NCBI RefSeq assembly: GCF_963921235.1
Contig: NC_086097.1
Coordinates: forward strand, 132,992,001-133,056,000
Direction of reading: 5' to 3'
Length of the DNA stretch: 64,000 nucleotides
From: Mobula hypostoma
Lineage: Eukaryota
The notes under the pieces: generated by a model
What the model was told of the DNA's origin: nothing
The model's input: the letters and a program-made list of their open reading frames with translations, nothing else
Database searches by the model: none
Translations under genes and position numbers: made by a program
Part shown: in pieces, positions 1 to 64,000 of the stretch
Layout of the letters: each line of letters starts with the position of its first letter
Position numbering within the stretch: position 1 is the stretch's first letter

Positions 1-1190
1 CTACCCTAGGAAAAATACTGTTTCCATATACCTTATTTATGCCTCTCATAATTTTAAACAATTCTGTAAGGTTGCCTTTCATTCTCCAATCTTCTAAGGA
101 ATAAACATCCACCCCGACCAACCTTTCCCTATAACTCAGGCCTTCTAGTCCTAGCAACACCCTCATAAATTCTTTATGCATTCTTTCAAAGGTCTAAAGG
201 TTCGTTTATTATCAAAGTATACAACTCCAAAATTCTTCAATTCTCTGAGTAGCCATGAATCCAAGAAAGAAATGAAAGGCAATATGATCATCAACCCACA
301 AACCTCACCTCCCTGCAAAAAAAAAATGAACAAAATCGGAACAGGCACATCATCATCCAAGCCCCTCCTCCTGCACAAAAACTGAGCAAAATAGATCAGG
401 CACATCAACACCCAAATCCCTCCTCTTGCACAAAAAAAAATGAACAAAACAGATCAGGTACATCGACACCCAAATCTCTCTCCCACACAAAGGCAAACAA
501 AATGGATCAGGCACGTCAACCTTCAAAATTCCCCTCCTTGCACAAAAAGGCGAGAAGATCGGGCAAAAAAACACAAAATATAAAAACTATAAGACTGAAA
601 AACAAAGAGTCTATAATCCAAGTCCACATCTAAAACGCAGAAAAAAACCTGGGCACCACTCTTCAGGCCCAGCAGCAACCTCTCCCTTCTCTGGTACAGA
701 GCAACTGATCAAAAGGCAAGCAGCCAGCACTCAACCTTTGCGCTTCCTTCGATGCTTCAAACTCCCTCATCACTTTAATCAGCAAACAATGGAAGCTTTA
801 ATCGGCAAAATAGAGCCAAACATCAACTTGCACCCATCCCGCAGCCTGCCTGCTACAAGGTTCGTGCTTGCTACCTCAGCCGCTCAGTGACTGCAGAGCG
901 CTGGAGCATCCAACAACCTCCAATCTTCAGTACTCGCCTTGATGTTTCAGACACCCTCATCACATTACATGGTGAACAATGGAAGCTATAATCAGCAAAA
1001 TGGAGTCAAACATTGGCTTTCCAGTATAACCACATCTTTCCTATAAAACTATACACAGTTCACCAACTGTGACATCACCAATAAATTCTCCAACTGCAAC
1101 ATAATGGTCCAGCTGCTTTCTTCAATGCCCTGACTGATGAAGACCAGCCTGCTAAATACCCTTTTCACCACCCTATCTACATATGACACC
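1..1190 (-). mobile_element. Old CR1 fragment (1-188 and ~1017-1190) split by an ~830-bp insertion with internal tandem repeats
   Basis: CR1 antisense text ...gcattCTTTCa resumes as CTTTCcagtataaccacatctttcctat at ~1017. The insert starts with an antisense LINE-like tail. Confidence 0.6.
285..550. repeat. ~60-bp minisatellite, about 4 diverged copies
   Basis: Repeating unit like gatcaggcacatcaacacccaaatccctcctcttgcacaaaaaaaatgaacaaaa. Confidence 0.7.
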
Positions 1191-2630
1191 GATGGTGGGT
1201 TTTAGCTACTGACAGCCTGTACAGCCTATAGAACCTTTAATCTCTTGCAACACCTCATTTTTTGTCTGTAGTACTGTATTTTATGAGCAATAATAATAAT
1301 TCCAAATAATAACCTCAAATTTCCTGTTTCAGATGTTGTGGCGACTCCCTCAATGAGCCCTTTTGTGGGCTAGCATGGAGGAAACTGGTGTCTTCCAGTC
1401 CAGGAGCAGACCGAATAAGATTGGCCCATAAACTGAGAGCAAAAATGCCTTCAATTCTTCAGTTTTGTGTTTTAATTTGCATCAAAAAAACTGCATTGTG
1501 CATGATTTGACGTCACCATCTGCAGACATGCAACATATGGGGATTCAGGCTAAAGATATATAAATATGCTACCCAGGCAGACTTTAGCCACGAACATTGT
1601 CAGGACCGTGGGAAAGAACATTTATAACAATGTTGGGCTATTATGAAGCTGTTAGTGTTTCAACTGGATCATAGCTGATCTGTACCTACCACCTCTGATT
1701 CGGTAATTATTTATATCTTTACCTATTAAAAGTCTATGAATTTCAGTTATGAAGTTTTAAGTGGCCTAATTGCATGATTTTTAGATAAATTTGCTCACAT
1801 ATATTATACTGCACAAAAGAAATTCCTCTCTCATAGATTCTAGAGTTGAAAGTAATAATGAATATTTTGCCATAGTTTATGACATTTATCAATAATTCTT
1901 CTGAATCCATTTGAAGTAACAAAGCCTTTACATCGGACATTGTGCATTGGCCTGTTAGCACCATGCCAACATAATCTGTAACCAAGGAAACATCACTATT
2001 CACTATTGCTTGATACCTGCATCATATCCACTGCTCTGTGCATCCATCAACAGCATTTCTTCAGGAAATCAAAGGTGGTATCTACCCAAGTGACAGATAA
2101 AGTAACATAAAATATAAATTAACCACAGGAAACAGACCAGTAGACAAGATTCTGGGTTGCCAAACCAATTTGTTACAGATGCTGGAACCTGAAGCAGAAA
2201 GCAAGGAGCTAGACAAATTCAAAAGGTCAAACAGTGTCTGTGAATGCAAAGGGTCATCAACATTTGGGGTTGAAATGTTGAATCATAACTGGGTTAACAG
2301 AAACTGGGAGGGGAGAGGTTCTTTCCAACACATGAACCCCCTTCACCACAGCCCACAGTTATGAAATTTCTTTGCTTTCTCTCATCTGGTTTAATCTGCC
2401 AATCACCCCCATACTCTTATCCATTAAGTTCCCCCAGCCCCAAGCAATATTTGATTCCAGATACACATTCCTGCAATCATGTTAGCGTACAGATGAAGGA
2501 AAGATACCCAAAGCACAGTTAAAAGTTGGGAGATGGGGATGCACAAGGAACTGCAGGCGCTGGAATCCAGAGGAACTCATACAACATGCTGGAGAATCTC
2601 AGCAGGTCAGGCAGCATCTGTGGAAAGAAT

Positions 2631-3497
2631 GAGGGTGGAGCGAGGAAAGATGGCACCAAAGGATTCTGCAGACCCAGGCGACTTCTTCCAGTTTGTCCAC
2701 AAAACAGCTTATTTCTCTTCTCTTATGTCTTTCATTTCTTTTCAAGGTGGTTGTCATTCTGTCAGAGTCTGTGATCTACAGTTCTTCACAAGTGATGGGT
2801 TTCCAGACCAAATGTGCAGCCTCGTGCTTCGCTGTCTCTAGGAACAGTCTGGAAGACATGTGCCCTTAGGGCAGGGAGGTCAGCAGCTGGGTAGTGGCCC
2901 TGTCGGCAACCTGGTCATTCACCAGTTTTGCCAACTGAATCATCGAGACTGGAACATCAAGACAGCAGGCAGTGTGTTTGCTAATCACCAGTTGCTATTG
3001 GAGGAAAGTCCCTGTACTCGAGCGATCCCTTCTCTCTTTCTTTCAATAGAGAGATCGAGCCTGCTGGTCCCTGAGACAGGGGGCTTGGAGGTGCAACGCA
3101 AAAGATTGTAACATCGGAGTGGCAAGTTGCTGGTCCCCACTCTCGTTGTTACGGGAGCAACCTCTCTCTCTCTTGCCTGTCTGAGATACTGAAGGGCTGG
3201 TTTGTGAACTGCAGTTTGATGGACTCTTTGGTGCTTCTGTTGCTGCCGTGCATGGTGATGGGGTTGGGAGGGAGTCTAGGGTGGTCGGTTCTTCTGCTAG
3301 CGTGACTGGAGGTAAAGGGAGGGATTGATACTTTTGCAGTTGCTTGGGCAAAGTGGGGGGGGGCTTCGGGATTTCGATGTTTCTATCATTCTATGGGGTT
3401 TCTTTATTTCATGGACTTTTGTGAGAGGATGAATTTCAGGTTGCGTACTGTAAACATACTCTGATATTAAATGTACTTTAAAACTTTGAAACTTTGA
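2631..3497 (+). mobile_element. Non-coding insertion with AAGATGGC head and (ACTTTGAA)n tail, splitting the Penelope pLTR
   Basis: pLTR sequence gcagcatctgtggaaagaat stops at 2630 and resumes as ggaataaacagtca at ~3499. The insert ends attaaatgtactttaaaactttgaaactttgaa. Confidence 0.6.
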
Positions 3498-4590
3498 AGG
3501 AATAAACAGTCAATACTTCGAGCCGAGGCTCTTCGTCAGTACTGGAAGGGAGAGGAGAAGAAGCCAGAAAAGGAAGGTGCGGGGAGGGGGAGGGGGAGGA
3601 GTTCAAGCTGGAAGGTGCTAGGTGAAACCAGGAAGACGGGATGAAGTGAGAAACTGGGAGATGATGGGTGAAAATGGTAAAGGGCTGAAGAAGAAGGAAT
3701 CTAATAGGAGAGGAAAATGGACCATGAGAGAAAGGAAAGGAGAAAGGGCATGAGAGAGAGACAATTGGCAGGCGAGGAGAGGGGAAAAAGAGGGAAGGGG
3801 AAGGCAGAGAAAACTACTGGAAGTTAGAGAAATCAACGTTTGTGCTGTCAGGTTGAAGGCGTTGCAGTCGAGAAGGCCATGAACTGACATGCCAAAATGG
3901 GAATGGCAATTGGAACTAAAATGATTAGCCACTAGGAAATCTTGCTTGTTACGAATGGAGCAAAGGTGCTCAGCAAAGCAGACTCCAATTTCCACCATGT
4001 CTCATCAATATAGAGGAGGACACATCAGGAGCACCAGATACAGTAAATGACTCCTACAAATTTGCAGGAAAAATGTTTCCTCACCTGAAAGGACTGTTTG
4101 GGGCCCATAAAGGAGGTGAGGGAGGAGCTGAAATGGGCAGTTATAGCACTTCTTCCACTTGCTGCCAAGTGGGGAGGAACAAATGGACGAGAGAATCTCA
4201 AAGTGAGTGATCCCTGCGGAAAGTGGAGAGTAGGAGGAGTTAAAGATGTGTTTGGTGGCAGGGTCCTGTTGAACATTGCGGAAGTTGTGGAGAATAATGT
4301 GCTGGATGCAGAGGCTCACGGGGTGGTAAGTAAGGACAAGGGGAACTGTATCCCTGTTAAGGTGGTTAGAAGATGGGGCGAGGGTGGATGTCCGGAAAAT
4401 GGAAGGAATAAGGGTGAGGGCACAGCAATGGTGGAGGAAGGGAAATTCCATTCTTTGAAGAAGGAAGATATCTCTGATGTTCTGGAAAGGAAATCCGCAT
4501 TCTGGGAACAGATGCGGTGGAGATGAAGGAACTGAGAAAAGGGAGGGGCACTGTTACAGATTGGGAAGAACTATAGTCAGGATAGCTGTG
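3498..4590 (-). mobile_element. Penelope-like element relic; terminal pLTR piece continues at ~2543-2630
   Basis: PLVLTYHP, GPKQSFQVRKHFSC, VIYCIWCS and FAEHLCS motifs on the minus strand; homologous to 33400-34640. Confidence 0.85.
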
Positions 4591-4979
4591 AGAGGCAGTA
4601 TGTTTCTTCCCTTCCACCATCCGATTTCTGAACGGATCATGAACCCATGAACACCAACTCACTTTTGCTCTCTTTTTGCACAACTTAATTATATTTTTAT
4701 ATTTCTTACTGTATCTTATAGTAATTTTTTAATGTATTGCACTATACTACTGCTACAAAACAACACATTTCACGAAATACGTCAGTGATAATAAGCCTGA
4801 TTCTGAATCTGATTCCTATACAACTCGTACCATGCCCCTGACCAGAAGAGAAAGACAGTGATTTACAGACACATCATTGATAGAGTTTTGGAGAAATTAG
4901 ATTAAATCATTAGTGATTTGAATCGTTAGGACTGGAAGACATTTTAGAATCAGAACATGATGGGAAACATCATATTCTT

Positions 4980-5600
4980 TGTTAGGGAGACTGCACTTGG
5001 AGTACTAAGAGCATTTCTGGTCACCGAACTGTAGGCAGGATGTGACTCATTTACAGAGGATGCAAAAAAAATCTCAAGGATATTGAGAGCTTGAATTGTA
5101 AGGAGAGATTAGATAGATTGGGAACTGTTTTCACTAGAGCAAAGGGTGACCTTTTAGCAGTTTCTAAAAGCATGAAGGACAGAGATAATGTCACAGTCCT
5201 TTCTTTCCCCCCAGGTAGTGGGCTCCAGGACAACAGGGCATAAATTTAAGGTGTGACAGGAAAGAGTTAAAAGGGACCTGATGGACAACTTCTTCACTTA
5301 GAGGATGGTAGGTATATAGAATGATCCTACAGAGGAAATGACAGACATGTGTACATTTACTACATTTAGAAGACATTTGGACATGTAAATTGATAGGAAA
5401 GGTTTACAGCAGGGGTTCCCAACCCGGGGTCCACAGAACCCTTACTTAATGGTATTTGTCTATGGCATACAAAAGGTAGGAACCCCTGGTTTAGAGAGAT
5501 ATAGGCTACACCTAGGCAAAACGGACTAGCTCAGGCAACTATCTTGGTTGGCATGGGTGAGTTGGATCAAAGTAACTACTTCTATGATGTAGAAGTCTAT
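4980..5600 (+). mobile_element. Old CR1 3' fragment
   Basis: Decayed 'RPHLEY..QFWSP' and 'ERLDRLGLFSLE' coding remnants plus CR1-type 3'UTR. Confidence 0.65.
5410..5488. mobile_element. 79-bp hAT (Charlie-like) MITE inserted in a CR1 3' end
   Basis: TIRs CAGGGGTTCC...GGAACCCCTG; 8-bp TSD GTTTACAG / GTTTAGAG (5402-5409, 5489-5496). Confidence 0.8.
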
Positions 5601-5929
5601 AAATCTGAAATCTAGCTGTAATGTTCTCAGCTGTTCAAACACGTGGAATTATTTTACAGCTTAGAATACATTTCCTTTCCCGCTCCTAAAATACACAATT
5701 TTAGATTACACAAATCTGAATTGCCTATGCCTGTATCTGCATAATCTGTCTCTAACTCTTGTAACCTCATGCATGTTTGTTCATATTTTATAATGCTCCC
5801 ATTTGGTATCAGCTAATCTTGGTGACAAATCTCTGAAGATATATCCTGGACACAACATATTTATGAAATTACAAAGAAGACATGCCAGCAACTATATTTC
5901 ATTAGCAATTGAGGACATTTAGTTATTTT

Positions 5930-6118
5930 ATCAAATTACGGTATTGCTTTGCACTGTTTTAACTATGTTATAATTATGTGTTTTTTGTCAGTTTTAGTCT
6001 TGGTCTGTTTTGTGTTTCTGTGATATCATACTGGAGGAAAATTGTATCATTTTTAATGCATGCATTTCTAAATGACAATAAAACGAGGACTGAGTGTCCT
6101 CATAATCTAATCTAATCT
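5930..6118 (+). mobile_element. 5'-truncated copy of the (TAATC)n-tailed element
   Basis: tcaaattacggtattgctttgcactg...gaggactg.gtgtcctcataatctaatc shared with 32402-32598. Confidence 0.75.
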
Positions 6119-6124
6119 TATCCA

Positions 6125-6622
6125 GCAAAGAGTCTAGTAAATTTTTCGTTAGTTGTACTATACTGGTTGCATCATCATCTGGTATGGAGAGGGCCACTGC
6201 ATCAGATCAGAGAAAGCTGCAGAGCTTTCTGTAAATTTACCCAACTCCATTATGGGCACGAGCTCCCTCAGCAATAAGAACATCTTTAAAAGGCGATGCC
6301 TCAGAAGGGTGGCACCCATCATTAAGGACACCCACCACGCAGAACTTGCCCTCTTCTCATTACTACACTCACAAGGAGGTATAGGAGTCTGTAGATACAG
6401 ACTCAACGTTTTAGGAGCAGCTTCTTCACTTCCACCATCATATTTCTGAACGGATCATGAACCTATGAACACCAACTCACTTTTTGCATAACTTAGTTAT
6501 ATTTTTATATTTCTTGCTGTATCTTATAGTAATTTTTTATGTATTGCACTATACTACTGCTACAAAACAACACATTTCACAAAATATGTCAGTGATAATG
6601 AGCTTGATTCTGAATCTGATTC
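6125..6622 (+). mobile_element. Rex1/Babar-like LINE 3' fragment
   Basis: TGCIIIWYG..IFKRRCLRRVAPIIKDTHH..LFSLL; (CTGATT)n tail. Confidence 0.75.
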
Positions 6623-8049
6623 TTATACAACTAGTACCATGCAAGAGTTTAAGAGGTATCAGTTGCAGGACTTCCAACAATGAGACACAGGCACGTAACA
6701 AGGCATACACTTCCAATGTGAGAAACATGTTGTTCTTTGCTTTCAGACTATTAGCTGGCCCCTTATGCATGTTGTCACTCTAGTTTCCAGAAACTGGTTA
6801 TTAATCTTCACGGTTGTAAGTGAGTTGGTACATCAAGGCTGTGCTCAAGCTGAACTTGTCAATGATTTTCCAGGATCAAAGCAGTGAAGTTAAGTCCTGT
6901 CTCTTTTAAATCCACAGCGACTACTTAATCAGCATGAAAGAGCACAATCTAATTAGGTGTTTAAGAAGATGAAAGATTTGATGGTTTCTCTCTAGCTACG
7001 TTAATTCTTCAGGGTTTCAGGGTGGGCTGGATGATGGGGAGATGAGATTTGAGTAGCAGGTGGCTGGGAGATTTTGGAGGATGTGGGCGTAATCCTGAAA
7101 TATAATACAGGAAAAAGGACGCAGGAGAGATAAAATCTAAAACCCTTCCTCACAATGAGTTGTTAGAGCTGATTCAATTGAAAATTTCAAAAACCGTGAG
7201 GCAGAGTTTTATTGAGTATGGATTTTAAAGGTTACAGATCTAAGGTAGGTAGATGTAGCTCAACCATTATCCAAATGAATCATGATCATATTTGAGGGGC
7301 CAAATAGCTTTTGTTAGAAATGTTTCATCCCATGTTGCAGCACTGTGTAATTTTATCATTATTCATCCCTGTCATTTTTTTCATATTTTTCCAGCTTCTC
7401 ACCAACAAGGAAAGACTATTACTACTGCTACTATATCTCTCTATGGAATAAGAGTTTAATTTTCACTATATCCTATTTACTTTACTCATGAGACAATTCT
7501 TTCAAATATTTAAAATAAAACTGCTATTTAATCTGAACAGTCCCTTGAGTTTGAGTCTTAATATTGGTTTCTCAGAACTAGTGAGTATAACAACCTACTT
7601 CATCGTTATTCTTGAATTAAGTCTATCAAAAATGTAATTAGATCTCTCTCTACAGAAATTGTTACTCCATCACCAAGATTTTAAATCACATACAGTCAGT
7701 GCTTATGGAATTTTATACTACATTACAAACTAATGCATATTGATAAAATGGGATGAAATTCAATGAATTTTTATTACATAAAACATAACCAACAATAGGC
7801 ACTTGTGTAATATGTCATCACCAACGTGAATTAGTCCGGAGAAGGAAACTGAACAAACAAAATCTGATATGGGGCTATTTAAGAAAGTCTGACTAGATTT
7901 TAAGTACCTTTAAGAGAAGGATGTTAGAGGGAGAATTCTAGAGCCTAAGATTTAGGAACCTTAAGACGCAGTCGCCATTACTGAGTCAATGGATATAGTA
8001 TAGGCCGGAATTGGATGAGTCCCTAGATGTTGTCAAAATAACAGCTTAC

Positions 8050-8115
8050 CTTCCTTTTAGATGATTCGGACTTCTTTGAAATATTGCGTAGTTTTTTGCG
8101 TAAATGATTCAAGAC
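8050..8115 (-). CDS. galr1: Galanin receptor type 1-like, 66-bp coding exon 2 (intracellular loop 3)
   Basis: Minus strand reads ctgctttcag|GTCTTGAAT...AAAAGGAAG|gtaagc and translates to VLNHLRKKLRNISKKSESSKRK (human GALR1 exon 2: VLNHLHKKLKNMSKKSEASKKK). Exactly 66 nt, phase 0/0, with canonical AG/GT. Too short for the ORF track. Confidence 0.95.
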
Positions 8116-8227
8116 CTGAAAGCAGTACAAGCAGCATTATAAACCAACAGGGACATCCAGAAATATCACAAGGATCTCTCAAGACAACATAAAATGAATT
8201 TATAGCAAAAATATTCGAAGTACTCAG

Positions 8228-9330
8228 GTCAAAAAGTTCAAAGTGAATTTATTATCAAAGTACATATTTGTCATCTTATACTACATTGAAATTTGTTTTC
8301 TTGCTGAAGTTTACAGAAGAATAAAGAAATGCAATATAATTTATGAAAAGCTGTAAATGACAAAGACGGCCAGGCCATCAACATGCAAAATGAGACAAAA
8401 TGTGCCAGTAATAAAAAGTAAGTAAATATCACACAGCAAGACAGTGTATCAGTTAGTACAATGCTATTATAACTTGGGGCATTGGAATTCAGAGCTCCAT
8501 CCGAGCCTCCACTGTACGTCCTCCCTGGGTTTTCTCCAGGTCCTCTGGTTTTCTCCCACAGTCCAAAGACATACCCAGCAGGTTAATTGCTCATTGTAAA
8601 TTGTCCCATGATGAGATTAATGTTAAACCAGGGTTATCACGGGTTCTGGGGTGGTGCAGCTCAAAGGGCCAGAAGGCCCTATTCCACACTGTAGCTCTAA
8701 ATAAATAAATGCTGAATTGTGGAGTCCTTGAAAGTGACTTTATAGATTGTGGAGTCAGTTCAGTGTTGCGGTGAATGACATTTTCTATGTTGGTTCAGCA
8801 GCTGATTGTTGTAGGGTAATAACTGTTCCTGAACCTATTGATATGGTACTTAAATCTTCTGTACTTCCTGCCTGATGGTAATAGTGAGAAGACAGCATTG
8901 CCTCGACAGTGGGGGTCATTGGTGATGGATGCTGCTTTCTTGTGGTAGTGCTCCTTGTAAATGTGCTCAATGATGGAGAGTGCTTTGCCTGCTTTGGACT
9001 GGGCTGTATCCACCATTTTTGCAAACTTTCCCATTCCTTGGCATTGGTGTTTCCACCACAGGTCATGATGCAACCAGTTAGGATTCTCTCCACTGTGCAC
9101 CTATAGAAGTTTGTCAAAGCTTTAGATAACATGCTGAATCGACAGAAACTTCTAAGAAAGTAGAGGTGCTATTGGGACTCCCTTGTGATGGCACTTGGGT
9201 GCTGGTTCCAGAACAGATCCAGTGATATGCGAACAGCAAGGAAACTAATGTTACTGACCCTCTCCACTTTCACTCCCCTAATGAGGACTGACCCATGGAC
9301 CTCTGGTTTCTTCCTTCTATAGTGAATAAT
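8228..9330 (-). mobile_element. Rex1/Babar-like LINE 3' fragment
   Basis: LTNFYRCTVERILTGCI; KAASITNDPH..FSLLPSGRKYR..RFRNSYYP; antisense tail aagttcaaagtgaatttatt. Confidence 0.75.
8430..8710 (+). mobile_element. V-SINE (HE1-like) copy nested in a Rex1-like fragment
   Basis: V-domain-like gggtttctccaggtcctctggttttctcccacagtccaaagacat, CR1-like 3' end gggccagaaggcc, and (TAAA)n tail. Confidence 0.7.
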
Positions 9331-9579
9331 CGATAGATCAGACAGCATATTTATCAGGATACTAACGAAGCTAATCAGGTCAATGACCTTTCATCAGAAC
9401 TGGACAATGATAGGAGATGACTTAAGATTACGGAGAATCAAGGAAGTTAATGAACTCATCCCCCCTTCTCTTGTCTTGTAACCTTAGTCATTTCTTCAAT
9501 CAGTTTATCCTACTTTTCCATGCCTACCTCTCTGTTGTGTATTTAAGATTTAAGAAATGTTTGAGTAATCTAATATACA

Positions 9580-10607
9580 CAGTGCCTATAAAAAGCATTC
9601 ACCCCCCCCCCCAGGAAGTTTTCATGTTTTATTGTTTTACAACATTGAATAACAGTGGATTTAATTTGGCTATTTGACACTGATCAACAGGAAAAAGACT
9701 CTTTCATGTCAAAGTGAAAACTAATCTCTATAAAGTGAACTGAATTAATTACAAATATAAAACACAAAATAATTGATTGCAGAAGTATTCACATCCCTTT
9801 AACATGACACTTCAAATCATCACTGGTACAGCCAATTGGTTTTAGAAGTTACATAATTAGTTAAATAGAGATCTGTTTTTGGAGACCTGGGTACATTCAA
9901 GGTGTTTCAACTGATTGTAGTAAAAATACACTTGTATCTGGAAGGTCCAACTGCTGGTGAATCAGTATCCTGGCAAAAACTACACCATGAAGACAAAAGA
10001 ACACTCCAAGCAACTCTGCGAAAAGGTGATTGAAAAGCAAAAGTCAGGAGATGGATACAAGAAAATTTCCAATTCAATCAACAAGATATGGAAATAATAT
10101 CACACATTTGTAAATCTTCCTAGAGTAGGCTGTCCTCAAAAACTGAGTGACCATACAAGAAAGGGACTAGTGGGGGAGCCACCAAGAGACCTATAACAAC
10201 TCCAGAGGAGTTACAGGCTTCAGTGGCTGAGATGGGAGAGACAGCGCATACAACAACTGTTGCCTGGGTGCTTCACCAGTCACAGCTTTATGGGAGAGTA
10301 GCAAAGAGAAAGCCACTGTTGAAAAAACGCACATGAAATCTCGGCTAGAATTTCCAGAGGGCATGTGCGGGAGTCTGAAGTCAGATGGAAGAAGGTTCTA
10401 TGGCCTGATGAAACCAAAATGAAGCTTTCTGGCCATCAGACTAAGCTCTATGTTTGGTGTAAACCAAACACAACACATTATTAAAAACACACCATCCCTA
10501 CCGTGAAGCATGGTGGTGGCTGCGTCATGCTGTGGGGATGCTTCACTGCAGCAGGCCATGGAGGGCTTGTGAAAGTAGCGGGTAAAATGAATGCAGCAAA
10601 TTACAGG
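9580..10607 (+). mobile_element. Tc1/mariner transposon, left TIR and truncated transposase pseudogene
   Basis: Starts CAGTGCCTATAAAAAG.ATTCACCCCC. ATG at 9987 gives MKTKEHSKQLCEKVIEKQKSGDGYKKIS; later WPDETK and [15 protein letters not shown]. Ends abruptly where CR1 begins; right TIR absent. Confidence 0.88.
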
Positions 10608-13174
10608 ATTTGTGGGTTGAGTTAAGGAAATGCAAGGGTAAAAGGATGTTGATGGCAGTTATATACAGGCCTCCCAACAGTGGCTGGGAGGTGGACCACA
10701 GGTTACAACAGGAAATAGAAAAGGCGAGTCAAAAGAGCAATGTTATGGTAGTCATGGGAGATTTTAACATGCAGGTCGATTGGAAAAATCAGGTTAATAA
10801 TGGATCTCCAGTGAGTGAGTTTGTTGAATGCCTAAGAGATGGTTTTTTTCAGAGCAGTTTGCCGTTGAGCCTAGTATACTGAATTGGGTGTTATGTAATG
10901 AACCGGAGGCGATTAGAGAGCTTAAGGTAAAAGAACCCTTAGGAACCAGTGATCACAATAGGACTGAGTTCAACTTGAAATTTGATAGGGAGAAAGTAAA
11001 GTCTGATGTAGCAGTATTTCAGTGGAGTAAGGGAAATTACAGTGATATGAGAGAGGAGTTGACCAAAGTAAATTGGAAGGAGTTGCTAGTAGGGATGTCA
11101 GCAGATCAGCAATGGCATACATTTCTGGGAAAAATGAGGAAGGTGCAGGACATGTCTATTCCAAAATTAAAGAAATACTCAAATGGCAAAATAGTACAAC
11201 CATAGCTGACAAGGGAAGTCAAAGCTAATGTAAAAACAAAAGAGAGGGCATACAACAAAGCAAAAATTATTGGGAAGATAGAGGATTGGGAACTTTTTAA
11301 AAACCTATGGAGAGCAACTAAGAGTGGGAAAGATGAAATATGAAAGCAAGCGAGCAAATAATATCTAAGTGGATAGTAAAAGTATTTTCAAGCATTTAAA
11401 AAATAAAAAAGAGATGAAAGTGGATATAGGACTGCTAGAAAGTAAGGTAGGAAAAGTAATAACAGGGACAAGGAGATGGCAGATGAACTAAATGAGTATT
11501 TTGTATCAGTCTTCACTGTGGAGGACACTAACAGTATGCCTGATGTTGTAGTGTGTGAAGGAAGAGAAGTGGGTGCAGTTACTATTACAAGAGAGAAGGT
11601 GCTCAAAAAGCTGAAAGACCTAAAGGTACATAAGTCATCCGGACCAGATGAACTGCATCCTAGGGTTCTGAAAGATATAGCGTTAGAGATTGTGGTGGCA
11701 TTAGAAAAGATCTTTCAGAAATCGTTGGACTCTGGAATGGTGCCAGAGGACTGGAAAATTAGAAATGTCACTCCATTCTTTAAGAAAGGAGGAACGCAGC
11801 AGAAAGAAAATTATAGACCAGTTAGCCTGACCTCAGTGGTTGGGAAGATGTTAAGGATGAGGTGATGGAGTACTTGGTGACACAGGACAAGATAGTATAA
11901 AGTTAGCATGGTTTCCTTCAGGGAAAATTCTGCCTGACGAACCAATTGGAATTCTTTGAGGAGATTACAAGTAGGATAGATAAAGAATATGCAGTGGATG
12001 TTGTATATTTGGACTTTCAGAGGCCTTTGACAAGGTGCCACACATGAGGCTGCTTACCAAGTTAAGAGCCCATGGTATTACAGGAAAGTTATTAACATGG
12101 TTAGAGCACTGACTGATTGGTAAGAGGCAGCGAGTGGGAATAAAAGGATCCTTTTCTGGTTGGCTGCCAGTGACTAGTGGTGTTCCGCAGGGGTCAGTGT
12201 TGGGACCACTTCTTTTTATGCTGTATATAAATGATCTAGATGATAGAATAGATGGCTTTACTGCCAAGTTTGCAGATGATACAAAGATTGGTGGAGGGGC
12301 AAGCAGGCAGGATGCAGAAGGTCAGATTAGGGGAATGGGCAAGAAAGTGGCAAATGAATTATAATAGTTGAAAATGCTTGGACATGCACTTTGGTAGTAG
12401 AAATAAGTGTGCAGACTATTTTCTAAATGGGGAGAAAAGCCAAAAATCTGAGATGCAAAGGGATTTGGGAGACCTTATGCAGAACACCCTAAAGGTTAAT
12501 TTTCAGTTTGAGTCAGTGGGTGAGGAAGGCAAATGCCATGTTAGCATTCATTTCAAGAGGTCTAGAATACAAGTGATGCTGAGAGTTTATAAGGCAATTG
12601 TGAGGCCTCTCCTTGAGTATTGTGTACAATTTTGGGTCCTCATTTTAGAAAAGATGTGCTGACATTGGAGAGGGTCTAGAGGAGGTTTATAAGGATGATT
12701 CCAGGAATGAAAGAGTTATCATATGAGGAGCGTTTGATGGCTCTGGGTCTGTACTCACTAGAATTCAGAAGGTTGAAGGGGGAGATCTCATTGAAACCTT
12801 TCGAATGTTGAAAGGCCTAGACAGAGTAGGTGTGGAAAGGATGTTTCCCACGATGGGAGAGTCTAGGACAAGAGGGCACAGCCTCAGGACAGAGGGTCAC
12901 CCTTTCAGAACAGAGATGTGGAGAAATTTCTTTAGCCAAAGGGTGGTGAATTTGTGGAATTTGTTGTCATATGCAGCTGTGGAGGCCAGGTCATTGGGTG
13001 TATTTAGGGCAGAGACTGATAGGTTTCTGTTTGGACAGGACATCAAAGGTTACAGGGAGAAGGCGGGGAAATGGGGTTGAGGAGGAGAAAAAAGGGGATC
13101 ATCCATGATTGAATAGTGGAGCAGACTCGATGGGCCAAATGGCCTAATTCTGCTCGTATGTCTTATGGTCTTAT
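10608..13174 (+). mobile_element. 5'-truncated degenerate CR1 LINE (in galr1 intron 1)
   Basis: Fragmented APE/RT ORFs 10610-13080 (YRPPN, MGDFN, GVPQGSVLGP, FADD) and (CTTATGGT)n tail. Confidence 0.9.
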
Positions 13175-14790
13175 GTCCTGGGTGACAGGGGTACTTCATG
13201 ATGGATGCCGCTCTTTTAAGGCATTGCCTATTGAAGGTGACCTGGATGTTGGGAAGGCTACTGCCCATGAGAGAGCTGGCTGAGTTTGCAACTTTCCGAA
13301 GCTTCCTCCGATCCTGTGCAGTGGCCCTTCCCCCTCCATACCAGGCTGTGATGCAAACAGTTAGAATGTTCACTATGTAGAAATTTGCAAATGTCTTTGG
13401 TGATATACCAGTTCTTCTCAAATTCCTAATGAAATATAGCCAATCCCAAGCCTTCTTTGCAGTTGCATTAATATGTTGGGCCCAGGATAGATCCTCAGAG
13501 ATGTTGACACCCAGGAACTTGAAATTGCTCACTCTGTCCACTTCCGATCCCTCGATGAGGACTGGTTTGTGTTTTCTCGTCTTACCCTCTCTAAAGTCTA
13601 CATTCAGTTTCCTGGTCTTACTGATGTTGAGTGCAAGGTTGTTGCTGCGATACCTTTCAACCAGCTCATCTATCTCACGCTTGTACATCTCTTCATCACC
13701 ATCAGAAATTCTGCCAACAAGAGCTGTGACATAAGAAAATTTATAGACAGCATTTGAACTCTGCCTAGCCACACAGGCACGGGTATAGAGAAAGTAGAGC
13801 AGTGGTCTAAGCTCACATCCCTGAGGTACGACAGTGCTGATTGTCAGCAAGGAGGAAATATTGTTTCCAATCCGCACAGTATGTGGTCTCCCTGTGAGGC
13901 ATTCAAGGATCCTGTTGCAGAGGGAGGTACAGAGGCCCAGAATTTGGAGCTTGTTGATTAGAACTGGGGTATGATTGTGATGAAAGTTGAGCTGTAATCA
14001 ATAAAGTGCAGCCTATTACTCTTGTCCAGGTGATTCAAGTCAAGTGGAGAGCCAATGGGATTGCATCTACTGTGAACCTAATGTGGCAAGAGGCAAGCTA
14101 CAGCAGGTCCAAGTCCTTGCTTAGGTAGGCATTCATTCTTGTCATGACTAACTTCTCAAAGCACCTTAACACAGTAGGTGTGTGTACCACTGGATGACAG
14201 CTCACCCTGCCCTTCTTCAGCACTAGTATGATAGTCACTCTTTTGAAGCAGGTGGATCATCCAACTGCAGCAGTGAGAGATTGGAGTTGTTCTTGAACAC
14301 TCCCACCAGTTGGTTGGCTCAGGTTTCCAGAGCCTTGCCAGGTACAACGTCTGGGGCCTGTCGCCACGTGAGGGTTTACACTCCTGAGAGGTGTTCTGGC
14401 ATTGGCCTCCAAAACAGACATCACTGAGTCACCAGATGCTGCAGGGATTCGTACAGGTGTAGTTCTACTTTCCATTTCAAAGCATACATAAAAGATATGG
14501 AACTCATCAGAGACTGAAGAATCACAGCCATTCATGATGTTAAGTTTTGCTTTGTAGGAAGTTATGGCCTGTAATCTGTGCCAGAGTTGACGTGCATCTG
14601 ACTCCATCTCTAATCGCAATCAGGTTTTCTTTCTCGTCCCTAAAATTGACTTTGATAGATCATACTTGGACCTCTTGTATAGTTCTTGAATGCCACAGAT
14701 CTAGTCCTCAGGAGACTATGAACCTCCAGTTCATCGACAGCTTTTTTTTGGGTATGACCAATACATTCGCGAAGGCACATTCTCATCCAC
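13175..14790 (-). mobile_element. Rex1/Babar-like LINE, degenerate RT
   Basis: ORF 13050-13877 with [21 protein letters not shown] and [17 protein letters not shown] 14257-14619 with ARQLWHRLQAITSYK. Confidence 0.85.
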
Positions 14791-16209
14791 AAAGGCCTTG
14801 CTGACCCTTAACTACTTTTGCATCATAACTATCAATCAATTTTTAACCTCTAGGTTAAATGGATCAACAATTGGCATAAAATAACCATAAAAATTATATA
14901 GGATCACAACAGGGAATCAAGTTGTTTGACCCAACCAGTTCATGCTGATGTTCTCACTCCATTTGAGCTTCCTTCACTAACCCATTAGCGTAACCTCCTC
15001 CTCAAATGCTTACCCAGTCTCCCTTTAAGTGTAAAATAAAAACAGAAAATGCTGGAAAAGTTTAGCAGATCAAGCAGCATCTGTGGAAAGAAAAACAGTG
15101 TCTCAGGACAAAAACTCAGTGTTTCTAGCATTTTTTATTTCAGTTTTTATGAGGGTGCAGAAGTTTATCAGGATGCTGCCTGGATTAGAAAGTATAAGCT
15201 ATAAGGAGAGGATAGGCAAACTCAGGTTCTTTTCTCTAGCGTGGACCACACTAGATGGAATATTTTTCAGGTGAGAGAGAGAAAGTTGAAAGGGGATGTG
15301 TGGGGCAAGTTTTGATTTTTTTTTTAAACACAGGGAATGGTAGGAGCCCAGAATGGCTTGTGGATGTGGTATTGGAAGCAAATACTATATATTGAGCTAT
15401 GGAAGAGGTTTTTTGATAGGCAGATGAATATGCAGAAATTTGAATCAATTGCAGGCAAAAGAGATTAGTTTAATGTGGCATTATGCTCAGCTCAGGCATT
15501 GTGGTCTTGTCCTGTCCTGTAATATTCTCTATTTCAGACTTCTAATATCCGCAGCTTTTTTTGATTTTCACAGTCTTAAATAACCTTTGCTTCAAGCATG
15601 CCCAGTGGGAGCATGTCCAACATTCTCACTGATCCTTAAAAAATGTCTCTTGTGAATTGCCTTGTGGATTTTCTTACATCAGTGGCCTCTGGTTTGCTCT
15701 TTCCCATGTTCTCTTTTTGTATCCACTCTGCCAAAGCCTTTCATCATATTAATGACCTCTATTAGTTTACTATTCAACTTCCTGTTTGCAAGATAAAATA
15801 AACCCAGCTTGTTCATCTTTTCATGATGTGTGTAACTTTGCATTTCTGTTATCAGCCTTGTAAGTCTTCTCTGTACCATCTCCAGTGCCTCCATATCCTT
15901 TTTGATGATATTCTGAAACGTGTGTAAGATTACAATGATCTAATCAGGATCCAATACAAATCTGGCATATCTTTCCCAATTTTCAATTTTATCCCTCTAG
16001 AAATAAAATCCGAGTAACATACACAAAATGCTGGAAGAACTCAGCAGGTTAGGAAACATCTATTGAAATGAATAAACAGTTGACATTTTCGCCCAAGAGC
16101 CTTTGTCAAGACTGAGAAGGAAGGAGGAAGACCCTGGTTTACAGACTTAATGGCTCACATCACATCAAATGATGCGTACATTTTAACTCCAGGATGCCCC
16201 TGTTCCCCT

Positions 16210-17922
16210 ATCCTAGCTATCTTCCTATCCCACCTGCACACAGGCAGAGACAGAAGGGCAAGGCCAGAGATAAGGACAACAAAGAGGTGGTCATGGATGC
16301 AGAGGAGGAGCTACAGATTACTTCAAGTCGGTAGACTGAGCCATGTTCAAGGACTGTATAAAAACATTTGTAGACGAGTGTATCCTCAGAAAATCATTGA
16401 GTCTTCCCCAAACCATAAGTCTTGGCTGAACCATAAAATCCACAATCTGCTCAGAGCCAGATCAGTAACATTCAGGTCTGGCAACTAAATTAAATACAAG
16501 AGGTCCAGGTATGATTTCCAGAAAGCTACCTCACACCCGAAGTAGCAATTTTGGACCAAACTTGAATCGCTGAAGGATGATCAAAAGCTGTAGTAGGGCT
16601 TGAATGCTATTACCAGTCCTACAAATTGAAACCAAGTGACATAGGTGACACCAAGATTTCACTCCCAGATCAACTCAATGCCTGTTATGCTCGCTTTGAC
16701 CGTCAAAACATGGAGGCACCTTCATAAACTCACACAAATGCCGAAAACCCTGTGGTTTCTGAGGCTGACGTGAGAGTGTCCTTCAGGAAGATAAACCCAC
16801 AGAAAGCATCCTGCCCAGATGAGGTATCTGGTTGAGTGTTAAAGACTTGTGCAGAGCAACCAGCTGGAATTTTCACCAATATCTTTAAACCCTTCCATCA
16901 GTAGTCTAAACTACCCAACTGCTTCAAGCAGGTTTCAATTTTACCAGTGCCTAAGAAGGACATGGTAACATGACCCAATGACTATCATCTAGTAGCACTT
17001 ACATTCACTGTGATGAAGTGCTTTGAGAGGCTGGTGATGAAATTTATCAGTTCTTGCCTGAGGAGTGACGTGGATCCAATCCAGCTTGTCTATCATCACA
17101 ACAGGTCAACAGCAGATGTCATTTCATTGGCTCTTCACTCAATCCTGGAACATCTGGATCAGAGGTGGAGAGGGTCAGCATCTTTAAATTCCTCAGGGTT
17201 ATCATTTGAGTGGATCTGTCCTGGGTCCAGCACTTAAGTGCCATTATGTAGAAAGCACCTCCACTTTCTCAGAAGTTTGTGAAGATTCAGCATGTCATCT
17301 GAAACTTTGACAAACTTCTATAGATGTGTGGAGAGCATATTGCTGGTTGCATCACAGTCTGGTATGGAAACACTAAAGCCTTTGTATGGAAATTCCTATG
17401 AAAAGTAATGGATATGGCCGAGTCCATCACAGGTAAAGCCCTCCTCACCATTGAGCACATCTACATGTAGCACTGCTGCAGGAATGGAGCTTCCATCATC
17501 AAGGATCCCTGCCCTCCAGGCATTGCTCTCTTCTCTCTGCTGCCATCAGGTAGGAGGTATAGGAACCTCAGGATCCACGTCGCCAGGTTCAGGAACAGTT
17601 ATTACCCTTCAGCCATCAGTCTCTTGAACAAAAGGGGATAACCACTCAACTTCACGTAGCCCTTCACTGAACTGGACTCACTTCAGGGACTCTCCATCTC
17701 CTGTTCTCAATATTTGTTGCTTCTTTATTTATTATTATTTCTTTTTGCTCTTTCTTTTTGCAGTTGCACAATTTGTTTCTTTTGCACATGAGTTATTGTC
17801 TGCACTGTTGGATGTGGTCTATCACTGATTCTAGTGTTTACTGCGATTGCCCATTAGAAAAAGAATCTCGGGGTTGTATATGGTGAAATATTTGTAATTT
17901 GACAATAAATTTACTTTGAACT
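16210..17922 (+). mobile_element. Rex1/Babar-like LINE, degenerate with internal deletion
   Basis: MKCFERLVM..NRSTADVISLALH; C-terminal remnants; aataaatttactttgaac tail. Confidence 0.8.
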
Positions 17923-18439
17923 ATCCCACAAAGACTTACAGATTCCAAGCAATAATCAACCTCTACTCTTCTCACCGAAAAGCACTACGTTATTTATCTT
18001 TGACTTATAGCTGCCCTCTATTTGTTCCTTCTGCACATTAACTGCATTTATTGCAAGATATGCTTCATGGATAGGACAGGGTTAGAGGGATAGCGTCCAA
18101 ATGCAGGCACATTGGACTAGTTTAGATGGGTACCTTGATTGACATGGACAGCTTGAGCAAAACGGCCTGTATCTGTGATATACTACTCTATGACTCTTTG
18201 TAACAAACATCATTTACACTGATGGTTGTGGAAAGAGAAACACCCAAAGTGCTGATCTGCAAATAACTTCTCAGTTTGCTGACCCTGAAAGTCACACTAT
18301 CAGTTGTGACATTCACAATTTTCAGATCAGGGAGCCATTGTACACTAATGGACTTGCAACCATAAAGATCGTGGAATATAATTTGATATCATATTGCCAT
18401 ACCAGAAGCTGCCTTGATTACAGGGTATGAGCTGTAAGA

Positions 18440-18862
18440 AAATGTTAGCAAACTTAGGTTGTTTCCTCTAGAGTGTTGGAGGCTCAGGGGAGGACTGACA
18501 GAAGTTGATACAATTATGAGAGGTATAGGTTTTGCAGACAGGATCACCTTCACAGAATAGAAATGGTAAATACTAGCAGACATGCGTTTAAGTTAGGAGG
18601 GGGAATATTTAAATGAGATGTACAAGACAAGTGTTTGTTTTAGAGAGCGGTAGATGACTAAACAGGCTGCCATATGTAGTGGTGGATGCAAATAGGATAG
18701 GAGTGTTTAAGGGGTTTTTGGTTAAGTACATGAAAATGCAAGGAATGGAAGGACAGGGATCACATGCAGGCAGAAGACATTTAGTTTAACTTGACATCAT
18801 GTTCAGCGCAGATATTGTCGATTAAAGACCTGTTTCTGTGCTGCTCTGTTCTATGCTCCATG
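18440..18862 (+). mobile_element. Old CR1 3' fragment
   Basis: KLRLFPLECWRLRGGLTEV.TIMRG remnant and CR1 3'UTR. Similar scraps at ~15150-16010 and 42470-42865. Confidence 0.6.
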
Positions 18863-21249
18863 TATATCTAAGAATATTAGCCAATAACTTTCCCATTCTT
18901 ATACAAAACCCTGCATTGTTTGATATGCTAGCTGCATCATGACATACGAGATGAAAAAGAGTGTATTAATATTATAATTCATCTAAAGCTGCACAATAAG
19001 TGATAGAAGCTTTCTATGAGGTTTATGATTTCAAATTGAATTGATGAACTCCAATAAAAAGAGGGAAGCTCTATAAGTCAAAATTAGAGACTGTAAGCGT
19101 TTTAACACACCGTATTAAATCAGACTTGGGGAGAGTCTAATGCAGCGACAAGAGATTGGTTCAATCTCGCTTTCAATAATGATTGCTCAGTTCAAGCATC
19201 GAGTGTGGGCACTGCTGCAGAAACTGACACTGAAATGAAATATCGTTTTTTTTTATACATACTGTAAGTGTGCAAGGTGGTCAATTTACAATGAGAATCT
19301 CAACTGAGATCTTGTCGGTTATCTTGATGATACTCCAAGAAAAGCTGCAGCTATACAATCAAAACAAATGCGACTACAGCACTCAAGCACTTTTGACAGC
19401 ACAGATGGAAAGAATTGGTTAGAAGAAAGATTGTAACCGGGGTGCAGAGATTAGGAGTAACCAGCAAAGAAGATAATGAGGGAGGTGAGGAAAATTGTTT
19501 TGTCTCAACAATTTGGAATGCATGCCCAGGAGGCATATTCAGGTATCAGAGGGACTTGCATTTTGTCTTATATTTGTTAGGCCAGTGGGAAAGAGAAGTA
19601 ATTTTTATCTCTACTAGTGAGCTAGTACAGTCATGAATAACCAAATAGCCTCCTTCTATGCTGTCTGAATGTTTTTTTGAAGAGAGGTTAAACTCTGAGC
19701 ATTCCCACTTGGAAAGTAAAAGTAAAGAGTAACACAAAAATGCTGGAAGAACTTAATGAGTATGAGAGTATCTATGGAGGAAAATGGACAAGGTTTCAAG
19801 TGAAAACCGTGATTCCACATCTGCAGTCTCTTGCATCATCAAAGGATAATTCAACAAATGATCTCGCAGATCCACTCCCTCACTGTGCGATAAACACTGG
19901 TTCTGAACTCATTGGATTATTTCCATAGAAAACATGAAGGTGTTTCCACAAAGCACAGAGTGAACTATTGCCCAGTCCTTTCATTTGAAGGATAATTCAG
20001 CATAGTCCTTCCCACCAACATCCAAAAGCAACACATCATCCTGCTGCTTCAATCTATCGAGGAATTTAAAAAGCAGGGCATTTAATCCAGGTTTTGGGTT
20101 GAAACCTGACTTTTTTTTTGTCTTTCCCATCACTACCTGAATGCACTGGGCTAGAAATTCTTTTCAGTTAGCAATACAAAACAGTTAGCATTGGATAGGA
20201 GCTTTACTGTAGGATTGTTTGAAATGGAAGGGGCAGAGGGAAGTCATTCAGACCAAGGCATAGCTATCTTGCCTACTCTCACTTCCCTGCTCTAGATGTG
20301 TACCTTGCAGATTATCACATGTCAAAGAGCTCATCCAAATACCACGTGGTTTTCTGCTCCACCACATGTTCTAGACACTCCCCTCCTTTTTCCTCATCTC
20401 CCCTCCAGTCCTTCCCCCAGTCACTTTAGATCTTTGTCTCCTGGTTGTCAAAATTTTTACGAAGTCCCAATCTACCTCAATGACTCCTCACTGCTGCAAG
20501 GTAACATTGCCTCTAATTCCTCACTGGTAGCTTGTCAGAGTGACATTGCTTCATGGTGAAGCTAGATAATGAGCTTTAGTTCAGCCACATGATACTGGGC
20601 AAAGTGGATCAAGGGAGTATTATGGTCTGTCCAGATCTGATGTCCATTTGACGATTTGAGAATGATGGCAAGTAGCATATCTCTGAGATGATCATGCTCT
20701 CCCTATGCCAGGGTGAATTCATTGCGTAAACCAGTTGATAATGAGGAGGGAAGCAACTTTTACTTCACTCATCATTACTGCTTCCATTGACAATACCTTT
20801 TCTTGCTTCTCAACTCAATCTCCTGTGGCCAACCATCCTATTCTATAGTCAGCAAACAGGAGTTCAGATGAAACAATTTTACCCATGTCCTTACTCAGCA
20901 ACCAAAAATGCTTCTGATTTTCAAACACCTCCAGGGGCTTGCACACACCCACTCCCTCACAATTGCCACTCTCTTCAAGCTCCCCAGAACTGGCACTTCT
21001 CCAAATTCTGGCCTCTTCTCCACTGCAAAATATAGGCTCTTCACCAAACACAACCAAGCTAAGCCTTTGAGGTCTCACTTTAAGTTACTATCTATTTAAG
21101 ATTCTCTTTCATGCCTCTTTCTTTTATCAAGCTTTTGTTCATTACATCTAATACTCTTTAAGTGGCTTAGTGTCCAATTCTTTTGTTTGATAATGCAAAC
21201 TTGATACAATTTGAATGTTTTAATCACAGAGGAGCATGTTATATAAATG

Positions 21250-22443
21250 TCATCCCCTCAAAACTAATCAATAAGCTTCAAGACCTTTTCTTCAATACCT
21301 CTTTGAATTGGCTCCTCAGTTTCCTCACTTGAGGACTTCAGTCAGTTTTGATTGGCAACATCTCTTCCACAATCTCCATCAACACAGGTGTACCCCAAGG
21401 CTGTGTCCTTTGCCCCCCTGCTCTATTTGCTTTACACTTATAAGCACAGTTCTAATGCCATATATAAGTTTGCTGATGACAACACTGTTGCAGGCCAAAT
21501 CAATGGTGGTGACAAATCAACATATAGGAGGGAGATTGAAAATCTAGCTGAATGGGGCCACAACAAAATGCTCTCACTCCATGTCACAAAAACCAAGGAG
21601 CTGATTATTGACTTCAGGAGGAGGAAACTAGAAATCCATGAGCCAGCCCTCACTGGGGGATCAGACATGGAGAGGGTCGGCAAATTTAAATTCCTCAGCG
21701 TTATCTTTTCAGAGGACCTGTACTGCACCCACGAAGAAAGCAGGGCAGCAACTCTACTTCCTTAGGGGTTTCTGAAGGTTCAACATGACATCTAAAACTT
21801 TTGACAAACTTCTATAGATGTATGGTGGAGAGTATATTGACTGCTACATCATAGCCTGGTATGGAAGCACCAATGCCCTTGAACAGAAAATCCTACAAAA
21901 AGTAGTGGATACAGCCCAGTCCATCAGGGTAAAAGGCCTCCCCACCATTGAGCTCATACATCTGCATGAAACATTGTTGCAGAGAAGCAGCATCTGTCAT
22001 CAGGGACCCCCACCAACTAGGTCATGCTCTCTTCCCACTGCTGCCTTCAGGGAGAAGAAACAGGAGCCTCATGACTCACATGTTCGGGAACAGTTATCGT
22101 CCATCAACTATCAGACTCTTGAACCAAAGGGGATAACTTCACCCAAGTTCACTTGCCACATCATTGAACTGTTCCCACAACCTAGGGACTCACTTACAAG
22201 GAATCTTCATTTCATGTTCTCAATATTTATTTCTTATTTATTTGTTATTATTATTACTATCACTATTTCTTTCTTTTTGTATTTGCACAGTTTGTTGTCT
22301 TTTGCACGATGGTTGAACACCCAAGTTGGTGCGGTCTTTCATTGATTCTTTTATGGATTTATTGAGTATGCCTGCAAGAAAATGAATCACAGGGCTGTTT
22401 ATGGTGACATATATGTACTTTGATAATAAATTTATTTTGAACA
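21250..22443 (+). mobile_element. Rex1/Babar-like LINE 3' half
   Basis: IYKFADDNTVAG, KTKELIIDFRR and FKFL motifs; aataaatttattttgaac tail. Confidence 0.85.
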
Positions 22444-22897
22444 TTGTATCTGTGCTACTCCATCAGCCAGCCCTGTAGGTCACAGCTCCTCAACCAGATA
22501 GTGTACCTTGTTGCAAGTGCAACATTTCCTGCCGGTGAGATCCAAACCGCCTAGTGCATTATACTGGGAGCAGATATTGGTTTTTAACTCCTTATAACTA
22601 CTTACATCAAATGCTTGTCTATGATTCATGTTAATATATAAGTTACTGCTAATTGCAGTTTACCCTTATCCTGCAATCAAAGTCGAGTTTGTTGTCAGGT
22701 ATATGTATGCAGCGGTACAATAATAAACTAACGGCAGTATCACAGGCAAATAGCATCAGATACGCAATAGTCACATGGAAAAGTAAACATAAATTTTACA
22801 CAATTGTGCAACATGAGAACAAAACTGACTATTACAGTGCAAAGTGGTGAGAGTGTTGCTATACTGAGCTAGTGACTGGAGCAATCCCGGGACTTAC

Positions 22898-23542
22898 CTT
22901 GGCGTAGCAATAGCAGATGAGGAGCAGAGGCAGCAGGTAGCCAACCACGAAGGTGGCCACCTTGTAGATTCGTCTATAAACGAGGAAAGTCCACAAATCC
23001 CAACAGAAGGGGCCCTGGCCTTTGATGTGCAGTAGTACGCGGTAGTAAGCTTCAGGCGACGCGGCGGCCAAAGAGAGCACCCAAATAAGCAGGACTCCCA
23101 TGACCGTGTGCCTGGCCACCCGAATGCAGGAGGACTTCCTGGAGTGGACGATGGCAATATAGCGATCGACCGCCATGGCAGCGAGAGAGAAAATGCTGAC
23201 CAGCATTGACACGGTAAAGAAGTAGTGGACGAACTTGCAGAGGAAGCGCCCGAAGACCCAGTGGGGCAGGAAATAGTAGGTGGACTGGAACGGGATGCAG
23301 AAGAGTAGGTAGGACAGGTCGGCGATGCTGAGGTTGAGGATTAAGATGTTGGTGGTGCTTCGAGGCTTGCCCGGGGAACTGCGAGCCAACACCGTGATGA
23401 CTAGAGAGTTGCCCAGGACCCCGAGGCAGAAGATAAGGCTGAAAACGGGGATGATGATGTACCCGTCCGTGCCGATCTGACTGCCTCCTCCCGCAGCCTC
23501 CACGCTCTCGTTCAACCCCAGACTGCTATGGTTCAGTTCCAT
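22898..23542 (-). CDS. galr1: Galanin receptor type 1-like GPCR, coding exon 1 (N-terminus to end of TM5)
   Basis: Translation contains GNSLVITVLARS.PGKPRSTTN, NLSIADLSYLLFCIPFQ, HYFFTVSMLVSIF, DRY and GYLLPLLLICYCYAK, matching vertebrate GALR1. Exon is 645 nt (215 codons) and ends in phase 0 at AAG|GTAAGT, the GALR1 intron position after CYAK. galr1a vs galr1b not resolved. Confidence 0.95.
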
Positions 23543-23614
23543 CCCTGTACCTGTAGATTAAACAAACTATCAATAACAGTATCGTTAATGCCTACAGCAC
23601 TTCCAAGCTTTAGT

Positions 23615-23643
23615 TTTCTCTTTCTCTCTCTCTCTATCTCTCT
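23615..23643. repeat. (CT)n microsatellite upstream of the galr1 start codon
   Basis: tttctctttctctctctctctatctctct. Confidence 0.7.
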
Positions 23644-24499
23644 GCTTTACACCAGGAAGGCTTTGCAAAGTTGTTCGAAGTCGGTGCGCTTGACAAGTTA
23701 AATTATGCCCGTTTAATTATGTATCAGATTTAGACGCAAACCCCCGCGCCCCCCTCCCCGCATCACCACCACCTGAATGGCTGGCTACTCCTTTTAAACT
23801 CACTCGTCTCCTCCGACTCTGCCGCGACTTCACTCTTGCCTGTAGTTCCAAGCAGTTTTGATTTGTGTTGCTTCACCCTCCCAGAAGGTTCATCTACTGC
23901 CTCCTCTCTATAAGTCTGTTCCTGGGGTTTGCAGTCACAGAGCGAAGAGACTGATACTTGCACAGACTCTTTTAAAGGGGATGTTAGACTGCAGATGAAG
24001 CTCAGCTTTTCCCTCACCACGGTGCTCCAGACACCTCCTTCTAGCCCTCCTCTGCTAAAAAAAAACGCCCACCGCCGTCAATTACGAGACAAGTCTCCCT
24101 TAGTCTGAAAGATGGGGTTCTACTAATAAATCGGACCTGATTTGCTCAGTTACAGTTCATAAAACATTCCAGTGTCACGTAATATGTTTCCACTGGATTT
24201 CAGGTGGAAAAAAACTCAACCCCAAACGTTTACCGTTCATTTCCCTCTACAGATGCTGCTTGACCCCCTCAGTTCCTCCAGCAGTCTGTTCTTCGCAGCA
24301 GATATCAGCATCTGCAGCCTCGCCTGTCAGTTTAAGTAGAATATCTGATATGCAAAATATGGAAGAGACTGTAGGTGCTGGAGTCTGGAGCAACAAACAA
24401 TCTGCTAGAGGGGACTCAGTCGTCTAGCAATATCAGTGGGGTGGGGTAAAGCAGGCATATTGATGCAGGATTTCCACCTGAAACTTCACTATTCCTTTA

Positions 24500-27400
24500 T
24501 ATAGAACATGGAGCTTAGAAATCTACAGGCTCTTCGACACATGGTTGTGCCGACCATGTAACCTACTCTAGGAACTGTCCAGAATTTCCCTACCACACAG
24601 CCCTCTATTTTTCTAAGCTCCATGTACCTAAGAGTCTCTTAAAAGACCGTGTTGTATCTGCCTCTACCACTGTCACTGCAGTGCATTACCACTCTCTGTG
24701 TAAATACTTACCTTTGATATTCTCCCATGTCTCTTTCCAAGCACCTTAAAACTATGCCCCCTTGTGTTAGCAATTTAAGCCCTGGGAAAAAGCCTCTGGC
24801 TATCCACATGATCAATACCTTTCATCATCTTATACACCTCTACCAGGTCACCTCTCATCCTTCGCCACTCCAAGGAGAAAAGGCCAAGTTCACTCAACCT
24901 ATTCTCATAAGGTACATTCTCCAATCTAGGCGACATCCTTGTAAATCTCCTCCGCACTCTCTCTACAGTATCCACATCCTTCCTGTAGTGAGGTGACCCA
25001 AAGTGAATACAGTACTCCAAGTGCAGTCTAACTAAGATCTTATATAGCTGTAACATTACCTCATGGCTCTTAAACTCAATCCCACAGTTGATGAAGGCCA
25101 ACACACCATATGTCTTCTTAACCTGTATACCTGTGCAGCAGCTTTGAGTGTCCTATGGACATGGACCTCAAGATATCTCTGATCCTCCACACTGCCAAGA
25201 GTCTTACCATTAATATTATACTCTGTCTTCAAATTTGACCTACCAAAATGAACCGTTTCACACTTATCTGGGTTGAACTCCATCTGCCACATCTCAGCCC
25301 AGTTCTGCATCCTATCAATGTCCCGCTGTAACCTCTGACAACACTCCAGACTATCCACAACACCCCTAAATTTTGTTCATCAGCAAACTTACAAACCCAC
25401 CCTTCCACTTCCGCATCCAGGTCATTCATAAAAATCACAAAGTGGATGGGTCCCAGAACAGATACCTGTAGAACACCACTGATCACTGACCTCCATGCAG
25501 AATATGAATCATCTACAACCACTCTTTGCCTTCTGTGGGCAAGCCAATTCTGGATCCACAAAGCAAGGTCTCCTTGGATCCCATGCTTCCTTACTTTCTG
25601 AATAAGCCTCGCATGGGGAACCTTATCAGATGCCTTACTAAATGCATACACACTACATCCACTGCTCTACCTTCATCAATGTGTTTTGTTACATCCTCAA
25701 GGAATTCAATCAGGCTCGTAAGGCATGACCTGCCCATGTCAAATCCATGCTGATTGTCCCTAATCAGATAATGTCTCTCCAAGTGCTTATAGATCCTGCC
25801 TCTCAGGATCTTCAACGATCTGCTTATTACTAAAGTAAGACTCACTGGTCTATAATTCCCTGGGTTACCCCTACTCCCTTTCTTGAACAAGGAAACAGCA
25901 TTTGCAACACTCCAATCCTCTGGTACTTCTCCCGTCCCAGCTGATGATGCAACTATCATCACCAGAGGCTCAGTAATCTCCTCCCTCGCTTCCCATAGTA
26001 GCCTACGGTGGATCTCATCTGGACTCATCGACTTATCTAACTCAATGCTTTTCAAAAGCTCCAGCACATCCTCTTTTTTAATGTCTACATGCTCAAGTAT
26101 TTCAGCCTGCAGTAGGCTAGGGACATCCCCACAATTGCTAAGGTCCTTTTCCCTGGTGAATACTGAAGCAAAGTATTCATTAAGTACCTCCACTGCCTCC
26201 TCCAACTCCATGCACACATTTCCACTATCGCACTTGATTGGTCCTATTCTCAGACAGCTCATCCTCTTGCTCTTCACATACTTGTAGAATGCCTTGGGGT
26301 TTTCCTTAATCCTGTTCGCCAAGGTCTTCTCACGCCCTTTCCAGCTTTCTGAATTTCCTTCTTAAGATCCTTCCTGGCAACCTTGTAATTTTCTAGAGCT
26401 CCAACAGTACCTAATCTCTTGAACCTTTTGAATGCTTTTCTTTTCTTTGTAAACCCTTTGTACATCATGGTTCTTTTACCCTACCATCCTTTCCCTGCCT
26501 TGATGGAACATACCTATGCAAAACACCATTGCCACATTTATGCCATGCATTTCCACGAGAACATCTGCTCCCAATTTATGCTCCCAAATTTCTGTCTAAT
26601 AGCATCATATTTCCCCCTACCCAAATTAAATGTTTCCCAAATTGTCTGCTCCTTTCTCTCTCCAGTGCAGTGGTAAAGGAGATAGAGTTGTGATCACTAT
26701 CTCCAAAATGCTCTCCCACAGAGAGATCTGACACCTGACCAGGTTCATTTCCCAATACCAGATCAAGTACAGCCTCTCCTCTAGTTTGCCTATCTACATA
26801 TGGTGTTAGGAAACCTTCCTGAACACACCTAACAAATTCCACCCCATCCAAACTCTTTGCTCTAAGGAGATGCCAGTCAATATTAGGAAAGTTAACATCA
26901 CCCATCACAACAACCTTATTATGTCATGGTCCAGTCCATGAAGTCCGTGTTCCGGTTCACCGTCCAGTCCATGGTTCCATGTTCTGGGGTTTCTGGTTTC
27001 CCCCTGTTTCTGTTGTGGGCACATGATTCTTGTTTTGAGGCTGAGACATAAATACCTCTGGAAACCAGGGATTCCCTGCTGGACTGTTCTGTTCCCCTTC
27101 TTGTCTTTCCCCCTTGCCTGACTCCCTGACTGGATACCTCGCCTGACTCCCTGCCTGCTCACCTAGGCTGGATACCCCGCCTGTATCGCTGAAGTTTTCT
27201 GCCGGAGCAAGACCAGAGCCTTGTTAGGTCAAGGAACTGTCTTTCGTTGTGTGGAATTGTCTCTGTGTCCAAGCCTTCGCTAGGAAGGTCTGGCCATTTG
27301 CTGCTACCTAGTGTTGGGAACTGTCTATGTCCTTGCCTTCGCTAGGTGGGTCCAGCCGTTTGTTGCCACCTTATGTTGGGATCTGTCTCTTCATGTTCAG

Positions 27401-28662
27401 TGTTCTGTGTATGAGTCCTGGCCCTACGTCCTGTTCCCAAGGAGGGGTCCTGGATCTGTTTTATGTGTATGAGTCCCTGCCCTACATCCTGTTCCCAAGG
27501 AGGGGTCCTGGCTCTTCTCGTCCAAGGCTCCGTGCTCCTGAAGGCCCTCGTCCAGTCCATGCATAGTCCAGTTCTATCCTAGTCCTGTCCATGTGCCATT
27601 ACCTGTCCTTCTGTCTCGCCCTACCCAGGAGTTCCTCACCCAAGCCATGTCTAGTACTGTAGCCTCGTCTTGTCCTTGCCTAGTTCTGGAGTCCGAGCCC
27701 GAGTCAAGTCCCAGGTTCTGGGTCCTTGCCCAGTCTCTGGCTTGGAGTCCATACCCAAGCCTCAAGCCTCAAGCCTCAAGACCCCAAGCCTGTCTCCAAG
27801 CCTCAAGACCCCAGCCTCCAGTCCTGCAGTCATGTCATGCCCTTGCTGGGGTCTGAGCCCGAGGCAAGACCCAGGTTCTGGGTCCTTGTCCAGTCTCTGG
27901 CTCGGAGTCCAAGTCCAGCCTCCTTGTTCATGGTTCCTTGTCCGGTTTCCCTGTCTAGTCCATGTCCTAGCCCAAGTCAGCATTCTTGCCCCTGCTCCTT
28001 GTCTGTATCCTGTCACATCCCTACTCTAGTCAAGTCCTGTTCCTTGTACTTCAGTGTCTGTGTCTGGCATTTGGGTCCATTCCCAATGCCTCATTATGAG
28101 ATATTATTATTACACCATTCCAGAATCTCCCCTCCCTGTCTGCTCCTCAATGTCTCTGTTACTATTGTGGTGTCCATAAAAACACAGTAGAGTTATTGCC
28201 CCCTTCCTGTTTCTGACTTCCACCCACACTGACTCAGTAGACAATTTCTCCATGATTTCCTCCTTTTCTGCAGCCATGATACTATAACTGATTTGCAATG
28301 CCACACCTGCACCTGTTTTGACTCCTTCCCTGTCCTTTTTGAAACATCTAAAGCCTGGCACTCTCAGCAGCCATTCCTGCCCCTGAGACATCCAAGTCTC
28401 TGTAATGGCAACAGCATCATAGTTCCACGTATTGATCCATGCTCTAAGTTCATCCACCTTGCTTATGATACTCCTTGCATTAAAATAGACAACCAACTGA
28501 GTACATCTTTGCTCTATCATATGCCTATCCTTCCTCACAAACTCCCTACAAACTATCCCTACTTGTGCTCCAACTGCCCCATCTTCTGCCTCTTCACTCC
28601 TATTCCCACACCCCTGCAAATCTAGTTTAAACCCTCCCCAACAGCATTAGCAAACCTCCCTC
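24500..28662 (-). mobile_element. Degenerate CR1 LINE of a second subfamily (end of ORF1 plus ORF2), interrupted by a solo LTR
   Basis: Minus-strand ORFs 28110-28619 (NARS, ITETW), 26576-26908 (GDSDH), 25591-26322, 25229-25651 and 24775-25104. ORF1 end GRFANAVGEGLN* at 28622-28660. Confidence 0.9.
26922..28101 (+). mobile_element. Probable solo LTR (Gypsy-like) inserted in CR1
   Basis: Begins TGTCA and ends TGAGA (decayed TGACA). Flanked by 5-bp TATTA (26917-26921, 28102-28106); CR1 is continuous across it. Non-coding with internal tandem repeats. Strand tentative. Confidence 0.7.
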
Positions 28663-29478
28663 TCAGATGTTGCTGGATCTGCTCAGTGCCTCCAGAAATG
28701 TTACTTAAGTTGGCAGGGGAATTCCAATTAAGGCGAGGTCTGTGGGAAAGTAAGTGCATTTTTAGTAGAAAAAAATACATTCTTTATGTTAGACTTGCAT
28801 TAATACCACACCCTTCCCAGTCTCTGGAATTCTAGAGACTGTAAAGCCAAACAAGTACTTTCCCAGATAAAAGAAGCTACAAATGCTGGAGGTCTGAAAT
28901 AAACACAAAGTGTCAGAACAATGGATTTCTTTGTTCTTATTGTGTACTTTCTTATATAATTTTGGATAATTTGTGTTCTTTTTCTTGTGAATGCTGTATC
29001 TTTATTATTATGTGTCTGTGATGTTGCTGCAAAGTTTTCATTGCTGATGTTCACATATGTACTTGTTCAAATGACAATAAACTTGACTGCCCTTGGTGGT
29101 GGTGGAGGACCGGCAGATTTTCCAGTCTATTGAATGTTACTGATACAGTACTGGTATTTTTCCAGACAGCATCAAGGAACTGAGAAACAAAATTATAAGT
29201 TGCTCTAAATACGCTTCTTTATTTAGCTCAATAGTCGGCCCCTTGTAAATTAGTAAGTTCCCCCATCAAAGCTCTTTGCTTCTTTCTGGACAACAGACCC
29301 AACCAGCAGGGGCATATCTATGGAAAATAGCACCTATGGCAAGCACTGAAATTGCGCCTCTTTCCAAACATCTGACACCCATCTTTTAGATAACTTTACC
29401 ATAATATCAGCTCAAAAATACAAGTCAAGCTTGTTAATCTTTTAATTATCAAATTATGGCACTACATGAAAATTATAA

Positions 29479-32400
29479 CTACACCTTCCTTGCTTTCACT
29501 GATGCAAATTGGTCTATGATGTGATCAAAGTCAGTTTTTTCAGTTTCTTCTCTTTCTACACTCAGCAGAGCAAGATCACACAGTCTGCCCTGACCCATGG
29601 AGGCTCTCAAATAGGAAAGTATTAGTTTTAACTTGCTGAATGGTCTCTCACAGCTGGCAATGGGAACTGCAATGGTTAGCATTATCTGAATAGCAATGCT
29701 AAGGTTGGGGAAGATGCTCTCATCTCCATACTGAACAATAAATTCAAGAAGCTCTTCAGGTCTTGATATTTTCATGTTGACCCGCCTTAATAGCAACATT
29801 CTGCAATCCAAAATTTCTTTATATAGCTGCTGTCCATCAACATCAGAGCTGTACAATTCGCCCAAATTTTCCGACTTCTTCTTTAGGTCGTTCTGTCGGC
29901 GCCATAACACAGTCCCTCGACATCGAGAAGGAACCCAAACTTGGCGTCAGTGTTGTGCAAACGAGCAAACCTTTCGTCCATTTCTCTGTGAAGATGGTCA
30001 AGTGTTCCCTTCATGACCCTTTCCATTTCCTCCTTAGTTGTTAACCCAGCATCTCTAGAGTTCTCATCAGCCATTCGTTTCCTTCGTCTCTGACGTCTTT
30101 CAACTTCAATATTCCATTCTTGACAGAGACGACTCCTTCTTCGAGAGACTCATTGACCAACACTTCTCTTTCACCATAAAAATGACCTCAGAGGGCTTTC
30201 AAATCCAGGGCAGCATCATGGAAGTTCATGCTAGGATCCTGCAGCCTCTTTTGAATACGGTCAATGTGAATGAGTACTTTGTTCCAAAATCCTAGCCAAA
30301 TCAGAAAATTGTAACGCAACATGCGGTTGTACAGCTGCCTTGCGTCACTTCTTGTTTCACTGGTCTCGTTTTCATTGTCTATCATGTCCTGGAGAACTTG
30401 AAGTATCTCTTCAAGGTGCTTGTTGACGGGCTTCACTGCTTCTGTCCTTGCACTCCAGACTCCGACTTAACCACAGGCACGGCATTTTTGAGTTTTTCCC
30501 AGCGCTGTGTTGAACGAGAGAAAAACACGTAGGGAGCTTTGATGGTTCCAAAAAACGTGACCATCATTGTATCCTGCTTGGCTGCATGTACACCCACCAA
30601 GTTGAGTGATTGATTGCCACAATTCACAAACACTGCCAGGTTGTTTTTCTCACTTATTCTTTAATGAACACCACTTCTGTGTCTAGCCATCACAGCAGCG
30701 TTGTCATAGCACTGTGACCGACAATCGTGTAGCTCCATTTTGTCCTTTTCTAGCTGTTTCAAGATGTCTTCAACCAAGCTCTCAGCATCCTTCTGGTTTA
30801 TCTGGATAAAACCAAGGAAGGACTCTCTAACACGGACTGTTTTCCTCTCAAAATCATCTTCCACATATCTCACTACTTCTGACATCTGCTCACGTCACAG
30901 TGTGTCTGATCAGGAGTCGAGTCGAACGTGAGACCATAGTGCTTGGCTTTATGAATGCTTCTCAGTAAACTCTGGTGAACAGTGGATGCCATCATGTGGA
31001 TGAATCCGTTCTGGACACCCGGTGAAAGATAAGACGTGGATCCAGGATGACTTTCCAGATGAGTGAGGTGTTCTTTTAAGACAGGGTCAAAGATGGCCAG
31101 TAGTTTCAATAAGCAAAGGAAATTTCCCACATTGGAGTCATCGTCTAGCTAAAGTGACTCCGTGTCCTTGCAAAGCCAGGTTCTGAGTCACAAGGAATTT
31201 TATGCAGTGAAGGATTCTTGTCAAGATATCACGCCACTTCTGCTTTCCCTTCTCAATCTGTGGCTGAAATACCGCGTCAATAACTCCTCTGTTTCCAGCT
31301 AAATTTCTTTCCATTTCTTTCCACTGTGTGAAGCATTCCCAATGATTCTTGGCATTTGCATGAACACTAATCCTTTCAGGTGCTTCCCACTGGTTGAATT
31401 CACTTTCCTGCCCCAATGAGGATTGATGGTCTGACCGGGAATAGAGAAGACAACAGATACAAAATGCAGACTTTTTAGAAGGGGAATAGACCAGCCATGA
31501 GTGAGTCACTTCCTCACCACGACCATTTCCCAATTTCCTCTTGAACCAAGTTTTGTTCATTGAGCAGTTATTTGTTGGTAGAAAAGGCCCCTCACTGTTC
31601 TGGAAATACTTCGAACCTAGCTTTATTATTTCTGTTCTCAACGCGTCAGGCAGAATTGCTTTTCCAGTATCCTTGTTGAACTTCAGAAGTCCAATGTCAG
31701 GCTGTTCAATCACTTCTGGTATGACAGTTCGAGGCTCTTTGACACCATCCAGTTCACTAGGTTCAGTGTCGTCAGGTTCAATCTCGTCAATAAACTCAAC
31801 ATCACCACCACCACCATCATCTTCCCCTCCTGTCATGTCCACATTCTGTGGCAGCCTCACTCTCAATCTCATCATACTCCCATTTATCTGACTTGACTTC
31901 CTCCTCGGCTTGTGATGCATTTGTACTTGATTCACCTTCAGGAGGGAGGAGAAGATGGTGGCGTGACGCAGTGCAAGAGGCCGTTCCGAATGATATCGTA
32001 TGTGTTAACTAGGGGGTCGTGCACAATCCTGATTTGATGGAGACAGACGTGAGAAGCATGGAGGAGCACCTGGAGAAACTTCTGAAATGTCCGCCTCGCT
32101 GCTGCTGATACTGTGCAATTGAGAATATCTGGAGGGGAAGGCCCCAAATCCTTGGCTTTGCCTATTGCCTGTTGCCGGGACTGGGGTTGAAGCGCTTGGC
32201 AGAGACAGTGGGTTGGTGCTCAGTATCAGAGAGCTGGTTGGAGGCTCGGAGTTTTCAGATGGACTCGGAGTCGGACTGTGGTCGGAAGCTTCCAGGATGC
32301 TGCATCGGCAAGTTTGCGGCGCTGGAGGTTCACTGTCTGCGTGAGATGGTGGGACTTTCAAGATACTTTGAGACTTTTACCGTGCCCGTGGTCTGTTCTT

Positions 32401-32770
32401 ATCAAATTACGGTATTGCTTTGCACTGTTGTAACTATATGTTATAATTATATGGTTTTTGTCAGTTTTTAAGTCAGTTTGTCATGTGTTTCTGTGATATC
32501 ATTCTGGAGAAACATTGCATCATTTCTTAATGCAAGCATTACTAAATGACAATAAAAGAGGACTGTGTGTCCTCATAATCTAATCATAATCTAATCTAAC
32601 AAACTTGTAGCAGGTGTAGGCGATTCCATGGAACGTGTCGAACTACTTGTTCCGGGCTTTTCAAAGGAGGGCATGAAGAACTTGCTCAACTTCTTGACTT
32701 CCTCCGCCTCCAACTTTCGTCTCTTTCATCCTTCAGCTCCACTTTCCTTCTTCATGAAGAAATGTTTCAT
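29479..32770 (-). pseudogene. Disrupted hAT transposase (ZMYM1-like/TTF zinc finger, catalytic region, hATC dimerisation domain)
   Basis: Starts MKHFFMKKESGAEG*KRRK at 32770. Later motifs WLVYSPSKKSAFCICCLLY, LTFDSTPD, CYDNAAVM and C-terminal SCERPFSKLKLILSYLRASMGQGRL. Several frameshifts plus a ~660-bp insertion. Confidence 0.88.
31940..32598 (+). mobile_element. Non-autonomous retroelement with AAGATGG head and (TAATC)n tail, inserted in the hAT transposase
   Basis: Interrupts the transposase N-terminus. 3' ~190 bp closely matches 5930-6118, including the cctcataatctaatctaatc tail. No RT coding. Confidence 0.75.
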
Positions 32771-32967
32771 GACCTTCTTACACAATGCTCTGAAATAAGG
32801 TCATCCTAGCGCTTCTCACCCATGATAATCAAAGACAGATCATACATCTGAAGAAAAGACTTTTTCCACTATCCGAGGATGGCTTGTCTGACTTTAGTAG
32901 AAACTGCTCAGTGGCGCCCCCTTCAAGTGGCGCCCAGGGCATGTGCCATACCTTAGATACGCCACTG

Positions 32968-34640
32968 CCAACCAGTTCCCCTCCACCACCACTCTCTACC
33001 ATCTGACGAAGCCTTTCCTCCCCCTCAACAATTTCTCCTTTGGCTCCTCCCACTTCCTCCAAACCAAAGGTGTAGCCAAGGGCACGCTCATGGGCCTCAG
33101 CTATGCCTGCCTTTTCATCGACTCTGTGGAACAGTCCATGTTCCAAGCCTACACCAATGTCACTCCCCAATTACATCAACATCTGCATGAGTGCTGCCTC
33201 CTGCACCCATACTGAGCCCATCAATTTCATCAACTTTGCCTCGCGCTTGTCCATTTCTGACACCTCTTTCCCCTCTCTCAATCTCTCTGTCTCCATCTCT
33301 GGAGACAGTCGATCTACTGATAGCTTTTAAAATCCCACTGACTCTCACAGCTATCTTGACTATACTGCTTCTCACCCGTCACTTGTAAAAATGCCATCCC
33401 CTTTTCTCAGTTCCTCTGTCTCCGCTGCATCTGCTCTCAGGATAAAGTTTTTCATTCCAGAAAACTGAGATGTCCTCCTTCGTCAAAAGAAAGGGGTTTC
33501 CCTTCCTCCACCATCAATGCTGCCCTCACCTGAACATCTTCCATTTTGTGCACACCTGCACTCACCCCATCCTCCCACTGCTACACCAAGGAAAGGGCTT
33601 CTCTTGTCCTCACCTACCACCCCATCAGCCTCTGCATCCAGCACATAATTTTCCATAACTTCCACTATCTCTAACGGGATCCCACCACCATGCACATCTT
33701 TCCCTTCGCCCCACTTTCCCCTTTCTGCAGGGATCACTCCTTACGCGACTCCCTTGTCCACTCAACCCTCCTGACCGACCTCCCTCCTGGCATTTATCCT
33801 TGCAAGCGGAACAAGTGCTACACCTGCCCCTACACCTCCTCCCTCACGACCATTCAGGGCCCCAAACAGTCCTCCCAGGTGAAGCAACACCACCTATGAA
33901 TCTATTGAGGTCATCTTCTGTATCCAGTGCTCCCAGTGTGACCTCTTGTATATCGGTGAGACCTGACATAGATTGGGAGACTGCTTCATCGAGCACCTTC
34001 GCTCTGTCTACCACAAAAAGCAGGATTTCCTGGTGACCACCCATTTCAGTTCTGCTTCCCATTCCATTCCGACATGTCAGTTCAAGGTATCCTCTACTGC
34101 CATGATGAGGCCACACTCAGATTGGAGGAGCAACATCTTATATGGATATTGGGGTAGAGTCCAACTAGATGGCATGAACACTGATTTCTCAAACTTCCAC
34201 TAATAGCCCCCCCCCCACAGTTCCTTCACCAATCCCCATTCTTGTTTCCCTCTCACGCCTGCTCTTCTTACCTGCCCATCACCTCCCTCTGGTGCTCCTT
34301 CCCCTTCCCTTTCTTTCATGGTCTTCCATCCTCTCCTATCAGATTCCTCCTTCTCCAGCCCTTTATCTCTTTAGCCAACCAACTTCCCAGCTCTTCACTT
34401 CATACCCTCCCCCTCTCCTGGTTTCACATATCAACCTGCCACTTTGTACTTCTTCATCCCCTCCCCCCACTTCTTATTCTGAATTCTTCCCCCTTCCTTC
34501 CCAGTCCTGATGAAGGATCTTAGCCCGAAACGTCAGCAATATACATTTTTCCATCGGTGCTGCCTGCCCCGCTGAACTCATCCAGAATTTTGTGGGTGTT
34601 ACTTTGGATTTCCAGCATCTGCAGATTTACTTGTGTTTGA
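32968..34640 (+). mobile_element. Penelope-like element relic (RT C-terminus, GIY-YIG region, pLTR); short left piece at ~29260-29306
   Basis: HFLQTKGVAKGT.MG.SYACLF (PLE RT), CKRNKCYTCP, and VIFCIQCSQCDLLYIGET (GIY-YIG-like), followed by a pyrimidine-rich stretch and pLTR with CTGATGA..GAAAC. Confidence 0.85.
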
Positions 34641-34644
34641 AATT

Positions 34645-35090
34645 AATAAATTGGTTTATTGTTGTCATACATACCAAGGTGACAGTGCAACACATTGTTT
34701 TCTATGCATCCTTACAGATCATTTAATTACAGCAGTGCTTTGAAGTAGTAAATAATAGGATGCAGAATAAAGTCTTAAAGCTGCAAAGTAAGTGCAATGC
34801 AGGTAAACAAAAAGGTGCAAGGCTATAAAGAGGTTGACTGTGTGGTCAGGACTTAATTGTATTGCACTAGGGGACCATTCAATAGTCTTATAACAAAGGG
34901 ATAGGCTATTGAGCCTGCTGGTGTGTGCTTTCAGACTTTAGCATCTTCTGCCCGATGGGAAGGGGGAGAAGAGAGAACATCTGGGGTGGGTTGATTATGT
35001 TGGCTGCTTTACAATGGCAGCCAGAAGTGTTGACATGGGCATGGAGTTGAGGCTGGTTTCCGCAGTCTACTGAGCTGTGTCCATAACTAT
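34645..35090 (-). mobile_element. Rex1-like LINE 3' fragment
   Basis: Antisense tail ttggtttattgttgtcatac and 'LPIGQK..KS' remnant. Confidence 0.55.
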
Positions 35091-37708
35091 CTTTGTTCAA
35101 GCTGCAGCAAGGCAAGGCTTAAGGTCATGTCCAGGCAAGGATAGTTTACGGATAGTGTGCATTCAGCGGAGGCAAGAAAAGTCTTTGAAGAACATAGTGG
35201 ACCTTTGCACATCAGAGGACCAGAGCCATTTGGCAAACCAAGACATGATAAGGATGAAAATGAATGAATCTTGCATGACACCTACTATTTGGTCAGTGAC
35301 TTTACTAATTCTGAAGCATTATTGCCCTTTAACACCAAGATTCTAATGACGATTAATACATGTATTATTGAAGTGTAATTGATGATTGATTATGCAAAAT
35401 GGGAACCTGAACATACATAGGATTACCAGTTGGTCAATATCCATATCTGCTGGTCAATTTCTGTATAAAAAGCAGCGTTTCTTTGTTCAAACCTTAGAAC
35501 AGTTTGGTGGCAGAGACAATGCACAAGTAAATAAAGTATGAATGAGGAATGAGAGCAAGTTTTCAGTAATTGGCAACAACACCTTCAGTTAACATAATAG
35601 TTGGCAAACTATACAAGACTGCAGGAAGCTTAAAGCACAGTTGCAGCATTCTTTGTATGGGGGTTACACATTCCTGCGGCAAAGCTCCTGGAATGTCTCT
35701 GCGAAAGAAGATAAAAGCTGAAGTGAGAAGACTCTAATCCACTTGTGATTCCTTCAGCATTTTACTGGCCAAAGCAGAGCACACATCTACTTCCCAAACT
35801 CTGATATCAAGAACATTCAATTTTTTTTTTCCACACAAGATCCAAAAAGACAATCAAAATTACATTCTGTGAGCCTCTTTTTAGTGCATAAGAACAGGTG
35901 ACTATTTTAAATTAAATACAAAAAGGTGCAAATACTTCTAATATGAAATTAGAATAAGATGCTGGAAATACTCAACGAGTCAGGCGGCATCTGTTCAGAG
36001 AAGCAGAGTTAATAATTCAGGTTAATAGTGTTTCTTCAGAATGGAAAAAGTAAGAAGATAAACATGTTTTATGTTGAGTGAGAGGAAGAGTAGAAGAGAT
36101 AAAGGAATCATTTGTGATACAGTAGAGAGAAGGGGTGTCCAGGGGACTCATCTGATTTTGGTACTGTCTCATTGATTGATCATAGCTGGTCTATTTGAAG
36201 AAGTGTAGACAGAGGGAAATAGATTGAGGAAATAGATCCAGTTTGAGGAAAGGTCCATAAATAAGGTGGGACTATGATACCTGTATTACTTTGTGAAGAC
36301 AGTAATATTTATCAACAAGGTACTTATTGCAACCAAACAGAAAGCCAATAATGTTTCCCACGGTAAAATACATGACATGTGCTTTGATGTTTTTGCATGA
36401 AATAATTGTAGTTAGTTTGGATCGCTAACAGTTCAGTACCTCGGGGAAAGAAGACAAACTGACCTGTCAGACATTCCCTCCACCTGCCCCTCATTGCCAG
36501 GTTGGGGACTATAGGGAGAGCCAGAAAGAAAAGTATCTGAGTCGGGTGTGGTCGTTAGTGATCTATGGTGTACCAGTATGCCAAGATCAGAATCATGCTA
36601 TCCATTATAACATTAAATTGAGAACAATGCTAATTCAGAGGGCAGGATTGCCCTCCTTAATAAACCCTTCTTACTGGTCAATGTGACATACCTGGTTAAT
36701 TATTAACACTGCCTTGCAACACTGACAGATTTGTATTTAATGCTGCAGTTTTGATTTCTTATTGACTGTAATGTCTATCTGACTTCGATGACACTGTTCA
36801 TTTTCGTCATACCCGGGGAGAATTTTACAGGTTGCATGGAGCTAACTGATATTTCTGCGACTCTCAAGACCGGTATTAGTGCTTGTTTCAAAGCAAACAA
36901 TATATGAGAAACAAAGTAATGGAAATACAGGTGCAAATTTTAAAATGAATTAAGAATCCAAAATGATAGCGATCATACAAATCTACCTCAGCACCCAGAC
37001 TAGTGAGGTTGAGAGAGTGGTACTGCCCCAGTGCAACAGCTTTTCCACTTTAAAAACTCTCCTGCACAGGTTTCCCATCATCGTCGGAGATGATGGACAA
37101 CTACCACCATACCAGCTTCTATACAAAACCATTTACACGAAGTACTGGAGGAACTCACCAGGTCAGGCAGCTTCTATGGAGGAAAATGAAGCACTGATTC
37201 CTCACACATTTCCAAAGGTAATTTCTAATAATGTATAACTTACGTTAATATCCGTTTATGGTAACTTTTGTTTGTCATGTTTGTAATGTACTGTTCTGCT
37301 GTCGCTGCAGAACGTTAATTTTTGTAGCTTTTTATAACTTTTAACTGTCTTAGTAAAGCAACCAATATAATCAAAGACTCCACCTACGCCAGACAATCTG
37401 TCTTCCCTCCTGTCCCATCAGATAGAAAAAAAAGCCTGAAAGCATGCGGTATCAAGCTCAAGAACAGTTTCTATCGCACTGTTATAAGACTACTGAATGG
37501 ACCTCTTGTATGATAAGGAGAACTCTTGACCTCACAATCTACTTGTCACATCCTTGCATCACATTGTCTGCCTGCATTGCACTTTCTCTGTAATTTTGCA
37601 TTATTTTTCTTATACTTTCTGCTTGTACTACTTCAATGCACTGTTTAATGAAATGATCTGTATAGATGGCATTCAGAGCAAAGTTTTTCACTGCACCTCA
37701 ATACATGT

Positions 37709-38128
37709 TCTGCAAGCAGACCACAACCTTGTCGTAGTTTGGAGGCTTGTGTGCCTCAATGACCCAGAGAGCTATGTTGGCTGGAGTCAGGGCTTTATGC
37801 TTTGGCTCTTGGTAGGGTCACCCAGGCCAATCAGGTCAAAGGGTAGAGGCAAGACTAAAAGTGGTCCACCAGTCGTCCATTTGCAGGGCTTCAGCTCATG
37901 GCCAACAATCCTGATGGGTAAAACAAAATTGTTACAGAAACAGCAATGAAGAATCCTTCTACATCTGAGTATGATGGTTTTCCTAAGCCTCCTCCAGAAA
38001 ATGCATGACTGACAGCAACAAAAGCTAAGAGGAAGCTACTGATGTAATGCAGGAAGCCCTGAACACCGTCAGAGATGGAGAACCTTCATTGTTGCCCTAA
38101 ACTCCAGTGGCATAATGGGCAGTGTAAG
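37709..38128 (+). mobile_element. Bipartite non-autonomous RTE-derived element, inserted in a Rex1-like 3'UTR (37340-38165)
   Basis: 5' part resembles RTE/Expander 5'UTRs (accttgtcgtagtttggagg..gagctatgtt..ggtagggtcaccca). 3' part has RTE-like 'RWRTFIVAL' and gtaagt. 11-bp TSD TCAATACATGT / TCAATACACGT (37698-37708, 38129-38139). Confidence 0.65.
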
Positions 38129-39669
38129 TCAATACACGTGAAAATAATAACTTAATTTACCAACTTATCAATTTACTTATGCCATGGGTTTGAATGCCTA
38201 TAACGGTAAATTTGAACTTGAAAGACCATTGACCTGAAATGTTAACTCTGTACCCTTCTCTACAAGAGTAGTCTGATCTATTGATTATTTTAAACTATTA
38301 CTGTTTTATTTCAGACTTCCAGCCTCTGTAGTATTCTGCTTTGCTATGCTTATGGCTGGAGTATTGACAGTTCATTCCAAGTACCTGCATGTCACTATAA
38401 CAATTTTTTTTAATGCCCGTCTGTAATGAGATGAAAGATAGTGGTGGCATCTTGCTAGGCAATTTCAGAGGGAGGCTGAGACTAAATTATGTTGCTGTGT
38501 GTCTGGAGAATATACACATTAGCATCCCTCCCTAGGGAGTGTCAGTGAGTCAGATTTTGTTTTACGGCAGTCTGTTAGTGTCGTAACTACCATTACTGAT
38601 ACACTCAAGCCCTCATAGATCAAATCATTATGTCAGATTTATTTAATCAACTAAATTCAAATTTCCTGGATCATTAGTCTAAAAATCTTAAGCACAATGC
38701 TCTTTGATGTGGAGAAGTAATATATGTTTGAACAAATGGTAGTCTTAAAAGAGAAAACAACAAGATACCAGCTATTCCCAGCAAGATCTTTTGCTGCAGA
38801 TTTTATTACCATGACATTCTATCGCTGTTCCTGACAAGTCAAGATAATCTTCAATATCCAAACAACAAAGCCTGTTATGTCCATGCGTCAAGCTGCCCTG
38901 AGAGTGGTTTCTAATTCTAACATGGATTTAATGAGTCCACACAGATATCTATCGTGTTCCCTAGTCCAGCAGAAAGGTTTAATGTCAAGATGACTATTTT
39001 TGCATTAAAGTTCAATTCAGTGCTGTTTAGAATTGATTTGTTACACTTTTGTTCTATAATATGCCTTATACATAAATTTCTTTATCATTATTTTCTCCAT
39101 TTGCCAAAGGAAGATGCCTGGTAGATTCATTACCTTTTTTAATATGTTAACAGGAAGAGGCCACAAACACATGAATAGCCAGCATGCAAAGTAATGCCCG
39201 TATAGAGATCTTCCAGTGGTGCCTAACACAGTGCTGGCTGTTATGGTTTTAAGTTCTGTTTATATTGTGTGGCTAAATATGTGGTTTTTGTGGAACTCAA
39301 GAATTACTTTCATTTGTGAAATCCTCATGAATATAAGAGATTCAGTGCCTTCAGATTTATTTCCTGTGTTTGGCTGTGATATATAGGATTTATCGCTAAA
39401 GCTTCTTCCAACTGAGAGTAATGACGCTGGCCGGAAACAGCCTCTGCAGAAGGTATCGAGGCAAGTGAGCAGGTGCTCTAGTATGCTCGAGATGCGGATG
39501 CTTCTGTACTGCTCTTCTGGCAATCTGAGTTTCAGATTTCTGCTCTCTCACAAATAAGATGGAGTTAGTGCTACCCAGCAGGACTAACAAGGATTATGCT
39601 CATATTTCTGCCTTTTGTTTCATTAAGACATGGTTTTACTCGGACATACCAGACAATTTTGTTCAAATG

Positions 39670-40006
39670 CCAGGATACCAGCTTGAACCATAGGGGATAA
39701 CTTCATGCAACTTCATTTACCCCATCATTGAAATGTTCCCACAACCAATGGACTCCCTTTCAAAGATGCTTCATCTCATGTTCTGGGTGTTTATTGGTTA
39801 TTTGTTTAATATTAATATTATTCCTTTTAGTACTTGCACTGTTTGTTGCCTTCTGCACCCTGGTTGAATGCCATAGTTGGGTGGACTTCCATTGATTCAG
39901 CTATGGTTATTATTCTATAGATTTATGAAGTACACCCACAAGGAAATAAATCTCAGGGTTGTATATGGTGACATAGATGTACTTTGATAATAAATTTACT
40001 TTGAAC
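39670..40006 (+). mobile_element. Rex1-like LINE 3'UTR fragment
   Basis: Collinear with 22120-22443, including the tail. Confidence 0.75.
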
Positions 40007-40019
40007 TATTTAGACTGGT

Positions 40020-41458
40020 TCATAATAGCACAGTAAGCCACAGATCGCGGGGTGGTGACTGGTGCATGTTTATAAATAACAGATGATGCAGGACATGTCT
40101 GTCGTTCTTTCATTTTCCTCTGCTGATCTAGGGATTCTTTTCACTCATTGTAAACCATTCTACCTACCCAGGGAATTTCACTCTGTTATTCTCTCCAGTA
40201 TTTATATTCCTCCTCACTCAAACACTCAATCTGCAAAATATCTGTTGCCTGATAACATTCATGATTTGAAAATTAAATTTTCCGATACTGTCATTTTCAT
40301 TATGGAGGATTTTAAACATCGTAACATGCACCATGATCTGCCCAAATATCACCAGATGATGAGCTGCCCCAAATGTGAGGGCAGAACTTTGGACCACTTC
40401 TATACCACCACTAAAGGGGCATTCTGCCAATTTTCATGGCAACTCTGACTATGCTAGTTCCCAGCTAGAAACAAAGACTCAAACAGTCTAAACCAAACTG
40501 GTCCATCAAACAGCAATGGACTCCTGAGTGTTGAAAGGCTAAGAGACAGCTTAAGCTCCATTGATAGGAAGGTATGGACAGTTGATGTAGCAGTACAGAT
40601 GAATATGCTGACGTTGTAACATCCTACATATCCCTCTGTGAGGATGTGTGTCTTCCTAAGAAGACCATTCTGAGGTACAACAATAACAAGCCATTGAAGA
40701 GTTGAGGACTCATATCAGTAAAGGATCATGCCTACAGGTCTGGAAACAGGAAAGAATATAGCTCTGCAAAATGGCAGTTTAATAAAATTCTAAAAGTGGT
40801 GAAAGCCACTTACAAGGATTGGCTAGCAAGAGACTTCAACAACAACAGTTGGGAAGTCTGGAGTTTTCTGCAAAGTCTTACCAGCTTAGGAAACTTAACA
40901 TCTCAGGAAGAACCCTGATGATTTTTTCCTCAACCATTATTCAGAGTGTTGTGACCTCCTCCATCACCATTTGGTTTCCCGCCCTCTCCACTCTCTCCAA
41001 GTCCAGGTTGTAGTGTGTGGTCCACACGGTGAAGGTGATCATTGGCTGTCAGCTACTGACATTAAAAGACCTGTTTATTGCCAGAGCAAAGAAAAGAGCT
41101 GGAAAAAAATTACTGCTAACTCCACCCTCCCTTCCCCCTCCCTCCCCCCCAGCAATCATGTACTCACCAAATTGCCATAAGTGAGATGCTACAAGTCCAT
41201 CCCCACCAGGACTACATGTCATCTCCAAAGCTTCTTTGCTGTAGCTATCCAGCTTCTCAATAAAACTTGATTATTGGCATTTGTGCAAGTGACCATTTTG
41301 CTAATTGTTGATTGCTCATGGCTGTTTGCACTAGTGTCCTGTGAATTGTTGGTTGCTATTGTGTTGTCTGTTACAGTATTGTCTTGAGTTTTATGCTTGC
41401 CATCGAACCACAATCAATTCTGATGCGTTTTGTATACTGGCAATATTCTGATTCTGAC
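40020..41458 (+). mobile_element. Old internally deleted Rex1-like LINE (APE remnant + C-terminus)
   Basis: CKPFYLPREF, IYIPP, EDFKH and RTLDHFY; IIQSVVTSSITIWF; (ATTCTG)n tail. Confidence 0.75.
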
Positions 41459-44400
41459 GCTGACTTGGTATCACTTACCTAGCACAATGTGCTTCAGAAT
41501 TACTTGACGTCATAAGAATGAATATTCGAGTGAATAAAAATGTTGCATCCAGATTTTAGCATTGGTAAAATATTTGGATAATTATTATCATATGTACCAA
41601 GCTACAGTGAAAAACTTTGTTTTACATGCTAGCATACAGGTCATTTCGTCACAACAGTCTTTAGAGGTAGTACAAGGGAATTCAAAACCACAAAGCAGGA
41701 TAAATCAGTAACAATTATAAAGCATTGTGCAAATCTAGGTAAAGCACCATTGTCCATGTATAGAGATAGCAGAATGAAGTTTTGCTTATTGGTCAAATTG
41801 AAATACTAGAAATGAAGGATTTCTGAGGTTGTAACCATGTCTGGAAACATTTAGCCTTGAGAAATGGTTGTGTGAGTGAACATCACTTCCTTTGGAACGG
41901 AGAGGCTGAGGAGAGATTTAACTGTGGTGTACATTATGCAAGCTTCAGGTAGTCAAACAAAACTGACTTCAGTTCACAGAAATACAGAAGATATCAGTGG
42001 ATGAACTCTAGACCTCACAATCTACCACATCATGACCTTGCATCTTATTGTTTACCTGCACTATGCTTTCCTTGTAACTATAACACTACATCATGCATTC
42101 TGTTGTTTTCTTTCCTTGTTCTACTTTGATGTATTTAGCTGATGAAATGATCTTTATGGATGGCATGCAAAACAAAGTCCTCACATATTAGAGGAGCAAT
42201 GAGTGAAATAGTTTCACCTAGAGGTTATTAAAGCCTGGAAGGAAAGAATAAATAGAAACACACGTTATACTTGAGCATTGGCCTTAGTCACTCTAACCCA
42301 ATCACTTTGTACTCCAGCACTCCACTCAATCCAAAGACTATCATCAGATAGGGTGCTGGCAATGCTCCTTGATGAACTGACCTCTCGCTTATTGTCAGTT
42401 CTCAGACAGGGCTCTCTCCTTCCACTGCGCCATAACATCCACCAATAAACATCACATTATCATCTCCTAGCAAAGTTAAACAAGCTAGGGCTTTTCTCTT
42501 TGGAGCGAAGCTGGGTAAGAGATGATTTGTTAGAAGTGTATAAGGTGATAAGAGGCACAGATAAAGTGGACAGCCAGTGTTTTCTTTCCCGTGTCAGCAA
42601 TAGCTAATAGTTGGAGAAAAGCATAGGAAGGATGTAAGAAATAGGACTTTTTTTACACCAAGAATGGTAGGTGCCTGGAATGCATTGCCAGGAGTGGTGG
42701 TAGAGGCAGATGTATTAAGAGACTCTTAGATAGATGCATGGATGAAAGAACAATTAAGGGCTGCATATGAGGGAAGGGTTAGCTTGGTCTTGGAGCAGGT
42801 TAAAAGGTCAGGACATCATGGGCCAAAAGGCATGTACTGATCTATAACCTTCTACATTCTATAGAGTCACTGGCTTTATCTCTTCAAGACATCGTTCTTT
42901 CATGGACTCCAGCCTCATTGTCCTGCAAACCCACCCAGCCCATTTCTACCATTTCCCAAAGACCTGCAAACAGAATTGCTCTGGAGAATGCATTGCTTCA
43001 GCCTGCTCTTGTCCCACAGAACTTTTTTCTTCCCACCCTCATTTTATATTTCCTCCCCTTTCCCGGTTTCCATCTATGATGCCTCTAATGCCCTTCACTG
43101 TTCTGACAGGTCTCATCCAGCTGAGATTCACAATGAACATCCAATCCCTCCCTCCTGGTGCCTGGAAGGTGCTGCTGGGGCTGGTAGTGGAAGTCAGTAT
43201 GATAGTGGCATTCAATAAGCTTTTACGCAGGCAGTGGAGGGATATGGATCATGTGCGGACACAAGGGGTTAGTTTAATTTTGCCATCAAGCTCAGCGCAG
43301 ATTCTATGGTCCGAAGGGCCTGTTCCTGTACTGTTCAATGTTCTATATTCTATCTCACTTCTTCCATGAACACAGATCCAACTGACTCCCTTCCAACACC
43401 AACCCACTTCCCTGGCAGATTTGCTGTCACATTGAACAATTTCCATAATACTGTTCACATGCTCCTAATCAAAACTTTGTGTACCTGTATGGGTCCAAGG
43501 TGTGCTTTCCCCTTTGATTAATGCATAAAGTCGTTTTTGCTTTATTCTTTTTCAGACGCACCTTCTTTAGTCATTTTTCCATTACATTGGTGACTCCCAG
43601 ATGAGGGACGAGAAGTCTTTTTGCAGTCCTGATGAAGGGTTTTGGCCCAAAATGTTAACTGTTTACTCTTTTCCATAGATGCCTCCTGAGCTTTCTGAGT
43701 TCCTCCAGCATTTGTGTGTATTACCTCCATCTACTGCTCACCAGATTTTGCTCCATCACTTCTCTTCACCTTTTCATACTGGCTATCTCCGCTCTATCTT
43801 TCAGTCCAGATGTAGGGTCTTAATGCAAAATATTCACTAACCTTTTCGCTCCACAGCTACTGCCCGGCCCAAGGAGTTCCTCCAGCTCCAGGTTTCAACA
43901 TCTACAGTTTCTCATACCTCCAAATCGCTCTGATATCCAGTAACGTTGAGGAATAGCACCTTATCTTTTATTTCAAAATATTACAGCACTTAGGACGTAA
44001 TAATGATTTCAACAATTTCATGTAGCCACTTTTTTTTCTTTCCCAGTTGCATCTCCAAAGTATCTGTTTTTTTTTCCCTATATCTTTTTTTTAAATCTAC
44101 AGTATCAAACTGCCCATTTTTAAAGTAATTCTTAACATGATAACTTTGGTCTAATCCTGTCATCGGTATTCGATGTCCATTTCTCCTAACTCTGCACAAC
44201 TTTAAAACAAGCTTGTCTTCTCACTTCTCCAGTTCTGATGAAGGATTATTGACTCGAACCATTGATTCTTTTTCTTTCCCCATAGATGCTTCTCAACTCA
44301 TGAGGGCTTCCAGCTTTTGCTGTTCATGTTTTGAATTTCCAGTGTCTACATTTTTTTGTTCCAATAGCTGAAAGAGTTTGGTTGTACACTTGAAAACCTG

Positions 44401-45179
44401 TAAGACTATGGAACCAATAACAGGAAAACAGGGTTATACTGGATAGCTCTTTTAGGACTAGCATGGTTACAATGGGTTGAAAGGCTTCCTTTTGTATTGC
44501 AAGTCTTCTTTTATTTAATCCTATGAACAAAGCTTTTAAACTGCCTCAGATTTACACTGTCATCTCCCTCCTCACACTCAGCCTCCCAGCTACTGTTCCT
44601 CTTATTCATCTGGTAATGCCCTCAGCAATGCACTTCCCCCAGCTCTCCTTCTCCAGGACCTTCCATAAAACCGGTATGCTTGCTTGTATTTTTAGTCACC
44701 ACTCTTGCTACCACTTTGTATTGCTCCTGGGAACAAGTAATTAGGTTTTTTTTGTCACATGTACTGAGATATAATGAAAAGCTTGCCAATGTGGGCTATC
44801 AAGACAGATCATTCTAAAATAAGTACGATCGACAGAAAACAACAGAATGTAGAATATAGTCTTACACTTACGGGATAGACTGAGAGATTAAGATATCATC
44901 ATCATACAAGAGGTCTGTTCAAGGATGTTATAACAGCAGGATAGAAACTCTCCTTAAGCCTGGTGCCACATACTTTCAAGCTTTTGAATCTTTTGCCTGA
45001 TGGGGGTGGGGGGGAGAAAAGAGAAAGACCGGGATGGTTGGGGTTCTTGAATCATGCTGGTTACTGTCTCAAAGCAGCTGGAAGTGCAGACAGGGGCAAT
45101 GGAGGGTAGGCTAGTTTTCATAATAGCCTAGTGTGACCAGATCCTGAATTACCCCTACGAACTGTGCTCGTTTACCCCT

Positions 45180-47243
45180 ATTAACGGAAGTGATCTGAGG
45201 CAGAGTGGTAGGGCTTTGGCTCATTTGGGCTTCGGCGATATCGGGTCAAGTCGAAGTAATTTGCCTGTGTAGAATACAGACAGGAAGTATGTCTGTGAGG
45301 CCGGTGTTCTGTACTGGGTGTCAGATGTGGGAAGTCCGGGAGACTCCCAGCCTCCTGGACGGCGACATCTGCACCAGATGCGCTGAGCTGCAGCTCCTTA
45401 GGGATTGTGTTATGGAACTGGAGATGCAGCTCGATGACCTTCATCTGGTCATGGAAAGTGAAGAAGTGATAGAGAGGACCTATAAGCAAGTAGTCACACC
45501 CGGGCCTCGGGAGACAGATAAGGGGGTAACAGTCAGGAGAGGGAAGGGCAGGAGCTAGATACTACAGAGTGCCCCTATGGCTGTTCCCCTTAACAATAAG
45601 AACTCCTGTTTGAGGACTGTTGGGGGATGGCCTACCTGGGGAAAGCAACAGTGGCCACGCCTCTGGCACAGAGTCTGGCCCTGTGGCTCAGAAGAGTAGG
45701 GAAAGGCAGAGGATGGCAGCAGTGATAGGGGACTCTATAGTTAGGGGGTCAGACAGGTGACTCTGTGGATGCAGGGAAGAAATGCGGATGGTAGTTTGCC
45801 TCCCAGGTGCCAGCGTCTGGGATATTTCTGATCATGTCCATGATATTCTGAAGTGGGAAGGTGAACAGCCAGAGGTCATGGTACATATTGGTACCAACCA
45901 CATAGGTAGGAAAAGGGAGGAGGTCCTGAAAGCAGACTACAGGGAGTTAGGAAGGAAGTTGAGAAGCAGGACCTCAAAGGTAGTAATCTCAGGAGAGGAG
46001 AGGCTGTACTTGATCTGGTAGTGGGAAATGAACCTGGTCAGGTGTCAGATGTCCTGGTGGGAGAGCATTTTGGAGGTTGTGATCACAACTCTATCTCCTT
46101 TACCACTGCTCTGGAGAGGGATAGGAGCAGACAATTTGGGGAAACATTTAATTTCGGTAGTGGGAAGTATGATGCTATTAGACAGAAACTTGGAAGCATA
46201 AATTGGAAACAGATGTTCTCAGGGAAATGTACAGCAGTAATGTGGCAAATGTTCAAGGGATATTTGCGTGGCATTCTGCATAGGTACGTTCCAATGAGAC
46301 AGGAAAAGGATGGCAGGGTACAGGAACCATGATGTACAAAGGCTGTTGAAAATCTAGTCAAGAAGAAAAGAAAAGCTTACGAAAGGTTCTAAAAACTAGG
46401 TAATGATAGAGATCTAGAAGATTATAAGGCTAACAGGAAGGAGTTTAAGAATGAAATTAGGAGAGCCAAAAGGGACCATGATGAGCCTTGGTGAGCAGGA
46501 TTAAAGAAAACCTCAAGGCATTCTGCAAGTATGTGAAGAGCAAGAGGATAATACGTGAGAGAATAGGACTAATCAACTGTGACAGTGGAAAAGTGTGTAT
46601 AGAACCGGAGGAGATAGCTGAGGTACTTAATGAATACTTTGCTTCAGTGTTCTTTTTTTTTTATAATTTTTTTATTGAAGTTCATCATCAAACAAACATT
46701 TCCATAAGATGTATTTCAGATACTGTACATATATATCATATAATCATATTTGTCACAAATCTCCACATAATACTTCTCTGAGGTATACACTTATAGAAAG
46801 GAGAGGAAAGAAAGAACAATTGAAATAAGAAAGCTATGTACAAAGTAGGGAGTGATCTTTTTTTCACAATATATTCACCTGTGAGAGCAAAATCAGGCCT
46901 ATGAGATGTTGTGTAGTTAAACCATTTTTCCCAGTATGAATCAAATTGTTCCAACTTATGATTAACAGATGCTATTATCTTCTCCACTTCAGTATTTACT
47001 ACGGAAAAGGATCTTGGTGATTGTGGGGATGACTTACAGTGGATTGAAAAGCTTGAGCATATAGATATTAAGAAAGAGGATATGCTGGAGCTTTTGGAAA
47101 GCATCAAGTTGGATAAGTCACCGGGACCAGACGAGATGTACCCTAGTCTACTGTGGCAGGCGAGGGAGAAGATTGCTGAGCCTTTAGCAATGATCTTTGC
47201 ATCATCAATGCGGACGGGGGAGGTTCTGAAGGATTGCAGATGT
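45180..47243 (+). mobile_element. Degenerate CR1 with ORF1 joined directly to mid-ORF2 (deletion or chimera)
   Basis: ORF1 remnants (CTGC..CTRC, GDS, GTNH) run to ~45995, then GEAVLDLVVGNEPGQVSD of ORF2 follows directly. Confidence 0.85.
46653..46985 (-). mobile_element. Short L1/Tx1-like 3' fragment with poly(A) tail, nested in CR1
   Basis: Poly-T plus TTTATT at the left end; EKIIASVNHKLEQFDSYWEKW C-terminal remnant; degenerate 12-bp TSD gcttcagtgttc / acttcagtattt. Confidence 0.7.
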
Positions 47244-47354
47244 TGTTCACAGTCACAGACACAGTCCACCAGAGGCGCAAACCTATGATCCTCTGAGATC
47301 GACGTCTGACTGCGATTCATCGATGGCCAGTCAGAAAAGGCTTCCTTTGGACCA

Positions 47355-48965
47355 CTAGACCATAAGATATAGGAGCAGATATAGGCCATTTGGCCCATCG
47401 AGTCTGCTCTCCCATTTCATCATGCTTGATTCATTTCCCTCTCAGACACAATCTTCTGTCTTCTCCATGTAACCCTTCATGCCCTGATTGATCAAGAATC
47501 TATCAAACCTCTGCTTTAAACTCAAAGCTCAATGACTTGGCCTCCACAGCTGTCTGTGGCAACGAATTCCACAGGCTCTCCACTTTCTGGCTAAAGAAAT
47601 TCCTCCTCACCTCTGTTCTAACTGTATGTCCCTCAATTCTGGGGCTGTGCCCTCTGATTCTAGACTCTCCCACCAGAGGAAATATCCTTTTCACATTCAT
47701 TCTATCAAGGGTTTTCATCATTCGAGAGATTTCAATGAGATCCCTTCTTATTCTTCTGCATACCAGTGAGTACAGGCCCAGGGCCATCAATCGGTTCTCC
47801 TATGGTTACCCTTTCATTCCTAGAATCATCCTCGTGAGCTTCATCTGGACCCTCTCCAATGTCAGCATTTCCTTTCTTGGATAAGGGGCCCACAGCTGCA
47901 CACAGTTCTCCAAGTGCGGCCTTACTAGTGCCTTATAAAACCTCAATATTCCATCCTTGCTTTTATATTCTAGTCCTCTTAAAATGAATGCTAACATTGC
48001 ATTACCTTCCTCACCAGTGTCTTAACCTGCAAATTAATCTTTTGGAAATCCTGCATGATGACTCCTAAGCCCTCCTAAGTTTGCCCCTTGGATTTTTGAA
48101 TTTTTTCTCCATTTAGAAAATAGTCTACGTTTTTACTTCTTCTACAGAAGTGCATGACCATACATTTCCCAACACTGTATTCAATCTCCCGTTTCTTTGC
48201 TCATTCTCCTAATCTGTGTAAATCTTTCTGCAGACTCCCTGCTTCCTCAATGCTATCTGCCTCTCCTCCTATCTTTGTATCATCTGCAAACTTGGCCACA
48301 AAGTATCAGTTCCATCATCCAAATCATTGACATATAATGTAAGATGAAGCAGTCCCAACACAGACCACTGAGGAACACTGGCACCAGCAGCCAACTAGAA
48401 AAGGCTTCCTTTATTCCTACTCTTTGCCTCCTGCCAATCAACCAGTGCTCTATCCATGCTAGTATAATTCCCGTAATACCATGGGCTCTTAACTTGTTAA
48501 TCAGCCTCATGTTTGGCACCTTGTCAAAGGCATTCTGAAAATTCAAGTAGACAATATCCACCAACTCTCTTTTGTCTATGCTGCCCGTTATTTCCTCTAA
48601 GAATTCCAACAGCAAGATATCCCCTGAAGGAAACCATGCTGACTTTGGCCTATTTTATCATGTGTCTCCAAGTACCCCGAAACCTCATCCTTAATAATGG
48701 ACTCCAACATCTTCCCAACCACTGAAGTCAGGCTAACTGGCCTATAATTTCCTTTCTTCTGTCCCCCTCCCTTCTTAAAGTGTGGAGTGACATTTGCAAT
48801 TTTCCAGTCCACCGGAACCATTCCAGAATCTAGTCATTCTTTAAAGATTATTAATGACTCCACAATCTCCAACTACCTTTTTCAGAACCCAAGGGTGTAG
48901 TTCATCTGGTCCAAGTGACTAATCTATCTTCAGACCTTTCGGCTTTCCAAGCACCTTCTCCTTAG
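47355..48965 (-). mobile_element. Degenerate CR1 3' half
   Basis: Minus-strand RT ORFs 48597-48821, 48280-48615, 47806-47997 and 47503-47790; antisense tail gaccataagatatagg. Confidence 0.88.
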
Positions 48966-48974
48966 GAATAAGCA

Positions 48975-49615
48975 CATCAATACCAACAACCTTCTACAGC
49001 TGCGCAGTAGGGAGCATCCTAACATGCTGCATCACAGTATAGTACAGAAACTACACTGTAGTAGACAGGAACACTCTACAACGGGTAATCAAAACTGCCC
49101 AATGTATCACTGGCACAAGTCCACCCACCATGAAAGTCACATACTGTATACAGAAAGATGCTGGGTATAAGCCAGCAATATCATGAAGGATTCCACTCAC
49201 ACTGCTCATGGACTGTTTGTCCCACTCCCATCAGGGACGAGACTAAGCAGCATCCCCACCAGGATCACCAGACTCAAAAACAGTTCCTTGCCCCAAGCAG
49301 CAAGGCTAATCAACACCTCCACCACTAACCCAACTCCACAGCCCCAACCACCTCTTCCTTATCATTTCCTGTCAGGCACCTTACATACAGATGCTCCTGT
49401 ACTGCTTTTACTTTATGTACATATAATCTATTTTATGTACTTATTGTGTGTCTTTTTAATTATTGTGTTCTTTGTCTTATTGTGTGTTTTTTTCTGCTGC
49501 TTTGGATCCAGATTAACAATTATTTCCTTCTCCTTTACACTTGTGTACTAGAAATGACATTAACCAACAACATATCAACTTGTGATATGGTAATAAACCT
49601 GACTTTGACTTTGAC
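48975..49615 (+). mobile_element. Rex1-like LINE 3' fragment
   Basis: MKDSTHTAHGLFVPLPSG..RLKNS..PQAARLIN; (TGACTT)n tail. Confidence 0.7.
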
Positions 49616-50952
49616 ATTCCAATAAATCTCTTCTGCATCCCCTCTAAATCTTTTGTATGGTTCTTAAAGTGCAGATCCCAGAAGTGGATGCAATATTCAA
49701 ATGTTTTATAAATATTTGGATGACTTTTTTTTGTATTCTACTTATGAAGCCCTGGATCCTGTATATCTTAACCATTTTAACCATAAGCAGACCTGCCATT
49801 GAATAGCCAACCAGAACCACTCGTACACCTGTTGCATTAATGAAGCTTGTCAAATGGGATCCTGGTGTGACCTGGAAACTTCTCTTCTCAATGATAGAGG
49901 TCTTCATTGTCCATTTTGGTATTTCCTGTAACCTTCCTTGCACACTCTATCTTTCCCCCTCTGAATCTATCATTTAAATTCTAACTGCTCCCAGTCCTCA
50001 GATCAGCTGCTTTTTCTGGCAATTGGGTTTCCCTCCTCTTTCATTCAATCACTTCTACTGGCCTGGTTGACTCCTCTTTCCTGACATAATTTTGTGCTAA
50101 ACAGGAATGAATAATTGAGATATGTGACATCTAACAGTCACAACCACTTTGATTCTGAGCAGTAAGACCTCAGTCAGTAGAGATCATTTCCATTAACCTA
50201 AAACTCATTGGTATCAGGATTGGTCAACACTGCCCCAGTCTAAAATCAACTTTAAAGTAAATTTGAAATTAAATCATAATGAACAAGTTGCTGGGGAGTA
50301 ATTACAGTTTGGGTGAATAGATAGATAAGCAATGAAATTTAATATGAATTAACTAGAGCTAATCCGCTTTCAAAAACAAACAAGGATGCAAACACATAAT
50401 CTCTTGAAAGCATGAGACCAAGTGAATCATAGAAGGTTTGATAGGTTTGAACTTTATAATTCAAACAAAACAATAAAATTCTTCAGCATTTCTGTTGAAC
50501 TGTTATACTTTATTGGAAGTGCAACAAGAATTATTAGCGATTTCTATGCTTTTTCTGTGGGCTATCTATAAGAGTTAGGCAAGGAACTCTGGTAAATCCT
50601 TACATTACACACTACCGGAGTTATAAAGTACTGATAAATTACCGGTAAGTTAACAAATTTCATGACACATGACGGTGATAAAAAACCTGATTCTGATTCT
50701 AAATGTCGATTAAAACAAAAGATTCCATATATCCTTGTAACATTGAAGGAGGCCAGTTCTGCCCATCAGGCCGATGCAGCTTGATAGAACAATGCCAGAT
50801 TCTGCTCATTTCCTCTGGAACCTATTCCCCCCACATTCCCATTAACTCCCATCACACCGAGCTATTCACAACCGCTTGAGGAGCACTTTGCTGTGGCTAA
50901 TTAATCGCCCGACATGTACAGCTTTTGAATGTGGAGGGAAACCATAGCATCA

Positions 50953-51047
50953 CTACTACTACTACTACGTCGACTCAGGCCTAGGGGGCCGGCGTCGGGC
51001 ACGATGACGGACTCTCCACTTCTCCCTCTCCCTCATCAGTGTGTTCA
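50953..51047 (-). mobile_element. CpG-rich ~95-bp 3' end of an RTE-like LINE with (TAG)n tail
   Basis: Minus strand reads LMREREKWRVRHRARRRPPRPEST* followed by tagtagtagtagtag. Confidence 0.5.
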
Positions 51048-51064
51048 AGTTCAAGATAAAGCCC

Positions 51065-51625
51065 AAAAGATCATGTGGAAGGTTTTCTGACAGGTTGCAT
51101 CAGGGTCCGGTTTGATAATTCGAATATACAGGAATGTGAGAAGCTGCAGAGAGGAATGGACTCTGCTAAGTACCTTAAGCCCCCCCCCCCCCACTGTGGT
51201 ATCTACATGAGGCACTGCCTCAGGAAGGCAAATTCATCATCAAAGATTCCCACCATTTGGGCCATGCCACCTTCTTGCATGTATCAGCAGGCAGAAGGCA
51301 TTGAAGCCCAAGGTCCCACTCCACCAGGTTCAAGAACAGCTACTACCCTTCAACCATTCAGTTCTTGAACTAACCTGCATGACCCTAGTCACTATCTCAG
51401 TATACCAACATCATAATATTTTGATCACTTTGCAAGCAGACATTTTTTGTTTTGATAGTTTTTTTGATGTAAAAATTGAGTATAATATATCTCTGTTTTA
51501 TTTTTCATGTGAATGTTGTTTATGTGAAGTTACATGCACGTGATGCTGTTGCAAGTAAGTTTTTCATTGCACCTGTGCATGCATGTACTTGTGTATATGA
51601 CAATAAACTTAAATTTGACTTTGAC
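51065..51625 (+). mobile_element. Rex1-like LINE 3' fragment
   Basis: FLTGCIRVRF..YMRHCLRKA; caataaacttaaatttgactttga tail. Confidence 0.65.
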
Positions 51626-53329
51626 CGGAAATCAGGATTGAAGTCACCACACTCGAGCTGGGAACCAGCAACTCGGCTGGTTACATCACTGTGCATTTGA
51701 GGCAATGTGAGGTGACCATTCTTTATATCAATGTAAGCATTTAGTCAGAAAGATGACCTTGAAATGGAAATTAAAGCTACGAGAAAACACTCAAACCACT
51801 GGAAGTATTTCTGCTGGAATAGGGATTGTTAAGTTTATTATTGTCTAGTTCTTTGTATAGTTGAGTGGACAGAAATATTTCAAAAGTAAAATGTTGCACA
51901 TGTTGGAATCTGAAATAAATCAGCAAATAGTCAGCAGGTCAGACATTTACATTCAAACTTCGGATCTAAGGCATGAATCCCAAATTTTGTTTCAATTGTT
52001 TTCTTTTTGTGAATGTTGCTTAAATGATGTTAGGTGCTTGTGATACTGTTGCAGGTAAGCTTTTCATTGCTTGCCTGTCCCACTGAGCGCCTCCAACTTG
52101 GGTTGTTTTAGGAAAGAGAAAAGGAAAGGGTCAGCAACGCAGTGCAGTACTCTCAGAATCGACCTCTTATGGATCCAATATCAAGCTGGGGATCTGTCTG
52201 CCCTCAAAAATGGATGTAAAAGAGCCCATGACACCAACTAGAAGAAAAGGAGGAGAATTTCCTCTGGCAACCTGAGAAGCCTTAAACAATTTCATTGAAA
52301 CCTAGTACTGATTGCTGTTTGAGGAATCTTGCTATGTGCAAATTACTTGCCATCTTTACAAAAGTGACAACACTTCAAATGCTCCCTGTTATTTCAAAAC
52401 AAGCTGACATTAAAGTGTGTGGCATGGAAACTGGCCCTTGAATCCTGCAAATCCATGCTAACTATCAAGCACCAGTTTATGCCAATTATGCTAATTCCCC
52501 CATTGATCCCACTTTATTGTCACACATCGTACTTACATGCCCCGCCCCAGAGTTTTCTTATAGATACTTGCTGGTGATGAGGAAATTGTCAATTTTGAGA
52601 TTTAATCTCTCAAAAAGATTCCAAGAGGGAAGTCGCTAAGAAGTCATTTTCTTCAAGCTGGGAAGCCCAGAATGAGAGGGCAGTCTCAGGGTGAGGCGTC
52701 AGTCATTTGGCATTAAAATGAGGAGAAATTTCCAGAGAGAAATAAATTTACAACTTATCGACACTAAAAGAGATCTTTTATGTAGAGCTTGTTGGGCTAT
52801 CCAATGTGTTGCCAAAGTGATCTCTGGGGAAGAGTGTACTGCATTGTAAATAAAAGTCAGGTAGAAAGATTCCCGGGATTAGGAAAAAATAGGTTAATGG
52901 AGTTTATCGGTTTGCTTTAATAAGCTCTTTGGACTTTTACTCATTTAGTTTCCATGGTGCTTTGTCTAAATGAGTCACTTTGTGGGGATAAGAAAAATGT
53001 TATCATTAAAAGGTTACATGGTGATGCATCTTTCTCAAGGCTGACAATTCTTTACACCCACCTTCCTAGATAAACCATGAGTCCAATGTACTTACTTATG
53101 AGTGAATAAACTACAGTGGGGAGAAAAATAACACACAAAAATGATGACAGCTTTAAGCTCCTTAAAAAGTAGTTTGTTGTTTAGAAATGAGCCCCATTGT
53201 TCACATGGTTTAGGGATTTGATTATCTAAGCTGAGAACTTTCTTTAGAAGTTATTCTGCGTCTGCATGGATGCACTGGCAAGGTACATTGGGGAGCTCGT
53301 CCGTCAGAATGATTGGCACTGCATAGACA

Positions 53330-54035
53330 AACTAGAATTTGAGAAACAGAAGCAGGATAGGGTGTGTTTTACTAGTCTATCCTGTTTTACCAGGATAGGA
53401 CAGATGGTAAAAAAATAAAGATAGCATGTAGTCAGACTGTCAGGAAGGGCAGGCAGCTGACGAGACTTAGTTGCAGCCAACAGGCTGAGTAGGTGGATGA
53501 TCTTGTTGCAATATTTCAGATTGCCAGGTAAGATGTTGTAGCCATCACTGAATCATGGCTGAAGGATGGTTGTAGTTGGCTGTAGTTGTTATATCGGAGG
53601 GATAGGCAGGTAGGCAAAGGGGGTGGCAGGGGCTGTTGGTAAAGAATGGCATCAAATCAATAGAAAGATGTGACACAGGATAGGAAGATGTTGAATCCTT
53701 GTGGGTTGAGTTAAGAAACTGCAAGGAGAAAAGGACGTTGATGGCAGTTATATACCGCCCTCTCAACAGTGGCTGGGAGGTGGACCACAGGTTACAACAG
53801 GAAATAGAAAAGGTGAGTCAAAAGGGCAATGTTATGCTAGTCAAGGGAGATATTAACATGTAGGTCAATTGGGAAAATCAGGTTCGTGATGGGTCTCAAG
53901 CGAATGAGTTTGTTGAATATCTAATAGATTGCTTTTTAGAGCAGTTTGTCGTTAAGCCACGAGGAGATCCGTTATACTAGATTGAGTGTTACGTAATGAA
54001 CCGGAGGTGATTAGGGAGTTTAAGGTAAAAGAACT
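53330..54035 (+). mobile_element. Older degenerate CR1, 5' part (APE region), interrupted by the young CR1
   Basis: Decayed ITESW, WVELRNCKG and VIYRP motifs; near-collinear with 10608-10935. 5' boundary approximate. Confidence 0.8.
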
Positions 54036-54293
54036 ATTTTTTTTTTCTCCAACGGCTTTCTGAGAGGCGGGACTGCGCAGGCGTGTGACGTCGGGCAGTG
54101 CAGCGCGGCAGATTTAAAAGGGCAGACATCCTGCTTCGGATTTGATTCGAAGAAGGAGTCTGAGAGTCTGAGTGGGAGTGCCGAAAAAGAGATTTTTGAA
54201 ATTTTCGTTATTTTTTTTCTCCAACGGCTTTCTGAGAGGCGGGACTGCGCAGGCGTGTGACGTCGGGCAGTGCAGCGCGGCAGATTTAAAAGG
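54036..54293 (+). promoter_or_regulatory. Tandemly duplicated internal promoter-like module in the CR1 5'UTR
   Basis: Identical ~75-bp blocks at 54047-54121 and 54219-54293, each preceded by a T tract. Each holds GGCGGG, TGCGCAGGCG, TGACGTC and TTTAAAA motifs. Confidence 0.65.
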
Positions 54294-54455
54294 AACAGAG
54301 CCTCATAGAGCGGGCAGCGTAGTTTGCGGGCTGCGGAGTGAGCCGGGAGCAGAGTGAAGACTTAAGGGCTTCGGCTCACCGGGCTTAGGCGGAAGCGGGC
54401 GAGGGGAGGAAGGTTTGACATTCATTTTCTGTTGCTATTTGAGGAGAGGGGCATT

Positions 54456-55391
54456 ATGACTGTGAGGGCAGTTTGCTGTTCTCGGTGTCGGATGTGGGAG
54501 GCCCTGGAGTCTCCAAGCCTCCCGGACGTCTACATCTGCGCCAAGTGCATCGAGATGCAGCTCCTAAGGGACCGCGTTACGGAACTGGAGCTGCAGCTCG
54601 ATGACCTTCGTCTGGTCAGGGAGAGTGAGGAGGTGATAGAGAGGAGTGGAAGGCAGGTGGTCACGCCGGGGCCACGGGAGGCAGACAAGTGGGTCACGGT
54701 TAGGAGGGGGAAGGGGAAAAGGAAGGTGATGGGGAGTACCCCGGCGGCTGTGCCCCTTAACAACAGGTACTCCTGTTTGAGTACTGTTGGGGGGGACAGC
54801 TTACCCGGGGGAAGCGACAGTGGCCCTGCCTCCGGCACAGAGTCTGGCCCTGTAGCTCAGAAGGGTAGGGCAAGGAAGAGGAGGGCAGTTGTGATAGGGG
54901 ACTCGATAGTAAGGGGGTCAGATAGGCGATTCTGTGGACGCAGTCCAGAGACTCGGATGGTAGTTTGCCTCCCTGGTGCCAGGGTCCGGGATATTTCTGA
55001 TCGTGTCCAAGATATCCTGAAGTGGGAGGGTGAAGAGCCAGAGGTCCTGGTACATATAGGTACCAATGACATAGGTAGGAAAAGGGATGAGGTCCTGAAA
55101 GAAGAATATAGGGAGCTAGGAAGGGAGTTGAGAAAAAGGACCGCAAAGGTAGCAATCTCGGGATTACTGCCTGTGCCACGCGACAGTGAGAGTAGGAATG
55201 CGATGAGGTGGAGGATAAATGCGTGGCTGAGGGATTGGAGCAGGGGGCAGGGATTCAAGTTTTTGGATCATTGGGACCTCTTTTGGCGCAGGTGTGACCT
55301 GTACAAAAAGGACGGGTTACACTTAAATCCTCGGGGGACCAATATCCTGGCAGGGAGATTAGCGGGGGCTACTGAGGTGACTTTAAACTAG
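54456..55391 (+). CDS. CR1 ORF1p: zinc finger / leucine zipper plus SGNH (GDSL-like) esterase
   Basis: ATG at 54456. CSRC...CAKC zinc motif, heptad LRDRVTELELQLDDL, and SGNH blocks VIGDS, LPGA, GTND and DGLHLN, the known CR1 ORF1 architecture. Confidence 0.9.
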   Translation: MTVRAVCCSRCRMWEALESPSLPDVYICAKCIEMQLLRDRVTELELQLDDLRLVRESEEVIERSGRQVVTPGPREADKWVTVRRGKGKRKVMGSTPAAVPLNNRYSCLSTVGGDSLPGGSDSGPASGTESGPVAQKGRARKRRAVVIGDSIVRGSDRRFCGRSPETRMVVCLPGARVRDISDRVQDILKWEGEEPEVLVHIGTNDIGRKRDEVLKEEYRELGRELRKRTAKVAISGLLPVPRDSESRNAMRWRINAWLRDWSRGQGFKFLDHWDLFWRRCDLYKKDGLHLNPRGTNILAGRLAGATEVTLN

Positions 55392-58300
55392 AATGGTTGG
55401 GGGGTGGGAATCAAATTAAAGCGGCTAGGTGTGAGGAGGTTAGTTCACAACAGAGGGATGGGAACCAGTGCAGAGAGACAGAGGGGTGTAAAGTGAGCGT
55501 AGAAGCAAAAAGTACAAAGGGGAAAAGTAAAAGTGGCAGGCCGACAAATCCAGGGCAAGCATTAAAAAGGGCTAAGAGAGTTGTAAAAGAGTGCCTGAAG
55601 GCTTTATGTGTCAATGCAAGGAGCATTCGTAATAAGGTGGATGAATTGAAAGTGCAGATTGTTATTAATGATTATGATATAGTTGGGATCACAGAGACAT
55701 GGCTCCAGGGTGACCAGGGATGGGAGCTCAACGTTCAGGGATATTCAATATTCAGGAGGGATAGACACGAAGGAAGGGGAGGTGGGGTGGCGTTGCTGGT
55801 TAAAAAAGAGATTAACGCAATAGAAAGGAAGGACATAAGCCGGGAAGATGTGGAATCGATATGGGTAGAGCTGCGTAACACTAAGGGGCAGAAGACGCTG
55901 GTGGGAGTTGTGTACAGGCCACCTAACAGTAGTAGTGAGGTCGGAGATGGTATTAAACAGGAAATTAGAAATGTGTGCAATAAAGGAACAGCAGTTATAA
56001 TGGGTGACTTCAATCTACATGTAGACTGGGTGAACCAAATTGGTAAAGGTGCTGAGGAAGAGGATTTCTTGGAATGTATGCGGGATGGTTTTTTGAACCA
56101 ACATGTCGAGGAACCGACTAGAGAGCAGGCTATTCTGGACTGGGTTTTGAGCAATGAGGAAGGGTTAATTAGCGATCTTGTCGTGAGAGGCCCCTTGGGT
56201 AAGAGTGACCATAATATGGTGGAATTCTTCATTAACATGGAGAGTGACGTAGTTAATTCAGAAACAAAGGTTCTGAACTTAAAGAGGGGTAACTTTGAAG
56301 GTATGAGACATGAATTAGCTAAGATAGACTGGCAAATGACACTTCAAGGATTGACGGTGGATATGCAATGGCAGGCATTTAAAGGTTGCATGGATGAACT
56401 ACAACAATTGTTCATCCCAGTTTGGCAAAAGAATAAATCAAGGAAGGTAGTGCACCCGTGGCTGACAAGAGAAATTAGGGATAGTATCAATTCCAAAGAA
56501 GTAGCATACAAATTAGCCAGAGAAAGTGGCTCACCTGAGGACTGGGAGAAATTCAGAGTTCAGCAGAGGAGGACAAAGGGCTTAATTAGGAAGGGGAAAA
56601 AAGATTATGAGAGAAAACTGGCAGAGAACATAAAAACGGACTGTAAAAGCTTTTATAGATATGTAAAAAGGAAAAGACTGATAAAGACAAATGTAGGTCC
56701 CCTGCAAACAGAAACAGGTGAATTGATTATGGGGAGCAAGGACATGGCAGACCAATTGAATAATTACTTTGGTTCTGTCTTCACTAAGGAGGACATAAAT
56801 AATCTTCCAGAAATAGTAAGGGACAGAGGGTCCAGTGAGATGGAGGAACTGAGCGAAATACATGTTAGTAGGGAAGTGGTGTTAGGTAAATTGAAGGGAT
56901 TGAAGGCAGATAAATCCCCAGGGCCAGATGGTCTGCATCCCAGAGTGCTTAAGGAAGTGGCCCAAGAAATAGTGGATGCATTAGTGATAATTTTTCAAAA
57001 CTCGTTAGATTCTGGACTAGTTCCTGAGGATTGGAGGGTGGCTAATGTAACCCCACTTTTTAAAAAAGGAGGGAGAGAGAAACCGGGGAATTATAGGCCG
57101 GTTAGCCTAACGTCGGTGGTGGGGAAACTGCTGGAGTCAGTTATCAAGGATGTGATAACAGCACATTTGGAAAGCGGTGAAATGATCGGACAAAGTCAGC
57201 ATGGATTTGTGAAAGGAAAATCATGTCTGACGAATCTCATAGAATTTTTTGAGGATGTAACTAGTAGAGTGGATAGGGGAGAACCAGTGGATGTGGTATA
57301 TTTGGATTTTCAAAAGGCTTTTGACAAGGTCCCACATAGGAGATTAGTGTGCAAACTTAAAGCACACGGTATTGGGGGTAAGGTATTGGTGTGGGTGGAG
57401 AATTGGTTAGCAGACAGGAAGCAAAGAGTGGGAATAAACGGGACCTTTTCAGAATGGCAGGCGGTGACTAGTGGGGTACCGCAAGGCTCAGTGCTGGGAC
57501 CCCAGTTGTTTACAATATATATTAATGACCTGGAAGAGGGAATTAAATGCAGCATCTCCAAGTTTGCGGATGACACGAAGCTGGGTGGCAGTGTTAGCAG
57601 TGAGGAGGATGCTAAGAGGATGCAGGGTGACTTGGATAGGTTGGGTGAGTGGGCAAACTCATGGCAGATGCAATTTAATGTGGATAAATGTGAAGTTATC
57701 CACTTTGGTGGCAAAAATAGGAAAACAGATTATTATCTGAATGGTGGCCGATTAGGAAAAGGGGAGGTGCAACGAGACCTGGGTGTCATTATACACCAGT
57801 CATTGAAAGTGGGCATGCAGGTACAGCAGGCGGTGAAAAAGGCGAACGGTATGCTGGCATTTATAGCGAGAGGATTCGAGTACAGGAGCAGGGAGGTACT
57901 ACTGCAGTTGTACAAGGCCTTGGTGAGACCACACCTGGAGTATTGTGTGCAGTTTTGGTCCCCTAATCTGAGGAAAGACATCTTTGCCATAGAGGGAGTA
58001 CAAAGAAGGTTCACCAGATTGATTCCTGGGATGGCAGGTCTTTCATATGAAGAAAGACTGGATGAACTGGGCTTGTACTCGTTGGAATTTAGAAGATTGA
58101 GGGGGGATCTGATTGAAACGTATAAGATCCTAAAGGGATTGGACAGGCTAGATGCAGGAAGATTGTTCCCGATGTTGGGGAGGTCTAGAACGAGGGGTCA
58201 CAGTTTGAGGATAGAGGGGAAGCCTTTTAGGACCGAGGTTAGGAAAAACTTCTTCACACAGAGAGTGGTGAATCTGTGGAATTCTCTGCCACAGCAAACT

Positions 58301-58396
58301 GTTGAGGCCAGTTCATTAGCTATGTTTAAAAAGAAGTTAGATATGGCCCTTGTGGCTACAGGGGTCAGGGGGTATGGAGGGAAGGCTGGGTTCTGA
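55388..58396 (+). CDS. CR1 ORF2p: APE endonuclease + reverse transcriptase (no N-terminal AUG)
   Basis: About 1000 open codons. APE motifs NARS, ITETW, GVVYRPP, MGDFN, SDH; RT motifs YRPVSLTS, YLDFQKAFDKV, GVPQGSVLGP, FADD, DLGV. Frame is open from 55376; the start shown assumes entry by -1 frameshift. Confidence 0.92.
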   Translation, partial: LEWLGGGNQIKAARCEEVSSQQRDGNQCRETEGCKVSVEAKSTKGKSKSGRPTNPGQALKRAKRVVKECLKALCVNARSIRNKVDELKVQIVINDYDIVGITETWLQGDQGWELNVQGYSIFRRDRHEGRGGGVALLVKKEINAIERKDISREDVESIWVELRNTKGQKTLVGVVYRPPNSSSEVGDGIKQEIRNVCNKGTAVIMGDFNLHVDWVNQIGKGAEEEDFLECMRDGFLNQHVEEPTREQAILDWVLSNEEGLISDLVVRGPLGKSDHNMVEFFINMESDVVNSETKVLNLKRGNFEGMRHELAKIDWQMTLQGLTVDMQWQAFKGCMDELQQLFIPVWQKNKSRKVVHPWLTREIRDSINSKEVAYKLARESGSPEDWEKFRVQQRRTKGLIRKGKKDYERKLAENIKTDCKSFYRYVKRKRLIKTNVGPLQTETGELIMGSKDMADQLNNYFGSVFTKEDINNLPEIVRDRGSSEMEELSEIHVSREVVLGKLKGLKADKSPGPDGLHPRVLKEVAQEIVDALVIIFQNSLDSGLVPEDWRVANVTPLFKKGGREKPGNYRPVSLTSVVGKLLESVIKDVITAHLESGEMIGQSQHGFVKGKSCLTNLIEFFEDVTSRVDRGEPVDVVYLDFQKAFDKVPHRRLVCKLKAHGIGGKVLVWVENWLADRKQRVGINGTFSEWQAVTSGVPQGSVLGPQLFTIYINDLEEGIKCSISKFADDTKLGGSVSSEEDAKRMQGDLDRLGEWANSWQMQFNVDKCEVIHFGGKNRKTDYYLNGGRLGKGEVQRDLGVIIHQSLKVGMQVQQAVKKANGMLAFIARGFEYRSREVLLQLYKALVRPHLEYCVQFWSPNLRKDIFAIEGVQRRFTRLIPGMAGLSYEERLDELGLYSLEFRRLRGDLIETYKILKGLDRLDAGRLFPMLGRSRTRGHSLRIEGKPFRTEVRKNFFTQRVVNLWNSLPQQTVEASSLAMFKKKLDMALVATGVRGYGGKAGF

Positions 58397-58492
58397 GTTG
58401 GATGATCAGCCATGATCATAATAAATGGCGGTGCAGGCTCGAAGGGCCGAATGGCCTACTCCTGCACCTATTTTCTATGTTTCTATGTTTCT

Positions 58493-60745
58493 AACTCTTG
58501 AAACCAATGATCACGATATGATTTAATTCAACTTGAAATTGGACAGGGAGAAAGTGAAGTCTGATGTAGCAGTATTTCAGTGGAGTAAGGAAAACTACGG
58601 TGGTATGAGAGAGGAGTTGGCCAAAGTAAATTGGAAGGAGCTGCTGGCAGGGATGCTAGCAGAGCAGCAATGGTGTGCATTTGTGGGAAAAATGAGGAAG
58701 GTTCTGGACACATGTATTCCAAAAATGAAGAAATTCTCAAATGGTAAAACAGTACAGCCCTAGCTGACAAGGGAAGTCAAAGCTATTGTAAAAGAAAAAG
58801 AAAGGGCATACAACAAAGAAAAATTAGAGGGAAGATAGAGGATTTGGAATTTTAAAAAATCATTAGAAGGGAAAAGATGAAATATGAAAGCAAGTGAGCA
58901 AATAATATCAAAGTGGATAGTTAAAGCTTTTTCAAGTATGTAAAAAATAAAAGAGAAATGAGAGTAGATATAGGACCATTAGAAAGTGAGGCAGGAGAAA
59001 TAATAACGGGGGGCAAGGAGATGGCTGATGAGTATTTTGTACCATTCTTCACTGTGGAAGACACTAGCAGTATGCCTGATGTTGTAGTGTGTGAAGGAAG
59101 AGAAGTGGGTGCAGTTACTATTACAAGAGAGAAGGTGCTCAAAAAGCTGAAAGACCTAAAGATACATAAGTCACCCAGACCAGATGAATTGCAACCTAGG
59201 GTTCTGAAAGAGGTAGTGTTAGAGATTGTGGTGGCATTAGAAATGATCTTTCAGAAATCATTGGACTCTGGAATGGTGCCAGAGGACTGGAAAATTGCAA
59301 GTGTCACTCCACTCTTTAAGAAAGGAGGAACGCAGCAGAAAGAAAATTTTAGAGCAGTTAGCCTGACCTCAGTGGTTGGGAAGATGTTAAGGATGAGGTA
59401 ATGAAGTATTTGGTGACACAGGACAAGACAGTATAAAGTCAGCATGGTTTCCTTCAGGGAAAATCCTGCCTGATGAACCTGTTGGAATTCTTTGAGGAGA
59501 TTACAGGTAGGATAGATAAAGAGGATGCAGTGGATGTTGTATATTTGGACTTTCAGAAGGCCTTTTGACAAGGTGCCACACATGAAGTTGCTTACCAAGT
59601 TAAGAGCCCGTGGTATTACAGGAAAGTTACTAACATGGTTAGAACATTGGCTGATTGGTAAGAGGCAGAGAGTGGAAATAAAAGGATCCTTTTCTGGTTG
59701 GCTGCCAGTGACTAGTGGTGTTCCGCAGGGGTCGGTGTTGGGACCACTTCTTTTTATGCTGTATATAAATGATTTAGATGATGGAATAGGTGGCTTTGTT
59801 GCCAAGTTTGAAGATGATACAAAGATTGGTGGAGGGGCAGGTAATGTTGAGGAAACAGGTAGGATGCAGAAGGACTTAGACAGATTGGGGGAATGAGCAA
59901 GAAAGTGGCAAGTGAAATACAATGTTGGAAAATGCATGGTCATGCACTTTGGTCGTAGAAATAAATGTGCGGACTATTTTTTAAATGGGGAGAAAATCCA
60001 GGAATCTGAGATGCAGAGGTACTTGGGAGTCCTTGTGCAGAACACTCTAAAGGTTAACTTACAGGTCGAGTCATTGGTGAGGAAGGCAAATGCCATGTTA
60101 GCATTCATTTCAAGAGGTCTAGAATACAAGAGCAAGGATGTGATGCTGAGGCTTTATAAAGCACTGGTGAGGCCTCACCTTGAGTATTGTGAACAGTTTT
60201 GGGACCCTCATCTTAGAAAAGATGTGCTGACATTGGAGAGGGTCCAGAAGAGGTTCACAAGGATGATTCCAGGAATGAAAGAGTTAACATATGAGGAACA
60301 TTTGATGGCTCTAGATCTGTACTCACTGGAATTCAGAAGGATGGGGGTGGGGGAGGTCTCATTGAAACCTTTCGAATGCTGAAAGGCCTGGATGGAGTAA
60401 ATGTGGAAAGGATGTTTCCCATGGTGGGAGAGTCTAAGACAAGAGGGCACAGCCTCAGGATAGAGGGGCACCCTTTCAAAACAGAGAGGTGGAGAAATTT
60501 CTTTAGCCAGAGGGTGGTGAATTTGTGGAATTTGTTGCCAGATGCAGCTGTGGAGGCCAGGTTGCTGGGTGTATTTAAGGCAGAAATTGATAGGTTCTTG
60601 ATTGGACATGGCATCAAAGGTTACGGGCAGAAGGCCGGGAACTGGGGTTGAGGAGGAGAAGGAAAAAAGTATTAGCCATGACTGAATAGCGGAGCAGACT
60701 CGATGGGCCATATGGCGTAATTCTACTCCTATGTCTTATGGTCTA
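58493..60745 (+). mobile_element. Older degenerate CR1, 3' part (RT and 3' tail)
   Basis: Frameshifted RT ORFs 58958-60651 (GVPQGSVLGP, FEDD, RPHLEYC); ends in tgtcttatggtct tail. Confidence 0.9.
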
Positions 60746-60869
60746 TAACATCATAGACTATAACACTATAGTCTATAATATCAGTGCAAGTCCCCTTTGC
60801 TTCCCAGGCTCTACGTACCTTGATTCGCCTTATGTTCAACAACCTTTCCATCTCAACCATGAATATTTA

Positions 60870-62570
60870 AGATTGTTTAATATTATTTCCACTACACAAG
60901 TGTAAAGGAGATCAAAATAATTGTTACTCCTGATCTGATGCTGCACAAAAAAGAAAAAGACCACACTGATAAAAAAATACAATAAATACATAAATTTGAT
61001 TATATACAGAGACTGATTGTATGTACATAAAGTGATGCTAGGTAAAGGTGCCTCTGACAGGCTGAGATGGCGGAGGGAATAGGTTAGTGGGTGGAGGTGT
61101 TGAACAGCTCCTTACGACTTGGGGGAATCTAACCGTTTGTAAGTCTGGTTATCCTGACGTGCCACCTCCCCAATGGGAATGGGACAAATAGCTCATGAGC
61201 AGGATGGGTAGGATCCTTCATGATATTTCTGGCTGTTTTCTGCCACCTTGCTGTATACAGATAATTGATGGCAGGTAAGCTGGTGCTGGTGATGCATTAG
61301 GCAATTTTGACTACCTGTTGTAAAGCCTTCCTGTCCGGTGCAGTGCAGTTTTCATACCATGCAATGATGCAGCACATCTATTGCACATCTGCAGGAGGTT
61401 ATGAGTATTGATGTGCCTAATCCAGCTCTCTTCAGCCTCCTTAGATAGTAGATGCATTTGTGAACTTTTTTAATTGTGTAGGATGTGTTATGGGAGCACA
61501 AGATGCTGTATGTGATGTGCATTCCCAGCTTGAAACTGCTTGTAGTTTCCACTGCTGTGCTGTCGATGTAAGGAGGGGCATGAGTGATATAAGTTCTCCT
61601 GAAGCCGATAACCATCTCCTTTGTCTCAATAGCATTGAGGAAGAGGTTATTTGCCTTGCACCAGGCCTCGAGCTCTTCCATTTCCTCTCTGCAGGCTGTC
61701 TCATCATTTTTGGCAATGAGCCCCACCACTGTCATGTCATCAGTGAACTTGGCTATGTGATTACTGAGGTGTTTGGCCGAGCAGCTACGTGTGAGTAGAT
61801 TGTACAGCAGTGGGCTCAGCACACAGCCCTGGGGGGCACTCGTGATGAGGATGAAGGGGAGGGAGGAGCATTGTGCGTCCTGACTATCTGAGTCTGTTGG
61901 TTAGGAAGACAAACACTCCGTTGCACAAAGATGTATTTAGACTGAAGAATAGGAGATCATTCATCAAGGTCTATGTGACAATAGTGTTGAATGCTGAACT
62001 GAAATTCAGAAACAGCATTTTGACATACAGCAAGTGTCCTTGTCTTCTACGTGAGTCAGGGCTTAGATGTATGGCAAATGTTATGGCATATATGTCGTAG
62101 AGTGGTTCTATTAGTAAGCATATTGATGAGTGTCCAGTGTGGCAAGAATGGAGTTTTTGATGTGTGCCATTATCAGCCATTCAAAATACTTAATAAACTG
62201 CAGATGCTGGGGTCAAAGCAACACTCACAACTCGCTGGAGGAACTCAGCAGGTCGGGCAGCATCCGTGGAAATGATCAGTCAACGTTTCCACAGATGCTG
62301 CCCGACATTCAAAACACTTCATGGTGATTGGTGTTAGTCCCACTGGGTAGTAGTCATTTAGATCTGAAGGTGGAGTTCTTGGTACAGGGATGATGGTGGC
62401 TGAACTGAAGCATGTGAGGACAGCAGCCTGGATGAGTGAAGTGTTGAAAATGTCCATGAGATGTCAGTGAGCTGGTGTGCACTTAGCAGGATGTTGTCTA
62501 GCTTTCCAGCCATACGACAGTTGACTTGCTGCAGAGTCCTTCTCACATCTGCTGCAGACAATATACTCAC
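60870..62570 (-). mobile_element. Rex1/Babar-like LINE, degenerate RT
   Basis: [56 protein letters not shown]. Confidence 0.8.
62192..62305. mobile_element. 114-bp Penelope pLTR-derived insertion with inverted end and 14-bp TSD
   Basis: TSD CATTCAAAATACTT / CATTCAAAACACTT (62178-62191, 62306-62319); inverted repeat 62253-62272 / 62286-62305. Confidence 0.75.
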
Positions 62571-62907
62571 CAATGAAGAACACCAAAGTAATAGGTGTAG
62601 AGAATTCCAGAAAACTTAGAAGTTTAGTGAAAATAAATTTCTCCTCATTTTAATCCTATATGACTGCCCCTCATCCTGAAACCGCCCTCTCATTCCACCT
62701 TCTTGTCCTGAAAAAAAAACTTCTCTGCAACTTCCCTTTTTGAATCTTATGTAAGAAAGTTCTTGTCAAATCTTGTCTCAATGCAGTCAAGTCTAGGTCT
62801 TCTAAATCCCAGGACGTTCACCTTCAATCTCTCCTCGCATTCTCTCTTCATTTCCAGAAATGACCCATGGAACCCTTCTATACAACAAAATGGGCTTGAA
62901 TGCTATT

Positions 62908-63770
62908 GAAGTTCAAAGTTTAAGGTAAAATTTATTATCACCACATACAACCCTGAGATTCTTTTTCTGCAGGCATACTTAGTGAATCTATAGAACAGTA
63001 ACTGTAAACAGGATCTGTAAAAGTAAACATCAGAAACTGTAAACAAACTGTGCAAATGCAGATAGTAAATAAATAGTAATAAATAATGAGCAAGAAATAA
63101 GATAAAAGAGTCCTTAAATGAATATTATTATCCCCTTTTCTTTAAGAGTTTGATGGTTGAGGGGTACTTTATACTTTATACTTTATTGTCGCCAAACAAT
63201 CGATACTAGAATGTACAATCATCGCAGCGATATTTGATTTTACACTTCCCGCTCCCTGGATTACAAATTGATAGTATATATTAAAAATTTAAATTATAAA
63301 TCATAAATAGAAAATAGAAAAATGGAAAGTAAGTTAGTGCAGAAAAAAAACCGAGAGGCAGGTCCGAATATTTGGAGGGTACGGCCCAGATCCAGGTCAG
63401 GATCCATTCAGCAGTCTTATCACAGTTGGAAAGAAGCTGTTCCCTGTTCTTGATCCTGGTGGTGTGAGTTCTGAGCTAGCTGTACCTTCTACCTGATGGG
63501 AGCAGAAAGAAAAGAGCATGGCCTGGGATGTGAGGATCTTTGATGATAGATGCTGCTTTTCTATGGCAACATTTCATGCAGATGTGCTCAATGGTTGGGA
63601 GGGTTTTACCTGAGTACTAGACCGAATCAACTCCCTTTTGTAGGATTTCCCTCTCAAAGGCATTGGTGTTCCCATACCTGGCCATAACGCAGCCAGTCAG
63701 CACACTTTCCACTACACATCGACAGAAGTTTGCCAAGGATTTTGAAGACATGCCGAATCTTCACAGACTC
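62908..63770 (-). mobile_element. Rex1-like LINE 3' fragment with a second LINE 3' end nested at ~63166-63443
   Basis: Antisense tails gaagttcaaagtttaagg and (TACTTTA)n; C-terminal coding remnants. Confidence 0.65.
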
Positions 63771-64000
63771 ACTGTAACAAGGTAGGCATTCATCTTTTTT
63801 CTGAGAACCGCCTCTAAGGCAAAGGTTCTTTTCTCAATTACAGAGCCCGGGTTACACGGGGTACAGTAATAACTGTGACTAGTTGCAGAATGTAAGTCTC
63901 CTTGTTATGAAAGAGGCCAACATGTATGCTCTCCTAGTTACGTATTATAGTATTAGGTGTACTTGTTACATTTCATGAACTAACTTCCTTTACCCAGAAC

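Follow-up and report, generated by a model that had tools for sequence, protein, structure and literature searches.

The ORF2 enzyme of a CR1-type LINE in Mobula hypostoma is probably made as a 1313-aa ORF1-ORF2 fusion by programmed -1 ribosomal frameshifting, a reading to which our sequence comparisons lend a probability of roughly 0.8. The initial annotation had proposed such a fusion, and comparative data strongly support it: codons at the junction are conserved, the -1 frame does not vary, and the ORF1 ending changes among relatives from one slippery-compatible residue pair to another. The element lies in a 64,000-nucleotide stretch of contig NC_086097.1, here called the window, and its parts are listed in Table 1.

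The ORF1/ORF2 junction of the LINE

ORF1 ends in ACT TTA AAC TAG, with the heptamer phased T_TTA_AAC, and the layout first described for this junction was confirmed in nearly every detail. ORF1 and ORF2 overlap by 16 nt, and the -1 frame, in which ORF2 lies, is closed two codons 5' of the heptamer by a TGA at 55373. The AUG at 55393 belongs to the third frame and runs for 8 codons only. The G-rich tract opens 6 nt past the heptamer with GG at 55395. The junction has the arrangement that marks a frameshift site, a zero-frame X_XXY_YYZ heptamer and then an open -1 frame. The cassette consists of X_XXY_YYZ, a stop, 7 nt and G5, with ORF2 in the -1 frame and no usable start upstream. The first in-frame AUG of ORF2 does fall inside the endonuclease, at codon 209 rather than at about codon 202 as annotated; as a start it would drop the positions aligned to E43 and Y115 of L1 endonuclease, plus the invariant NxRS motif.

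Table 1. Features of the CR1-type LINE and of a second copy in the window
Feature	Position	Strand	Remarks
Full-length CR1-type LINE	54031..58493	+	5' end approximate
5' UTR with exact 83-bp direct repeat	54039..54293	+	54039-54121 / 54211-54293; blastn
ORF1	54456..55391	+	311 aa; N-terminal Cys motif, C-terminal L-N-stop
Slippery heptamer T_TTA_AAC	55382..55388	+	ORF1 phase
ORF1 stop codon (TAG)	55389..55391	+	directly 3' of the heptamer
G-run (G6)	55399..55404	+	begins at 11th base past the heptamer, 7-nt gap from the stop
ORF2, -1 frame	55376..58396	+	1006 codons; linker, APE endonuclease, reverse transcriptase
First in-frame ORF2 AUG	56000..56002	+	codon 209, inside MGDFN motif; equivalent to L1 endonuclease M143
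3' tail of 8-bp repeats (TTTCTATG)	58472..58493	+	
Second CR1 copy, junction	28611..28631	-	diverged and truncated

The SGNH/GDSL esterase domain of ORF1 spans aa 146-294 (PF13472, E 1.8e-15). ORF2 matches PF03372/PF14529 (APE endonuclease) and then PF00078 (reverse transcriptase, codons 566-783), with the NARS motif at 55613. A profile of the APE region matches L1 endonuclease structures in a search of the PDB, whereas the same search with a single APE-region sequence gave no match. The LINE ends in short tandem repeats of TTTCTATG rather than poly(A), as is characteristic of CR1-type LINEs; it is probably CR1 rather than L2, judging from its ORF1 relatives in birds, reptiles and sharks. Its insertion target was an older CR1 endonuclease region, now decayed; translated, the two flanks follow on from each other within a single decayed APE region. 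Around the LINE we found no clear target-site duplication.

Conservation of the heptamer, its codons and the frame

TTTAAAC alone is frequent in the window (10 on the forward strand, 2 on the reverse), and the case against chance rests on conservation of the junction, not on rarity of the heptamer. The longer string TTTAAACTAG occurs twice in the window, each time at a CR1 ORF1/ORF2 junction (55382 on the forward strand, 28631 on the reverse). At the second of these, the heptamer (28631-28625) is followed by TAG, 7 nt and a G4 run, with APE homology from 28481.

Further junctions came from metagenome loci retrieved by a pattern about 400 nt 5' of the junction. Of 49 such loci, we discarded 25 that stop short of the junction, and a further 3 belong to a different type; the DNA sample represents only about 4-5 deep lineages. 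Alignment of the CR1 junctions, a check suggested with the initial annotation, showed the exact heptamer in 20 of 23, the exceptions being GTTAAAC, TATAAAC and TTTAAAT. In loci free of damage (L001-4, L006, L011, L012 and the window), the -1 frame is the one that carries the APE match. When ORF1 stops were located by a profile without its last 14 columns, the exact heptamer was present at 14 of 16 CR1-type stops. The stop itself is TAG in 18 of the 23 junctions, TGA in 2 and another sequence in 3.

The synonymous choice is fixed as well. Where ORF1 is open (12 loci, 22-78% identity), its final Leu and Asn codons are TTA in 12/12 and AAC in 12/12, against background usage of 14% of Leu and 33% of Asn codons, respectively. 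Codon choice varies at two further invariant Leu columns, with 4 and 5 codons in use, another Asn column is split between AAT (7) and AAC (5), and third positions match between deep lineages at just 3/19 to 8/18. The third-position base ahead of the Leu-Asn codons is T in 22 of 23 junctions, spanning at least seven amino acids. By these data, conservation of the junction at the nucleotide level exceeds what the protein needs. They largely refute the reading in which the esterase keeps its terminal L-N, and the ORF2 linker its glycines, for the proteins' sake, with ORF2 expressed in some other way. LN is indeed nearly invariant in jawed vertebrates, the G-run codes for Gly, and a fusion could be cleaved at a Gly-Gly linker. 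Yet synonymous choice is fixed at the terminal Leu and Asn codons only, the ending varies to GN, KN or GF, and the 4C1B esterase alignment reaches only profile position 318 of 322. Moreover, the junction Gly codon is GGG, although GGG makes up 27% of ORF2 Gly codons, and the run opens with a third-position G that is retained over Leu, Gln, Lys, Arg and Ser codons. We consider protein constraint a most improbable explanation.

Delivery of ORF2 by a spliced or subgenomic RNA, with TTTAAA in the role of a TATA-like element or ..CTAG in that of a splice acceptor, is no more credible. The site contains TTTAAA and ends in YAG, but in-frame acceptors hold at most 6/15 pyrimidines, TGA-type junctions (L028, L029) place the AG in another phase, the window ORF2 would still have no AUG before the APE motif, and neither model needs the X_XXY_YYZ phase. 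In sequencing contigs (three runs that we guess to be RNA and one DNA), no GT..AG intron spanned the junction among the 15 listed of 133 joints, and no variant fell inside the heptamer among the 40 listed of 272 variants, too small a share of either set to be informative.

ORF1 termini in distant relatives

The LN terminus is found in 82 of 92 near ORF1 homologs, including those of shark, ray, coelacanth, frog, turtle, squamate and bird. Among 112 representatives (50% clustering), the terminal dipeptides are LN in 47, GN in 13, KN in 3 and GF in 2, counts obtained with a search profile (A2) that itself included LN, GN and FR endings. Endings that fit a strict X_XXY_YYZ number 66/112 at the stop and 2-17 at offsets 1-11. 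On a tree built without the terminal residues the dipeptides swap several times; in a crab-containing group, GN ends 15 of 24 sequences, 13 of them with Gln or Lys ahead of it. U_UUA_AAC, G_GGA_AAC, A_AAA_AAC and G_GGU_UUU are given among the most shifty heptamers in the excerpt of PMC5009743 used here. LN, GN, KN and GF would be the translations of these four, a correspondence that we infer at the protein level only. Neither LN, GN, KN nor GF ends 20 of 107 unique tails. K, Q, E, M or W precedes LN in 0/41, with equal depletion at other positions. No full-length natural ORF1-ORF2 fusion was present among the five longer homologs found, and no read-through form among 32 further cluster members.

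Starts upstream of the endonuclease and related junctions

The window copy has no AUG before the APE motif, as annotated. This does not hold for every copy: an AUG precedes the motif in 8 of 12 open junctions (12 rows rather than 13, a spurious APE-motif match in L029 having been left out), in four of the 8 as codon 5, which counts against frameshifting. All 8 keep the heptamer or a one-letter variant of it. Ribosomes that terminate at the ORF1 UAG and resume close by in the -1 frame, using an AUG in bird-like copies or else a near-cognate codon, would give a separate ORF2p as in SART1 and L1. Of the 23 junctions, four have ATG as codon 5 of the -1 frame (L003, L006, L007 and L011, as TAG-NN-ATG), three GTG and one TTG, and the window has TTG at codon 6; precedents are the UAAUG stop-start of SART1 (excerpted from PMC3708506) and L1 ORF2 initiation, described in part of PMC5009743 as AUG-independent. 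Against this, codon 5 is a non-initiator in 15/23 junctions (TCG, TGG, GAC, GCA and others), and the 8 AUG-bearing rows of 13 equal the chance expectation of 8.0 at an assumed 2.3% Met, an expectation that the measured 1.7% would lower somewhat. Reinitiation also predicts neither a phased X_XXY_YYZ nor switching among shifty heptamers. We regard it as unlikely to be the general mechanism, although it may act alongside frameshifting in birds.

Three related esterase LINE loci have no heptamer; their ORF1 stop reads TGA-CTG, and in L034 ORF2 shares the ORF1 frame, which suggests fusion by readthrough; a fused product may then be what is conserved. An AUG-stop overlap in L034 and L038 was dropped as a candidate, the two ORFs sharing one frame in L034. 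Kajikawa et al. 2012 reportedly concluded that ORF2 of zebrafish ZfL2-1 is probably expressed by suppression of the ORF1 stop, likewise yielding a fusion. That is a frame-0 readthrough, whereas a -1 slip is proposed for the window LINE; L034 has the ZfL2-1-like layout (in frame, TGA-CTG). The two elements share their ORF1 esterase class: our ORF1 family profile matches the ZfL2-1 structure 4C1B with E 4.8e-45 (PMC3905857, in part). No relatives were found in viral contigs in three scans. One weak GDSL match there (L072) proved to be a stretch with no such junction, 21 pattern matches from another scan have no ORF1/ORF2 similarity, and a weak partial match among genome contigs (L050) was not used.

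The G-run and the search for a stimulator

Exact G5 begins at the 11th base past the heptamer in 15 of 21 junctions, and at least 4 of the 5 bases are G in 19 of 21, whereas the background is 8 of 5334 positions. The initial annotation had named the adjacent UAG and/or a G-quadruplex as stimulator; what is conserved instead is a single G5 run at fixed distance. In the 45 nt 3' of the heptamer, runs of two or more G number two in L001, two in L010 and one in L014, and 13 of 21 junctions have 1-3 such runs, short of four conserved G-tracts. Minimum-energy folding places a quadruplex in 4 of 21 segments. Since some lineages have one G-run only, a quadruplex was rejected as the general stimulator.

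A conserved hairpin 3' of the heptamer was not seen in 21 segments (z -1.3 to +1.6), and no classical hairpin or pseudoknot was found 5-9 nt 3' of it. Nor is there a local C-run to pair with the G-run (no CCC within +29..+170 in 9/19), and 8 loci gave no consistent site for a long-range partner. With neither a conserved hairpin nor a local C-run partner, the site lacks a classical stimulator, which counts against frameshifting. The G5 run (15/21) falls at the 11-14 nt spacing given for the motifs of protein-stimulated frameshifts (arterivirus/cardiovirus type) in an excerpt of PMC5009743.

Under the frameshift model, most ribosomes would halt at the UAG and release ORF1p. In a minority, tRNA-Leu and tRNA-Asn would re-pair on UUU and AAA as the ribosome slips back by one base at U_UUA_AAC; CUA would be read next, and a linker of 35-90 codons would lead into ORF2. 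The outcome would be a high ORF1p:ORF2p ratio, with the enzyme tethered to an ORF1p subunit as in Gag-Pol. Within this model, and more weakly inferred, the pause may come from the adjacent stop plus a protein on the unpaired G-run rather than from an RNA fold, for which we see somewhat less than even odds. More doubtful is the wider reading that one ancient cassette, working without RNA structure, is common to the CR1 LINEs of rays, of birds and of the groups between, as well as to deeper lineages. On it a bound protein, either ORF1p or a host G-run binder (such as the hnRNP H/F family), would switch on a Gag-Pol-like fusion, and the heptamer would have been swapped repeatedly among four top viral-type sites.

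Comparison with known systems

Coronavirus (IBV-type) U_UUA_AAC sites share the heptamer and phase and have the polymerase ORF in the -1 frame (PMC5009743, excerpt), and a Gag-Pol-like fusion is likewise predicted for the LINE. The LINE differs as a non-LTR retrotransposon with an immediate stop and no pseudoknot or hairpin found 5-9 nt 3'. The arterivirus nsp1beta/PCBP frameshift, with CCCANCUCC 11 nt 3' of the shift site (same excerpt), resembles it in a short motif rich in one base, placed at the 11th base and with no fold; the LINE has a G-run rather than a C-rich motif, another shift site and a putative binder, and the likeness is one of spacing alone.

Among retroelements, the two-ORF APE-RT non-LTR elements TRE5-A and TRE3-A of Dictyostelium are said to need a -1 frameshift for ORF2 (PMC5911963, in part). 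They are another element group with another ORF1, and are compared by that statement, not by their shift signal. Penelope-like elements are non-viral retroelements that join an upstream ORF to the reverse transcriptase via a frameshift, but have GIY-YIG and a pseudoknot and are not APE LINEs (PMC8557442, in part). SART1 and L1, like the LINE, have a bicistronic RNA with a lower ORF2 level coupled to the ORF1 stop; they differ in using reinitiation, the route of the LINEs tested, and in making a separate ORF2p, with no slippery heptamer described in the excerpts concerned (PMC3708506, PMC5009743). ORF2 translation in two-ORF LINEs is called unclear in the excerpt of PMC3708506.

No earlier report of CR1 frameshifting was found in the literature searched, key older papers being outside that search. 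CR1 is a dominant repeat in birds, reptiles and cartilaginous fish. A conserved -1 frameshift encoded in about 25 nt would, if true, explain how CR1 LINEs express their copying enzyme. That enzyme would then be an ORF1-ORF2 fusion, and the positions at which ORF2 is now drawn to start, like the design of engineered CR1 constructs, may be wrong. LINE activity would also become tied to the cellular factors by which frameshifting is tuned, and the G-run may represent a stimulator of a new class. On the bound-protein reading, if true, a major family of vertebrate transposons would carry a -1 frameshift under protein control.

The CR1 element and its ORF1/ORF2 junction

Re-reading of the sequence gave the same ORF1/ORF2 layout, terminal ACT TTA AAC TAG and -1 frame as the initial annotation; the first AUG of ORF2 had been correctly located, but it is codon 209 and not "about codon 202". 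Among the matches listed in the homolog search, the closest named protein belongs to the ray Mobula hypostoma, with 99% identity; the contigs indicate a high-copy family. The 3' tail of the element is TTTCTATG. Each copy of the 83-bp repeat is followed by GATTTAAAAG, and 35 bases from the start of the element also match at 10902-10936. The element is inserted in the endonuclease part of an older CR1 that has decayed; the flanks (53500-54030 and 58494-60650) continue one another, with no clear target-site duplication around the intact element. A diverged second CR1 fragment on the minus strand also has TTTAAACTAG, at position 28631, and its own APE region follows about 150 nt later. An ORF1 copy at 45289-45994 (82% identical) stops short of the junction and is joined to another CR1 ORF2 fragment.

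Features of the window element and of junctions in related loci
Feature	Position	Strand	Description
ORF1	54456-55391	+	311 aa, SGNH/GDSL esterase, end ACT TTA AAC TAG
ORF2	55376-58396	+	1006 codons, APE + RT, -1 frame relative to ORF1
First ORF2 AUG	56000	+	codon 209
Exact direct repeat, 83 bp	54039-54121 and 54211-54293	+	5' UTR
TGA-CTG junctions	L034:4452-4480, L038:740-750, L019:2940-2952		esterase-ORF1 LINEs of another type

Conservation of the heptamer

Scanning metagenome sequence for a pattern that lies about 400 nt 5' of the junction yielded 49 loci: 25 end ahead of the junction, 3 belong to another type and 21 carry a CR1-type junction. Counting the two copies in the window as well, TTTAAAC is exact in 20 of 23 junctions (the others read GTTAAAC, TATAAAC and TTTAAAT), the site being the best match within hand-set windows, which may flatter decayed copies. 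TAG follows in 18, TGA in 2 and another triplet in 3. When ORF1 stops were placed by a profile minus its last 14 columns, the exact heptamer stood directly before 14 of 16 CR1-type stops, the remaining rows running off the contig, having frame breaks or being of the other type. In undamaged loci it is the -1 frame that holds the APE match, and the junction alignment bears out the initial annotation on both heptamer and frame.

The codon-level control comprised 12 loci, each with 100 or more open codons in ORF1; they are 22-78% identical and fall by tree into roughly four to five deep lineages. The final Leu codon is TTA and the final Asn codon AAC in 12/12, against background usages of 14% and 33%; 4 and 5 different codons occur in two further Leu columns that are fully conserved, a further Asn column is split AAT 7 / AAC 5, and deep lineages agree at third positions in just 3/19 to 8/18. 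T precedes TTA in 22 of 23 junctions, across at least seven amino acids. The heptamer-stop feature is genuine, and selection acts on it at the level of nucleotides.

Endings of ORF1 proteins

Among the best 120 of 167 homologs, 92 have their C-terminus no more than 20 residues from the profile end; LN closes 82 of these, including named proteins of shark, ray, coelacanth, frog, turtle, squamate and hummingbird. Starting from the ORF1 homolog P0118, a search found 24 proteins, among them one named from snow crab; GN is the ending in 15, and in 13 of these it follows Gln or Lys. Clustering at 50% left 150 representatives, 112 with a usable tail, and the endings were LN 47, GN 13, KN 3 and GF 2, counts that come from related sequences and hence are not independent. 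LN, GN and FR endings were present in the search profile, KN and terminal GF were absent from it, and the GN, KN and GF endings are known here at the protein level. The heptamers U_UUA_AAC, G_GGA_AAC, A_AAA_AAC and G_GGU_UUU, which translate to LN, GN, KN and GF, rank with the most shift-prone in PMC5009743. A strict X_XXY_YYZ directly before the stop fits 66/112 at the protein level versus 2-17 at offsets 1-11, and LN, GN, KN or GF lies within 39 residues past the DGxH motif in 89/119 versus 3-43 in control windows at slid positions. On a tree built without the endings, they change into one another several times; 20 of the 107 unique tails lack such a dipeptide.

In the clade of P0347, P0383, P0395, P0397, P0369, P0333, P0343, P0390 and P0364, KN stands at the usual place with about 10-12 residues more before the stop, a possible A_AAA_AAC site without an adjacent stop. 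P0021, which is labelled SGNH hydrolase of Pseudomonas aeruginosa, shares 60% identity with the ray LINE ORF1 and ends in LN; it is likely contamination. Several ray host gene models (P0025, P0062, P0064, P0115, P0210 and P0211) contain CR1 ORF1 sequence, the genes concerned being RPS24, TMEM204, ABHD14A-like, HAO2 and VSIG10L2, through either exonisation or annotation errors.

Initiation of ORF2

An APE profile built from 8 APE regions and aligned to L1 endonuclease structures places the first Met of the window ORF2 at L1 M143, in MGDFN. A start there would lose the NxRS motif, which is invariant, together with the positions that align to E43 and Y115, residues with catalytic roles in L1 endonuclease, so that, judged from the alignment, ORF2 cannot sensibly begin at its first AUG. 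The -1 frame 5' of the heptamer is closed after two codons. Reinitiation after the ORF1 stop may operate, at least in birds, since an AUG lies ahead of the APE motif in 8 of 12 open junctions and codon 5 is ATG in four bird-like junctions and GTG or TTG in four others. The lack of an AUG is by itself little proof, because L1 ORF2 initiation is described as AUG-independent (PMC5009743, in excerpt). The five longer homologs included no natural full-length ORF1-ORF2 fusion. From the sequence evidence, -1 programmed frameshifting at the heptamer, which would yield a 1313-aa ORF1-ORF2 fusion, is the best explanation, with a probability of roughly 0.8.

The downstream G-run

A G5 run begins at the 11th base past the heptamer in 15 of 21 junctions, and at least four of the five bases are G in 19 of 21, against 8 of 5334 background positions. 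The constraint acts on nucleotides: the first G, a third-position base, is kept in codons for five amino acids, and Gly in the run is encoded by GGG, while GGG makes up 27% of ORF2 Gly codons. No conserved hairpin including the run was found (z -1.3 to +1.6 across junctions, about 0 in the window), nor a consistent long-range pairing partner, and CCC is absent from +29..+170 in 9 of 19 loci, the window among them. The best duplex partner of the window segment is 58441-58470 in the 3' UTR (-20 kcal/mol), not seen in the other seven loci. The G-quadruplex earlier put forward as stimulator did not hold up as a general one: 4 of 21 folds, that of the window included, contain a quadruplex, and several loci have just one long G-run.

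Structural stimulators are placed 5-9 nt from the heptamer and the protein-dependent signals of arteriviruses and cardioviruses 11-14 nt (PMC5009743, in excerpt); the CR1 run falls within the latter spacing and beyond the former. Because no conserved fold or partner was found and the spacing is that of protein-dependent signals, we propose with modest confidence that the slip would be stimulated by a protein bound to the unpaired G-run, acting together with the adjacent stop.

A second layout and relation to known systems

Three related loci with an esterase ORF1 (L034, L038 and L019) are without the heptamer and have TGA-CTG, a readthrough context, at the ORF1 stop. The L034 ORF1 matches 4C1B, the ZfL2-1 esterase structure, and its APE motif follows in the same frame. 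These junctions fit candidate stop-codon readthrough, for which ZfL2-1 is reportedly a precedent, and suggest that related LINEs may reach ORF1-ORF2 fusion by two routes, like retroviruses.

No paper proposing frameshifting for CR1 was found in the literature searched, and an early suggestion in older CR1/LINE papers is possible; the first 300,000 of 449,034 characters of PMC5009743 do not mention "CR1". Excerpts of two papers state -1 frameshifting for Dictyostelium TRE5-A/TRE3-A (PMC5911963) and a frameshift with a pseudoknot for some Penelope-like elements (PMC8557442). What would be new is that a LINE family uses a recoding mechanism that is already known but that we did not find reported for it, and that the G-run, apparently structure-free, lies at the spacing of protein stimulators.
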